A stretch of DNA of 64,000 nt from assembly GCF_009834535.1 (NCBI RefSeq), contig NC_045696.1:44270001-44334000 (forward strand). Direction: 5' to 3'. Below, in pieces: positions 1 through 64,000 of the stretch (positions within the stretch are counted from its first letter, which is position 1; each line of letters starts with the position of its first letter). The DNA is from Camelus ferus. Its lineage: Eukaryota. The notes beneath the pieces are model-generated. The model saw only the letters and a program-made list of their open reading frames with translations. It did no database searches and was not told where the DNA came from. Made by a program: the position numbers and the translations under genes.

Positions 1-196
1 TGTACTCTCCATCAAACCTCACATAAAACCCTGAGGTCTAGCTGTTTCTCTTCATTTCCCTATGACGGCTCCGTGTCACTTAAAACTTAGATTAAATAAA
101 TCAGTGTGCTTTTTCCCTGTTAATCTTTGTCAGTTTAATTTTCAGAACCAGGCAGGGACCTTAAGAGGGTTGAGGGAAGATTCTTCCTTTCCTATA
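1..196 (+). mobile_element. 3' part of ERV1-class LTR (MER34/MER39-like), cut by window start
   Basis: AATAAA then 'ctgttaatctttgtcagtttaattttcag...ccttaagagggttgagggaagattcttcctttcctata', closely paralleling the 3' end of the LTR at 17194-17781. Confidence 0.7.
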
Positions 197-456
197 GATT
201 TTATCTTCCAAAGAGAATATGATAAAGGGAAATATACAGGAAAATGTTGTTCTCTAAGCATCAGTTAGTCTGTGCAAAGCAAAAGGATTAGACAAAGTAA
301 AGGCCAATATTTCTTATAGATTTAATATTCTGACTCATTTTCTTAACTTTGTATTTAACAGTTTAGTAAACACATCTCTCTAAAATGGGAATTCTCATCC
401 TTTGGGGAAAGTTTTTTGCCTAAAGGTCATGTTCTTCAGTTTACAATATCACAACA

Positions 457-2730
457 GGTGTATGATCTTTTTTATGTGTTGTTGATTCTATTCGCTAATA
501 TTTTGTTGAGGATTTTTGCATCTATGTTCATTAATGATATTGGTTGACTATACACCATGATCAAGTTAGGTTCATCCCAGGGACACGAGGATGATACAAC
601 ATATGCAAATCAATCAACATGATAGACCACATCAACAAGAGAAAGGACAAAAATCACATGATTGTCTCAACAGGTGCAAAAAAGCTGTTGATAAAATTCA
701 ACACCCATTTATGATAAAAACTCCAACCAAAGTGGGTATGGAGGGAATATATCTCAACATAATAAAAGCTATTTATGACAAACCTACAGCCAGCATAATA
801 CTCAATGGTGAAAAGTTGAAAGCCTTCCCACTAAAATCTGGAACAAGACAAGGATGCCTACTCTTATCACTTCTATTCAATATAGTATTGGAATTCTTAG
901 CTATAACAATTAGATAAGAAAAAGAAATAAAAAGGATCCAAATTGGAAGAGAAGAGGTAACTCTCATTATTTGTGGATGACCTGATACTATATATAGAAA
1001 ACCCTAAAGGCTCCAACCAAAACTACTGGAGCTGATAAAAGAATTCAGTAAGTTAGCAGGATACAAGATTAACACACAGAAATCAGTTGTATTTCTTTAT
1101 GCTAACAATGAAATATCAGAAAAGGAGAGTAAAGAAACAATTTCTTTTAAAATTGCATCCAAAACAATAAAATACTTAGGAATAAATCTGACCAAGGAAG
1201 TAAAAGACTTATATGTGGAGAACTACAAAACATTGACTAAGGAAATTAAAGATGACTTAAATAAATGGAAAGATATCCCATGTTCTTGGATTGAAAGAAT
1301 TAATATTGTTAAAATGGCCAGACAACCCAAAGCAATCTAAAGATTTAATGCAATCCCTATCAAATTACCCAGGACATTTTTCACAGAACTAGAACAAATA
1401 ATCCTAAAATTTATATGGAATCACAAAAGACCCAGAATTGTCAAAGCATTACTGAAGAAAAAGAATGAAGCTGGAGGATTAACCCTCCCAGATTTCAGAC
1501 AATACTACAGAGCTACAGTAAACAAAACAGCATGATATTGGTACAAAAACAGACATATGGATCAATGGAACAGAATAGAGAGCCCAGAAATAAAATCACA
1601 TATTTTTGGTCAATTAATCTTTGACAAAGCAGACAAGAACATACAATGGAGTAAAGACAGTCTCTTCAGCAAATGGTGTTGGGATAACTGGACAGCTGCT
1701 TGTAAATCAATGAAGTTAGAATACACCCTCACATCATACACAAAAATAAACTCAAAATGGCTTAAAGACTTAAACATAAGACAAGACACTATAAACCTAT
1801 TAGAGGAAAACATAGGCAAAACATTATCTAACATAAATCTTAGCAATGTTCTCCTAGAGCAGTCTACCCAGGACAATAGAAATAAAAGCAAAGATAAACA
1901 AATGGTACCTCACTAAACTTATAAGCTTTTGCACAGCAGAGGAAACCATAAGCAAAACAAAAAGACAACCTATGGAATGGGAGAAAATATTTGCAAAAGA
2001 CTAAACTGACAAAGGCTTAATTTCCAGAATATATAAACAGCTCATACAACTTAATAAGAAAAAAAACAAGCAACCCAATCCAAAAATGGGCAGAAGACCT
2101 AAACAAACAATTCTACGATGAAGACATATAAATGTTCAGTAGGCACATGATAAATGCTCTATATCACTAATTATCTGAGAAATGAAAATCAAAACTACAA
2201 TGAGGTATCACCTCACACCAGTCCAAATGTCCATCATTCAAAAGTCCACAAACGATAAATGCTGAAGAAGGTGCAGAGAAAAGGGAGCCCTCCTACACTG
2301 TTGGTGGGAATATAGTTTGGTGCAGCCATTATGGAAAACAGTATGGAGATTCCTCAAAAGACTAAAAATAGGCTTACCATATGATCCAGGAATCCTACTC
2401 CTGGGCATATATCCAGAGGAAGCTCTAATTTGAAAAGATACATGCATCCCAGTATTCATAGCAGTACTTTGCAATAGCCAAGACATGGAAACAACCTAAA
2501 CATCCATTGACAGATAACTTGATAAAGAAGCTGTGGTATATTTATACAATGGAATGTTACTTAGCCATAAAAAAAGAATAAAATAATGCCATTTGCAGCC
2601 ACATGCATGGACCTGGAGATGATCATTCTAAGTGAAGTAAGCCAGAAAGAGAAAGAAAAATACTGTATGACATCACCTATATGTGGAATCCAAAAAAAAA
2701 AAAAAAAAAGGACAAACGAACTTATTTACA
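457..2730 (+). mobile_element. 5'-truncated, 5'-inverted LINE-1 (ORF2 RT to C-terminus, disrupted); most of 3' UTR missing
   Basis: ORF track gives ORF2 peptides ([26 protein letters not shown]). 457-544 is antisense ORF2 (PISLMNIDAKILNKILANR); sense segment starts ~549; several stops/frameshifts; homology ends at 'cttatttaca' ~2730. Confidence 0.95.
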
Positions 2731-4090
2731 GAGGGTGAGTGGCTAACTAACAATAGGTTTGGCTGAAGTCATTCAACCAGACCTGATACTCGGGAAATTT
2801 TTTATCCATTGATACCTAAGTTGAACTCACAAAGTGTGTTTCCTCAAAACATGAATTTGCTTATGTAAATGAATATTCTATATGCAAAATGCAGGCAGAT
2901 ATTTCCATTTAGGCATGAAATTACCTTTTTTATGGGCATAGGAATATTTTGTGAGCACAGACATGGGATCTAAAGTTTGAACATCTGAAAGTAGTAAAAA
3001 GTTCACCAACTAACAAACTGATAGAAAAAAATGTGCAACAACTTTCTGCTCATATTCTGAGATAGTTTCAGATTGGTCTTGATTTTGGTTTTAAATTATA
3101 AAATCAAGGTCTAAATCTCTCTTGAATTTCCTGAATCCCCCATCTAAATAGACTCCTGTGTACACCAGGTCTGATGCTAGGGCAGAACAGGCTTTCCAAT
3201 CTAGTCTCTTTTTCATTCTTTTATGTAATGACACATAATTATTTTATTCCTTCCTTTGGTTTATCTGCAAATCACATGCGGTATGTTTTGAGGGGAATTT
3301 AAACCATAATGGAACATATTATTAGGTTTTTCCTTCTTCTCAGCCCTAGTCAATTTGATTTTGGCAACTGAACTAATCTTTTCCAATGGTTTTTATTATC
3401 TCTTTTGTTAGCGGCTGCTCCATCAATAACTTCCGGTGTACCAGTCTATTGCTGGTACATTATGATCTTCCTTATTCAGGGCATTTCTTTTTAGAATAAT
3501 ATCCTTTATCCTAATAAACATATTGTGCTTCTCAAATGTCTCAAATGTTGGAAAGAATGTTTTGCTGAAAAGGAACAAGTTCTACTTTCGGTTGCATCTT
3601 ATTATAACTATACATTCATTGTCTACACATTGCCTAACATATATTAGACACTCAATAAATATCTAGTATTTTACAGGTTACATTGCCTTTGTGAAAATTA
3701 CATTAAAAATATATACTGCAAAATTTGGACAAAGAAGCCATAGATCTTACTGTTGTTGAAGCCATGCTCCGTATCTAAGCTAGATCATTATTTATTCATT
3801 TTACTCTGTCTTAGCTAAAGCTAAAACTAAAATACCCACATGAAAGTTATACTGAAATCTGCTATCAAAGAAACAATCAAAAGTAGAAGAGAGCAAGTAT
3901 AAAAAATATCAGATACGGAAGTGGAAAAAAAACCATATTTTATTTTATTTTTAATTTCCACTGCCAAGAATTTCCAGACCACATAGCTGCTTATGAGGAC
4001 GGGCAATAAATCTGCATATAAAATATGTGGATATAATACCTTGAACAAGAAAGCCTGTAATCTTAAAAGTTGCTGAAAATGTGTCCTACA

Positions 4091-4446
4091 TCATAGTTAT
4101 GGTGGACAGTTTAGTGATTGCCAGAGGCAGTGGGGTGGGGTTGGGCAAAACTGAGTGCAGGGGGTCAAAATGCATAAACTCCCAGTGATAAGATAAATAA
4201 GTCATGGGGATGTAGTGTACAACATGATGACAATAGTTAATACTACTGTACTGTATATTTGAAAGCTGCTAAGAGAGTTGATCTTAAAAGTTCTTATGAT
4301 AATGAAAAAAAATTCTAACTGTATGGTGATGGATGTTAACTAGATTTATTGTGGTGATGATTTCATAATATACACAAATATCAAAACATTACATTGTACA
4401 CCTGAAACTAATCTAATGTTATGTGTCAATTATACCTAAATTTTAA
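4091..4446 (+). mobile_element. Old L1 3' UTR fragment (L1MA9-like)
   Basis: Typical 3' UTR motifs (gattgccagagg, gggtcaaaa, gttgatcttaaaagttc, gtacacctgaaactaat); degenerate TSD aaaatgtgtcctaca / aaaaagtttcctata. Confidence 0.8.
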
Positions 4447-5084
4447 AAAAAGTTTCCTATAAACTTTGTCACATCAAAAGCATATTTTACTTGAAGCAAA
4501 TTTCTGTTAGAATCACAAAGAAATATCATTCTTTCTCAATTTAAAATAATTATGGAAAATCTTTTAATAAATATATATTTGATAATGCATCACCCCTGAA
4601 TTTACATATAATTATTATTCTTTTAATTGAGCTATTAGTATACATGATTCTGTGATAATATTACTGATCTTTTTATACAGTAATAAATGACTAATGCTCA
4701 AATGCAAAAGACTGGTAATTTACCCCAGCAAGTTACCCATTATATATACATTTCAAGACATCACAATTTAACTCAAAGAAATACATTTTGATAAGCTTTT
4801 AGTTGTGTTCTCCTAATTAGAGGGCCCCTAACTCAGTACAAGTTAACCCTCCCATTCTGAATGCTGGTAGATATATCATAGGATTTGCCACCAGCAGATG
4901 ACACTGCAAACCTTCTTCATTAACATGCAGCCATGTGGAGGAAACAAAAAAAAGCCTGTGAATGAAGTGGAGGGGCTCCTATTTCTGCATACTGATGGCC
5001 CAGGAGGACACTGTGAGCCCCAGCTAGCCTGGGAGCAGATCAGACAAGCATGACCTTCTGAGGCTTGTCCTTTATCACTGGACA

Positions 5085-5267
5085 ACATGATAATTCTCAT
5101 TTCTTTTTTATGGCTGAGTTGTATTCCATTACATATATATATATATGTATATGCTGCATCTTTATTATCTATTCAACTGTTGAAGTGCACTTAGGATGCT
5201 TCCATAGCTTGGCAATTATAAATAATGTTGCTGTTAATAGCAGGGTGTATGTATCTTTTTTGAATTA
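5085..5267 (-). mobile_element. L1 ORF2 3'-end fragment
   Basis: ttctttttatggctgagttgtattccatt...cacttaggatgcttccatagcttggc is antisense L1 C-terminal region. Confidence 0.8.
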
Positions 5268-5389
5268 ATTCTTATTTTGTGGTTGGCTTTATTCCTTTGA
5301 TAACTATGTAAGTTTAAAAAGCTAAAGCTCTAAACATTCTTGGAAACAATGAACAGTACGTATATGTAAATTAAAAAATACATGTGCAG

Positions 5390-5825
5390 TAAAAAAAATG
5401 ATCTATCAAACCATGAAAGACATGGAAGAAACTTTAAAGACATATTACTAAATGAAAGAAGCCAGTGTAAAAAGGCTATAAACTGTATGATTCCAACCAA
5501 ATGACATTCTGGAAAAGGCACAGCTACAGAAACAATACAAAGATCATGGTTTCCAGGGGTTTGGGAGAGGGAGGGAGAGAGGGGGGAATGAATAGATGGA
5601 GCACAAGGGACTTTTAGGGCAATGAAATTATTCTGTATGATACTATAGTGGCTACATGTCATTATGGATTTGTCAAAGCCCACAGAATTTACAACATCAA
5701 GAGTGAACCCTAATGTAAACTATGGACTTCAGTTGATAATAATGTGTCCATGTTGATTCCTCGATTGTACCAAATATGCCTCACTGATGATGGATGTTGA
5801 GGGTAGGGTAGTATATATGTGTGGA
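5390..5825 (+). mobile_element. Old L1 3' end (L1MC-like)
   Basis: ccatgaaagacatggaagaaac, ctgtatgattccaac, gacattctggaaaaggc, gagtgaaccctaatgtaaactatggactt motifs. Confidence 0.8.
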
Positions 5826-7112
5826 TGGGAGAGAAAAAAAAATTTTTCCACTGGAAAAATTGACACAATTTTCCCTAACTTGTGATTCATCTAATGCTTC
5901 ACAATTATTTTGCCCACCTGAAAGAATAATTACAATAAGGTTGACTTTTGTCCAAAAACTTTGTGTGAGGAAAAAAAAGGTAACAGAAAGATGGGGGAAG
6001 TGGGCTTTAGCTGTGATGGGTTGGAGGTTTTGTAAGGAAGCATGACAAATGTTTAGTTGTACGTGTATTAAAATGCAAACAACTTTCCTGCTTTTTCCTT
6101 ACTTTTAAAATTTCTACATGCATTTCTCTGTAAACTTAGGTCAACAAACTTGTGAAATCTTAGCCCTTTTCTTCCATTGCTGACTAACTAAGCATTCTGT
6201 TTAATAAAAGGCAAAGTCAGCGAGAAGCGTTTAGATGAGATTGCTGTTAGAAACTTAAGATCCTCATTAGACAGAAAAATGGAAAACATTAGGAGGAAAG
6301 GTGAGGGCTTTATTTTTTTTTTACAATAAGAAAACAATTTTCTGCAGGTAATATTTTTTAAAGGCTTTACAAAACAACCAGAGCTGCAGTCTATAAGCAT
6401 ATTTCCTTAACTTTAACCCAGATGATAGTGGTGACATTCTCCTTGCTCTGCTCAAGTTGCAGGAAACCTCAGAATAGTTCAGCATGAAACACAGGGGACT
6501 GCCAAATTTCAGATCTGCAGCCCCAACAACACGCAAACTTATTTAAATATTTTACACACAAGTAGCATGGGTACCACTGCTTTTCATAGCCATTTTTAAA
6601 GCTTTATACAGGATTGATTATCTTGGATGAAGTTCTGCTCTTACACAGTTGAACATTTCTGCTTCTTAAGAGAAGTCATATTCAGAGAAGTGTTACTTTA
6701 TACTTTGGAATTAAACTTGAGAAGGAATAGGGTTTATGCTTGACTAACACAATTCACCGCATCCTCTGGCATCTGAGCCCACTACAGAGTAAGAAAGAGA
6801 GACAGTAAAGCAACTTTTTGCTCTACTTTTGATTCAGCTCCTAGTTATCCCCACATGAGTAATCCAGAATGCCTCTTTTCTCACCTTTAATCCGTCTCAC
6901 TGCTCATTAGAATGGTAATAATTGAAAGACAAACATCATTTTCTTCAACAAATGTTCTCTGAGTGCTCTGTGAGTAAATGCCATTATCCGAAAGCATTGT
7001 TGTAGGGAATCTATGTTCTGTGAAAATTAAATTGCTTCTGCTGGAAAAAGAGCAGAGTGGTTGGGAATAAAGTGAAGGCAGTAGTAACAGGAGACAATCG
7101 ACCACTATTGAG

Positions 7113-7518
7113 TTTTCTTGTTTTTGTTTTTGCTTTTTTAAATTGAAGTATAGTCAGTTTACAGTGTTGTGTCAATTTCTGGTGTACAGCATAATGTTTC
7201 AGTCATACATATACATATATGTATTTATTTTCATATTCTTTTTAACTATAGGCAATTACAAGATATTGAATATAGTTCCCTGTGCTATACAGTATGAACT
7301 TGTCATTTATTTGTTTTATATATATACTAGTTAGTGTCTGCAAATCCTAAATTCCCAATGTATTCCTCCCTATCCTCTCTGCCTCCTGTAACTGTAAGCT
7401 TGTTTTCTATATCTGTGAGTCTGATTCTGCTTTGAACATAAGTTCATTTATGTCTTTTCTTGATTCCACATATGAGTGATATATGATACTTTTCTTTCTC
7501 TTTCTGGCTTACTACACT
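7113..7518 (-). mobile_element. L1 3' UTR fragment (camelid/artiodactyl type)
   Basis: T-rich tail then aattgaagtatagtcag...tagttccctgtgctatacag...tctttctggcttac; reverse complement of the UTR seen at 33300-33690. Confidence 0.9.
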
Positions 7519-7791
7519 TCTATTGCTAACTGTGCTTTTGATCCTTTTCCTAAAGCCATTCCTTCTTCTCTTCCCCCCACTTCCCTTCCCTTCCTCTACC
7601 TCTTACTTCTTCTCTTCTATCACCGACTACCAGTTCGGAAAAGAATCAATTTCCTATGCATTAGAAAACTCTGGCTCAGTTGAGTACCATGGGATCCTTC
7701 CATTCAGGTGAAATTTTCTCTTACCAGTTACACTTTAAATTTTGGTTAGAGAACTAAAACATTTTTAAAAATCACAAATCTAAAATTTCTG

Positions 7792-8851
7792 TTCATGGGC
7801 ACTTAGGTTGTCTCCATGTCTTGGCAGTTGTAAATAATGTTGCTATGAACATTGGGGTTCATGTATCTTTTCAAATTAGTTTTCGTGGGTTTTTTTTTGG
7901 ATATATACCCAAGAGTGGAATTGCTAGGTCATGTGGTAGTTCTGTTTTTAGTTTTTTGAGAAACCTCCTACTGCTTTTCATAATGGCTGCACCAATTTAC
8001 ATTCCCACCAACAGTGTGCAAGGGTTTTCTTTTCTCCACATTCCTGCCAAAATTTGTTATTTGTGTTCTTTTTGATGACAGCCATTCTGATAGGTGTGAG
8101 GAAATATCTCACTGTGGTTTTGATTTGCATTTCTTTGATGATTAACAAAGTTGAGCATCACAGTGAGCATCTTTATATGTGCCTGTTGGCCATCTGCATT
8201 TTCTCTTTGGAAAAATGTCTATTCAGCTCTTCTGTCCATTGTTTTATTGGGTTGTTTTATTGATGTTGACGTGTGTGAGCTGTTTATATATGTTGGATAG
8301 CAATCCCTTATCAGTCATATAATTTGCAAATATTTTCTCCCATTCAGTAGGTTGTCTTTTCTTTTTGTTGATGGTTTCTTTTAGTGTCCATCAACAGATG
8401 AATGGATAAAGAAGATGTGATACACACACACACACACACAAAATGGAATACTTTACTTCTCAGCCATAAAAAGGAACAAAATTTTGCCATTTGCAGCAAC
8501 ATGGGTGGACTTGGAGGGCAGTATGCTAAGTGAAATAAGTCAGACAGAAAAAGACAGATACTGTATGGCATCACTTATATACAGAATCTAAAAAATACAA
8601 CTGGTGACCATAACAAAAAAGAAGCAGACTCACAGATACAGAGAATAAACTAGTGGTTACCAGTTGGGAGAAGGGGGTTTGGGAGGTACAAACTATTGGG
8701 TGTAAGATAGGCTCAAGGATGTATTATACAATACAAGGAAAATAGCCAATATTTTGAAATAACTATAAGTGGAAAGTAACTTTTCAAAATTGTATATAAA
8801 TAAAATTTAAAAATAGTAAAAAATTCAAACCCAAAAAATAATAAAATAAAA
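7792..8851 (+). mobile_element. 5'-inverted (twin-primed) L1: antisense 7792-8382, sense 8383-8851
   Basis: Antisense ORF2 segment joined to a sense 3' end with A-rich tail; TSD taaaatttctg at 7781-7791 and 8852-8862; internal (CA)10 at 8421-8440. Confidence 0.92.
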
Positions 8852-9720
8852 TAAAATTTCTGAAGTATATGGGTTGCTTAAATTTCATAATTCCATTTTC
8901 CCCCAGTTCTCTTCATTGAACAACACTGATTCTTCCAATGCAGAGCTATTCTCATTAGCTTCCTCCTATGTTCTGTTAGTCAAGGGGGTCACACACATGC
9001 CTGCCCATAATACTGTTTCTAGATGTCTCTCATAATTCTTTATCATACAACTCCCTTTAGAAGTCATACCAATTATTTCTAATACTCTCTTATACTTTTC
9101 TCTACCTACCAATTTTTAAGCTCATTCCTACTTAATTCAACCATTTAACACTTGTTTTCTGCATTTTTCTTTCTCCTATTCTGTAATATCAATTTCAGGA
9201 GCTTCAATATGCCAGCAAATTTTACAATTTCTTAATATGCTTTGTGCCAATTAATTCCAGCTCCACTCTTTCCATTTTGAGTCATAGTATGTCTTTTATC
9301 CTGTGTATTGGTCTAGGGTTTTTCAGTCAACTTAATAAATTCAACTCAAATTTTATTTAAAGAAAATATTGGCTCATGGATTTTTGAAGTTGTTATAGTG
9401 GAATCCTTGATCAGCCAAAGACATCAGGAATCTATTGTTTGCTTTGTTTTTCCCAATTTCTTGATTATGTTTAGCTCTGTGCTATTTTTAGGCACACACT
9501 CTCTGTATGATGACAGAGATGATCTCTTTTGATTTGAGTTTTATGGGTCCTTTTTAGTAGATACCCAAATAGAGATCTATCACATGTCAATTATGTCTTC
9601 CAGTATTCATATCAACCAGTGGGACTATTGTTCTTGTTTGAATCACCAAGAAGAGAAATAATTTATGGTTAGCTGGCCTGAAATAATTTCTCTGAAAAGG
9701 AGGGCCAAGTATGTTGATAA

Positions 9721-10195
9721 GTATATTCGTTTCATAGTTACTACCTCAAATACCACTCTCTTAAGAGTTTAAAATAATATAAAATTATTCTCCTAAGTTC
9801 TGGAGAACAGAAGCCTGAAATCGTACTACTGGACTCAAATCAACATGTTAAAGAGTCCAGCATTTCTCTTAGAGGCTATAAAGGAGAATCTATTTCCGTC
9901 CCTTTTCCAATGCCTGCTTGCTTTCTTTGGCTCCTGGCCCCTTCTTTTACTTCGAAGCCAAAATCATAGCATCCATCATCTCCTTCTCTGGCTGCCTCTA
10001 TTGCCTCCCTCTTATAAAGAGTCTTATGACTTCACTGGGTCAACCCCTTTAGTCCAAGATAATCTCCCCATCTCAAGATCATTAACTTAATCACACGTGC
10101 AATGGATATCTTTTTTATTATGTAATGCAACATATTTTTAGTCTCCAGGGATAAGAACATGGGTATTTTTTAGGGAACGTTTTCCTGCCTACCAC
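9721..10195 (-). mobile_element. MaLR LTR (MLT1D/E-like)
   Basis: gttctggag...gaagcctgaaatc, ggagaatc, gataatctccccatctcaagatc, ttaacttaatcac, ends tgcctaccac. Confidence 0.8.
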
Positions 10196-10250
10196 CGTTG
10201 GCAAGCCTGGAAAGACCTTTCCCCTTATGGTTGTAGAACTATGCTCTTTG

Positions 10251-10283
10251 CACATGATCTTAGCCAAAAGGCCGAGAAGCGAT
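10251..10283 (-). pseudogene. RNU2: Tailless U2 snRNA retropseudogene (U2 nt 1-33)
   Basis: Reverse complement atcgcttctcggccttttggctaagatcatgtg = U2 5' end with 1 mismatch; perfect 16-bp TSD agaactatgctctttg (10235-10250, 10284-10299); no poly(A). Confidence 0.97.
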
Positions 10284-10319
10284 AGAACTATGCTCTTTGA
10301 ATGGTAACCCTACAAATGA

Positions 10320-10654
10320 GGATATGTTTGTGTCTCCCTAAAATGTACTCATTGAAACTCTAACCCCAGATGAAAAGGATTAAAACATGGCCTTTGAGAG
10401 GTAATTAGGGTTAGATGAAGTCATAATGGTGGAGCCCCTACGATGGGATTATTGTCTTCATAAGAAGAGGGACTAGAGCTCTCTGTTCTCTGCCATGTGA
10501 GGACACGGCAAGAAGACAGCCACCTGCTAACCAGGAAGTGAATTATCACCAGGACTTGACTATGCTGATCTTGGACTTTCCATTCTCCAGACCTGTGAGA
10601 AATAATTTCTGCTGTGCAAGCCACATCTATTTATTATAGCAGTCTGAACTGACA
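10320..10654 (+). mobile_element. MaLR LTR (MLT1A-like)
   Basis: ggcctttgagaggtaattagggttagatg, gccatgtgaggacacggcaagaag, gatcttggacttt, ctgtgagaaataa. Confidence 0.85.
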
Positions 10655-10974
10655 GGATGGGACACTTTCCTAAAAGAACACGGATTTCCAGAAGAAACTC
10701 AGATGGCCTCATACAGCTGTCTTCTAATATTACAACTGGTCTTTAATTAACCGATATGATCTGGCATTCTCAGTAGATAATCTGTAAGGTCTCAATATAA
10801 TCCATAAACTCTCACTCTCAATAGATGACATTTCTAATCTCAAAAGTAGATGTTACCAATTAGAATTTTATCAACATCACCATAGTGTGATTCATTCACC
10901 ATTATTTTTCACCACCATCTATATTCATTTCTATTGTATCAACTGATACTAACCAGTGATTAGTAAATGACTAA

Positions 10975-11450
10975 TAACTGATTTCCAGATCTTTATCTCT
11001 TTCCCAGATCCCTCAGCTATGCTTTATTTTCAATTCCTGCTGGGCATTTTTGCCTGAATATCTCACTGGAATCCTTAAACCTATCTTTTCAAAGTCAAGC
11101 TCATTGTCTTTCTTCTGAACTCTTCTCTCATGATTTTTTCCTTCTGTTAATGATACCATTCTCATCAAAGTTGGAACTCTGGAGTCATCTTTGTTTTCTC
11201 CTTTTTTTTTCCCCCATTTCTAACCAGTTGCTAAAATTCAACACAAGTTGTCTCTTAACTGCCTATCGCTGTGTTTTAATTCTCCTTGTCTCTCCCTGGA
11301 ACCACTGCAATAGACTTGTTGCTTTCATGTTATCTCCCTGTAACTTTGCCCAGTAAATATTTCTAAAATGAGATTATGATTATATTTTTTAGCATCTCAA
11401 AATTCTTCAGTGCTCCCCAATGCATTGAGAATTAAGTAATAATCCTTTAC
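10975..11450 (+). mobile_element. Degraded L2 fragment
   Basis: Pyrimidine-rich L2-like motifs (tttatctctttcccagatc, tatctcactggaatccttaaac, ctctggagtcatctttg, ccctggaaccactgcaatag). Confidence 0.55.
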
Positions 11451-11469
11451 AGTTGCATAATAATGTTTT

Positions 11470-11655
11470 ACAATTAACAAAGCACTTTGCATTCATTATC
11501 ATATTTTTTTAGTCACAGAAATAGGCTTGTAAAATATTCTAGTTTTTATTATGAATGAGGAAACTGAGATGCAGAGAGGTAGATATTTTAAATAAGCTTA
11601 TATGGTAAGTGGCAGAGATTTACACCATATCTACTGTACTCAAATTCACTCTTCT
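11470..11655 (-). mobile_element. MIR SINE
   Basis: MIR core atgaggaaactgagatgcagagagg and taagtggcagag. Confidence 0.7.
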
Positions 11656-11946
11656 TTGAGACAGAGGAACTTTTCTCATTCAGTGTCTTCTGCTGGGAGG
11701 GCCTCTCTTGTATATATTATCAGCACCACCTTAATTAAATTTACTACCTAAACCTCTGCGTTTTGAATCATTGTAAAGTTATTCTTTGTGAAATCCACTC
11801 CATCTGTCCCTTTTATTACCCTATTAATTCCTCCAGTTCTTCATGAAATCTACCACTAGTGATTCAATGTGACTGCTCCCTTGTGCTTTTATTCTTGTTT
11901 TGTGTGTACATTATTTTCTTATTTTGCCCATAAGCTTTTAAAGTTT

Positions 11947-11990
11947 TATATATATATTATATATATATAAAATATATATATTATATATAT
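11947..11990. repeat. Interrupted (TA)n simple repeat
   Basis: tatatatatattatatatatataaaatatatatattatatatat. Confidence 0.85.
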
Positions 11991-12155
11991 TCCTAAGTGA
12001 TTAGTACAAATAGGGCCTTTCATATGTGAGCCACTCAAGACACAAGTGTAAATTTAATCTTATTCCTATCTACACCATGTTTAAAAGATCATGAGAATTC
12101 CTATGCTGGATTTGACCCCAGCATTCTGTCTTTAGCAGAAGAAAGAATAGACAGG

Positions 12156-12580
12156 TATTAAAGAAAAAAATGTATTCTGACACTTGTTAAAACAGTAAGA
12201 AAAACTTTATCAGGACTGTCACAATAGGTGTCAAGATTATCACAATAGGGAAGGGAGATCAGGTCAGGCCCCACTCCAAGTACAGCAGACAGCTGGGGAT
12301 TTTCCGTCAGCCAGAAGAGCAAGGGGGTCAGGGGATGGAAAATTCTAAGAGGAGAGAGACATCAAGGGTAGAGAGTTTCTTGCTAAACTGACCTAACAGG
12401 ATTGTTGCTGAAGGCAGGCCAGGGTCATCAGATGTCAGTGGGTGGGCGGGATGCTCGCTAAACTGACTTAGCAGGCTTTCTGTTATAACTACACTAGGCA
12501 GGCCAAAGGCCGGGCCCAAGGATGAAACCCGGTTGAAAAGAGAGTTCAGAGGAGCCTGACTAAAGTTTGGTCAAAGAGAG
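12156..12580 (-). mobile_element. ERV1-class LTR (MER31-like)
   Basis: agaggagcctgactaaagtttggtcaa is the reverse complement of the recalled MER31 5' end; internal repeated gctaaactgac. Confidence 0.8.
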
Positions 12581-15500
12581 GGGAGGTAGGATAGGAGAGA
12601 AATAATGATTTTCTTCCCCTCAACAGCCACATTTCTCCCAGTTAGCCATCATGGATAAATGACTAATGATTTTTTCTAAACTTCTTTCAATCCATCTGTA
12701 GTTTTATGTCACCCTACTCTTAGAAAATGTTATCTGTTTTGTGAGGGACAAGTTAACCTCTCACAAGCAACAAAGGGTGTCCACTTGTAAATTATGCTAG
12801 GCTTGGATAAGTGGCCACACTTTTTTGGATAGTAACCGCACACCTTCTCCCAGAGTTTGCCCTGCACGACTGAAAAATCCTCACGCAACATCTCACCCTA
12901 TTCTCTTTTTCTGCATTGTTTTTGCAACCTTTCTTAGACTTTTTCTGTTTCAATTTTAGCTATCTCACACTGTGACAATTAAAGCTGTAAACATTTTTCC
13001 AGATGGCAAAGCATCAAAATAGTTTCAAAGTTTGAGATAATATCTTATATGTTCTTTTTAATATGACATATGCTAATGTTTGATATTTTAGTTGTATTCT
13101 TGATCAAGTCAGATTTTAAGCCTTTATCTTTAAGACTGAGATTTTAAGTGATAGCTTGAGTTGATAATCACAATACAAATTATTTCCTCATTTTCTCTAC
13201 TTCCTCACACAAAAAGAGATCTGCTACTTATATAAACGCTCAAAATTTTGTGAAGACTATTATCTAGCCTACTGCAGTAAATCGACACTAATTTTATTCA
13301 CCCTTATTTTCAGGTCACATTTCCCAATTACTTTAGTTATCTGAAAGAGTTTTGTCTTCTTGAAATTTTAGGATGGTAGAATGAGAAATTGCCTTTGCAC
13401 TTCTCCATTTAACACATTATTTTAATGTAATTTATATTTGATGAATTCAAATACATTCAGAAGCATAGAGACCAACAGTCCATAATATTTATCCAACATT
13501 ACTATCTTTTAAATCTTAAAATTTTCATATTCATTTTTTAAGGAGTAAAACAGTAAAGAGTCAGTTTATATCTCTTTGTATCCCTCCTAAGACCTATTCT
13601 CCTCAACTCTTATTCCAAAAAAAACCACTTTGTTAAAATTGTTTTTATAGAAAGATACTCTTGGGAAGTTAACAGTACACAGTTTCTCTGGGCCAGGTGA
13701 CCTGCCCTGTAGAGCAGACTTCTATGTTCTTGTCTCTCTCAGACGTCCCCATGGCTTTCCAGAATCACAAGTGAGACTCTGAGATTGTGGGCACATAATA
13801 GTGTTTGATTTTCATGTCACATGATCTCACCTCTTGCTTCAGCTTTCACATTATAATTAACCAGCCATCTCCAGGGTGTGCACATCTTAAGAAAACGAAA
13901 TGTCATTCTAGTTCAGCCTATGTGACAGCAAAAACTTACCTCTAAATTATAATCAAGAGCAGGGCACATGCAGAGAGAATGACAGAAGAACAAAAGCTGT
14001 GAGTATATTAGATTGTCACCAGATTTATCCTTTTCAAGCTAAATTAACTTCAACAACAATCATTTAAAATATCAAAAATATCTTTTTTAGAATGTAATTT
14101 CAGCAATCGGTGTGACCCCCAGGAAGAGTTACGAGTATAGTAATAATGATTCATGGTTTTAAAAAAACATATTTGAAGTTAAAAGGAAAGAAAATAATAT
14201 GTTTTAATTTTTATTGATAGAAAAGATGAAACCCTCAAGTAAAAATAATACTTTTGAATCTTTAGAAATATAAGAATTAAGTTACTCAATGTTTATTATC
14301 TTTTATTTCCTCTACATTCCTTCCAACAAGAGTGAGCAGTGGGAATGAGAAATGCCACGGGAAGGCTAGAGCCAGCCATTCCCCCTGTCTAGGCGCAGAT
14401 ACCCACAGCAGGACAGTAATCTCATCAGCCACTGCAGCTACTCAGGGAACTGTTAAAACACGGGAGGTAATGCAACAGAGGCCATCAAAATGTCAGTGCC
14501 ACGTACTTACTCACTACTACTTAACAATGATTGCTAACAAATAATAATATTATTCATACATAAACGCTCAAAAAAGTATTCCCACCAAAGCCTATCAGGA
14601 GTTACTCCACTATCAACATCAACAAAAACAAATGTAACCTGTGAAAGGCGAGATGCACATGTGACACTGAGGAATCCATAACTAATTCTGGTTTTTATAA
14701 GTTATTTCATTTCACAAACAAATTTTTTTTAATGAAACCTTGTTTTTATAAGAATGTACGTACTGCAAAAGGAAAAATACAATTTTTAAATTGTCAGGAT
14801 GACTCCTATACTACATAAATGAATCTACAAAGAAAAAACCTTCCCCACTCTGCCTAACAGCTTGTTTGTCAATGTCTCTATTGGCTTCACCTGGGTGATA
14901 TGTAAAGTGTCTAAATCACTGAGCTGGGGCCAACGGGTGATACCTAGGTGAGCTTTTGGGTGACAAAGCAGTACCTGATCTGGACATTTTTCAATGTACA
15001 AATCATTGAGCTAGCTGCTAGGGACAGAAGAATGAATGAGAGTTACGCTGCTCAAAAGTTAGAAGAGAAGAAAGCTATTTAAAATGATCAATAACATTCC
15101 GGTGTGGCAAAGGGCTTTACCTGAGGAATGTACTAAGTGCAATGGAAACAAAGAACCCTGGTGCTATCAGAGAAGCCTCAGGTCCATTCCAGTTTTAATT
15201 AATAGATGTGTGGACCTGGGAATACAAAAGAAGGCTTTTCCAATAATAGATTAAAGAAGTTTAATGATCTCTGTATCAAACAGTGTTATTCATTTCAAGA
15301 GAACTATGCTTTTGATTACATAATCTTTCTGTAATCTTCTCAACAGCTCTATTAAAGAGTGACATACGTCAGATCATTTTGTGACAACCACCCACCTGAA
15401 CTCTGAAACATGGATTATTTTATATAATCTAGCTGAGATTCCACAAACTTGTACCTCTACTTTCTTTATTCTTAGTAATAACTTTCATTGTATAAACTAT

Positions 15501-16159
15501 CAGCATAAAGTGAACTAATTTCAAATAGGTTGACAAGTTACTTTTGTACAGTTACTTTTCTAAATGGTGAAAAACATTCTTACTCTATTCACTGTTCATA
15601 AAATTTTGAAAGTCTTTCCTATATAAATCCTTAGGCAACAGGAGATATTAATACAGTACACTTCACAGGCAGTCCAATGTGGGACTGAGGCTGAGTGGTT
15701 TTCGTAAGTTGATGTGAGATTAAGAAAGAGGAGTACTAAAAAATAGAAGAATTCTTTATCATCTTAAACATTTGTGTTTCTCCACAGTTTCATAGGCCTA
15801 TATTTTTATTCCCAAGTTACTTTCCATTCATCATTTATGTGAGTTTTATAGTTTTAAATTAAAAGGCATTATTATTCGTTTGCATTTAAGCAACATCACA
15901 CTGTCACTTACATTATTTTTCATCTTTGATCTATTGTTTGCCAATTCAACAGACAGTCAGAAACATAAATTAAAAGCACTAAATAAAGGAAAAAGAAAAA
16001 CACCAAAGAAATTTAAATCAGGGAAGCAGGAACATGGGACTATCATGGGGGCAAAGACAGAGGGCAGAGGGCAGTTATACATTCATTAACAGCAAATAGA
16101 AAAAGCCTCACTTATTAAAAGTAAAGATTATAATTTGCAAAATTGCGGTTACTTAAAAA

Positions 16160-16610
16160 TATTTGTAAACCTTGAAACATATTTCTAAGGATGTATTCTG
16201 AATAGGATATATATCTAACATGATATGTGTATAAATATACATGAAAAGGATGGTCAAAGTAAAATGCTTTTATTACTGAAATAGTGACACAATCTGAATA
16301 TCCGAGGATAGGGTACAGTTTTTTAAAGTATGTTTCAATTTTATAAGGGGACAAAGGCAATATTTGAAAAAGAAGAATATTCAGGACACAATTCTCAGGG
16401 AGAAAAGCAAATTACAAAACAGTATGAAGACTAGTCCCCTCCACGTTTCATAAAATAATTCATATACATTTGTGTTGCATGTCTAGAAGAACATAAAATT
16501 TTTAACAGTGTTATCTCTTGTTCATATATTTATCTAAAGTTTTCCATCTTTCTTTTTGCTTATATGAATTCTCTATTTACTTTTTGCAGTGAACATGGGT
16601 TGATTACATA
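16160..16610 (+). mobile_element. Highly degraded L1ME-like 3' fragment
   Basis: Weak L1 3' motifs (gaaaagcaaattacaaaacagtatg, tttaacagtgttatctct). Confidence 0.4.
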
Positions 16611-17007
16611 AGAGAATTCTTAAATCTCTTCCTGATAGCACAGCTGCTGGGAAGAAAATGCCTCAATGTGGCACTAGGTCATTTAAGATTTAAATTGAGT
16701 TACAGATGTAAAAATGTTGATGCGTCAACCTGAATGCAGATCTATTAGATATGCGCCAAGTTGATCTAAAAGTGTAAATCAAGTGAGGAACAGTGTTAAA
16801 AATCTTAATTTCTTCAAATGTGAAATAGATAAAATTACTGTTTCCATCTGCAAACACCAGGATCACACAACTGTTATCTCTATGAAACATTTGGGGAGTG
16901 ATTCCACTTACACAAGGAGGTTCCAGAGAGGATAAGGACTGAAGATCCACTAATAGGCAGGTTCTCTCTGTCACTCTTTATGAGCCAACAGCAACTTTCC
17001 AGACTCT

Positions 17008-17049
17008 GTACAACCACAATACCCATTGGTACAACCACAATATCCATTG
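17008..17049. repeat. 21-bp tandem duplication
   Basis: gtacaaccacaatacccattg / gtacaaccacaatatccattg (1 mismatch). Confidence 0.9.
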
Positions 17050-17193
17050 GGTATATTTTTAAAGCAATGCCACCTAGTAAAATGAAAAAAAAAAAAATAT
17101 ATATATATATACTGATCTGAGTAAGTTGTTTATTCAGAGGGAGCATCCAATATATTTCAAAACTTTCCTCACACATCATGAAATGAACAGTGC

Positions 17194-17781
17194 TGCAGGG
17201 GTCAGGGATAGTCCACTGTGGTATAAAAATTATTTTGTGCTAAAGGCATTTGAGAATAGATTTTTTTTTTTTTCTGAACTCCCTTATCTTCCTTAAAAGC
17301 AGAGCCTCTATCCCCAAAAAACTCAATTGTCATAAACCCCCTTTCCTGGGGTTTGGCAGCCAGGGGAGATTGATTCTTACCTACTGGCAGGAAGATGTCA
17401 GCCCCACACGTAAACAGACATTGCCCCCAAACTCTCAAGTTCTCTTTCTATTATCTTAAAGGCCCATTTATCTTTCCTGAAAGTTAGTTGCTTTCCCCTA
17501 AGTTTCTCTGCTTCCTCACCTCTTCCCATGTTAAAACATCTTTCACTTTCCCAGAAGTGTCTTTCTCCCCCTTTACTTCCCCTATTAAGAAGGTATATAA
17601 GCCCCAGTGTCTAATCAGTTCCTGGAATCACATTTGTCTGTGACCTTCCCTATGTATGTTAATAAAAGGACTTGATGAAAATTTGGCTCTTCTTTTATTT
17701 ATCTGTCTTTTGTCAGTTTAATTTTCAGGACTCCAAATATTGAACCTAAGAGGGCAGAGGAAAGTGTTTTCCTCCTTGGCA
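17194..17781 (+). mobile_element. Complete ERV1-class solo LTR (MER34/MER39-like)
   Basis: TG...CA termini, 4-bp TSD gtgc (17190-17193, 17782-17785), TATA-like tatataa ~17593, AATAAA at 17661. Confidence 0.9.
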
Positions 17782-18096
17782 GTGCCCTTGCTGACACAGA
17801 CAGAAGTAGCCACGTGGAGAGGTACCAGTAGATTTTGTCAAAATTTGCAGAGAAAAGATAAAAATGCACTATACTTCCTTATCCCTTTTCTAGTGGATAT
17901 ATTTCATAAGTGAGACAAATTGTTGTGCTTGAATTTTAGTGACAACTTGTCTCTACTTACAATCTAATGAGTAACATTTTTAAAGGAAAGAAGTGGAGTA
18001 TAACCTGATCCATTCTAGCGAATTCTGCCAACTTTGTCATGTGTTTCGAATCAGATGACAAAAGTCAATACCTCTTCTATGAACCTATAATAAGTA

Positions 18097-18697
18097 TGTG
18101 ACAAGATGTTGCTGGAGAAGAGGTTCTTGCCTTGCATAGGAAAGAATTCAAGAGGAAGGCATAGCAAAGTGAAAGCAAGTTTATTTAGAGACATCTACAC
18201 ACTTCCTAGACAGAGTGGGGGCCATCTCACTCAGAAGGGAGAGCGGCTTAAGTGATATCTACTCCATGGCAGAATTTGAGCCATCTCAGAATGCAAGAGG
18301 GAGACTGAGAGGTGTGGAGGAGTTTAGTTTAAAGTAAAAATAGATACACATGCCATAGACAGAGTGCATGATGTCTCAGAATGCAAGAGAGAAAGCGATC
18401 ACGAGGTGCTGAGTTATTAGTTTTTATAGGCTCAGTAATTTCATATGCTAATAAGTAGAAGGATTATTCTAGCTACTTTGGGGAAGGGGCAGGGATTTCC
18501 AGGAATTGGCCCTTTGCCCACTTTTGGAACTTTTATGGTCAGCTAGGAACTGTCATGGTGCCTATGGGTGCACCATGAGGCTCAAGGTCTACTGGAAGTC
18601 GAATATTCCGCCAGCTTGGTTGTAACCAGCTTGTCCTGTCCTCGATGGCTGTGTCATTCCTTCAGTGGTTGTGCCCTGCCCCCTTCCCTCAGTCTCA
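18097..18697 (-). mobile_element. ERV1-class solo LTR with internal triplicated motif
   Basis: TG...CA ends, near-TSD agta/atta, ERV1-like ggaaagaattcaag...aaagtgaaagcaagtttatt. Confidence 0.75.
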
Positions 18698-18796
18698 ATT
18701 ATAACATTAATAAAGAATAAGTATACAGAATTCTGAAATATATAGAAAAATATAAAAAAGAAAATACCAATCACCCATAATATTTACACTTGAAGA

Positions 18797-18875
18797 TGAT
18801 GACCATGGTGATGAGGACGATGATGATGATGACTGACAATGACAACCACAATGGTAACTCTGATAATAATGATGG
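18797..18875. repeat. Low-complexity (GAT/GAC)n
   Basis: gatgatgaccatggtgatgaggacgatgatgatgatgactgacaatgac. Confidence 0.7.
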
Positions 18876-20506
18876 CAGCAACTAGCATACACTGTGCACT
18901 GACACTATGTTGGCACTCTGCTTAGGGTTTTATGTACATCACCTTATCAACAATGTACAGCTACTGATTTTGCAAGTGAGAAAACTCAAGTCTAGAGTGC
19001 TGATTTTTGAATCAGAAGAGGGTAGAAGCATTGAAGTAGAGGACTAGAGACCTGGCCCAACTCTTTATTTTAACAGATGTAGGTTCAGAATGCCAGACTT
19101 TGACTAAGTTTGGCCCATTAGTTACCTGCAAAGGTAAGATTATACTCTTGCTTTTTGACTCTTAATTATGAACTATATTGACTGCCAATTTATATTTGTA
19201 TGTACAATATTTTAAAAGAAAGATGTGATCTAAATTCCTATTATAATCTCAAAATTATTTTATTATTGTAATTTTTAAATCCACAGCCGTGATAATAAGA
19301 ATTTGAATGAAACTATCTATATTCTGCGAAGATATCCCACTTCACTATCAAGACTGCTATCATTGTATTTAGAAGCTATTTTCCCACACCTGCCTCTAAC
19401 CTCCCAAAAAGAAAATGATTTTAAATGCTTGAATAATAAAATCTCTAGGCTTTTTTTATATTTAGTATTCCCTTTCCTAAAAGTTTGAAACAATTCGGTT
19501 AAACAATATCACATCATTAGAAATAATATCCAAGAAAATAAAAAGTAATGTGTGTTCCAAAAGTTGTGCTGCTTGTAAAGATCTTGTTCCTGAAGTGCGA
19601 GAGAGGGTGAGGCACAGCGCCAGTCATGGTCAAGGTCAAGTTAATAAATTCTTTTTTATTTTTCAATGGCGTATGCCACGTAGTTAAATTGTTCCGCAGT
19701 GCCCTATTGTCCTAACACCCCCATCTATTCTGAACCCTTTTGTTTAAATGAAAGCCCATGTTTAACTCTGTAATACAAAACACAGCTGAATCATTGACAC
19801 TTCAATCAGACTTTATTATGCTGAAATCACAGTAGGGTATCCCCGTCTCCCCAGAATGTACTGACACTAAAGTAGAATTGACTTCAGTCTAAAAATGAAA
19901 GACAAAACACATCAAGATATGCGTGCATCTGCATAATAATCCAATGTAATTTCATTAAAACTGTGTTCACCCAACAGCAGAACTCACCATGAGACAGACC
20001 TGAATTGGGTTGCACCTATTTATAGTTTGAGAAAGAAAAAAATTAAAACTAGGTGGACAACTTTATTTATAAAGAAGTTTAATAATTCCTATGCTACAAA
20101 AGTATGCAGTGAGAAGAATGTCTTAAATTTGTCAGGCACTTGGTTTTCTCTAACCTTTGTGGTCACAAATATTGGAAAGTTTACTGAAGGCTGCTCTGAC
20201 TTGTCAGACAGGCACAGACTTTAACTGATGGCACAGTGGGACAGTTCATCAGATACAGCTTGATCAGCTTCCCAGAGTTACTTGGGAGTTAAAAAGAGAT
20301 TCCAAACCTAGGGCTCTCCTTTGGCCAGTAAAATAGATGTATGGAAAAATAAATGAGATATATATATATTATATAAAGACCCTGAAGATAGGGTCAAATT
20401 TAGAGTTATGTTTTAGTGTGGTTAAGCAAAGAAAATGTGAAAGAAATAAATTGCCATAATTAATTAATTGCCTGTTATCGGGAATCAACACTCTGCTTTT
20501 CTAAAA

Positions 20507-21041
20507 TATCGAGGATAAAAACTATTTACTCTACTTGGCTGGTCTAGTAATCAAAATAACACAGGAAGAATTAACAGGGGAAAAACTAATTAAATTTTGT
20601 ACATATGGAGGATTCATAAGACTATGAGACCCACACGCAATCGGACAACTGAGGCTTATATGCCATCCTGAGCTAAGGAGAAGTGATAAGGGTCTGAGAC
20701 TTCACCAACAGGGAGACAGACAGTTCACAAGAAGATGGGAAGAACAAACATTTGAGAAATGAATGTTTACCATGCCAGGCAAAGACAATGGGGCACAGAG
20801 AGGAATCTGACCTCTGGGCCCAGCAGAGCTCCCCCCAGTTTACCACACAGCCTGGAGTCTTTGTAGTTATCTCTGATGCTAGTTCTCTTCCTAGACCAAG
20901 CCTTCTGTCTAAATTCTTTTAGGCAGGTTAAGAAGAGGTAAAAGATTTTCATGAGTCTGCTGGGTCTTAATTACTTTCAATTAAAAATCGCCCACATGCC
21001 CAAGTGGCACATTTTCGGGACACTTGTTTTGAAACCCTTCA
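20507..21041 (-). mobile_element. ERV1-class LTR (MER34-like)
   Basis: Minus strand begins tgaagggtttcaaaac...aaaatgtgccacttgggcat; gaggcttatatgccatcctgagctaagg (TATA region). Confidence 0.75.
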
Positions 21042-22869
21042 GAGGGAAAGAGTAGGAAATTGAGCAGCTTCCCAGAGCGTTTAAGTCCTGCACTATGGCT
21101 CTTAAGTGAACCAGATTTGATGTTTTTAAAGTGTACCCAGAGTTCTATTTGCTTAAACTGAATGCTGCGTAAAATGCCAAGCAAGTCTATGAAGTGTGAG
21201 AAATGAGTTGGCTTTTGTCCACTAATAAAGTTGAAACAAATCATGTTGTTGCCTAAACTGTTTCCTGGGCCAGATGAAAACTGGGACTCCTACATAATGC
21301 ATATGTTCAATTAATTACAGGGGAAAAAAAAAACACCTTGTAGTTTAGAGAGAGCACAGTACTCAGAGTATAAAAATGCCAGCATGCGCAAAAAAGTAAA
21401 TAAAAAGAGACTTACAAATGAGTACATTTACATGCAGGAAAAAGAAGAGAATTTAAATAACCAAAGCAGGTGAGCTGTTTTAACAAAGAGATCAGTGTGT
21501 TATTTAACAAAAAGCATTACATCTAATTCCACAGTTAAATCCATCTTGCAAGGTGAAGTGAAATCAGAGAAGCAACCTAAATTGTCTATAACGGAAAGTA
21601 CTTCCTGTGCAGAGACCTCAGATAGTCTAAAACTTGAATCCGTAACTCAGTTAAACACAAGGAGTCTTACTTTGAGGATATGGAGCTTGAAAAGTCAATG
21701 AAAAATCCATCCAGAGTTTATGAAATTAGCTCAGATTTGTTAACTGTATGTGGTGATGAGGGGTAAGAAGGCTGAATTGATTGATAATTCTCGCCGAGGC
21801 TCACTTTCATCTATAAGACAGCAGATGAACTAGCAGTGTGTACATATTTAGCATAATTTAGCACATACAGAGTTTTGGCATTCAGCAATAACTGATCAGA
21901 AAATTATATGAAATACATGTTATGAAACATGATGTAAACTGACTAATGAAGATATAAAACAAAGATCATTTTCATTAGCAATAAATAACTTATTTTTTTG
22001 AAGTAAATATATATTATTCAGAAACTGTAGGCTTCAGTCTGCTAATTAAAAGCCATTGGCTTCCCAGCTATTTACATGGCTCTCAGCTCTCCAAAGCCAG
22101 TGACCTAGTCAAATTAATGTTGGCCTCCACTTAAAAGTCATCTGTATAAATAATTCACAGCCTCTGTATACTAATTGCATTAGAAGTTTCAGTGCAGAAT
22201 TCTGCTGGTATTATGAAAAACTTCAGTAGAGTTAAAACTGAGAATGCAAATAAAATATATTTTAGACAATAGTCTAAATCAGAGCATGAAATTATAAAAT
22301 CAAAGCCATATCATAATAGAGTTACAACTATACACAAAGACTTCTCCTGGTTATATTGTCAGCCTCAGACTAGATGATTAAAATATATGGATATGTAAAT
22401 ATGTATTTTCTAATCCAATAACAGCATCTAAATGGCAAACTGGTTTGGATAGTAGGATATTAAGGAAAAAATTGCAGAATCCTGGTGGAAAATAAAACCA
22501 TAGTTTGAAACAGAAATTAATGCCATATTTTGTTTTCTTTGTTTTGCATCTTCAGGCCTATGTTAGAAAATGTACTAATCATTCTAAAATGGAAAAATTA
22601 AAGTCATATAGATAATTTAAACATTTGCATATGTGTATTTTATATAGTCTAAACATATTAATCATTACAACAAGCTGAGTTTCCTGGAGAAACATTAGCT
22701 GACCATGACGTAGTTTTTTTGTTTTGTTTTGTTTTAACATTTTTTTCTGGCTAATTGTATTTTAATTCTCAGGGGGACAGACTTTTAAAGCTGGTTAAGG
22801 TCAAGCATGTATTTAGCTTGACTCCTATAAAAAAAGAAAACTCCACACCAACTTCACAATGTATACTAT

Positions 22870-23471
22870 TGAAGGAGAATTAATAAAAAGGCTGCATTTA
22901 GCCTAACAGATTGCTTATTCTTATGCTTGCTCTTAAACTGGCCAACTAACCTGACTGACCGGTTGCTGTTCACAGCTCCAGGCCCATTGTTAAAATAAAG
23001 CTATTAATTTTACTGTCTCTGCTTTATTCCAGTAATCGAAAGCAATAATCAGACTTGGTCTCTGAGTCGTTCTCCAGGGAGAAGGTCACGGACTGTAACC
23101 TTACAAAATAGCCTGAATTACGAAGAAGACCACACTTTGGGCGCTTACAAGATAAAGAGATCGAAAGAGTGACAACCATTAGCTTCTATAGAACTGGTAC
23201 CTGGAGATGCCATGACACCTCTCTGAGACTTACGAGAAGAATTATTTTGTAATAATTTTGTTCATTATTATCGATGCTTAATGTTTAAGCTATGGCTATA
23301 TAATTACCCTACCCAATCCCCAAGATGGGTGCAGTTCTGAGGGCACCAGCCTGCTATGAGTCACCTTTGCCCGGCAAAGTAATAAAGATGTCTCTCTTTC
23401 TTCAGTCCTAAGGCCCCATCTATGAGTTTCAATTCGGCTCATCAGGGACAGAGGCCGATCTTTCGGCAGAA
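22870..23471 (+). mobile_element. Relatively young ERV1-class solo LTR
   Basis: Starts tgaagg, ends gccgatctttcggcagaa; TSD ctat (22866-22869, 23472-23475; extendable to actat); tatataa and aataaa signals; CpGs retained. Confidence 0.85.
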
Positions 23472-24591
23472 CTATGTTGTTCGTTATGAAGAGACTATAA
23501 TTCTTAATCTACTAATATGAAGAGATTCTTAATTGATTTATCACTTGTTTATCAAACTCTCTAAGATACATATGTGTGCGTATATACACATATATATGCT
23601 ATAGTATTTACAGATTGATACATAATTTGTCATAGATAGCAACATAATTTCTGAGGAATATTCTGTTTGCTTAATATTAACCATAACTAACAAAATAATA
23701 ATTAAAATACTTACCAAATATTATTTTAAAAATTAAAAATACGAAGAGTTTTTTGTATATGTGTATATAGATGTGTGTGTGTTTAAGGAAGTATCATAAT
23801 TGGAAAAACTTCAGCAATTCCAAGAAGTTAAAATGAATAATTATTTAATCAATAATTAAAGCAAATGTAAATCATCTCTGTAAACATCATAAAATGAGGA
23901 AAAAACCCACACATTTATCAGTTATAAAAGGACATCATTTAAACATTTCTACTGATTTTAATTTGCAAGAAGTAATAGAAGATTAGCAGTATTAACAAAT
24001 TTGTGGCAAGAAAATTAAAATATAAACAAAATTCTACTTTTAAAATATTTCAGAAAGTAGGGAGTAAAATTTTTTTTTTTTTTGATGATCTGCACATGGG
24101 GTAGAATTTGTTGCAGGCTTTCCACAACTCCTAAATTTTATTGAAAATATAGGTTTTATGTAAACATTGGCTATCTATTTGTTTCCTGACATTAAATTTG
24201 CAGCATTTGATTGACTGTATGGAATCTTGGTCTGTGTGCCACAGCAGGATTGGTTAACGTGTGCTGTCTCATTGACTATTTGATTTGGGTCACTGGGTGC
24301 TATTTATGAGATTAAAATTAGCTGCTGCTAGGAAGCTTTGTCACTTGGTAATTGGTGTTAGGTTCTACCTCCCTCTGTGTAGTATGATCAAGTTCAAGGT
24401 CTGTTGGTCAGGTACTTACTGAGAAACTCTAGGCTACACATCATTGTACAAGTTCTTGAAGGGAAGAAAATTAAAATGAGATGTGATCTTTCTCTTCAAC
24501 AATTTGCAGACAGGATGATAATATAGCACTAATATTTAGAGACATAATTATATGACTTTAAAAACTTTGGAAGCAATAATAAGTGGAGAAG

Positions 24592-25109
24592 TATGAGAGC
24601 TTATTTTATGTGTCAATTTGAAAGGACCGTAGGATACCCAGACATCTGGTGAAATATTATTCTGGGTGTGTCATGAGGGCATTTCTGAGTGTGTTGAACT
24701 TTTGAATCAGCAGAACAAGTAGAGTAGCTTGCTCTCCCTATTTGGGGGGGCCTCATCCAGTAAATTGTAAACCTGAATAGAACAAAAAGTCTAAGTAAAA
24801 GAACTCCTCCTGACTGAAAAGTTGATGTGGGATATTGATTTTTTCTGGCCCTTAAGACTTTAGACTAAAACATCAGCTCTTGGGTTTGAGCCTGATGATT
24901 TTGAAACAGGAACTTACACTATCAGTTCTCCCCATGTTTAGGTCTTCAGACTTGGGTTATTATATTATATACATCGGCTCTCCTAGGTCTCCAGCTTGCT
25001 AACAACAGATCTTGTGACTTATCAGCCTCCATATCATGTGAGCCAATTCCTTTAAATCAATCAGTTAATCCTATTGGCTCTGTTTCTCTGGAAAACCCTG
25101 ACTAATGCA
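24592..25109 (+). mobile_element. ERVL LTR (MLT2B/D-like)
   Basis: ttttatgtgtcaatttg, cccagacatctgg, cctattggctctgtttctctggaaaaccctgactaatgca; 5-bp near-TSD agaag/agagg. Confidence 0.88.
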
Positions 25110-25544
25110 AGAGGTTAGCCGCAGGGATTGTGTAGGAAGATGAAACACTTCCCCCTAAAATGACGAAGGTTGTTCATTTATTTTTATGTTCTCTTCTTTT
25201 GCCACCTCTCTACCCCTTTCCTCCTCCCTTTGCAGGATCAGGAAACCCTTCATTGTTAGAGTAGAATAAACAGATGCACTTTTTTGAGAGAAATGCAGGA
25301 GAAACCTGCTCCAAGTAGAAGATCATGATTATAAGAGAAGATATTCAGAAGTAGTGTTTGAAAAATAATGAATGGTTCAGTTTGGATGGAGATACTGGTA
25401 TATCAATCCTTTAACAATGGTTTGTGATATTATTGTGGAAGGCCTCAAATGCCAATCTAAGAGTTTTATAAGATTTATATTATAACACAATGCTGGGTTA
25501 TAATGAAGACTTCAATATAAGAAGCACTGATGGACTAGGAATAA

Positions 25545-25740
25545 TGAGTTAATATTTCAGTATGTAGCATAACATTCTTCTAAGTACTTTATTTAACTCA
25601 TGTAATCCTCCTACTAATTCTATTAAAATATTTCTATAATTTTTGAAGTTTTACATGTAAGAAAACTGCAGCACAAATAAGTTGAGCAACTTGCCCAAGA
25701 TTATATAATTCATCATTGGCAAAGCCAGGATTCAAGTAAA
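25545..25740 (-). mobile_element. MIR SINE
   Basis: aagaaaactgcagcacaaataagttgagcaacttgcccaag...ggcaaagccaggattcaa. Confidence 0.7.
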
Positions 25741-26089
25741 GAATGGGGAGACACTAAATTCAGAAAATATTAGTCAGAGTCTATTGAATGATTCAGATGA
25801 ATTATGAGATTTGAAATAGGATACTAATTGTATGAGTGAAACAAAAAAGAATGTTAGGTGAAAAATTACATTGTCAGATTATGTAGCATGTGGCAATACA
25901 ATGGATATGAAAACCAACAAAATACAAAGAATGAAAAAGGATCAGAGAAAATCGTTATGCCACTAGACAAAATGGACGAGCCGGAAAACAGGAAATAGAA
26001 GGCGGCAAATTTTATTTTGGACACTTTATATTTGAAAGGAGACACAATCTTTTGTTTTTTCAAAAATGAGATAAGTTATCCTGAATCAC

Positions 26090-26465
26090 TGTGTTGGCCA
26101 TTGCTCAATGTGCCTGAGGCTATTATTACAGACCAAATACGCTGTCTTGTTCTAAATTCTCCAGTGGCATGAACCCTGGTTGGACTATGTGACTAACTCT
26201 TAAACCAATGGACGTCAGTAAGAATGAAGCAGTTCAGAGCAGGTGATCCCTGTCCTTGTTCTCTTATTCCCATGGGAAACAAGGATATCTTGATGGCACT
26301 GTTTCAGGATGGAAGAGGTTTGGATCACTAACACAAACTTTGGAGGAGAGCCCTGATGAGAGGTACCCTCCTCACACTAATCTGTGAAATGGATGAAAAA
26401 TAAAAATTGAATGTGATAATTCATTGGGATTTGGGAGTTTGTTTATTACTGAAGCATAGCTTATG
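26090..26465 (+). mobile_element. Old MaLR LTR (MLT1J/K-like)
   Basis: tatgtgactaactcttaaaccaatgg and 3' gatttgggagtttgtttattactgaagcatagc. Confidence 0.55.
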
Positions 26466-26868
26466 AGGTTATTACCTAGGCACTGGAGGTAACTTATCTT
26501 CACAAATATATACAACAATAAAAATGTCTAGGTTCTGGGTGTTAGCTCTAATACTATCTTTGAGGTCTCTGACATCTTTAATTTCTCTGTAAGAATTGAG
26601 GATAAAATAATCTATTCCTAATGTGGTTAAGATTTAGTCAACTAATAGGTAGGAAGGCACTTTATAAGTTAAAACCACTATGTAAATAAAAATAATTCAT
26701 ATTATGTTAATAGAATACCAATCAGATGTTTTTGTAAGTAACAAAAATATTAGGGCTATCACAGTTTTTTAAAAAGGAATTTATGAGAAGTATGTTGAGA
26801 CCTCAAAAATTCTTTAGGGTCTAGGAGAACTGTCTTGAAAATAAATAGAATTCAAGGTATCTCTAGAG

Positions 26869-27199
26869 GTTCAACAGTTCAATATGCAGGCTAATAGCCA
26901 TATGTGGCTATTGAACAATTAAATGTGGGTAGTTTGAACTGGGATGTATTGTAAGTGTAAAATACACACTTGATTTTGAAGAATTAGTATAAAAATGTAA
27001 AGTAACCCATTAATAACTATTATACTGATTAACTGTTGAAATGAAGATATTTTGTATATATTGGGTTAAAGAAAGCAGGTTATTAAAATTAATGTCACCT
27101 GTTTCTTTTTACTTGTTTACATGTTGGTACTAGAAAACCTAAAATTGCGTAAGTAGCTCACACTTGTGACTTCCATTGTCTTTCCACTGGAGAGAATTG
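26869..27199. mobile_element. hAT-Charlie DNA transposon (MER33-like)
   Basis: tagccatatgtggctattgaac, gtaagtgtaaaatacacac, ttattaaaattaatgtcacctgtttctttttac; flanks ctctagag/acctagag resemble the Charlie NTCTAGAN target. Confidence 0.8.
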
Positions 27200-27360
27200 A
27201 CCTAGAGATTTCAGCCTTCTGGTGTGAGCTGGGGTCTATCTGACACCAAACAGGGGAATCTCCCAATGGGAGATTCTTTGTGAATAACATCCAACTGAAG
27301 AATAGCCTTGAGGTAGATGGTAAGAAATGAAGGAAGAATGGTTGTCTCCTTTCTGAAAGT

Positions 27361-27765
27361 TGTTAAGGGTTAATTTTTTTTTTTAAGAATAAAATCTTGA
27401 CCATTATACAAATGCAGAAAAAACACGTGTCAAAGATTTTATCCAACTCATCAATTAATGTGGGAACAGTAATATGTTGCAAGCAATTCAGAGGAGAATT
27501 CTAAGAACCACACATTAAAAAGACAGAATAATGAATTCTGAAATGAAATTGCAAGTAGATGCAAAATGGGTCTATCCACAGGGCAATAATCACTTGCGTT
27601 TCACTGGACACAACCAATTTACATTTCTATATACGAGAATGATTTGCATGATGATCAGTGTCCCACAATCTACAAACTCAGAGTCAAAGATACAGGTGAA
27701 CCAGACAGGACACACATTAATTTTTTTTTTCCCCATTTCAGACTCTTTCAAAAATTTTCCTGACA
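27361..27765 (-). mobile_element. Probable old ERV LTR, family not identified
   Basis: ~400 bp bounded by TGTT...TGACA with LTR-like sequence; no clear TSD. Confidence 0.4.
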
Positions 27766-27994
27766 GGATGAAAAATTAAGAAATAAAACAGTCTTAAATT
27801 ATTTTTTCAACATAAGGGCAATTGATGGGAACTGTTATCTAAATCATGATCTCTGATTTGTAATATGTCATGCCACAGTTGTACTTTTTATCTTGTTTTA
27901 GAAAGTTTCCTAAGTGTTTTATGAATGACAAAAATTATGCCCTTAAAATGTATTTAGAATTACGTGTTTTTCCTGAAGCTCTACTCCGGTAGGT

Positions 27995-28627
27995 ATACTG
28001 TGTCGCACCCCTGCCACCCCCCAACCCCCTCCCCACCAAAAAAACTCCTCGTCCTAATTCCTGGAACCAATGAATATGTTATCTTACCTGATAAGAAAAA
28101 GGAGTGACCTTGCAGATGTGACTGAGATTACAGACTTTAAAATAGGGAGATTAGCTGAGATTATCCAAGTGGGCCCCCTCTATGACACGAGCACTTTTTT
28201 AAAAGCAGCAAAGTTTCTCCAGCTAGAGGCAGAGCAGACACAGCAGCAGAAGTCAGGAACCCTCACACCTGCTAACTCTGGAGGAAAACCCAGGCAGCTC
28301 CTTTGTGAACTGCTGATGGGGGCGGCCTCTAGAAGCTGACCGTGATCCTGAGTTGGCAGCCAGCAAGAAAACAGGGACCTTTAGCCCGACAACCACAAGG
28401 ATTGAATCCTACCAACAACCAACGGGCTTGAAAAAGGCCCCCAGGCCTCACAGGAGGATGGCAGCCCCAGCCAGCAGTTTGATTTCAGCCTGTGAGATGT
28501 GACCAGAGGAACCAACTAATTAACACCCAGACTCCTGACCCATGGAAACTGTGAGATAATAAATTTGTCTTGTTAAAAGTCACAAAATTTGTGGTAATTC
28601 GTTACAGCAGCAACAAAAACCGTATGA
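27995..28627 (+). mobile_element. MaLR LTR (MLT1E-like)
   Basis: gtcctaattcctggaacc, gagattatccaagtgggccc, gccagcaagaaaacagggacc, aactgtgagataataaat, ggtaattcgttacagcagcaa. Confidence 0.85.
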
Positions 28628-29174
28628 TTTTCATGCCAAACTTCTTTTTCGATCTTAAATTTTTTGTATTGTTCAGAGTGCAGTTTTTTTTATATCTGTG
28701 AGTCATATGCCATCACTCATGAAATACACTGAAAGTCTTGTCTATCTTACTAATCCAAACACCTGAATTCTCTAAAGTACCTGAAGAGGCCAGCCTCTAA
28801 CATGACAGCCGCCTGTTTACTTTTAGCTTACTCAGTGCAAGGTCCTGGGTTGGCAGAGCTTCGTTGTTCATTTTGAAAGAGGAAACCAACAAACGTTTTG
28901 CAGGTTAGAGTGATACAGCTACTTAGGGGAAGCACTGAAGTGCTTGGTGATCACAAATGGCAGGATCACGTTACTTGATAACAACCTTCTACCAGCTCTC
29001 TACTGCTATGGACAGTTCCGGTTCCCGAGTCCTTGAAAGATGCTGTCAAATAGGAGGATAACCAGGAAGTATTCAATGATTAAGAATCTGGATGGATACA
29101 AGGTAAGATTAGAAGTGTTAAATGTAAACAGAGTGATCAACTACAATAGGAAATGGGATTCAAAGTGCATGATA

Positions 29175-29219
29175 CACAACATTGTAAAATGACTACAACT
29201 CAATAAAAAAATGTAAAAA
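29175..29219 (+). mobile_element. Ultra-short L1 3'-terminal insertion #1
   Basis: cacaacattgtaaaatgactacaactcaataaaaaaatgtaaaaa matches the L1 end at 55482-55529; TSD aaagtgca(t/c)gata 29162-29174 / 29220-29232. Confidence 0.9.
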
Positions 29220-29249
29220 AAAGTGCACGATAAATATCTGAAGGCTATT

Positions 29250-29302
29250 ATTTGACACGACATTGTAAAATGACCATAAGTCAATAAAAATGTTAAAAAA
29301 AA
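29250..29302 (+). mobile_element. Ultra-short L1 3'-terminal insertion #2
   Basis: atttgacacgacattgtaaaatgaccataagtcaataaaaatgttaaaa matches the same L1 end; TSD atctgaag(g/t)ctatt 29236-29249 / 29303-29316. Confidence 0.9.
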
Positions 29303-29779
29303 ATCTGAAGTCTATTGAACAGCAAATTCAAAAGGTAACTGGGAAAAATACCACAGCTCAGTTTTCAGTTAGAACATAGCAGGATTAAGCACTAGATCAA
29401 AGAGAATATATTAGGCCAGAGAAACAGATACAACAAACAACGTTCAAATCTCAGAAGCTTAATGCTTGCATCCTAGCCCCCTGTGGGCTGAAGAAAGAAA
29501 TGAGAAGGGTGCTTCTCCATGGAGTCATGTAGTTCCTCCACCATCTTCCTGAGAAGGAGTCAGGAGGCTAGGACCTGTGGAACAGTATTGGACTCAAACC
29601 TGTGTCCATATGGCATGTGGGCAAAGAGTGGTTTCTGTATTTTTAACAACTATAAAAAATAATATGACATGGAAATAATTGACTGTCCAGCCTCTTCAAA
29701 AAAACAAAATGCCGACCACAGATATAGAGACTTGGTGCTCTCGACTAGATCTCTACCTCCAGCTGGCAGACAAGGGAAA

Positions 29780-29930
29780 TGAAGGGCCGTGGAGGATTGT
29801 GCCAGAGGTTCTGGGGACCAGGCTTGGAAATGACACACATGACTTCTGCTCACATACTAAAGGCAAGAACTATTTAATGGAGCCCCACCTCTACACAAAG
29901 CACCATTGCAAGTACAGTCTGTCTGTAGGC
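29780..29930 (-). mobile_element. Old MaLR LTR fragment
   Basis: ccaggcttggaaatgacacacatgacttctgctcacat...ggcaagaact. Confidence 0.55.
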
Positions 29931-32834
29931 ACAGCTGGAAAGGAATAAAAATTAAAGAATTGTTGGAGATGCTTTATTGACAGGAAAAGACTTTAAAAAT
30001 GTGCTATGATCCCAACTACTGGCTAACAAAATCTAAAACAGAAACATTTGAAAAATATTTAACAGAAAATAACTCAATGTTGATTTGCAGGAAAAAAAAG
30101 TAACAGGAAGGCACAAGATTGTCCAGGTTACAAACTGGACCCCATGCAATTGTGGTTAGTGGTATATTTTTCCTCAAATGTAAACATAATCCAGTAATAA
30201 ATTAGCCCAACTCTCAAACACAAAATCTCTGGAAATATAATGCATGTTGGTTGGCCTGTCAAAATGGAAATTAGATTTTTTCAGACACCAAGAAGTGGAA
30301 TTGAGATTATCTTCCCCCAAAATATGTTGAATAAAATTGTCAGTTAGATTCTTTTTGTTCAGGTAACTCTCATCTTATTGTGTAATCATTACTCACTTTC
30401 AAATCACAATTTTATAAAAATAATTTTAAGTTTAGTTCTAAATAATTAAACACACTCAGAAATGAGCAGTGTTTTATAACCATTGAAGATAAGCCTAAAT
30501 ATGTAAAAAAATATAAAAAATATACACATCACTATAGTGTAATTCTTATTAACTACAAATCACTCTTCCTTGGGCTTCAGTGAAAACCATTAGTCATGAC
30601 TGAGAAAAATCTCAATTCTTACCCTACCAAGATGTTTATTCTCCTTTTATTGTCATGATTGTGTTTTATCTGCTTTTATATACATCGATTCATGCTAGAC
30701 AATAGCAGACTGCTCACTTTCTTTATTCAGAGCCAAAATATTAATTAAAGAAAATTATCTTTCTTTCTGTCTGAAACTGCTTAATGATCAGTCTTTAAAG
30801 CAGGAGAAACAGTTGATTAAACAGATTTCATCAATCATTTCTATTCTTCTAGCTCTATTACAATTCCTATTTCTTATACTTGTGAAATAGGAAACGTAGG
30901 GAAAGAAAATCTGTTAATGTCTTTTCAGAAGCTCTTTTCAGTGGGATGCATTCCCCAAAGTGTTCTCTGCAAACTGCCTTCTTTAGCTGTGGTGGGAATG
31001 GTTTTATTCATCTCCTTCATTCTTCAATATCATCAAAAATTTATTGGGAACATATCATCTTAGATGCTAAATGTTACTTGCAACAGTCATCTATCTTTTT
31101 CATCCTCTCTTCCTTTTATAGTTGCTTCCTCCTTCAGTAATCAGGAAACCCCAACTTTGTTCCACTAAAGCACTTGCTTGGCTTCACCTTATTTGCTTGG
31201 GGTCTTCCAGGAGCTTATCGTTAAACTGTTTAATGCTCACTTGCATGCAGAGAAATGCACACCCTTTCTCTCACAGCCAGACTGTATCATCTGGTTGTTA
31301 CCATAGAGACTCCACATCTGGCACTTAGTAAAAGCAGTGAGGTGAAAAACCCAGGGAAAATATCTTACCAGGATTTTTGGAGGTAAACTACCCTTTAAAT
31401 CTGCCAATCTGGTTCTTTCAACCATGTCTCAGCAATGACTGTGGAAACACTCATTATAGTTTCTTTACTGTGAAGGAAGGAAAAAAAAATGATTCTGCAT
31501 CTTAAAGCCCTTGGCTTCCCTCCTAAATCTTGCAAAGGAGAGATTCTCCTTTGGCTGCCATCCTCTCCTGTGGATTGCAATTTGCCACATTGCAAAAGTA
31601 CTTTGTGACTTTTTGAAAGGCTTGTGCTTTCCCATGCTGTCCTGTGAATGGATTCTCAACTATCAGCCCTGTGTGTGTGGGGGGGACGTCAAACCAGAAA
31701 ACTTTGTTATAAGCCACATCCTTAGGGACTCTGTGCACAGTGTTTTGAGAAAACCTTACCAAAGAATATGATCAGCCTTTAAATCAAAGAGAAGAAAGAC
31801 TATGGAGAGTGTCTCCAGTACAATGCTGGCTCTGCGTGAAACTAATAGGCACAAGTGTTCTAGGAAACCTGGGCTACTGAGTTGAAAAGCTTTGCTGGTG
31901 TTGCTTAAACCTGTAACTCTTATAAAGGTGTTTTTAAATAAGATTTTTAAGTCATGAAAATCTAAGACTATCCTTTTTTAAAATATTCTTACACTCGAGT
32001 CAAGACAAGAAGCCAGCTATTCTGTTCCTAATATTAAACATAGCATAATATATATAAATAAAAATAAACTATTTGAATTATTACTGTGTCTTTGAACTAC
32101 CCTTGGTGGAAGCATAATCCAAGTTCTAGAAGCATTAAACCTGCTCATACCAGAAAAGGATCTCAATGTTTTACTTTACCTTAAAGAAAAGTAGTAAACA
32201 ATGATCTGAAATGTCCAGGTCAGGTGGAATATGCTCTCTATTTTTTTTAAAGTTAATTAAAGCACAAGGCTGGAAAGTATAACTATATAAAAGTTAAAAT
32301 CAAGTTATAAAATCTCTGTAAGAGAGCTTTCATGAATGTCACTTTGGGGAGTGGGATAACCTTTCACACAAAGTATCTTAAAAAAAAAAAAAAAAAACTG
32401 CATCCTAAGCAGCATCCTCTGTCAGAGGGGGCAGATCCTGAGAAAAGCCAAGAAGGACAAGTGGTGATGAGGAGGGAAGTGGGGGACAGCAGTGCAAGGC
32501 ATCACAGTTAAATCATGATGGAGGCGTAAGTCATGATAAAACCTGATAGAAAGAAAGCTTCCAGAAGAACATCAGGAGGAGAGCAATGGTATACAAGATA
32601 GGTGGAGTCCAAAATTTCCCTGCTCATCTGAATAAAGGGTAGGGAAAAGATCACTCTTTATCTATAATTGAAAAAGGAAAAAAGTCAAAATAATGGAGAA
32701 TGGGAAAAAAATGGGAAGTAGAGGAAAAAAAAATTACAGAGTAAGAAGAAAGAAAAAGAGAAGAAAAAGATGCTCCTTTTGCCAGGTTTCTCTTAAAAGG
32801 CCACAGGGAACTGCGAAGCAAAGGTTGTTTCTGC

Positions 32835-33733
32835 CTGGTTATCAGAGAAATATAAATCAAAATTATCATGAAGTGTCACCTCACACTAGTCAGAATGGCC
32901 ATCATTCAAAAGGCCACAAACAATAAATGCTGGAGAGGGTGTGGTGAAAAGGGAACCCTCCTATACTCCAGGTGGGAATGTAGTTTGGTGCAGCTGTTAT
33001 GGAAAACAGTCTGGAGATTCCTCAAAAGACTAAAAATAGACTTATCATATGATCCAGCAATCCCACTTCTGGGCATATAATCCAGAGCAAACCTTAACTC
33101 AAAAAGATATATGCATCCCAATGTTCGTAGCAGCATTATTTACAATAGCCAAGACATGGAAACAACCTAAATGTCCATCCACAGATGACTGGATAAAGAA
33201 GTTGTGGTACATTTATACAATGGAATACTACTCAGCCATAAAAAAGAATAAAATAACACCATTAGCAGTAACATGGATGGACCTAGAGATCATCATTCTA
33301 AGTGAAATAAGCCAGAAAGAGAAGGAAAACTACTGTATGATATCACTTATATGTGAAATCTAAAAAAAGAAAAAAGAGAACACTAATGAATTCATCTACA
33401 AAACAGAAACAGATTAGCAGACACAGTAAACACTCTTATGGTAACCAGGGGAAAAGGTGTGGGAAGGAATAAATTCGGGAGTTTGAGATTTGCAAATATT
33501 AGCCACTATGTAAAAAATAGATTAAAAAACAAATTTCTTCTGTATAGCACAGGGAACTATATTCAATATCTTGTAATAACTTTTAATGAAAAAGAATATG
33601 TAAAAGACTATATGTTATGTATATGCATGGCTGAAACATTGTGCTGTACACCAGAAACTGACACATTGTAACTGACTACATTTCAATTAAAAAAAATTTT
33701 TTTAAAAAGATAGCAAAAAAAAAAAAAAAAAAA
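32835..33733 (+). mobile_element. 5'-truncated L1 (ORF2 C-terminus, 3' UTR, poly(A))
   Basis: ORF track: [33 protein letters not shown]; long A tail; near-TSD aaaaggccacaggg (32795-32808) / aaaaagccataggg (33734-33747) at a TT/AAAA site. Confidence 0.95.
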
Positions 33734-34463
33734 AAAAAGCCATAGGGGCAGAGGTCTGCAAATAGGAACAGAATAAAGTGAACAATATCAACCCCTGTTG
33801 AGGGGAGAAAAGGTGCCCAAAGACTCTTGTAAAAGAAGTTACCAGGGTTGTTTTTATAAATATTAGCACATCCTCTCAGAAAGAAACAATGTCTTGGGTC
33901 ATAAATATTCAGTTTAAATAAATCTGAAGTTGCTATTCAAATAATTCAATTGCATAGGGGCTTAATGAAAGATTTAAATTAAAAAACAACAAAAGTCAAA
34001 TAAAAAATTTTATCAGTGAGAAAAGAACCAGCTCAGTATTGATAAGATTCAACTTAATAGGTCAAAATCAGAAATTGTGGTTTCTTTTTAAAAATAACAC
34101 AGTGGACACAGGAGAGATTGTGAACTAGTTAAACTGGGATAAATGAATAGATATGGTTAAATTATCACACAGTTTGCAGACTTGGTCTAGGTAAGAGAAT
34201 TATAAAATAGAGCTATGGCAAGGGAAAGGTAAGTATCTACTTTATGGGTAACTTTGCACAGAATGAGGAAAGAGACTAACACTTACAAAATTTTCCCAAA
34301 TAATTCTCAATATGAGGCCTAGGACATCATCTTAATGTGATGCTTAGCCTGGAAGAGTCTATGATACAAGAGCAATTACGTATCAAAAGTAATAATTACT
34401 AATTAGAACATTTAGTTATTGTTAATGTACCAAGCATTCAGGAAAGTTGATAAATACCATTTA

Positions 34464-34466
<3 letters not shown>

Positions 34467-34500
<34 letters not shown>
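34467..34500. repeat. (CA)17 microsatellite, probably within a degraded MIR
   Basis: Perfect CA run. Confidence 0.95.
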
Positions 34501-34503
<3 letters not shown>

Positions 34504-37020
34504 CAAGTTATCATATGTACTAATATTGTTATAAATGAAAAAAAAAAATGCAGGCTGAGAAAAGATAAATTTCCCTAGGAACCAAAATTTCTGAGTGGTA
34601 GAATTAGGAGTCCAAATGAGGTCTGGGCCTAAAGTCAGTGTTCTTAACACTTATTTAAGCTAACTCTCAGTTCTTCTTCCAAAATTGAAAATGGGTATAA
34701 CCTTTGTGATGAAAAGAATATAGCTATTCAAGCTTCCCCAGAACATTCCTTAATAAAGCTGAGCAAAGTGTGACCTGTTCCGTTGCCTCAAGGGGTAAAT
34801 AAAAACAAAATTAATTTCTCAGTTCGTATCACCTGCAGGGGAATCTTTGGAGGCTCTAAAAGACAAAGGAAACAAGAGAGGTCTTAAGAGTACAAGTAAA
34901 AAATAAAGAAAATGGATTTTCTGCTGTGATGAGGAGAGATGAGAGGCACAATGTAAAGTAGCTGGAAATAAACAAGAGGTACAGCGAGAAACAGCAGGAG
35001 GAAGACAGCTCTCACAGAGCAAGTGAGACCAAGCGTGTTTATTTTTGAGCACATGTCTTTGTGTGAAGTCTCACTATGAGGGGAAAAAAGGGAATGGAAA
35101 AGGAAGACATTAATATAAGCAAAGGGGGAAGAGCCGAAAGAAAAAGCAGTGGAAGTCAACTAGAGATTGAAGCTGAGTTTCTGATACAGGCTGAGAAACT
35201 TAACTCATAAATCAAGTAACAGAAAATAGCCGCTTTGGAGAGCCGAAGGTACAAAAGAAGAGCCAGAAAAAACCACACCAACTCATACAGTGAGGGGTCA
35301 AGCAGTTCTTGAAGTGGGATTGTGTAACCCAAGCCGCATAACCAGAAAGGCACAAAAATAGTTCTCTGAGGAAAGAAGAAAAAAAAAAAATACAATGTCA
35401 GTACAAGGAAAAATCATATGGAAAGAAAATACTATGAAAGAAGGAACTAATGGAATTCTTCACAACGGTTAATAAAGGAAAACACAAGCATAAGCGGAGG
35501 GAATATGGTATTTTACAATTGTTTCTTTAATGTAATTGATCCCCTTATGTGAACCTATGAGAAAGGGCATGGTCAAAACTATTATAATTAATTTGCTTTC
35601 CCAATCTATATCTTACCTCAAATCGAAGTTAACATTTCTTAGAAGAGGCAATTTTGGTGTACCTTTATAAGACATATGAATTGGGAGATGGTTCAAAATA
35701 GAAGGAAAAAAAAGGACAGCAGGACTAAAAGTGACCTATGGAGAAAATATTTAAAATCAGATTCAATATTATAAATGTAACTAATTTATGTACTTTTCTA
35801 TTCACTTATTTAACATAATTCCAAAAGCAATCTATATTCATTGTTAGAATTTTAGAAAATACTCTTCACAGCAGCAACGCAAACCTAAAGGGACATCGGA
35901 TTCTCAAGACCATCCGTTCAAGTGTATCTTATATCCTTGCACACTACCTTCAGTGGTATGTCAATGTGTGAGGATGACTTCCTGGATCATCATTTTGGGA
36001 TGGTGAACTAAACCCCCAGAATGTGTATCCACTCACTAGTTATGAAGCTGGTAGCAATCCCTGTTTCACCAAGGCCGCTCAATTTTCAGTGTCAGTTTAG
36101 ATATTGCAATTTCTTTTGGACTTTGAATTTTAGGTATAGAATATACCATTTATGTCTTAAGAATTTTAACACTTTGGATTGAATCTCTTCTAAAAGATTT
36201 CCAATCAAGTCTACAATGAGTGAATGTAGAGGCACTGTCTGGGGAATTGTGTGCCTTTATTATGTTCAGATAGCTGTAAGAACTAAAGCTAGATTCATAT
36301 AAATCACAAAACTGAATTAAAGTAACTTACAACCCAAAGCAAAATAAAACTAGCGTACAAATATCAGATACTTTGTGACACAGGAAACTAATGTTGTATA
36401 TGCAGTGTCATTCCTACTAGAATGGTCTGATTTATACATATTTCCAAAAAATACGAGCAGAAGAGCTGCATCAATCAATAGCTATTTTCAGCACTAGCTG
36501 GCTATGCAGGGAAAAGGCATAAGCGTTGTACATTTCAACTTCTTGAGTACTCTTCAAATGCTTAGTGTTTCATATACAGATGGGTAGTTTTCCCCCTTAA
36601 TTGCAATTCAGACTGACACGGATGTGTGAAAATAGACACTCAGGTGAAACTTCCACTCGGTGGTCTGAAAAGCAACTGGCCTCTACGCTCATCTTTATTG
36701 TTGTGCACAAAATCAGGTGTGCACAGATTGGGTATAGTATTATTTCTTGGTTCAGTGGTATTAACAAATTAGTATCATAAGATCAATGCACTGGGTTACA
36801 TATTTAGGAACTATCTTTAAAAAAATATGGACAAATTGAGTGTAACTATTGAAATGCTTGCAAATTTAAAATAAACTATCAATATTTTGGAGGAGCAAGC
36901 AGAAATAAAGAATAAATCTAATATTTTTCACCTTTCATAATTCTGTAGATTCAATGCATGCTAAGTTTTTTTAAATATAAAAATAACTACTCATGAAAAC
37001 CAAAAATTAGAACATTAAAA

Positions 37021-37784
37021 TGATGTACATGGAAATTGGTGCAGCCATTATATGGAAAATAGTAAGGAGATTCTTCAAAAGTTTACAAGTAGAACTACCA
37101 TATGATCCAGCAATTCTACTTCTGGGTATTTTTTTGAAGGAGAAAAAGTCACTCTCTCAAAAAGATATTGCACTCCCTCCCCATGTTCATTGCAGCATTA
37201 TTTCCAATAGCCAAGACATGAAAAAAATAAGGGTCCATCAATGGATGAATAGATAAAGAAGTGTGCTATGTATATACAAGGGAATATTATTCAGCCATAA
37301 AAAGAAGGAAATCCTGCCATTTGCTGTAACATGGGTGGACTTTGAGGGCATTATGCTAAGTGAAGGAAGTCAGATAGAGAAAAGCAAATACTATATGACC
37401 TCATTTATATGCGGAACCTAAAAAAAAAAGAGGGACTCAGATACAGAACACAGACTGATGGTTGCCAGAGGTGGAGAGTAAAGGGTGGGCAAAATGGGTG
37501 AAGTGATCATAAGGTACAAACTTCCAGTTATAAGATAAAAAAAGTCCTGTGGATGTAATGTGAAGCATGGTGAATAAACAATACTCTGTTGTATATTTGA
37601 AAATTACTAGCAGTAGATCATATAGTTCTCATCACAAGAAAAAAATATAACTATGTGTGGGTATGGATGTTAACTAAAATTATTATGGTGATCATTTTGC
37701 AATATTTACACATTAAAAAATCAGTATGCTGTACATCTAAAACCACCACAATGTTATATGTCAATTATACCTCAATCTAAAAAA
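37021..37784 (+). mobile_element. Old L1 3' end (L1MA9-like)
   Basis: VELPYDPAILLLGI peptide and L1MA-type 3' UTR; near-TSD agaacattaaaa (37009-37020) / agaatattataa (37785-37796). Confidence 0.9.
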
Positions 37785-38069
37785 AGAATATTATAAACCT
37801 ATAATTCATGGGAGAGTAAAAGTGCTCTCAATTTCCAACATTCATACTGAGAAGTAGAATTTGTCTACAATTTATAAATTAAGAAATAGAAACTTAAAGG
37901 TTGTTTAAGGTAATGACAATCATCAGAATAACTAGAGAGATTTATTCCAGTTAGAAGGGGTAAAATATAATGTAAATAGATTCATTTACTCAATATTTCT
38001 AGTTACTGCTTAAAGTTGTTAAGTCAAGGAACAAAGGTAAAATAGTTGATAATTAAAAATCAGTAACTA

Positions 38070-39910
38070 AGAGTTCCAGTTTTTTTTTTTTTTAAAGGAT
38101 GTAGAAAATAGGAAATGGTTCTGCTCCCATCTCAGCAACGAGAAAAGAGCTTGGTGATTTACAAATCCATATCTTTTCCTGAACCTATCAGAGAGCTGAG
38201 TTCACAGGGCAATCAACTAGCCTGAAATCTAAAGAGAAGTAGAAACTGTCAAGGACAGATGTGGTCCCATGCACTAGGTTATCTGGGGCAGACCAAGAGA
38301 CAATATAAAATACAGGACTGCCGAAACAGTAAGAAAAAAAAAATTAATTGACATATAGTCAGTTACAATGTGTCAATTTCTGGTGTACAGCATAATGTCC
38401 CAGTCATGCATACACATACATATATTTGTTTCATATTTTTTTCATTAAAGGTTATTACAAGATATTGAATATAGTTCCCTGTGCTACACAGAAGAAATTT
38501 GTTTTTTATCTAATTTTATATACAGTGGTTAGTATCTGCAAATCTCGAACTCCCAAATTTATCTCTTCCCATCCTCTTTCCCCTGGTAACCATAATATCG
38601 TTTACTATGTCTGCAAGTTTGTTTCTGCTTTGCAGATGAGTTTTATTAATAAACTTCTAAAGGTTTAGTGTCAGCTAGCACTGAAAGTATAGAACCCCTG
38701 GGAACTGTAGGCACTTAGATACAACCCAACTATTGGAACTATCCATCAGGGATTTTAAAATATCTATGATTTAAAATATCTAAGTTAATAATCCTGGAGA
38801 AGTGGAGAAGTTGAACAAATGAAGGATTTAGCAGAAAGATGGAAACTATAAAAAATAATCAAGTGGAAATGCAAGAGAGAGAGACCTTTAAATGAGTCCA
38901 TCATTAGAGTCAACACAGTCTAGGAAATAGTCAGTGAAATTAGGTTAACAGAAATTACCCAAACTGAAACACAAGGGAAAAATGAGTTAAAATAAGGAAC
39001 AGAATATTCACACAAGCTCACATACATGTATTTGGGATCCTGTAAGAAGAGATAATGGGGCAAAAGAAATATTTAAAGTGAAAAAACACAATTTCTAAAA
39101 GTAATGAAAAATATCAAATCACAGATCTAAAACTTTCAGAGAATTTGAGGAAAATAAATACTCTGCCCAAAAAATGCACCTAAAAAGCTCCTATGCAAAC
39201 ACCTGGAAACCAAAGATAGAGAAAAAGCGTGGGAAAATTGATAAAACTCCAGTCAGGGTAACCAAGAAAAAAGAGAGCAGACATAAATTACTAACATCAG
39301 TCATGAAAGAGAGGATGTAACTATATGTCTATAGACAGTTTAGTTTGAACAAAAGAATGCTACAAAATTTAATAAAAGATTGTTACCAAAAAGTTATATG
39401 AAATAGATGAAATGAATGTGTGTGTGTAATATCAATAGTTCTATATATTTAAAGAAACCAAATTAAAAGTTAAAAACCTTACAATAGCAGCAGCAAAACT
39501 CTAGGCCTATATGACTTCTCTGGCAAAGTCTAACAAATATTTAAAGAAGAAATAATACCAATTTTATAGAAACTCTTTGACAAAATTAAAAAGAGAACGC
39601 ATCCCCACTCCCCCAGTGATGCAAAATGCTGTGATATCAAAATCAAAAAATAAGAAGACTGTAAGAAAAGTAAACTACAGTCCCAAAGCCCTATGGAATG
39701 AATATGTCAAAATCCTCAATAAAATATTAGTAAATCAAATCCAGCAAAACACAGATAAAGGTAAGTATATCATGATCAGATGGGGTTAATCTCTGGAAAT
39801 GTAGAGCTGGTCCAAAATTCTAAAACCAGTGAATGTATTTCCCCATTTCGACAGATAAGGGAGCAAAACCATACATTAATTTCAATAGAAACAGAAAAAG
39901 CATTTACTCC
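38070..39910 (+). mobile_element. Ancient L1M remnant (5' region, ORF1 and ORF2 pieces), interrupted by a younger L1
   Basis: ORF1-like aaactgaaacacaagggaaaa and atcaaatcacagatc; ORF2-like KILNKILVNQIQQ peptide (39577 ORF). Confidence 0.7.
38344..38644 (-). mobile_element. L1 3' UTR fragment (camelid type) inserted in old L1M
   Basis: tatagtcagttacaatgtgtcaatttctggtgtacagc...gttccctgtgctacacag; same family as 7113-7518. Confidence 0.9.
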
Positions 39911-41611
39911 TCAGGTGCGTATTTCATTATTCAGCATGCCCACATTATATCATAAGTGAAAAATGTAGGTTCCAGAAACAAACATATGTTTATATAACAT
40001 ATAGATATAGGTATATAGACATATGTGTACCTACACGTACACACACAATGATCCTGATGGATTAAATGTGTGTATTTGTGTACACAAAGAAAATATCTTG
40101 CATGTTAATTGTGGCTACATCTGGGTGGTTGAATCAGATTTTGGAAGCTACGTGAAAAATCAGGAATCTTGTACGTTTTTCTGTGTGTACCTCTGTGCAG
40201 TTAAATTGTTTTACAGCAGATTCATTACCTATATAATCAGTTTCAATATAAAAACTGTAATTATGACTGCCTGTTAAGTGACGTATTCTAAAAGAAGCTG
40301 TATATTAATGAGGGGGAAAAAGTGAAAGTTTCTAAATGAGGGTCTTGGAGTTGGCCAAAACTTACTGCCAGCAGATTCTTTTTCCTCAGTGCTCCTGGAG
40401 CATTAATTGGGACTTGGAATAGACGATTAACTCGCTCTTGTGAATGCTTTATCCTGTGGAGAGAGTTATGGCTGAGAATTAGAGCACTGTGAGGTATAGG
40501 TGAGGATGAAGCTGGCATAGTAACCATTCATTTCATGTTTCAAAGACAATTCTTCTTTACCAATTTATACACAGTTACATCTCATTTCCACAGTGGATGA
40601 TTTTTTAAAAAAAAACATATGAAAATGGGTTACTTTGTAAATAATGTGACACTGAATAACCTGCTAAGAAAACTTCACGAAGAACTGAGGGGTACGTAAG
40701 AGTGAAGAAGACACATTTGACATAACAGCTGTTTCAAAAGAGGCCAACGATCCACCCATGTCCTTCAGAGGAGAGGGCTGGGGTGGGAGGTGGTCAAAGG
40801 AGAGACCAAGTGGATTCAGTGGGGAGACTTCATCACCCCAATGTTTTGAATTGATTTTATTCTTTTGATGTTTGGAGTTCTCCATAAAACTGCATTTATA
40901 GAGAGTGTACCACTGCAAAAGAAAGTTTATAACAACTTGTCTACTAAATTCATTTAAAAAATACAGGCACTGAGCCTTTAGAGTTGCCCGTACCTCACTT
41001 CACTGTCTTTTTACTTGTAACCCAAGCTGTTCCACATATGTTGCCTTTACACAGAAACAGTTCAAGAGCTTATTACACTTATTTATAGATTACACTTATG
41101 GTATGCTTATGCATTAAATTACAATTAATTTTAAATTCTATGAATACCATTTATGTTATAGATCTGTTGTTTTTAATTGAAAAAAGAACACATGCTTGGC
41201 TAATAATAAAAGTTTCAAATATTAAAAATATAATTTGTATGAAGTGTAGTATAATTCTCCCTCTCCCCCAAGGTCCCTCCACCCCTTCCCAAGATGCAAT
41301 CTTGCAACATTTTTGTGAATATACCTCTAGAAATCTTATATACACATACAATTCATATACATGTGAATATAAATATTTACAAATATGAGTAACCTTTTAC
41401 AAAACCCAAATGGTTGTACTCAACATTCTATACCTTTTTCTAATCATACCTCTTAGAAATTATTTCATTATGTAACATGAGTTTAAGAACTACAGTGCCT
41501 ATCATTGCCTGCATCATAATTTAATTATAATTTTAGTTGATCAAATCATGCTTTTTAAACTTACCTCATTAAATTAAGGTCATGTTGGTCGATTTTTGTA
41601 ATTAAAAACCG

Positions 41612-41950
41612 TATTATCAGTTTAAGTTATCAGTTGCTCCTGTAGTGCTTCATAACAAACCACCTCCAATTCAAAGGTTTAAAACAATGACCATTTAATA
41701 AAATATAGTGTAGATGAGTCATTCTTCTGGTCTTGGCTAAACTCATTCACCTGTCTGCAGTCAGTCAAAAGTTGAGGAAGTTGTTTTGCTAATCTTGTCT
41801 AAATCCTTTGATATGTTTATGCCTGTCTGGAGGTAGGCTGGATTTTGTCTCATCTAGGATGGCCTTTGACTGGGACAATGGGGGTGACTATGAAGATAAG
41901 GACATCTCAGCAGTCCTCCACATGTCCCTCACACCCTTTCCATATAAGAC
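41612..41950 (-). mobile_element. Old MaLR LTR (MLT1H-like)
   Basis: cataacaaaccacctcc...ttaaaacaatgaccatt; ctaggatggcctttgactgggac. Confidence 0.6.
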
Positions 41951-44900
41951 AGTTTTAGTTTCCTGCAGGAGATACCTAGTCAGTGATTCTGAGAACACTA
42001 TTTAGAAATTGTTTTAATGTGTACAGGCACATTATGTTTTCCCCTAGAGTTGGTCTCTTTATTCATCTTGGGCCTTCTCCTTCACGCTAATGGTTTTACT
42101 AAGAGGCTGTGTCCTTGGTTGTTGAGTTGTATTTATTAACAGAGGGTTATCTTAGAAGAGGTAGCTGGCAAAGGATAACATTAGATAGGTTACAGGAATG
42201 CTTTTCAAACAAACCTCTCTCTTGAAAGGGAGTGTGAACCACTCATTTACAACTAGAACTGATATTTCAATAGGTAGAGTTGGCAAGTGAGAACAAAAAG
42301 GAGAGAAAGCAGACAGATGAATAGACTCCACCTGCCGAACAAGTGGGCTTTACTCCGGAAAGGTGAAGCAATTCAGTATATTTTACTGCCCTACCAAATT
42401 GCCTCCCTTATCCCACCATATTTTTTTTCTCCTTTTCTAGTGAAGAGGTTCGGTTGACACCTCACTCTGTTCACAACACTATTAGGACAAACACCCTTTC
42501 TAATTTCCTCTGAATATATATCTATTGATTCGTTTAACAACAGTTCTCAAGATCTGTGCTGTGGGCAAGTTGGTGTTCTATTTACAGAGTAAAACAAAAG
42601 TTGTCCTAAGAGCCAATTCTTTTGTTATTTTTTTAAGAGCCAAGTTATTTTAATATGGCTCCTACATGAATTAATCTGATGCCTCTCCCCTTCACCCTCC
42701 ACATCCTGGCTTTGTTGATTCTTGACTTAGAAATTCACTTGAGAAGAGCCTCACTTATCTCCAGTGGCTTGAGCCATTATTTGTTCTGATTTCTTCCCCA
42801 TTCACATTCTTTCTGCTGTTAGTATTGCTGAAATCACTCAAAATTTTCTATGGCAAACTTTCTTATACTCAAACACTTTTATAGCTGAAAAAATTTTATA
42901 GTTATTAAGTAACACCAATTCTATATAATCTCTATAATAACTTTGAGGGAGTAGGAGACATCTTTGCTTTACTATCAGGAGCTAGAAATAGGTAATTAAA
43001 TATGTAATGAAATGATTTTAAGAATAAAAAGATTAATGTAAATAATAAGGGGAAACTCTTACTGATTCAATGGCAAATAATCCAGAATGTGTATTTTTAA
43101 AATGAAACACTTTGGCCTCAAAACAAAATTTAATCAAAGAACTAATTCTGAATGATAACGTTTCATTGGTATCTTTTCTTACAGGTAATCTACTTTCCAT
43201 CCTCCCATTCATAGGTGGCAAATGAGATCTGCTATCATCTGTTTTTCCATTAGAGAGCAAATAGATTTTAATTCTATTCCGAACCACATTTTTAGGTAGT
43301 ATTAAAGGAAGTATAAAATCTGATTTTAATTGCCTAAGACTTCCCAACTTGATGACATAAATTATGATCTAATTATAGAACTAGATTTGTCAGATCTGTG
43401 GAATGATAGAAATCATCTCTCCTACTTTTAGGTCTGTGTATAGAAAATTACCTTGTAACTAAAATGTTTCTTTTTTTAAGATAACTGCCAGTCTGGAGTC
43501 AGTGGGCTAACTCTTTGCACAGAGAATCAAGCACTTAATTTTTAAACAATCAGATGCTGACAAAACTAAATATTGTTACCACTCTCTTTGGAAGTGGCCA
43601 TTAAGACATATAATGTCCCTCTCTAATAAACTTGTAACATACAAAATTGCTTGTGGGAATTCTTCCTAGAATTTCGTATCTAAACGGGACAGCTGGTAAG
43701 AAAACAGGTCTCTGTCATCTTAGAATAGATCATTTATTTTTCAGTCCTCTCAAGAGATTACCCCTTTGGCAACCAGACACTTTTTGCCATCTGCAGCAGG
43801 TGAAAAACACAGATAGTTTGTTAAATTCTGGTGCATTTCAGTGATCAAAAGAAACATTTGCAGAAAAATGTTTTCTGTCATCTTGGTGGAAATTTTATGT
43901 AATTTTAAGAAATGTTCCCTCCCCATGATCTCTGACAGTATGCCATCTCTTTTCCAAATATATTATTACTGTCCTTCCCAAAGATGTTTAATATAGTGTC
44001 AGGAATTAGCCATTTAATGTGTTCATAAATCATACCAAAGTTATTCAATAGCCGTATTTCAAACTGTAATTTCTGCTTCAAGTCCCAGCATTATCTTATG
44101 CCAATTTAGTTAACATCCAAAAGAGTCAATCTTCTTTCAAATTTCACTATTTTCCTGACCCCCTTCTTGTCTCTTTCAGTTCAACTCTCAAGCCTATATA
44201 AGCACTGTACACTATACATACAGGCTAACAAGGACTCATGATCACCATACACGTTTCAGGTAATAAGAAATTTTGAGGATTTTCTGCTTCCCAAACCATC
44301 TACACTTTACTGCTGCATTCAGGACTGTTCAGGTCTTGTAATCTAAACTAGTATATGAACAAAACTCCTTACCAATAAATCTTATAATCCATAATATGTA
44401 TTTGTATTTGTATTTATTTATAGTTATATGACATATCATGTAATAGCTATATTGTAGACTCTGAATTAGCTCCTAATTATCTGATATCAAGATGGATGAA
44501 TGAATAAATGTTATTCCAGAAGGAATCTAATTAACTAGACAAACCAGAGTACTCTCAAGCAAAATAACTAGGGTTCCCCCATAGTTGAAAACACTAGAAG
44601 AAAATATGGGGATTTTCAGCACTAATTTTCAAGCCATTTCTAAACTGATGTAGCCCTTTATTCAAATGAAATATTGCTTGGAATTCCAGTATGTAAAATA
44701 GGAAAAAGTTGAGATACTTGGGTTGAGGAAGAATAGGATAGGAGGGCTTATAACCAAACTTCTGTCCCTAGCATGTCACTCTGTGACATGATTCACTGTC
44801 TTTCACCTCTCTGAGGACTACAGATTATAGTTTAAAAACTCGTATTGTATAGGAAAAATTGATTATTGCTAATTACTGTTGTATACATACTGTTTATACT

Positions 44901-45639
44901 GCATACAACTTAAGGAATAAACCTAAAGCAGTGTATATTACCATAAACTTTTAAAAATGTATTTTACATTTGATCTTGAAAATATAATTCAATATGGAAC
45001 AATTCTGGAAAACAAAAACCTCATCGATGAAAATATTTAAGCTTTTCAAATATTTCAGTTTAATTCACAAAACATTAAACTTTTAAAATGGCAAATGATA
45101 TCAGCACACTAGCTTCTTTATAGAAACAGCCAAGCTGGAGGTGAAGGAAAAAAATTACCTATTCTGGTAAGTGTTAGAAAGTGAGTGCCAATGAGTTAGC
45201 GAGCCCTGGAAATACATTATCACTGAAGACATCTGCTCGACCCTGGCAGCCTAACTACATTAGGCGCTTTCATGGCTTCTTAGCAAGGAGAATAGAAGCA
45301 AATCAAAGGGTTTAAGTAGAAGAGGAGAACTCTCCCCCACATAAAACTCGGACATACTTTAACACATCGTTGAGTAAGGAAAAACAAAAACAACAAGCAA
45401 AATTCACTAGAGACCAGAAGATTCTCAGAATAATTAACTGTTTACCTCTGAAATCCTTGTAGTTTTAGACGCAGCATTTCTACCAGCATGGGTGCAAAAA
45501 CTCCAAGTCAAAAATTTAAAGGGTGATGAGTTGGTCAAATTTTCAGGCAAGCTTCAATCAGCAAGCAGAAATGATTTCCAGAACAGTGCATTTTAATACA
45601 ATTCTCAAATGATTCCAATAAATACTGTTCATAGGAACA

Positions 45640-47720
45640 GGAGCTCACAATTTTTAAAAACCAACAAACAAATGAAGAAATCTACCACCATAAATAAGAG
45701 TCAGCAGGAAAAAAAATTCACACAAACTGGACATTTAAGTCCTTGAAGATTTCATACGTTGAAGTTGTAAGTTATAAAATATAAAGGCATTTTATATTTT
45801 TAAAAATATAAAGAGACTATTTAAGATAGAAGAAATTAACCAACCTTATTTAGGGAAACAACTAAATATAATTTTTAGAAATCAAAAATAGAATAATTAA
45901 AATTTTTAAAAAATGGTCATATCAAACTGCAGATTAGGCTTAAATAAAAGATTTAGTAAAGTGGAAAATGTATATATAAAGAAATTATGTAATATAAGGC
46001 ACACAAACACTAGAGAAAAATTATAAAAGAAAAATTAAGAAAGCAGACAGAGAAAGACAGTTTGGAAATTAAATAACTAGAAGTATATAAAACAGAAAAT
46101 TGGAGACAGATAATAATCAAAGAGAAATAGGTTAATAGTTTTCCTGAATTTAGAAAAGATAAAGTCACAGGTTCAAATACTTAAAGTCCAAGCAGAACAA
46201 GTTAAAAAATGTCCCTTGAATGGCATATGGTGAAACGGTCAGTAAGAGAAAATTTTACAAGCAGTTAGAGATAGGATGGATTACCTACACTCAATGACAA
46301 TTAGCCCAATAGCTGCCCCCTCAATATCATAGTAGAAATACAAATATAGTGGATAATATATTCATGGTAATTAGAGAAAATAATCATTGAACTAGAACTG
46401 TACATCCACTAAATCATCTTTCAAGAAAGAGGTAAAAGTAAACACGTTTTCAAAATAACAAAAGTTCTGTTCATTATCAAAAAAGTATCACTAAAAGACT
46501 TCATAAAGCAGTGCTATCCAATAGAATTTTCTGCAATGATGGAAATATTCTACATCTGTTCTGTCCAGTATGGTAATCAAAAGCCACTTGAGACTTTAAG
46601 CACTTAGAGATGCAGCTACTGTGGCTGAGGAACTGAATTTTTAATTTTAATTTTAATTAACTTAAATTTAAGTAGTCACATATGGCTAGTGGACTATGCA
46701 TTAGACAAGTTTTAAAGGATATAATTTAAGAATGAATGATGTGCAAAGATAATAGTAAAATTATTTATAAATATTAAAGTACATAAAACAATTTAAAAAT
46801 CTTATTTGTGCTTTTAAGAGAATCAAGAGAGAGTAAACTGAAATCATAGTCAGCAATATGATCTGGGAAGAGGATAATTAGAACATTGTAAAGTTCTTGT
46901 TTAGGAGGAGAGTAAAGTAAATATTAACTTAATCTTTAACAAACTAAATAGTCATAGTAAATTCTAGGGAGACTAATAAAAGGAAATAACTAGAATATAT
47001 AATTTCCAACCTAGGAGATATATAAAAAAAAGAGTGAGTGAAAGAGACAACAAACTCAATATAAAATAAGGCAATAAGGAAGAAAAAAAATCTATATAAT
47101 ATGCAACAAATAAAAGGGACAAAATACGATGAGCAATAGAAATAAATCTATCTGTGATAATATTAAATATAAAAAGAAAAATTTCCTACTTAAAAGGTAA
47201 AGATTACTCAGGAGTGTTTTAAAAAGAGCTAGTTGTATTCAGTGTATAAGAATATAAAATGAGGGTAAGAGAAAGTTATACCAGGCAAATACAAACAAAA
47301 GAAAATCGATGTATGTATGCTAATATCAGAAAAAATTGGATTTAGGGGAAAAATTTACTATAGATAGAGTTTTCTATGTTAATAAAATGTTTAATTCATG
47401 AGGACAGGATTAAAAATTGTAAATTTATAAACACTCAATAAAATAGCTTCAAAGCATCTAATAAATTGAAAAATATAATTTAAAAAATTTATAAATCTGT
47501 CATCATAAGAGATTTTATCACACTTTTGCTCACCAAATTATTGATAAGTAAGAGAAAAACTCATTAAAGACATGGCAGTTTAAAGTAACATAATAAAAAA
47601 TAATGATCAAATAAAAACTGTCATAAATACAATATTTCAAGCATACAGGAAAGTTTTCATGGAAATTGACCATGTTCAGAGACATAAAACAAGTTTTAAC
47701 AAATTTCAAAAAAGGGTACC
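45640..47720 (+). mobile_element. Ancient degraded L1ME-like ORF1/ORF2 remnant
   Basis: A-rich with L1 motifs (gtggataatatattc, aactagaactgtacatcc, ataccaggcaaatacaaacaaaagaaa, aaattgaccatgtt). Confidence 0.6.
46509..46710. mobile_element. hAT-Charlie DNA transposon (MER3-like)
   Basis: cagtgctatccaatagaattttctgcaatgatggaaatattcta...gaggaactgaatttttaatt...cacatatggctagtgg. Confidence 0.9.
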
Positions 47721-47739
47721 ATACAGAGGACCTAGCAGT

Positions 47740-48670
47740 CATCACCAAACTCCTGTCTTCTTCTTTTTGAGAAAAGAGGTGGAGTCCACTTCCCAGACTT
47801 GATTTCAGTTGAAGCAAAAAAGTACATGCAGCATATGTAACCACGGAGGCTATTTTATTCAATGGAATGTGAGCAGAAATGATGTGTGTTTCTTCCAAGC
47901 ATGTGTTATAAACACCTCTTATAAATAATTTTCCATTCTCATTCCCATATCACTGTCATGGTGATAAGTACAGAGAAATGGAAGCCCTGTGCAAAGATAC
48001 TATAGCCCTAATATAAAAAAAATGCCTGGAATCTTGAATCATTGTTTAAAAAAGAGTCTCTTCCTAATCAAGAACATAAGTGTTGGAAGCTTTACATGAA
48101 AAAGAAATGAAAGTATGTTTTGTTAACTCACTGAGATTTCAGAGTTTATCTGTTACAAACACTAGTGTTATTATATCTAATACAGAAATTGATATCAGAA
48201 GTAGTGTGCTACAGTACATCATTTTATATATCTACATGTATATATATAAACATAAAATATTATTTTAGTAATTCAGCATTGGATGGTGATGAACTCTTAT
48301 TAAAGATCAAAAAAATGAGGAACCATGAAATAGATGGCAAAACACTTGGAGACATGTGACCTACAATAATTTGGAAGGCAAACCATGTGTCTTCTGAGTC
48401 TGCTGCTCTAAGTAAAGTGATTAGACAGAGTCAGTGTAACAGTATTCGCTGGATTCTGATTTTGGTAATGTATTACAAGATAGATATGACGTCAAATAAG
48501 AATTTTTTATTTTGCCAGCCAAAATAAAAGGAAATAAGAGTTTTTAATAAATTGTGGCACAGAAGAATCAGAAACGGCAAATGTTTCTAGACCTCAAGCA
48601 ATAAGACATTAGACTAAAAGAGACTTTGAGAGTCAAAAACCCATAAAGATGTAACTCTGCAATAAAGGTG
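47740..48670 (+). mobile_element. Old MaLR LTR (to 48184) plus MLT-int internal sequence
   Basis: LTR end ctaataca directly followed by gaaattgatatcagaagt, the typical start of MaLR internal sequence. Confidence 0.7.
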
Positions 48671-48750
48671 AGTGTGTTAATTACCTATTACTGTATAAAA
48701 CTACCCTGCGTAGTGTATTATCTATCTATTATTACGTAACAAATTTCCCT

Positions 48751-49639
48751 ATTCAGAGGCCCCAAAGACATTGGATCATTGTCTCTAGAACCTGTGGATG
48801 TTACTTTATATGATAAAGTTTTTATGGGTGTGATTAAATTAAGAATTTTGAGTCATTTTTTAGATTTCACATGTAAGTGATATCATGATATTTGTCTTTC
48901 AAATGAACTTATTTATGAAACAGAAATAGACTCACAAACATAGAAAACAAATTTATGGTTACTAAAGGGGAAAGGGAGGAGGGATAAATTAGAAGTTTGG
49001 GATTAGCAGATACAAACTACTATATAAAAAATAGATAAACAACAAGGTCCTACTGTATAGCACGGGGAATTACATTCAATAACTGTATATGTATAACTAA
49101 ATCACAATGCTGTGCAACAGAAACTAACACAAAATTGTAAATCAACTATACTTTAATTTAAAAAAAACAATTACACTAGTGCTTTTCCTCAAAGCAATCC
49201 TTGTACTTTAATGTGCAGCCAAAGTGCCTCATTCATATTTTGCATTTCCCACATATAGGATAATAAAAAGACATTTACTAAAGGGTAAAAAAAAAAGAAT
49301 TTTGAATAAGAAGATTAATCTGGATTATCCAGGTTGGCCCTAAATCCTATCACAAGTGTCCTTAAAAAGAGATGCAGAGAGAAATCAGAGAGCAAAGCAA
49401 TCTGAAGAAGGAGGCAGAGATTGGACTGATGTAGTGACAGGCCAGTCAACAGAGCAGCATGTACCAGATTCTCCTTTATAGTCTCCAGAGGAAGTGTGGC
49501 TTGGCTGATACCTTGATTTTGACTCGCTGAAATTGTTTTTGGATTTCTAGACTCCAGATCTGTTAAAGAACACATTTCTTCTCTTTTATGCTACCCAGTT
49601 TGTAATTACCTGTTACAGCAGCCATAGGAAACTAAGACA
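48751..49639 (+). mobile_element. MLT1C/D-like LTR, split by L1
   Basis: ggccccaaaga...gtgtgattaaattaagaattttga resumes after the L1 with agattaatctggattatccaggttggccctaaat; ends gcagccataggaaactaagaca. Confidence 0.85.
48852..49294 (+). mobile_element. Short L1 with 5' inversion and 3' transduction
   Basis: TSD aagaattttga 48841-48851 / 49295-49305; inverted 48852-48899; sense UTR 48900-49167; non-L1 49168-49286 with AATAAA; second A tail. Confidence 0.92.
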
Positions 49640-50239
49640 CCTTAAGCAGCTATAAACAATAAACATTTATTTTCTCACTGTTTCTCTGGGTCAGGATTAC
49701 AGGATTGACTCATCTGGATTGTCCTGGTTTAAGAACTCTTACAAATCCATTATCAAGGTGTCTGTAACCATCTCTAGGCTCAGCTGGGGAAGATCTCTCT
49801 CCAAGTTCACTCATACAGCTTTTGGCAGGTCTCAGAAGATCTGCTTCCAAGCTCACTCACGTAGTACTTTCCACATAGATGCATCAGTTCATGGTAGCTG
49901 GCTTCCCCAAGTGAGCAATCTGAGAGAGAGAAAGAGAAGGCACCAAGATGGAAGCCAGTCTTTTTCTAACTTAATATTGGAAGTGAAATCCTATCACAGA
50001 TGCCATATTCTGTTAGTTAGAATTGAGTCAGTAAGTCCATCTTACGTTCGAGGGGAGTGTGTTGCACTAGGGCATTCATAGCAGGAGGTGAGGCTCTTTG
50101 GGGGCCATGTTGGAAGTTACCTACCACATAGGCATAGATTGTATGAGGAAATACTTAGAAACACTGAAGAAAATTTATTTTATCTTAGCTCAGGGATGGA
50201 TAGGATAAGAAGAAAGGGTAAATCTTAGAATTCCAGGTA

Positions 50240-50950
50240 TAATTTTGGATACTCTGAAGAAAGCAAAAATATAAGAATAGAAATCAGATCATTGGTTGCC
50301 AGGGGGCTCAGAGTGGGATAATAGGTAATTGCCAAAAAGTGGTACTTTGAGGTTGACAAAATTATTCTATATCTTGATTGTGGTTGTAATTACCACAAAC
50401 ATACAGTTAGTACGTGTTTGTATAAATCATCAAACTATACGTACAATGGGTCAACTTTATAGGACATAAATTATATCACAACAGATCTGACTAAAAATTA
50501 TTGCTTCAGTGCAAACCAGGAATAACATCAAGGAATGAATAAATCTAATCAGATACAAAAATTGGGGGAAAAACAAATTGAGAATATTCCTCAAATTATT
50601 TTATGATGTTAGAATAACCTGAGTCCCAAAATCTGAAAAGGGGATTTAAAAAATCAGAAAATTAGAGGCTTATTTGTAAAAATAAATACAAAAATCCTAA
50701 ACAAATTTTAGCAAAAGAAATACTTAAAAAATAAAAAGGATAATGCATCATGACAGAATTGGATTCATCCCAGGAATGCAAAATTACTTTCTCAGTTTAA
50801 AAAAAAAATCAATGAATGTGATTCATCAAGATAATTTTAATAGGTAAAGAAAAAGAATTAGTCACATTTCAATATCATTTATAATTTTTAGAGTACCTCT
50901 CAACAAATTAAGAATAAAAGGAATTTCCTTTAATTGACTTTAAAAGATTG
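50240..50950 (+). mobile_element. Old L1M fragments (L1MC/MD-like 3' end and ORF2 pieces)
   Basis: cagatcattggttgccaggggg, ttctatatcttgattgtgg; aaatacaaaaatcctaaacaaa, ggattcatcccaggaatgcaa. Confidence 0.65.
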
Positions 50951-51069
50951 TGGTCGCTGTTGCCAGGGTTTTTGTAAGCAATTGCTGTCACAGATTTAAA
51001 AAGAAAACAGAGCAAAACATTTTCTCTAAACTCAGAATAATAGGGTCCTAGTATGAATGAATTCATTCA

Positions 51070-51625
51070 ACATGCCAGATCTTTTTGGTTGCTTACCCAT
51101 CATCCTTTATTTCTTATTGGTAGAATCCAGTGTTGTTCAGAATCACATTGATGTCCTTCTACATATGACAAAGCAAAACTAGTCTAAGTTGTTACGACAA
51201 TCTTTATTCCTTTGCCAGATACGGAATTTACCAGCTTCCTATTGTGGCCATTATGGCCATGTGAGCCCATTCTGACAAATAGAACATACATAGTACATGA
51301 CTACTACTTGATTAGAGTTGCTTCTAAGAAAATTTACTTTCTATTAAAAAGAAGCATGCAGATGGCATCACCTTTCTTGCCTTGAACATGAATGTAATGT
51401 CTGAATCTGAGATAAGTCATCTTACCCCCATGATACAGAGAGTAACTTGCTGAGGAAAATACACAGAGGATGAAAAGAATCTAGCTGCTTGAAGACACTA
51501 TTAAGCATCTATCAGTATTGGGTTATCTGTGTCTAGACTTGGGCATGATTAATGTCTTTATTGCTTTCAGCAAGTATCAGTAAGGAATTTTGTACTTGCA
51601 GCTGAAAGTACTCTAATAGATACAA
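51070..51625 (+). mobile_element. Old MaLR LTR (MLT1K-like)
   Basis: ggccatgtgagcccattctg, gccttgaacatgaatgtaatgtctg, 3' end tacttgcagctgaaag...taca. Confidence 0.65.
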
Positions 51626-51777
51626 CTACTGGTCACCCCAAATTCTCTTATAATTAAACTATCTTTATTTCCAATTCATGAGTGCTTAGATGGGGTAGCT
51701 TGGTCCTTTTTACTTGTAACAAAAATTATTTAGTTCAAAAATTTATATTTGATAGTAATGTATATTCTCAAAGAAAT

Positions 51778-52295
51778 CATGTTTCAGTTCTGGATTCCCA
51801 TGTAACAAATGAATCCAAAATCTAGTGGCATAAAATAGCAATGATTTACTATTTCTCATTATTTCTTATAATTTTTTGAGTTGGCTGACTTAGCTTTTTT
51901 TCTGTGCCACAGGGTGTTGGCTGAGGAAACAAAGCACTTTTTGGCTCCCTTCTGCTGGGAGCATGATTGGGAGCACACATTCAAGATGGTTTCATTCACA
52001 CTCATGGCACCTCCTCTGTATCTGGAATGCCTGCAGACTGGCTGGGGTTTTTTCTCTCTCATCACTCAATAATCTTGCCTACAGCTTTTTCACTTTGTGG
52101 CTGGACTCCAAAAGAATGAAAATGGAAGCCGCTAAGCCTGTTAAGGAAGAGCCACGCACCAGACCTCACACAATATCACTGTTGCCTCATTCACTTGGTC
52201 AAAACAAGTCATAGGACCAGCAATGATTTAAAAGAGGGAAAATACCTTCTATGTCTTGATGAGAGATTGAAGGAATTGTTGGTAGCCATCTGCTG
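51778..52295 (-). mobile_element. Old MaLR LTR
   Basis: tgtaacaaat...aaaatctagtggcataaaa, ttcaagatggtttcattcacac, ttggtcaaaacaagtcatagg. Confidence 0.65.
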
Positions 52296-53004
52296 ACTGG
52301 ATAACTTGCCTTTAAGTCATTTGTAATAATATTTTTCTCCTGTCCCCATTATAGTTTCTTTTATAACATGTATCATCTTACTGTAATGCTTAAAGTAAAA
52401 GTATTTTCTATGTTGTGAAGAATTGCTGAAAAGAAAAGCAGTAGATATGGTATAGATTCTAATATGTATTACTATATACTAATTGAAGATAAGTTACGGT
52501 TTTTGTTATAGGAGAACTATTGGAATTAACTAAATGAATGATAGAAGTAAAAGTGATAGTGTACTAAGATTCAATTTTTTTTATATTATATATTCTTCTC
52601 TCCATTTCTTCTTCCAGACATTTGACTTTGTTTTAGATTGGAAGAACAATGTAGCATTATTTTACACTTCTATTTTTCAATGAAAATTTTCTTTCATTCA
52701 AATATAAAAATTATTTCTTACAATTTGCATAAAAATACAGAATACGGAGATGATTAGAGAAACTTATTCTATTACCCAAGAGAGTACTTTAAAAAGAAGT
52801 AAAACTAAAAGTTATAAGAGAGAGACCAGAAATCCCAAATATACTTACATATGCATAGATCACATTAATAAATTACAATGTATTTCTTCTATTTTTTAAA
52901 AGCTACATCTATTTTAGGGATTACTGAGGACTTTCTCTATAGAACTGAAGTAAATTTATTGTTTTGTTTTGTGTTTTAGAAAGGTCTTTGGTCTATATAC
53001 ACAA

Positions 53005-53522
53005 AGTAGCACTATTCAGTATTGTAAAAAGAAGGCAATCCTGTCATTTGTGACAACATAAATGAACCTGGAGGACATTATGCTAATTGAAATATGCCAG
53101 ACAGAGAAAGACAAATAACACATGGTACTCCATTTATATATGGAATCTAAAAAAAAAAAAAAAAAGTTGAACTCATAAAACAAAGTAGAAAATTGGGTTC
53201 GTTAGAAGTTAGGGGTTGGGAATAGGGAGAGGTTAGTAAAAGGGTACAAATTTTCATTTATAAGATGAATAATGTCTGAGGGTCTAGTATATAACCCAGT
53301 GACTATCATTGACAACACTGTATTGTATAATTGAAATTTACTAAGAAAAAAGAACTTAAATTTTCTTATTTAAAAAAGGTAAAAGTGAGGTGATGGATGA
53401 GTTAGTTAACTAAACAAGGGGCAGTCCTTTCACAGTGTATAAGTATGTCAAGTCATCATGTTGTACATTTTAAATATCTTACAACTTTATTGTTCTGTTG
53501 TATGTCAAAAGCTGGGGGGAAA
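53005..53522 (+). mobile_element. Old L1 3' end (L1MA9-like)
   Basis: atgaacctggaggacattatgctaa, tatggaatctaaaaa, gggtacaaattttc, caaaagctggggg. Confidence 0.9.
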
Positions 53523-53868
53523 AGGAGAGCTCCTTGATGATCAGCAGGAGAGAATTATCTAAGGTTATCATAACTTGTAAATCCAAATCCCTTTTTAAGG
53601 GCATAACAAGCAACTTTTGTATATTATAGAATTCATTTTCTCCAGTCCAGTTAAATCTCAATTCTTCATCATGTTACTTATTTTAAAAAATCGATAAGTT
53701 CTTAAATCCAAATTACCAAAAATTAGTAATACTTAGAATAGGTAATATCATATTACATTTTATTAATTAGTACTCTAGTCAATCAACCTTGGCCTCCTCT
53801 ATACACAGACATGCATGCATATGCTTATGTATATATTCATGTACATAAATACATTTGTGTGTATATCT

Positions 53869-55529
53869 CAAGGCAATCTACAGATTTAATGCAATCCCTA
53901 TCCAATTACCCAGGACATATTTCACAGAACTAGAAAAAATCAATAAAATTCATATGGAACCATCAAAGACCTAGAATTGCCAAAGCATTACTGAAGAGAA
54001 AGAAAGAGGCTGGAGGAATAACTCTCCCAGACTTCAGACAATACTATAGAGCTACAGTCATCAAGACAGCATGGTATTGGTACCAAAACAGACATATAGA
54101 CCAATGGAACAGAATAGTGAGCCCAGAAATGAACCCGCAAACTTTTGGTCAACTCATCTTTGACAAAGGAGGCAAGGATATACATTGGAATAAAGACAGT
54201 CTCTTCAGCAAATGGTATTGGGAAAACTGGACAGCAGCATGTAAAACAATGAAGCTAGAACACTCCCTTACACCATATACAAAAATCAACTCAAAATGGA
54301 TTAAAGACTTAAACATAAGGCAAGATACAATAAACCTCCTAGAGGAAAACATAGGCAAAACATTATCTGACATACATTTCAAAAATTTTCTCCTAGAAGA
54401 AATAAAAGCAAGAATAAACAAATGGGACCTAATGAAACTTACAAGCTTCTGCACAGCAAAGGAAACCAGAAATAAAACAAGAAGAAAACCTACGGAATGG
54501 GAGAAAATTTTTGCAAGTGAAACTGACAAAGGCTTGATCTCCAGAATACATAAGCAGCTCATACGACTCAATAAGAAAAAAATAAACAACCCAATCCAAA
54601 AATGGGCAGAAGACCTAAACAAGCAATTCTCCAAGGAAGACATACAAATGATCAAAAAGCACATGAAAAAATGCTCAATATCACTAATTATCAGAGAAAT
54701 GCAAATCAAAACTACAATGAGGTATCACCTCACACCAGTCAGAATGGCCGTCATTCAAAAATCCACAAATGACAAATGCTGGAGAGGCTGTGGAGAAAGG
54801 GGAACCCTCCTACACTGCTGGTGGGAATGCAGTCTGGTGCAGCCACTATGGAAAACAGTGTGGAGATTCCTCAAAAGACTAGGAATAGACTTACCATATG
54901 ACCCAGGAATCCCACTCCTGGGCTTGTATCCAGAAGGAAATCTACTTCAGGATGACACCTGCACCCCAATGTTCATAGCAGCACTATTTACAATAGCCAA
55001 AACATGGAAACAGCCTAAATGTCCATCAACAGGTGACTGGATAAAGAAGAGGTGGTATATTTATACAATGGAATACTACTCAGCTATAAAAACCGACAAC
55101 ATAATGCCATTTGCAGCAACATGGATGCTCCTGGAGAATGTCATTCTAAGTGAAGTAAGCCAGAAAGAGAAAGAAAAATACCATATGAGATCGCTCATAT
55201 GTGGAATCTAAAAAACAAAAACAAAAACAAACAAACAAAAACAAAGCGTAAATACAGGACAGAAATAGACTCACAGACAGAGAATACAGACTTGTGGTTA
55301 CCAGAGGGGTGGAGGGTGGGAAGGGATAGACTGGGATTTCAAAATTGTAGAATAGACTACACTGTATAACACAGGGAAATATACACAAAATGTTATGATA
55401 ACTCACAGAGAAAAAAATGTGACAATGAGTGTGTATAAGTCCATGAATAAGTTAAAAATTGTGCTGAACACTGGAATTTGACACAACATTGTAAAATGAT
55501 TATAAATCAATAAAAAATGTTAAAAAAAA
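53869..55529 (+). mobile_element. Young 5'-truncated L1 (camelid-type): ORF2 C-terminal part open 53943-55211, full 3' UTR
   Basis: 364-aa ORF extends upstream without stops to 53943; CCHC motif [18 protein letters not shown]; ends [15 protein letters not shown] and A tail. Confidence 0.97.
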
Positions 55530-57707
55530 GAAATGCTTTAATTAGCAAAGCTGAAAAAAAAAAGAAAATTGCAAGAGAATATATAAAGAAAAAGAAAATT
55601 GAAAGACACTGGACTTAGAGAGTTATTGTCACTACATCTAGTGAGAGAGTACAGCTGAGTTGGTAATTAAACAGCCACACTCCCGCTGACAGATCTGCAG
55701 CATCCCAAGAATATGACTAGATCTAGACTCACACGGAAAACCACCACTAAATAGGCTTACTTCAGACAGACTCAGTCTCTCCACCTAGAAAGTGCAAATT
55801 ATAAAATCTGGACTAAGAGGAGTCATGAAGCACCCAGTCTTAATCACACAGTATGCCCAGGATAGAAGCTAAAAGGATATCGTATATTTTAATGCATTCA
55901 CTCGTCAGATCACAAGCTGAGTCTTTACAGAAATTGATTGACACTATTAGGATATATGGCAGTATACTATAATGGGATGTACAGCATCTCATAATAATAA
56001 TGTTTGATGATGTCTTTTAATAATGTTCCAGTGGTATTTCTGGCTCAAGGAATGTCAATCAAGATCAATTCCCTCTGCCATTTCTAGAAAACAACTAAAA
56101 TTCAGAATGACCAATAATACCAAATAGTGCAAGAATAGTAATAGTACATATTGCTACTACTAGTAAAAGATTCGCTTCTTATAAGCTCACTGAATTCCAC
56201 ACAGTTCCCAAAAACAGAAATCATATTACTGCTATTAAAACCTAGATACACATAGTGATTATTTGTCCACAGAGCCCAATTTCCATTTATGGATGTTATT
56301 CTGCTCTGCATTATACTTTCATGGAAGTAGGGAAAAGTAAAATTCCCAATTTGGATGGAAACTTATGCTAAGGGACAGTATTTTACACTTAATCCAAGAT
56401 CAAACGAGATCAAAGAAAACTATTATTTGTGAAACGACAGCCCTAAAACAAATTTAAGTCCCTGGCCAATACCTTCCACTCCAAGTACATCCCCACCAAC
56501 TCCTTTTTGACTGAAAATTCCAGAAATTTTCCTACATAGTTTGCTGCCATTTTTTGTTCCTCCAAGACAACAGGTAGCTACAAGTTTATGGTCATAGTGG
56601 GAATTCACACTAGCCAAATTAATGCCAGAAGACGCAATGATATGTATCACTGCCTTAAGCCAATTGGTTGCTAACATAGTCTCTGAGCAATAATTTTGTT
56701 CCATGATTTTGAAGCACTATAGCAAATTCTCCTTGGGCCTCTGACAATGTGAAAAAGGACCACAAAAGACAAAATCAGGGCTATATTTTGTCCTATCACT
56801 TAAAATTCCTCCATATTGATCTCACTGTTTACCTGTCTTTCTAGTTAGGATCTTGTTGATTTTTTGCCTAAACCGTCTCTGAACAAATTTCTTCCTCAAA
56901 TGATGCATTCTCTACTAGCCTGAGTTTTGTCTACAGCCTTCCTCTGACCTATAATGCTATAAATCAGGACTCATATTCTATGTCTTGATCCCAAGGCCAC
57001 TTTGACAACAAGCTGTTGAAACTCCCCAGGACTGACCAAACCTTCTGCCTCTCCTACCTGGACTTTCATTGGCCTTTTGGTCTCAAACTTTAGCAATTTA
57101 CATTTTGCCAGTGATGCTTTGACATTAGCAAGCAGTCATCATCTTGACCCTTTCCTTCTCACCACTATCTCCTATAATAACATGTTAATATCATTTTCCT
57201 TATAGGGCAGCTTGAATTTGTTCAGGTGTTCCAATAAAGTACTTTCCTCAAATCATAATCTTGTCTTTGGCCTAATGAAGATAAACTCTCCATAGAGTGT
57301 ATTTTCTACAATGGGAATTCAGTGACATATTTAATACTCAGATATCTTACTTAGTTGGCATATTGACATTAATTAAAAAATCAAATTTTGGTGACTTTGA
57401 CACCACCACTCACTACTGCCTTTTGCTAAGCCCATTCACAAAGGGCATCATCCTTTGAATTTGCAATCTCTAGGTTAATGATGAGGATAAGAAAGACCAA
57501 CATGCTCTGCTTCATCTTCCCCACCCCCTTAAATTCAAGTATCTGCCAACTGTGTCTGAGGAAATCCAGAACAAACAAAGAAGTAAGGGGAAGACATTAG
57601 AGAGAGCAAATAAATGAGGATAAGATGGTGAAGAAAAGAGCTCTCAATTCATTTCAAGACTTCTATCATTATGGTAACCCCAGTTAACTCTGAAAAAGAG
57701 TATCTGT

Positions 57708-57708
<1 letters not shown>

Positions 57709-57752
<44 letters not shown>
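57709..57752. repeat. (TATC)11 microsatellite
   Basis: Perfect tetranucleotide run at the tail position of an antisense L1. Confidence 0.95.
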
Positions 57753-57754
57753 AT

Positions 57755-57851
57755 CTTACTGAAGTATAATCAGTTACAATGCATCAGTTTCAGTGTGTCA
57801 TTTCTGGTGTACAGCATAATGTCTCATACATATACATATATGTATTCATTT
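57755..57851 (-). mobile_element. Short L1 3'-terminal fragment
   Basis: tgaagtataatcagttacaat...tttctggtgtacagcataatgtc, matching 7113-7518 and 38344-38644. Confidence 0.85.
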
Positions 57852-58348
57852 AATTAAACAGAATTAAAATGTTATTAAGACTTATTTCCTCAGAAATTGG
57901 AAGACTGCCTAAACCTGCATCTTTCACTAATTCAGTTATTATTTTTTAGCATTTTAAAAAGCAATTAAGCCATATTTCCTCAAAAGAAACCTTACAGGTA
58001 ACCACAACAAGATTTTCTGGTTGAGTAAAAGTGGGAGGCACTGTTTCATTAGCTTTTTTCCTGACAACTCTGCCGTATCTCCTGAGAAAATCTTGATTGT
58101 CTCTACTTTCTTTGTCTTTATCTTTAGGTGTTTGCCAGTGTCTAATATGGGCCTACTGCTCTGACTTACATTACAGTTGCCTTAGTTGGCTTCTTAATCT
58201 GTTCTGTAGCCTAATTCTCACCTGAACTTTCTTTGGATCACCAAAGTACTAGTTAATAAACATAGTCTCTAACTGTCACTCATTTTACCAAGGTTTAAAT
58301 TTAGAGTCCATTTCCTCATCACATGACCCTCAAATTTAGCTGAATTCA

Positions 58349-58393
58349 GTGTGTGTGTGTGTGTTTGTACATGTGTGTGAGAGAGAGAGAGAG
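58349..58393. repeat. Compound (GT)n/(GA)n repeat
   Basis: gtgtgtgtgtgtgtgt...gtgtgtgagagagagagaga. Confidence 0.85.
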
Positions 58394-58509
58394 ACATGGG
58401 AAAGGAGTCATTACAACACAAGGGAATTATGCGATTCAATCTATGTACAATTGAGAGCAACTAAACATTTTACCAAGTATCTTGTTTTCAGTAATAAAAA
58501 TTGAGATAA

Positions 58510-58760
58510 AAGGGCTTTTTGTGTGAGGATTTATGTTAATCTGGCTAGGAGTTGGGTGGTGTTTAATGTTTGCTCTAGCTACAGGTACAAAAGTCTTCAT
58601 TGGTGGTGTAGTGATGAGGACAGCTGCCTTCCAAAGTCTTCAAATTCCTCTAGTGTACTTGCTTTCTTCTCCCCTCTTGATGACTGTAGGTTTCCTAAGT
58701 CCTTCTCCTCTGAAAAAGCCTCTTACAGTTCTTTTAGCTGTAATCCATTACTAGACTGTG
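58510..58760 (-). mobile_element. Old L1M (L1MD/L1M4-like) fragment hosting the tRNA-half insertion
   Basis: tatgttaatctggctaggagttggg...tttaatgtttgct...cttcaaattcctctagtg, contiguous once the insert and one TSD copy are removed. Confidence 0.65.
58600..58632 (+). pseudogene. Tailless tRNA-Gly(TCC) 5'-half retropseudogene
   Basis: ttggtggtgtagtgatgaggacagctgccttcc vs tRNA-Gly-TCC nt 4-36 TTGGTGGTATAGTGGTGAGCATAGCTGCCTTCC (29/33); TSD aaagtcttca 58590-58599 / 58633-58642. Confidence 0.92.
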
Positions 58761-60009
58761 GCTCTCTTAGTGTGATGAACAGTGAGAACTCAAACATCTC
58801 TCTTCTAACACTTCTGCTTCTTTGGCTCCTACTGACAAGGTGCCAATTTAGACCACAACATAAAAGTCATTTTTTTGGAACCGGCAGTGCACTTCAGGAC
58901 ATTCACACAAAGAGAAATGACTATGTGTGGCAGCCACCCAAGCCCTAACTCTCCTGCTGAATATATGTGCGGATTCTCTGGAGAGGATGGAAAAGGGCCT
59001 TCCCACTGCAGTTTCCTGATGTGGAAGAGCTCCACTCCACCACTTCTTGTTGCTGGGGTACCTTCTGGCAGTGGGTATCCTTCTTGGGTGAAAAATTAAG
59101 ATGGCAGAGCCCAGCTGTCTTTCTCAGTGTTTATCTGACTCTATCCAATTTTAAATGGAAGTGTGAGGAGGAGTGTAGCTTCCTTCACTCTTGACTCCAC
59201 TAACTCTTTTCTAGTCCTTTTCTTCTGTTTAACTAACATGGAGCAAGTCAGGAAGTCTGCTGGCCAAACAGAAATGTCTCTTGAGGTCGTCCTTGTTCAG
59301 TCACCTTGAATTCTGCAAGCCTCCAAGGCTTCAGTCTCCTACCTCTTCGGTTCTCCTTTCCTACTGATTTGAGTTTGGGGTGATGTTGAGGGTTGAGGAC
59401 AATTTCTGGTGCCTCTTGAGCCCAAAAGAAAACAGAACAGCATTTGACTCCACTGCTGCAACCTCTCTGAACTTAGGATTTTTGGTGCTTACCGCCTTCA
59501 GTGGTCAGCTGTGGTCCTTAATTATAATTCAGAGAGAAACAGAAAAATATAATAATCTTGTTATGACTATAAAATGAGAGGCTTTGCTGGTAGTTGATTT
59601 TTTTTTCTTTTTAAGCAATTTCTGATTCTTGAGAAATATATAATAAATGATTCTGTTTTAAACAAATTCCTCTGAAATGTAATTTCTCTCACAAAGTCAA
59701 AGCATCTATAATTTGATCTGCCCTTTTTCGTAGATACCATTTAACTTTATCTTACTAACATGCAAGAATCAAGAGTCCACATTTTGTAAAGGTCTGAAAA
59801 CATTCATCTTAATTTTAAGGACACATTTTCTAAATCTTTTGAAATCTCAAAAGCCTTTCAGCAGTAATTATTCACTGGCAGATCAACATTCTGTAATCAT
59901 CTTATTCAGAGCATGGAATGCAAATCCAGATGAGTGGTTGCAACAATACTTAATAATTTATGAACTGTAAAGAAAATAAACCATGGACATTCAATCTGTC
60001 AGTGGTCTG

Positions 60010-60120
60010 GTTAAGAGAGTAGCCTAATGAACCACACATAGAGCCTGGAGTTTCACCTTCTCTAATCAGTGAAGTGACCTTGATATAATCTCTGTATCCG
60101 TTTTCTTGTATATCAAATGA
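60010..60120 (+). mobile_element. MIR fragment
   Basis: ggttaagag...gtgaccttg...tctctgtatccgttttcttgtatatcaaatg. Confidence 0.5.
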
Positions 60121-60854
60121 CCAAATTCTACTGGAAAAGGAAGGGAGAACTATCCAGCTAACAATAGAAAATCATTCTAACTAACCAAAACACAAAACAC
60201 TGTTAAAACTGTAACTAGAAAGCAGAGTATAGAGAGTAAAGCCTTATTCACTTAAAAAAAAAAAAACTATATAAAAAACACATATTCATTAACAAAATTG
60301 TAGACCTGGCTATATCACTGACTCTTAAACATTTCATGTGTTTTCCAAAAGCAAAATAAGATTACTTCAATATCAATCTCCACAATCACATTTGGAATGA
60401 TTTAGTACCTTTTCAATAGTGCTTTACACACAAAGAACGTTCATTTACCTTTGTCTAAATCATAGAGAAAATCTGATACTTAGGGATCACTTTACAGAAT
60501 CTTAATTCTCTCTTACAGTAAATGAAGTTCCATTTGTCCACTTAAAATGCTGAATTTTTAATATGTCCCTCTGCTCTTCCTCTGTCTCCTTTTTCCTTTA
60601 GCCCAGAGAGTTAAGTTCACATCTAAAAATCCATTAACTTCCACAATATGCCACAGGATAGGAGTGGTTTCAGCAGGAGGCAGAAACAAGGAATTCTTGT
60701 CCTACCACTGCCAAATGTAAAGATAACTTCACAATTTTATCTTTTCTCACCATGTATATGTCACGTGATTTAAGTTCACTCACATGTTACCTTTCCTTTT
60801 TCCAAATGAAAGTTTGAGTTTAACCTGAACTCTCTGCTATAGACAATCTTTCTT

Positions 60855-61191
60855 TTTCCCTCCGGTTTTTAAATTGAAGTATAGTTGATGTACTATATTG
60901 ATGTAATACAATGCTGTATTAGTTTCTGATGTACAGCATATTGACTCAGTTATACAAATATATATACATATTCCTTTTCATATTCTTTTTCATTACAGGT
61001 TACTACAAGCCATTGAATATAGTTCCCTGTGCTGTACAGTAGGACCTTGTTGTTTATCTCTTTTGTACATAGTGGTTTGTATCTGCCAGCCCCCAACTCC
61101 TAATTTATCCCTCCTTCCCCCGCCCACCCCCAGTAGTCATAAGTTTGTTTTCTATGTCTGTGAGTCTCTTTCTGTTTTGTAAATAAGTTTG
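60855..61191 (-). mobile_element. L1 3' UTR fragment (artiodactyl type)
   Basis: aattgaagtatagttgat...tagttccctgtgctgtacagtaggaccttg; near-TSD agacaatctttctt (60841-60854) / agataatctctctt (61192-61205). Confidence 0.9.
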
Positions 61192-61499
61192 AGATAATCT
61201 CTCTTAAAATAGCAATTTCAGACAAGTCTCCACCAAGTAAAAACCGAAGGAAGCTTGTTAGGGGAGAATTTGGGAACTTGAATTCAAACATAATAGTGTT
61301 TTTGAAGAGAAATGTGAAATAGTATTTTCACAGGTTTTTTAAAGTAGTTATAGAAAATGATTTAAATTTTAATAGGTACTTTGAAGTGCACATTTTTCAT
61401 TTAATACTAAATCATGCAAACAGTTCCCCAAAAATGTGTATAAATTTTTATTTTTAAAAAATTGAGAAGAGATTAATAAAGTGAGAAGAGTAAAAATAG

Positions 61500-61710
61500 C
61501 TATTATGTAATTAGTGCTTACTACATGAGAGCTACTCCTAACATTTTCCATATTTTATGTTATTTAATCCCGACAATAACAGACGAGGGAAGTTACCATT
61601 TCCAGATGTTAAAATGTTAGCTCGAAGAGGTTACATGACTTGGAGAAAGAGCAGAGTCAGGAATTCAATCTAGTTACCCCTCACTCCAAAGCCTGTTTGT
61701 CCTAAACACT
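61500..61710 (-). mobile_element. MIR SINE
   Basis: tatttaatcccgacaataac, tagctcgaagaggttacatgacttg, gcagagtcaggaattcaatc, ctccaaagcc. Confidence 0.65.
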
Positions 61711-62518
61711 CTTTAAATATGTTTGTGAATAAATATTGTTTACAAACAAATTTCAAGAGCACAGATGTTTAATAAAGATTTTAAAAACGTTTCTCTTGTA
61801 GACCTAAACTTTAAGTTAGGTAATACAAAATAAGAGCACTAACACAACTTAGAGTACTTGGTGTATTATTGCAAAACACGTTCTTTTCTCTTCAAAGAGA
61901 GATCCCTAGCATCATTGATAATAGTAAGAAAAACCAATAAATTTGTCTTGGAAGAAAAATAAAACCTTTTACATCACTTAATGCTTAACATTCTTTTCTC
62001 ATCTTGACAAATTAATAAGCTTACTGTGCAAATACATGTAGTCAAAATAGGGTATGTTTTAGTCAAAACCCCAAAAATATCCAGTGGCCTAATTTTCATC
62101 TTATAAGTGAAATTCCACAGCCAGTCCTCAATCTTTCTTAGTATCGCTGACATACTGCTGAGATACAGAAAGCCTTTTCATTGCTACTATTAATATTGCC
62201 AAAGGTATGTAAAACAGACAAATGTTAAGTGTGTTTTCTCCTCCCCAGTCCTGTAGCAAGAAGTATCCATTTGAAAAGACATTTTCAGGTGGTATTATAA
62301 AGGTTTACAAAGTATGCCCTTTCCATACAAAACAGGAAACTATGCCTGTTTTTGAAAATCCTTGCATCACAATAAATGAATTTTTGCTTGAGTGATGAGA
62401 CAACCTTTTACTTTTCTTTATGATGGAAATTACCTGGAGATCATGTTAACTCCATCTAACTGTAACAAGTAAGTGATTAAAAGAAAAAAGGAGTCATCTG
62501 TCAGATTCCACATACAGC

Positions 62519-62521
<3 letters not shown>

Positions 62522-62553
<32 letters not shown>
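62522..62553. repeat. (GT)16 microsatellite
   Basis: Perfect GT run. Confidence 0.95.
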
Positions 62554-62556
<3 letters not shown>

Positions 62557-63940
62557 TAATAACACACTTCTCTGTTTCATTTTCCAAAGTTGTTAAAATT
62601 ATATAGAACATATCTGGAAGGGAGAGCAGAGATAACTCAGGAGGGGCAGTTTCAGTAGACACTCGGGGTATTTTTTCGTGAATTAGGTTTGCAGTAGAAC
62701 CTCATGCCACTAAGCCTAGGAACCCGATTCAAATCCTCCATGAGAAGACGCTCAGAGAATAACAGTCTCGAACAAATTTGATTTGTGACATAATCAAACC
62801 AAATGTCTTTTTGTTTCCCACTGTTCCTTTAAAATGTATTAGTGGAAGTAATCATCTCTTGCGTCTGGATTAAACATGGGGAGGCCCCATGATTTTATGG
62901 TTTTCCTCTTCTGTCACAGGCAGTAGAACATGCAGTTTTACAGGGTCTAAAGCTTAGTTTAGGGAGACTTCCCTAAGGAAATGGACACTGAAATGCAATC
63001 ACACTAAAAATGAATATTTATCCAGGAGGAAAAAAGAAAGCATAAGATCTTGTACATCTCTAGAAATGTTTAAATACTGCTCACATCACAACTCTGCCTC
63101 CTCCTACTATATTTGTATCAATTACTTTCCTGAAACACATATGTAATATTTGTTCCTTACTTTTTTGGGCAAAATGCTCTTTGATTACTTTCTCATTTCA
63201 ATAATATTATGATGTCATTTTCTCATAATAATACACATCAGTTTTTATCTTGATTTAGGAAAAAAAGACTCATACTTTTTATTTTAGAAAGTTTCTTTAG
63301 CTTCATATCTGTATTAAATTTTTAAGATAATTTTATTTGGGGGAAACTTCTATCAGATTTGTTTTATGAGCTGTCAGACGTGGAAGAATTTTCCACAGAC
63401 CAACTTCTGAGTCTGTATGTTATAAGCTTTGCTTCTTCTTCCACTACCCATATATTTTTGGTGCCAGTCACAGCATGAAAACACTGAAGGCACAATATGA
63501 TGTGTGGCTCTGCACCTCTGTGGAATGGTGCCAGATGAGTTTACGCACTGGGCAGCAGGGGGGTTGCTGGGAGCCCTTTCTACACCTGGGTAGCCAGCAG
63601 TACATGAACTATGCATGGAAGTGAGTGAGAACATCGATATATTCCATGAAACCCAAATGCAAGTATCCTCAACTCAACTTCTCCGAGGCTGGATCCTAAA
63701 GTGCCCATGGTCACATAAAAGCCACTTAACTGGAAGGCAAGTGTGGTAACAGGAAGTCAGAATGGAAATAAGCAGCTATGCTGATTGTGGTTAAAATATC
63801 ATTTGCAAAATTTATGAAAACCAGTGGTCAAGTGACCATGTTGCTAGAGCTGAATCCAAGCTCCTGGCAATGAGGGGCCCTGATGCTGGCGTTAGTGTCT
63901 CAGTAAATATGCCTCTGCGCTTAGTTTTAATAGTACCACG

Positions 63941-64000
63941 GGTGGTGTGCTGAGACCAGCTAATAGGCTTGGGAGACCCAATTATGCTTCTCTCTCCCCA
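63941..64000 (+). mobile_element. Possible hAT-Tip100 (ORSL/Zaphod-like) terminus
   Basis: gtggtgtgctgagaccagct...ggcttgggagacccaattatgc resembles recalled GTGGTGTGCTGGAGCCGGCTC...GAGAGCCGATTGT; short and at the window edge. Confidence 0.35.

Follow-up and report, generated by a model that had tools for sequence, protein, structure and literature searches.

The window analysed here is a stretch of 64,000 nt with 34.8% GC and 0 N, and at 29162-29316 it contains two very short L1 3' ends in the same orientation, each enclosed by its own target-site duplication (TSD). Direct reading gives the order a / insert 1 / a / b / insert 2 / b, in which a and b are target segments that are each present twice. 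The locus is a single non-coding site with no sign of function, and the double-tail feature is real and well formed. Its parts, together with the element used to recognise the tails, are as follows.

29162..29173, plus strand: target segment a, left copy (TSD1), by direct reading; 13 nt when 29174 is included
29174..29219, plus strand: insert 1, 46 nt, the final ~41 nt of a young L1 3' UTR and 5 A
29220..29231, plus strand: target segment a, second copy, 11/12 identical to the left copy with a CpG difference at 29228
29232..29249, plus strand: target segment b, first copy (TSD2 in its 18-nt reading; the 14-nt reading begins at 29236)
29250..29298, plus strand: insert 2, the final ~45 nt of the same L1 3' UTR as insert 1 and 4 A
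29299..29316, plus strand: target segment b, right copy, 16/18 identical to 29232-29249
53869..55529, plus strand: reference young L1, 5'-truncated, whose 3' end identifies both tails

Both inserts lie on the same strand and both represent the extreme 3' end of an L1. When compared by BLAST with the window's own young L1 end, 29174-29223 aligned to 55481-55530 at 88% (E 4e-12) and 29250-29302 aligned to 55476-55529 at 90.7% (E 2.7e-14), which upholds the first-pass annotation in its description of two L1 3' ends of ~50 nt at these places, each with its own TSD. The reference copy contains an open ORF2 C-terminal frame at 53934-55211 (425 aa) and bears the sister subfamily letters; no convincing TSD was found for 53869-55529. 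Insert 2 measures 49-53 nt, its end moving to 29302 if TSD2 is taken as 14 nt, and at its 5' end it contains five L1-matching bases that insert 1 lacks. The 5' junction of insert 1 displays 1-nt microhomology and that of insert 2 none. The A-runs comprise 8 nt in insert 1 and 9 nt in insert 2, of which 5 and 4 nt fall outside the TSDs when these are read as 12 and 18 bp; both runs are short and probably eroded. Each piece carries the tested marks of a 5'-truncated L1 TPRT insertion, namely an L1 3' end, an A tail and a TSD of ~7-20 bp. The inserts were also recovered as one direct repeat of 49 nt (29174-29222 and 29255-29303, 84% alike), and Tandem Repeats Finder did not report the pair.

TSD1, at 29162-29174 and 29220-29232, is identical at 12 of 13 positions, and its single mismatch falls at a CpG. 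The last base could equally belong to the L1 as 1-nt microhomology, giving a 12-bp TSD. TSD2 is identical at 13 of 14 positions between 29236-29249 and 29303-29316, and it can be extended leftwards to 29232-29249 and 29299-29316, where 16 of 18 positions agree; the CpG mismatch and the extension to 29232 had both been proposed beforehand and were found again. Among 19,872 random window flank pairs, junction-anchored repeats with at most one mismatch reached at least 13 nt in 5 cases and at least 14 nt in 1.

With TSD1 read as 12 bp and TSD2 as 18 bp, the former ends at 29231 and the latter starts at 29232, so that the gap is zero and the previously claimed abutment of the targets holds. Under the 14-nt reading of TSD2 the gap is 3-4 nt; the 18-nt reading costs a second mismatch. 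TSD1 and TSD2 overlap by at most 1 nt, the second beginning where the first ends or beyond it. The bottom-strand junction at 29162..29173 reads CTTT/GA, with two mismatches to the L1 endonuclease consensus, and both junctions stand two mismatches from TT/AAAA (motif 5'-TTTT/AA), a distance found at up to 9.5% of window positions. At the second site the motif has one mismatch if the right copy of b retains the old base, and the 14-nt reading gives four. Positions beside AA are 3.2 times likelier in the window to look like an endonuclease site, and the second nick is reported to favour TNTN/AA (PMC2836564); some abutment is therefore expected even without coupling.

Nine L1 3' ends were recognised in the window. 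Their lengths were taken from BLAST and direct reading, leaving out over-extended local-alignment values (162 nt for insert 1 and 200 nt for the copy at 57.8 kb). The two inserts alone measure ~50 nt, one copy measures ~100 nt, and six range from roughly 260 to 1,660 nt. Folding of the L1 3' end in search of a stall structure near -50 nt gave a stability no greater than that of shuffled sequences (z -0.85).

The wider family of tails was assessed with reads from two Hi-C runs of one sample, possibly the assembly's own, aligned to 28700-29800 at 85% likeness. Nearly all of the 11,581 and 9,452 aligned reads fall on the tails, and the mean flank depth in the 25 bins outside them is 1.7 and 0.7. 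Read depth places the L1 tail copy number at ~6,800-13,500; the nominal-depth estimate uses a genome of 2.1 Gb, and a table in PMC8605555 implies ~2.0 Gb. Reads are present on both flanks of the locus (each run covers 25 of 30 bins), at ~1x per run, a depth that cannot prove spanning of the 30-bp spacer. No joint skipping an insert is listed, and ~1x depth in one sample is too low to exclude an empty allele.

The loose read ends 5' of 29174 agree at 0.86-0.87, and those 5' of 29250 at 0.92, with one upstream L1 sequence, where agreement is taken as the per-letter match and 0.30 is assumed for unrelated DNA. Since the loose ends of both inserts continue into the L1 3' UTR, most tail copies are longer L1s. 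Reads from copies that stop within those 30 nt amount to at most 19-20% at the insert 1 end and at most 11% at the insert 2 end; the same share is ~2-14% if true copies match at 0.93-0.95. It is inflated by Hi-C chimeras and older subfamilies, so that the number of ultra-short copies is probably a few hundred to 2,000. Such copies form a minority of the tail family, at most 11-20% and probably nearer 5-10%, which agrees with the earlier remark that truncation of both inserts to ~50 nt is unusual.

These data also bear on the idea that the 50-nt unit is its own mobile mini non-autonomous family, or else a plain tandem duplication or an assembly artefact, explanations that we regard as highly improbable. 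The existence of ~6,800-13,500 tail copies speaks for a family of this kind, but the 5' loose ends that run into the L1 3' UTR at 0.86-0.92 largely refute it, no place is listed where many molecules begin, and the two 5' ends differ by 5 nt. A SINE-like short element with a fixed 5' end was rejected on the same upstream agreement, no common start being listed among the reads. Plain tandem duplication, which the first-pass annotation had also dismissed, was rejected because the right-hand repeats differ and the 5' ends lie 5 nt apart, insert 2 having the additional L1-matching bases. An assembly artefact was likewise rejected: duplication during assembly is unlikely because the copies, 84% alike, differ at several places.

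Some reads join one tail to another. In three of the six rows of the joint table, a read finishes one tail and begins another, with 5, 40 and 25 letters between them. Each row holds two reads, which possibly derive from one molecule and are not tied to loci, and one of them restarts with the five 5' bases of insert 2. Tail-to-tail forms may recur elsewhere in the genome; the reads would be explained just as well by insertion into an A-tail, and they may also be chimeras from the library.

The letters that distinguish insert 1 from insert 2 occur in few reads, 6.6% for 29196, 3.1% for 29259, 2.6% for 29275 and 4.5% for 29280. Insert 1 carries one of them (29196) and insert 2 three (29259, 29275 and 29280), and none is common to both. 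At 29193/29274 both inserts bear the majority subfamily letter, C, which is found in 70% of 11,554 reads, and the majority letter is also present at 29189 or its counterpart. The second subfamily-diagnostic site of insert 2, 29280, is mutated and uninformative, so that 29193/29274 is the one subfamily site readable in both. Given their low share of 3-7% of reads, the separating letters look like private changes acquired later by copies of a single source sequence, and with the majority letter common to both inserts the differences do not indicate different sources. The word 'independent', which the first-pass annotation had applied to the two insertions, finds no support here. Changes number 2 of 71 sites in the insert 1 half and 5 of 89 in the insert 2 half (Fisher p=0.46, low power), and mutation load cannot order the two inserts in time.

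This arrangement would follow if a local hotspot had received two TPRT insertions one after the other, each from a severely truncated L1 RNA; the A-run at 29232-29236 would then have provided the context for second-strand cutting in one event and the endonuclease site in the other. Such an origin is quite possible, if a little on the doubtful side. Each insert taken alone has all the hallmarks of a simple insertion with a TSD of canonical length, and both junctions lie within two mismatches of TT/AAAA, like 9.5% of window positions. In human, same-direction Alu pairs are dense at spacers of at most 24 bp (PMC3215922), repeated use is documented for 6 of 66 disease-causing sites (PMC3219598), and TSD positions 11-12 show an excess of A (PMC12633430); the TNTN/AA preference of the second nick points the same way. 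Insert 2 and its TSD carry ~2x the mutations of insert 1, a difference that is not significant. Against two separate hits stand the four coincidences that they require, namely proximity, exact abutment, a second ultra-short copy and the same subfamily. A uniform model with 300-2,000 ultra-short copies in 2.1 Gb predicts 6e-5 to 3e-3 same-strand pairs per genome if abutment is allowed 3 bp, and 6e-4 to 3e-2 if the distance may reach 30 bp, so that enrichment of a hundredfold or more would be needed. Sequence preference raises the chance of an abutting pair only a little. Since the random expectation is tiny and this preference helps little, a strong hotspot or coupling has to be invoked for the pair. 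Furthermore, the tandem routes described in the available part of PMC3215922 let the second element land within the A-tail or TSD of its predecessor, a mark of tandem insertions that is absent here, where TSD2 lies outside TSD1.

We lean towards coupling, in which one L1 target-primed event, stalled and restarted, made both tails; we hold this with about as much belief as doubt, and judge it likelier than two hits in view of the exact contact between the two targets. The locus can be written as an ordinary insertion of insert 2, with a TSD of 18 bp, to which 58 nt (29174-29231, comprising insert 1 and a copy of a) have been added exactly at the first-strand nick, the point at which fill-in synthesis across the TSD has to be ligated. 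The stretch 29174-29298 can be placed at one nick, between the left a and the right b, which are adjacent in the middle copy; this placement needs the 18-nt TSD2. The exact abutment has in this way a simple single-nick explanation, which the first-pass annotation did not offer.

For such a stuttered insertion we infer six steps, in the following order. The first-strand nick would lie between 29231 and 29232. The top strand would be cut 18 nt downstream, and the cDNA would jump to the exposed target strand and copy segment b, which is how a TSD of 18 bp normally arises. Synthesis, not being ligated at the nick, would proceed 12 nt further to a TTT, displacing the old strand. The T-rich end would re-prime on the L1 poly(A) tail, either the RNA or a fresh DNA copy, and copy ~46 nt, giving insert 1. 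The displaced 12-nt flap would re-anneal and be joined to the new cDNA end, and the looped strand would finally be fixed by replication or repair. Because the flap re-anneals and joins the cDNA, TSD1 would have to end exactly at the first nick, and the zero gap would be forced rather than accidental.

Several results are counted for this single event: the zero gap, the majority letters common to both inserts where readable, the minority status of ultra-short tails, the lack of a difference in mutation load (low power), the greater length of seven of the nine L1 3' ends in the window, the uniform-insertion expectation of 6e-5 to 3e-3, and the tail-to-tail reads in three of six joint-table rows. 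Human ORF2p displays a stagger of 12-18 bp, within which 18 bp falls, as well as template jumping, DNA-directed synthesis and the use of 5-nt primers (PMC10830420). Among de novo L1 insertions in cultured cells, nine consisted of two RNA-derived pieces in either orientation and three included nearby templated genomic DNA; for one of its systems that study covers 99 L1 and 235 pseudogene insertions (PMC11702581). Against the single event count the 0 occurrences of strand displacement by ORF2p in the accessible text of PMC10830420, the absence of the exact layout among the examples in the available part of PMC11702581, the existence of real hotspots, the abutment to be expected beside AA, the second mismatch that the 18-nt TSD2 entails, the mutated site 29280 and the other possible origins of the tail-to-tail reads.

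A single insertion followed by a later copying error would also yield two tails. Here insert 2 would be ordinary, and a subsequent replication or repair template switch would have copied its last ~46 nt and a 12-bp flank in front of it. Insert 1 is indeed wholly contained in insert 2, and the two switches would use 1-nt and A-run microhomology. Still, the inserts have no rare letters in common, so the copying would have to predate all mutation, and this scheme gives no reason for the copied flank to stop precisely where TSD2 begins; we consider it improbable.

Within the single stuttered event, ORF2p itself may have copied the target past the first nick by strand displacement and re-primed on its own poly(A), which would make abutting double TSDs a fossil signature of this activity. 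This attribution is tentative and, in our estimation, rather unlikely. If it were true, some apparent 'tandem independent insertions' in mammals would be single stuttered events, and counts of these would provide a test of what forms the 5' junction in truncated L1s, a step whose assignment to ORF2p or host repair is called unsettled in the Discussion of PMC10830420. More generally, if the pair is the product of a single event, it provides a signature that can be counted in assembled mammalian genomes (TSD offset 0, short-short, same subfamily), and it cautions against reading two insertions from the presence of two TSDs. If two events produced the pair, it is a striking yet ordinary hotspot.

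In relation to known systems, the layout is a variant of the complex L1 insertions; it works like a template-switch insertion and lies outside the described chimera class, because its outer flanks are a on the left and b on the right, with no single enclosing TSD pair. Tandem same-direction retroelement pairs are reportedly also treated by El-Sawy and Deininger (2005). These pairs, the 'TSD APE' cases and CLIQUEs (PMC3215922) and the reused endonuclease sites of NF1 (PMC3219598) likewise involve two same-orientation insertions by the L1 machinery, tens of bases apart. In the portions of these sources available, however, the second element occupies the first's TSD or A-rich part, or different individuals carry insertions at one and the same site, whereas here each piece is ~50 nt long and TSD2 begins immediately beyond TSD1.

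The complex de novo L1 insertions (PMC11702581) resemble the locus in their two same-orientation reverse-transcribed pieces, in template switching and in the local DNA copied into the junction. None in the available part of that source has two copies of one tail flanking a 30-bp copy that is centred on the nick, with two apparent TSDs that abut, and those insertions were induced in cultured human cells, whereas the present pair is an old germline scar. Ordinary severely 5'-truncated L1s (PMC10830420, PMC2912911), along with a poly(T)-only insertion (PMC3219598), share the L1 3' end, the A tail, a TSD of 12-18 bp and 0-1 nt of 5' microhomology; the present tails differ in being doubled, abutting and below the usual 'few hundred base pairs' (PMC10830420). 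LINE-1 chimeric insertions (PMC13174262) also join two cDNAs in the same orientation in one event. As described in the accessible part of that source, they have one TSD pair round the whole chimera and a non-L1 RNA on the 5' side, whereas the present pair consists of two copies of one L1 tail with target DNA between them; sequential and chimeric origins were separated there by multi-species alignment. The literature search found no account of the double-tail layout; subscription papers and most supplements may hold one.

Other L1 pieces were observed in the window. At 7789-8675, L1 3' pieces of opposite orientation meet at ~8385-8390 (BLAST matches to 54450-55032 on the minus strand and 55020-55316 on the plus strand), and the whole looks like a 5'-inverted (twin-primed) L1. 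On the minus strand, 57750-57855 is an L1 3' end of ~100 nt from an older subfamily. It contains a short internal duplication, and a GATA microsatellite takes the position of the A tail; no TSD was seen by eye. At 1328-2721 lies an L1 ORF2 fragment, 84% alike to 53869-55236, which ends a short way into the 3' UTR, where unrelated sequence follows.

Tails of the host L1 were also sought outside the window. Strict patterns gave 0 matches in viral and metagenome contigs, and a looser tail pattern gave 16 + 3 loci. Of these 19, five match window L1 3' ends by BLAST over at least 40 nt and one more resembles them; the rest look like chance. No tandem and no member of the double-tail subfamily is among the 19, and these loci were therefore set aside. 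Six loci in public metagenome contigs (L001, L002, L004, L010, L012 and L015) are mammalian-type L1 3' ends, presumably from host DNA, with L004 assigned by its likeness to L001 only.

Follow-up and report, generated by a model that had tools for sequence, protein, structure and literature searches.

How did part of an L1 3' end come to lie inside an old LTR of Camelus ferus, with its first stretch turned around and with a segment foreign to L1 following its A-run? The stretch of DNA analysed here (the window; 64 kb of contig NC_045696.1, positions 44,270,001 to 44,334,000) is AT-rich, with 34.8% GC, and densely packed with L1 fragments; within it, a tRNA scan gave no tRNA gene, no Rfam family reached its gathering threshold, and a SINE probe found no match. 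An earlier note on this DNA read 48841..49305 as one L1 insertion bearing both a 5' inversion and a 3' transduction. Every one of the coordinates that it gave for the insert was reproduced when we re-read the sequence; the certainty that it attached to the origin of the non-L1 segment is a separate matter, to which we turn once the scar itself has been described.

The insertion scar and the interrupted LTR

The insert comprises 443 nt between the two copies of a target-site duplication (TSD): 48 nt of antisense L1, 260 nt of sense L1, an A8 run, 119 nt of non-L1 sequence (the tag) and a second A8 run. From left to right the features are:

48798..48851 (+), left part of the host LTR, 41/54 identical up to the TSD with an uninterrupted copy at 10133-10073 (-)
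48841..48851 (+), 5' TSD copy, 11 bp, opening at a TT/AAGA L1 endonuclease site
48852..48899 (-), inverted L1 piece (ORF2 end/start of the 3' UTR), 48 nt, with reverse-strand matches in four L1 paralogs
48900..49159 (+), sense L1 3' end, 260 nt, with a ~46-nt internal gap near 49083-49085 and no canonical polyA hexamer
49160..49167 (+), first A-run (A8), read as the remnant of the source element's tail
49168..49286 (+), non-L1 tag, a putative transduced 3' flank, 119 nt
49262..49267 (+), AATAAA polyadenylation signal within the tag, with 19 nt between it and the tail
49287..49294 (+), second A-run (A8), the tail read as the primer of first-strand synthesis
49295..49305 (+), 3' TSD copy, an exact match to the 5' copy
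49295..49588 (+), right part of the host LTR, 188/276 identical to 10079-9770 (-)

The perfect 11-bp TSD claimed before is present as AAGAATTTTGA, identical at the two positions and bounded by a mismatch on both sides. With the base frequencies of the window, such an 11-mer has a chance of 1.3e-6 at a single site, and among random boundary pairs (nominally 20,000) only 3 had at least 11 exact bases in common within +/-5 nt of their ends. Its length lies within the ~4-20 bp expected for an L1-mediated TPRT insertion. The TT/AAGA site likewise stands: it is the top-strand form of a cut strand reading TCTT/AA, which fits the endonuclease site YYYY/RR that serves as a criterion for L1-mediated TPRT, and TCTT/AA recurs among the human L1 insertions tabulated in PMC4859970 (Table 1). 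The second A-run abuts the 3' TSD, which itself opens with two further A's. An L1-mediated insertion is well supported.

The LTR into which the insert went, which we take to be of the MLT1/MaLR type, can be followed on both sides. When the flanks are aligned separately to the uninterrupted copy at 9770-10133 (-), the left one stops at 10073 (score 39; shuffled maximum 37) and the right one resumes at 10079 (score 62; shuffled maximum 40), with the duplicated bases common to both. Since the two flanks join at the TSD in a paralog that has no interruption, the insert came from outside. To the left, the host LTR probably extends further than 48798. Two more old LTR-like copies akin to it lie in the window, at 9770-10133 (-) and at about 28060-28180 (+); against the second of these, near 28100, the right flank scored 44 (shuffled 33) and the left flank 25 (shuffled 31), the latter not above the shuffled level. 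In the uninterrupted copy the TSD-equivalent is followed by one extra G, and 48852 is a G as well; hence, going by this one LTR paralog, the duplication may originally have measured 12 bp.

The inverted L1 piece and twin priming

The inversion at the 5' end, which the earlier note had also read from the sequence, is seen directly: 48852-48899 and 48900-49159 match adjacent L1 stretches in opposite orientations, and the two stretches are neighbours in four L1 copies of the window, near 7450, 8600, 33370 and 55200. Judged by the spacing in the paralog at 7450, 0-1 nt was lost at the breakpoint, in an A-rich region that varies in length among the paralogs. The inverted piece adjoins the 5' TSD with its downstream end, which is the geometry predicted by twin priming. 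Further, the TTTG at the end of the TSD (which finishes TTTGA) is complementary to CAAA at 48900-48903, that is, to the RNA just past the breakpoint, and a 4-bp pairing of this kind by a second primer has a chance of ~0.007 (calculated by hand from the base frequencies of the window). The C at 48900 fits both pieces, giving a 1-nt overlap at the joint. The complementarity (4 bp) and the microhomology (1 nt) are both short, and both were judged against paralogs of other subfamilies.

Twin priming is thus well supported, the junctions, the adjacent L1 pieces of opposite orientation and the TSD-abutting end of the inverted piece bearing out what had been proposed. The mechanism reportedly goes back to Ostertag and Kazazian in 2001. 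It is described in bioRxiv 10.1101/2024.08.27.596794, where, as at this locus, the inverted piece is shorter than the sense piece, internal priming uses short complementarity, and the joint shows microhomology with a small breakpoint deletion; within the range given there, an inverted piece of 48 nt and a loss of 0-1 nt fall at the small end.

The origin of the 119-nt tag

That an L1 A-run is followed by 119 nt of non-L1 sequence and then by a second A-tail holds as first described, and two A-runs flanking non-L1 sequence, all inside the TSD, constitute the layout of a partnered 3' transduction; A-runs with unique sequence between them are what PMC4859970 and PMC12350158 give as the layout of such events. 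The AATAAA in the tag, also claimed before, is the only AATAAA or ATTAAA in 48900-49305. Its 19 nt to the second tail lie inside the 10-30 nt range of partnered 3' transductions, a distance at which PMC13009371 reports the signal upstream of 274/349 human transduction ends, and an AATAAA-to-tail spacing of this kind is present at 563 of 18,270 sampled positions of the window (3.1%). The L1 part offers only TTTAAA at its end (49157) and no canonical polyA signal of its own, and this weak signal fits read-through; it is not peculiar to this copy, as two paralogs without a tag, at 7134 and 60866, have the same end, ATTTAAAAA.

Because the insert has the published two-A-run layout and its sole canonical hexamer sits in the tag at the right distance, we favour an origin in a single partnered 3' transduction, a read-through L1 transcript having been inserted by the L1 machinery and the event resolved through twin priming, and consider this account likely. 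The tag could then, as the earlier note inferred, point to the source L1 locus elsewhere in the genome. The priors lean the same way: ~25% of somatic L1 insertions carry transductions (PMC13009371), as do 466 of the 5,311 polymorphic L1s in 1,019 human genomes, 5' and 3' transductions taken together (PMC12350158). Outside humans the rate may be lower, since mappable transductions make up ~1.8% of dimorphic dog L1s under the strict filters of PMC13141329.

The earlier note had called this origin established. It is the likeliest reading of the layout; the layout alone is no proof, and the word is too strong because a retrocopy of a host transcript or an insertion nested in an A-tail leaves identical sequence, and because a human survey assigned an unambiguous source to only part of the transductions called by layout, namely 23/32 full-length and 42/78 truncated ones (PMC3024322). 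A published hallmark of transduction is that the tag begins with the source's own 3' TSD.

Briefly, the favoured account would run as follows. A source L1 with a weak 3' signal may have been transcribed through its own short A-tail, and the read-through RNA would have been polyadenylated 19 nt past the next AATAAA, 119 nt into the flank. The scar shows the next step: ORF2p cut the bottom strand at TCTT/AA inside the old LTR, and from the new tail cDNA was made across the tag, then the earlier A-run and then 260 nt of L1. The junctions show that a second end, on the top strand and at a distance of 11 bp, base-paired at an internal point of the same RNA; from there another 48 nt upstream were copied in the reverse orientation. 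On the twin-priming model, the two cDNAs would finally have been joined over the 1-nt overlap, with repair leaving the 11-bp duplication. The TPRT scar and the inversion are there in the letters; the read-through at the start of this sequence of events is what we infer.

Several identities for the tag were considered and set aside. The first was the host LTR, a finding that had been named as one that would overturn the transduction: the tag scores 23 and 27 against the two LTR-like copies (shuffled maxima 32 and 33), and the LTR flanks are continuous without it. A tag belonging to the consensus of the L1 subfamily had been named alongside it. Nor is the tag L1 sequence of the kind found in the window, where none of the seven other L1 3' ends, only one of them a near relative (85%), runs on into the tag. 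Five Rfam matches (E 0.66-4.9) all lie far below the gathering scores of their families, and stops in all six frames exclude an intact coding exon. Against the rest of the 64-kb window the best local score of the tag was 33, within the 31-42 of 20 shuffled tags, and an exact 22-nt pattern from it had 0 matches in metagenome contigs, where camelid host DNA need not occur. The L1 body (48959-48969) and the end of the tag (49275-49285) have 11 nt exactly in common, 14/15 when extended, probably by chance.

One observation absent from the earlier note bears on the template. The sense L1 part has an internal gap, sized at 39-47 nt against 5/7 paralogs, the other two aligning too poorly for sizing; its nearest paralog, at 61190 (-), is identical at 221/259 positions (K2P 0.166). 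This gap counts against transduction, in that the L1 part could already have been decayed when it was copied, which would favour a host transcript. The template might then have been a transcript of the host, mRNA or lncRNA, in which the terminal exon contained the 3' end of a 5'-truncated, decayed L1 and, downstream of it, a host AATAAA; the L1 proteins would have copied its last 0.44 kb in trans with twin priming, and the tag would mark the end of a host transcript, with no active source L1. Processed pseudogenes also have TSDs, tails and 5' inversions (PMC4859970), and the gap, compatible with prior decay, goes with 15% divergence from the nearest paralog and yet with a perfect TSD. Against this, we would expect host transcripts of that sort to serve as templates far less often than L1 read-through RNAs, the gap may be later than the insertion, an 11-bp TSD should stay perfect in ~15% of cases even if each copy has decayed by 8%, and the tag shows neither a splice junction nor a coding frame. 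We regard a retrocopy of this kind as rather unlikely.

Shares of sequence words in sequencing runs touch on the same question. For 48900-49296, 14 of the 24 runs listed contain 0.65-0.84 of 43 words; these 14 span seven coded organism labels and nine studies, which suggests that the sequence is common to several organisms rather than private, in a query that held the insert without its flanks, so that a near-identical donor could also explain the shares. The highest share, 0.84, belongs to the run X1, which is small and of unspecified type; were it an RNA run, which would favour the retrocopy, the donor or the locus would presumably be expressed. The six runs recorded as RNA contain 0.05-0.09 of the words, which speaks weakly against a retrocopied host transcript, and four added runs contain 0.02-0.30.

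The A8 runs on both sides of the tag raise the further thought that two events were superimposed: a solo twin-primed L1, into whose A-tail the end of a short polyadenylated RNA (an orphan transduction or a truncated retrocopy) was later inserted, with a duplication consisting of A's only. The bases 49157-49167, TTT followed by A8, are themselves an L1 endonuclease site, and according to PMC13174262 a comparison of species alone separates sequential from contemporaneous insertions. Such a history would need a second rare event in one small target; orphan transductions are also much the scarcer class (48 versus 878 partnered ones in PMC12350158), and no second TSD of mixed sequence is seen, the outer TSD not being repeated behind the first A-run. 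All told, two superimposed events seem very unlikely to us.

The first A-run could also have guided a jump between templates, with reverse transcription beginning at the tail of a host mRNA and moving after 119 nt to the A-tail of an L1 RNA, or the two RNAs having been ligated beforehand. Chimeras of L1 with other RNAs are known; however, those described in PMC13174262 have the foreign RNA 5' and the L1 3', the reverse of the order found here, and a switch would be needed together with twin priming within one event. We attach a very low probability to such a chimera.

A variant of the favoured read-through account would go further and see the gap-marked L1 3' end plus the tag as a self-propagating unit, a camelid source lineage leaving many siblings, in which the captured downstream AATAAA would have taken over from the weak polyA signal of L1. 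This is a long shot; if true, the genome would contain a small subfamily whose 3' end is new and comes from the flank, and which could be dated by comparing camelid species.

Age, counterparts and meaning for camelid L1s

If the insert and its nearest paralog descend from one common master, their divergence would imply ~8% decay per copy. A slower mammalian rate would then put the age of the insertion at up to ~40 million years. With 2.5e-8 per five-year generation (PMC8605555) and again one master, it would be ~17 million years. Such an estimate is an upper bound if the two L1 subfamilies differ. The insertion is probably tens of millions of years old, and its perfect TSD is no sign of a younger date, given how often (by a hand calculation) one is expected to survive such decay. 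It is a dead, promoterless, non-coding relic without sign of function.

Other L1 pieces of the window show features of their own. The nearest relative, at 60866-61189 (-), carries 16 additional nt close to its 3' end, a segment in which a short motif is repeated. At 53869-55530 (+) there is the 3' portion of a relatively young L1, with a piece of ORF2 that is open over 425 codons; among the 120 listed of 605 protein matches, the best is an L1-derived stretch of a Camelus bactrianus protein (a gene model), at 88% identity, and the others are at most 72% identical. The L1 ending at 33690-33730 (+) has an interrupted tail, made up of an A-run, a T-run, a few mixed bases and a long A-run; a tail that expanded anew, or a very short transduction, may lie behind this.

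The combination of inversion with transduction is ordinary, long described and common in mammalian L1 insertions. The first L1 3' transduction to be reported, in DMD, was a 5'-truncated, inverted element with 489 bp transduced (PMC4859970 Table 1). That LRE2-derived insertion (Holmes et al. 1994, per PMC4859970) resembles ours in its 5' truncation, inversion, transduced flank, tail and TSD; it differs in being human, de novo, 1.4 kb long, disease-causing and of known source (PMC4859970), whereas the present one is camelid, old, 443 nt long, situated in an LTR relic and has a putative source only.

Closer in dimensions are the partnered transductions of human colorectal cancers, ~30% of which carry a 5' inversion (PMC13009371): they have a median length of 445 bp, against 443 nt here; their breakpoints cluster ~250 bp from the L1 3' end, against 260 nt here, or ~306 counting the gap; and, as here, short tags end 10-30 nt past the signal. 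Those insertions are somatic, near-identical to mapped sources and long-tailed (PMC13009371), whereas ours is germline and decayed, with its tails shrunk to A8. The LINE-1 3' transductions of dogs share with it a germline origin in a non-primate mammal (PMC13141329). As reported there, they were traced by unique tags, most of their sources being 'parentless', and they are young, dimorphic and mapped at >=95% identity; the camelid insertion, in contrast, appears old and common to several labelled organisms.

In point of numbers, 1,047 5' inversions were called in the 1,019 human genomes (PMC12350158), and with ~350,000-400,000 L1 fragments per camelid genome (PMC8605555) many inserts like this one are to be expected. 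We found no traced camelid L1 transduction in the open-access literature, and a camelid repeat survey mentions transduction once, in passing (PMC8605555).

A single copy matters little in itself, and an undescribed instance of a common process will not surprise the specialist; its layout makes it a tidy teaching example. On the reading that we hold likely, it would mean that read-through transduction and twin priming were also at work in an old camelid L1 lineage. Should the donor be found, the tag would tie this ancient insertion to its source and provide a presence/absence marker for camelid phylogeny.
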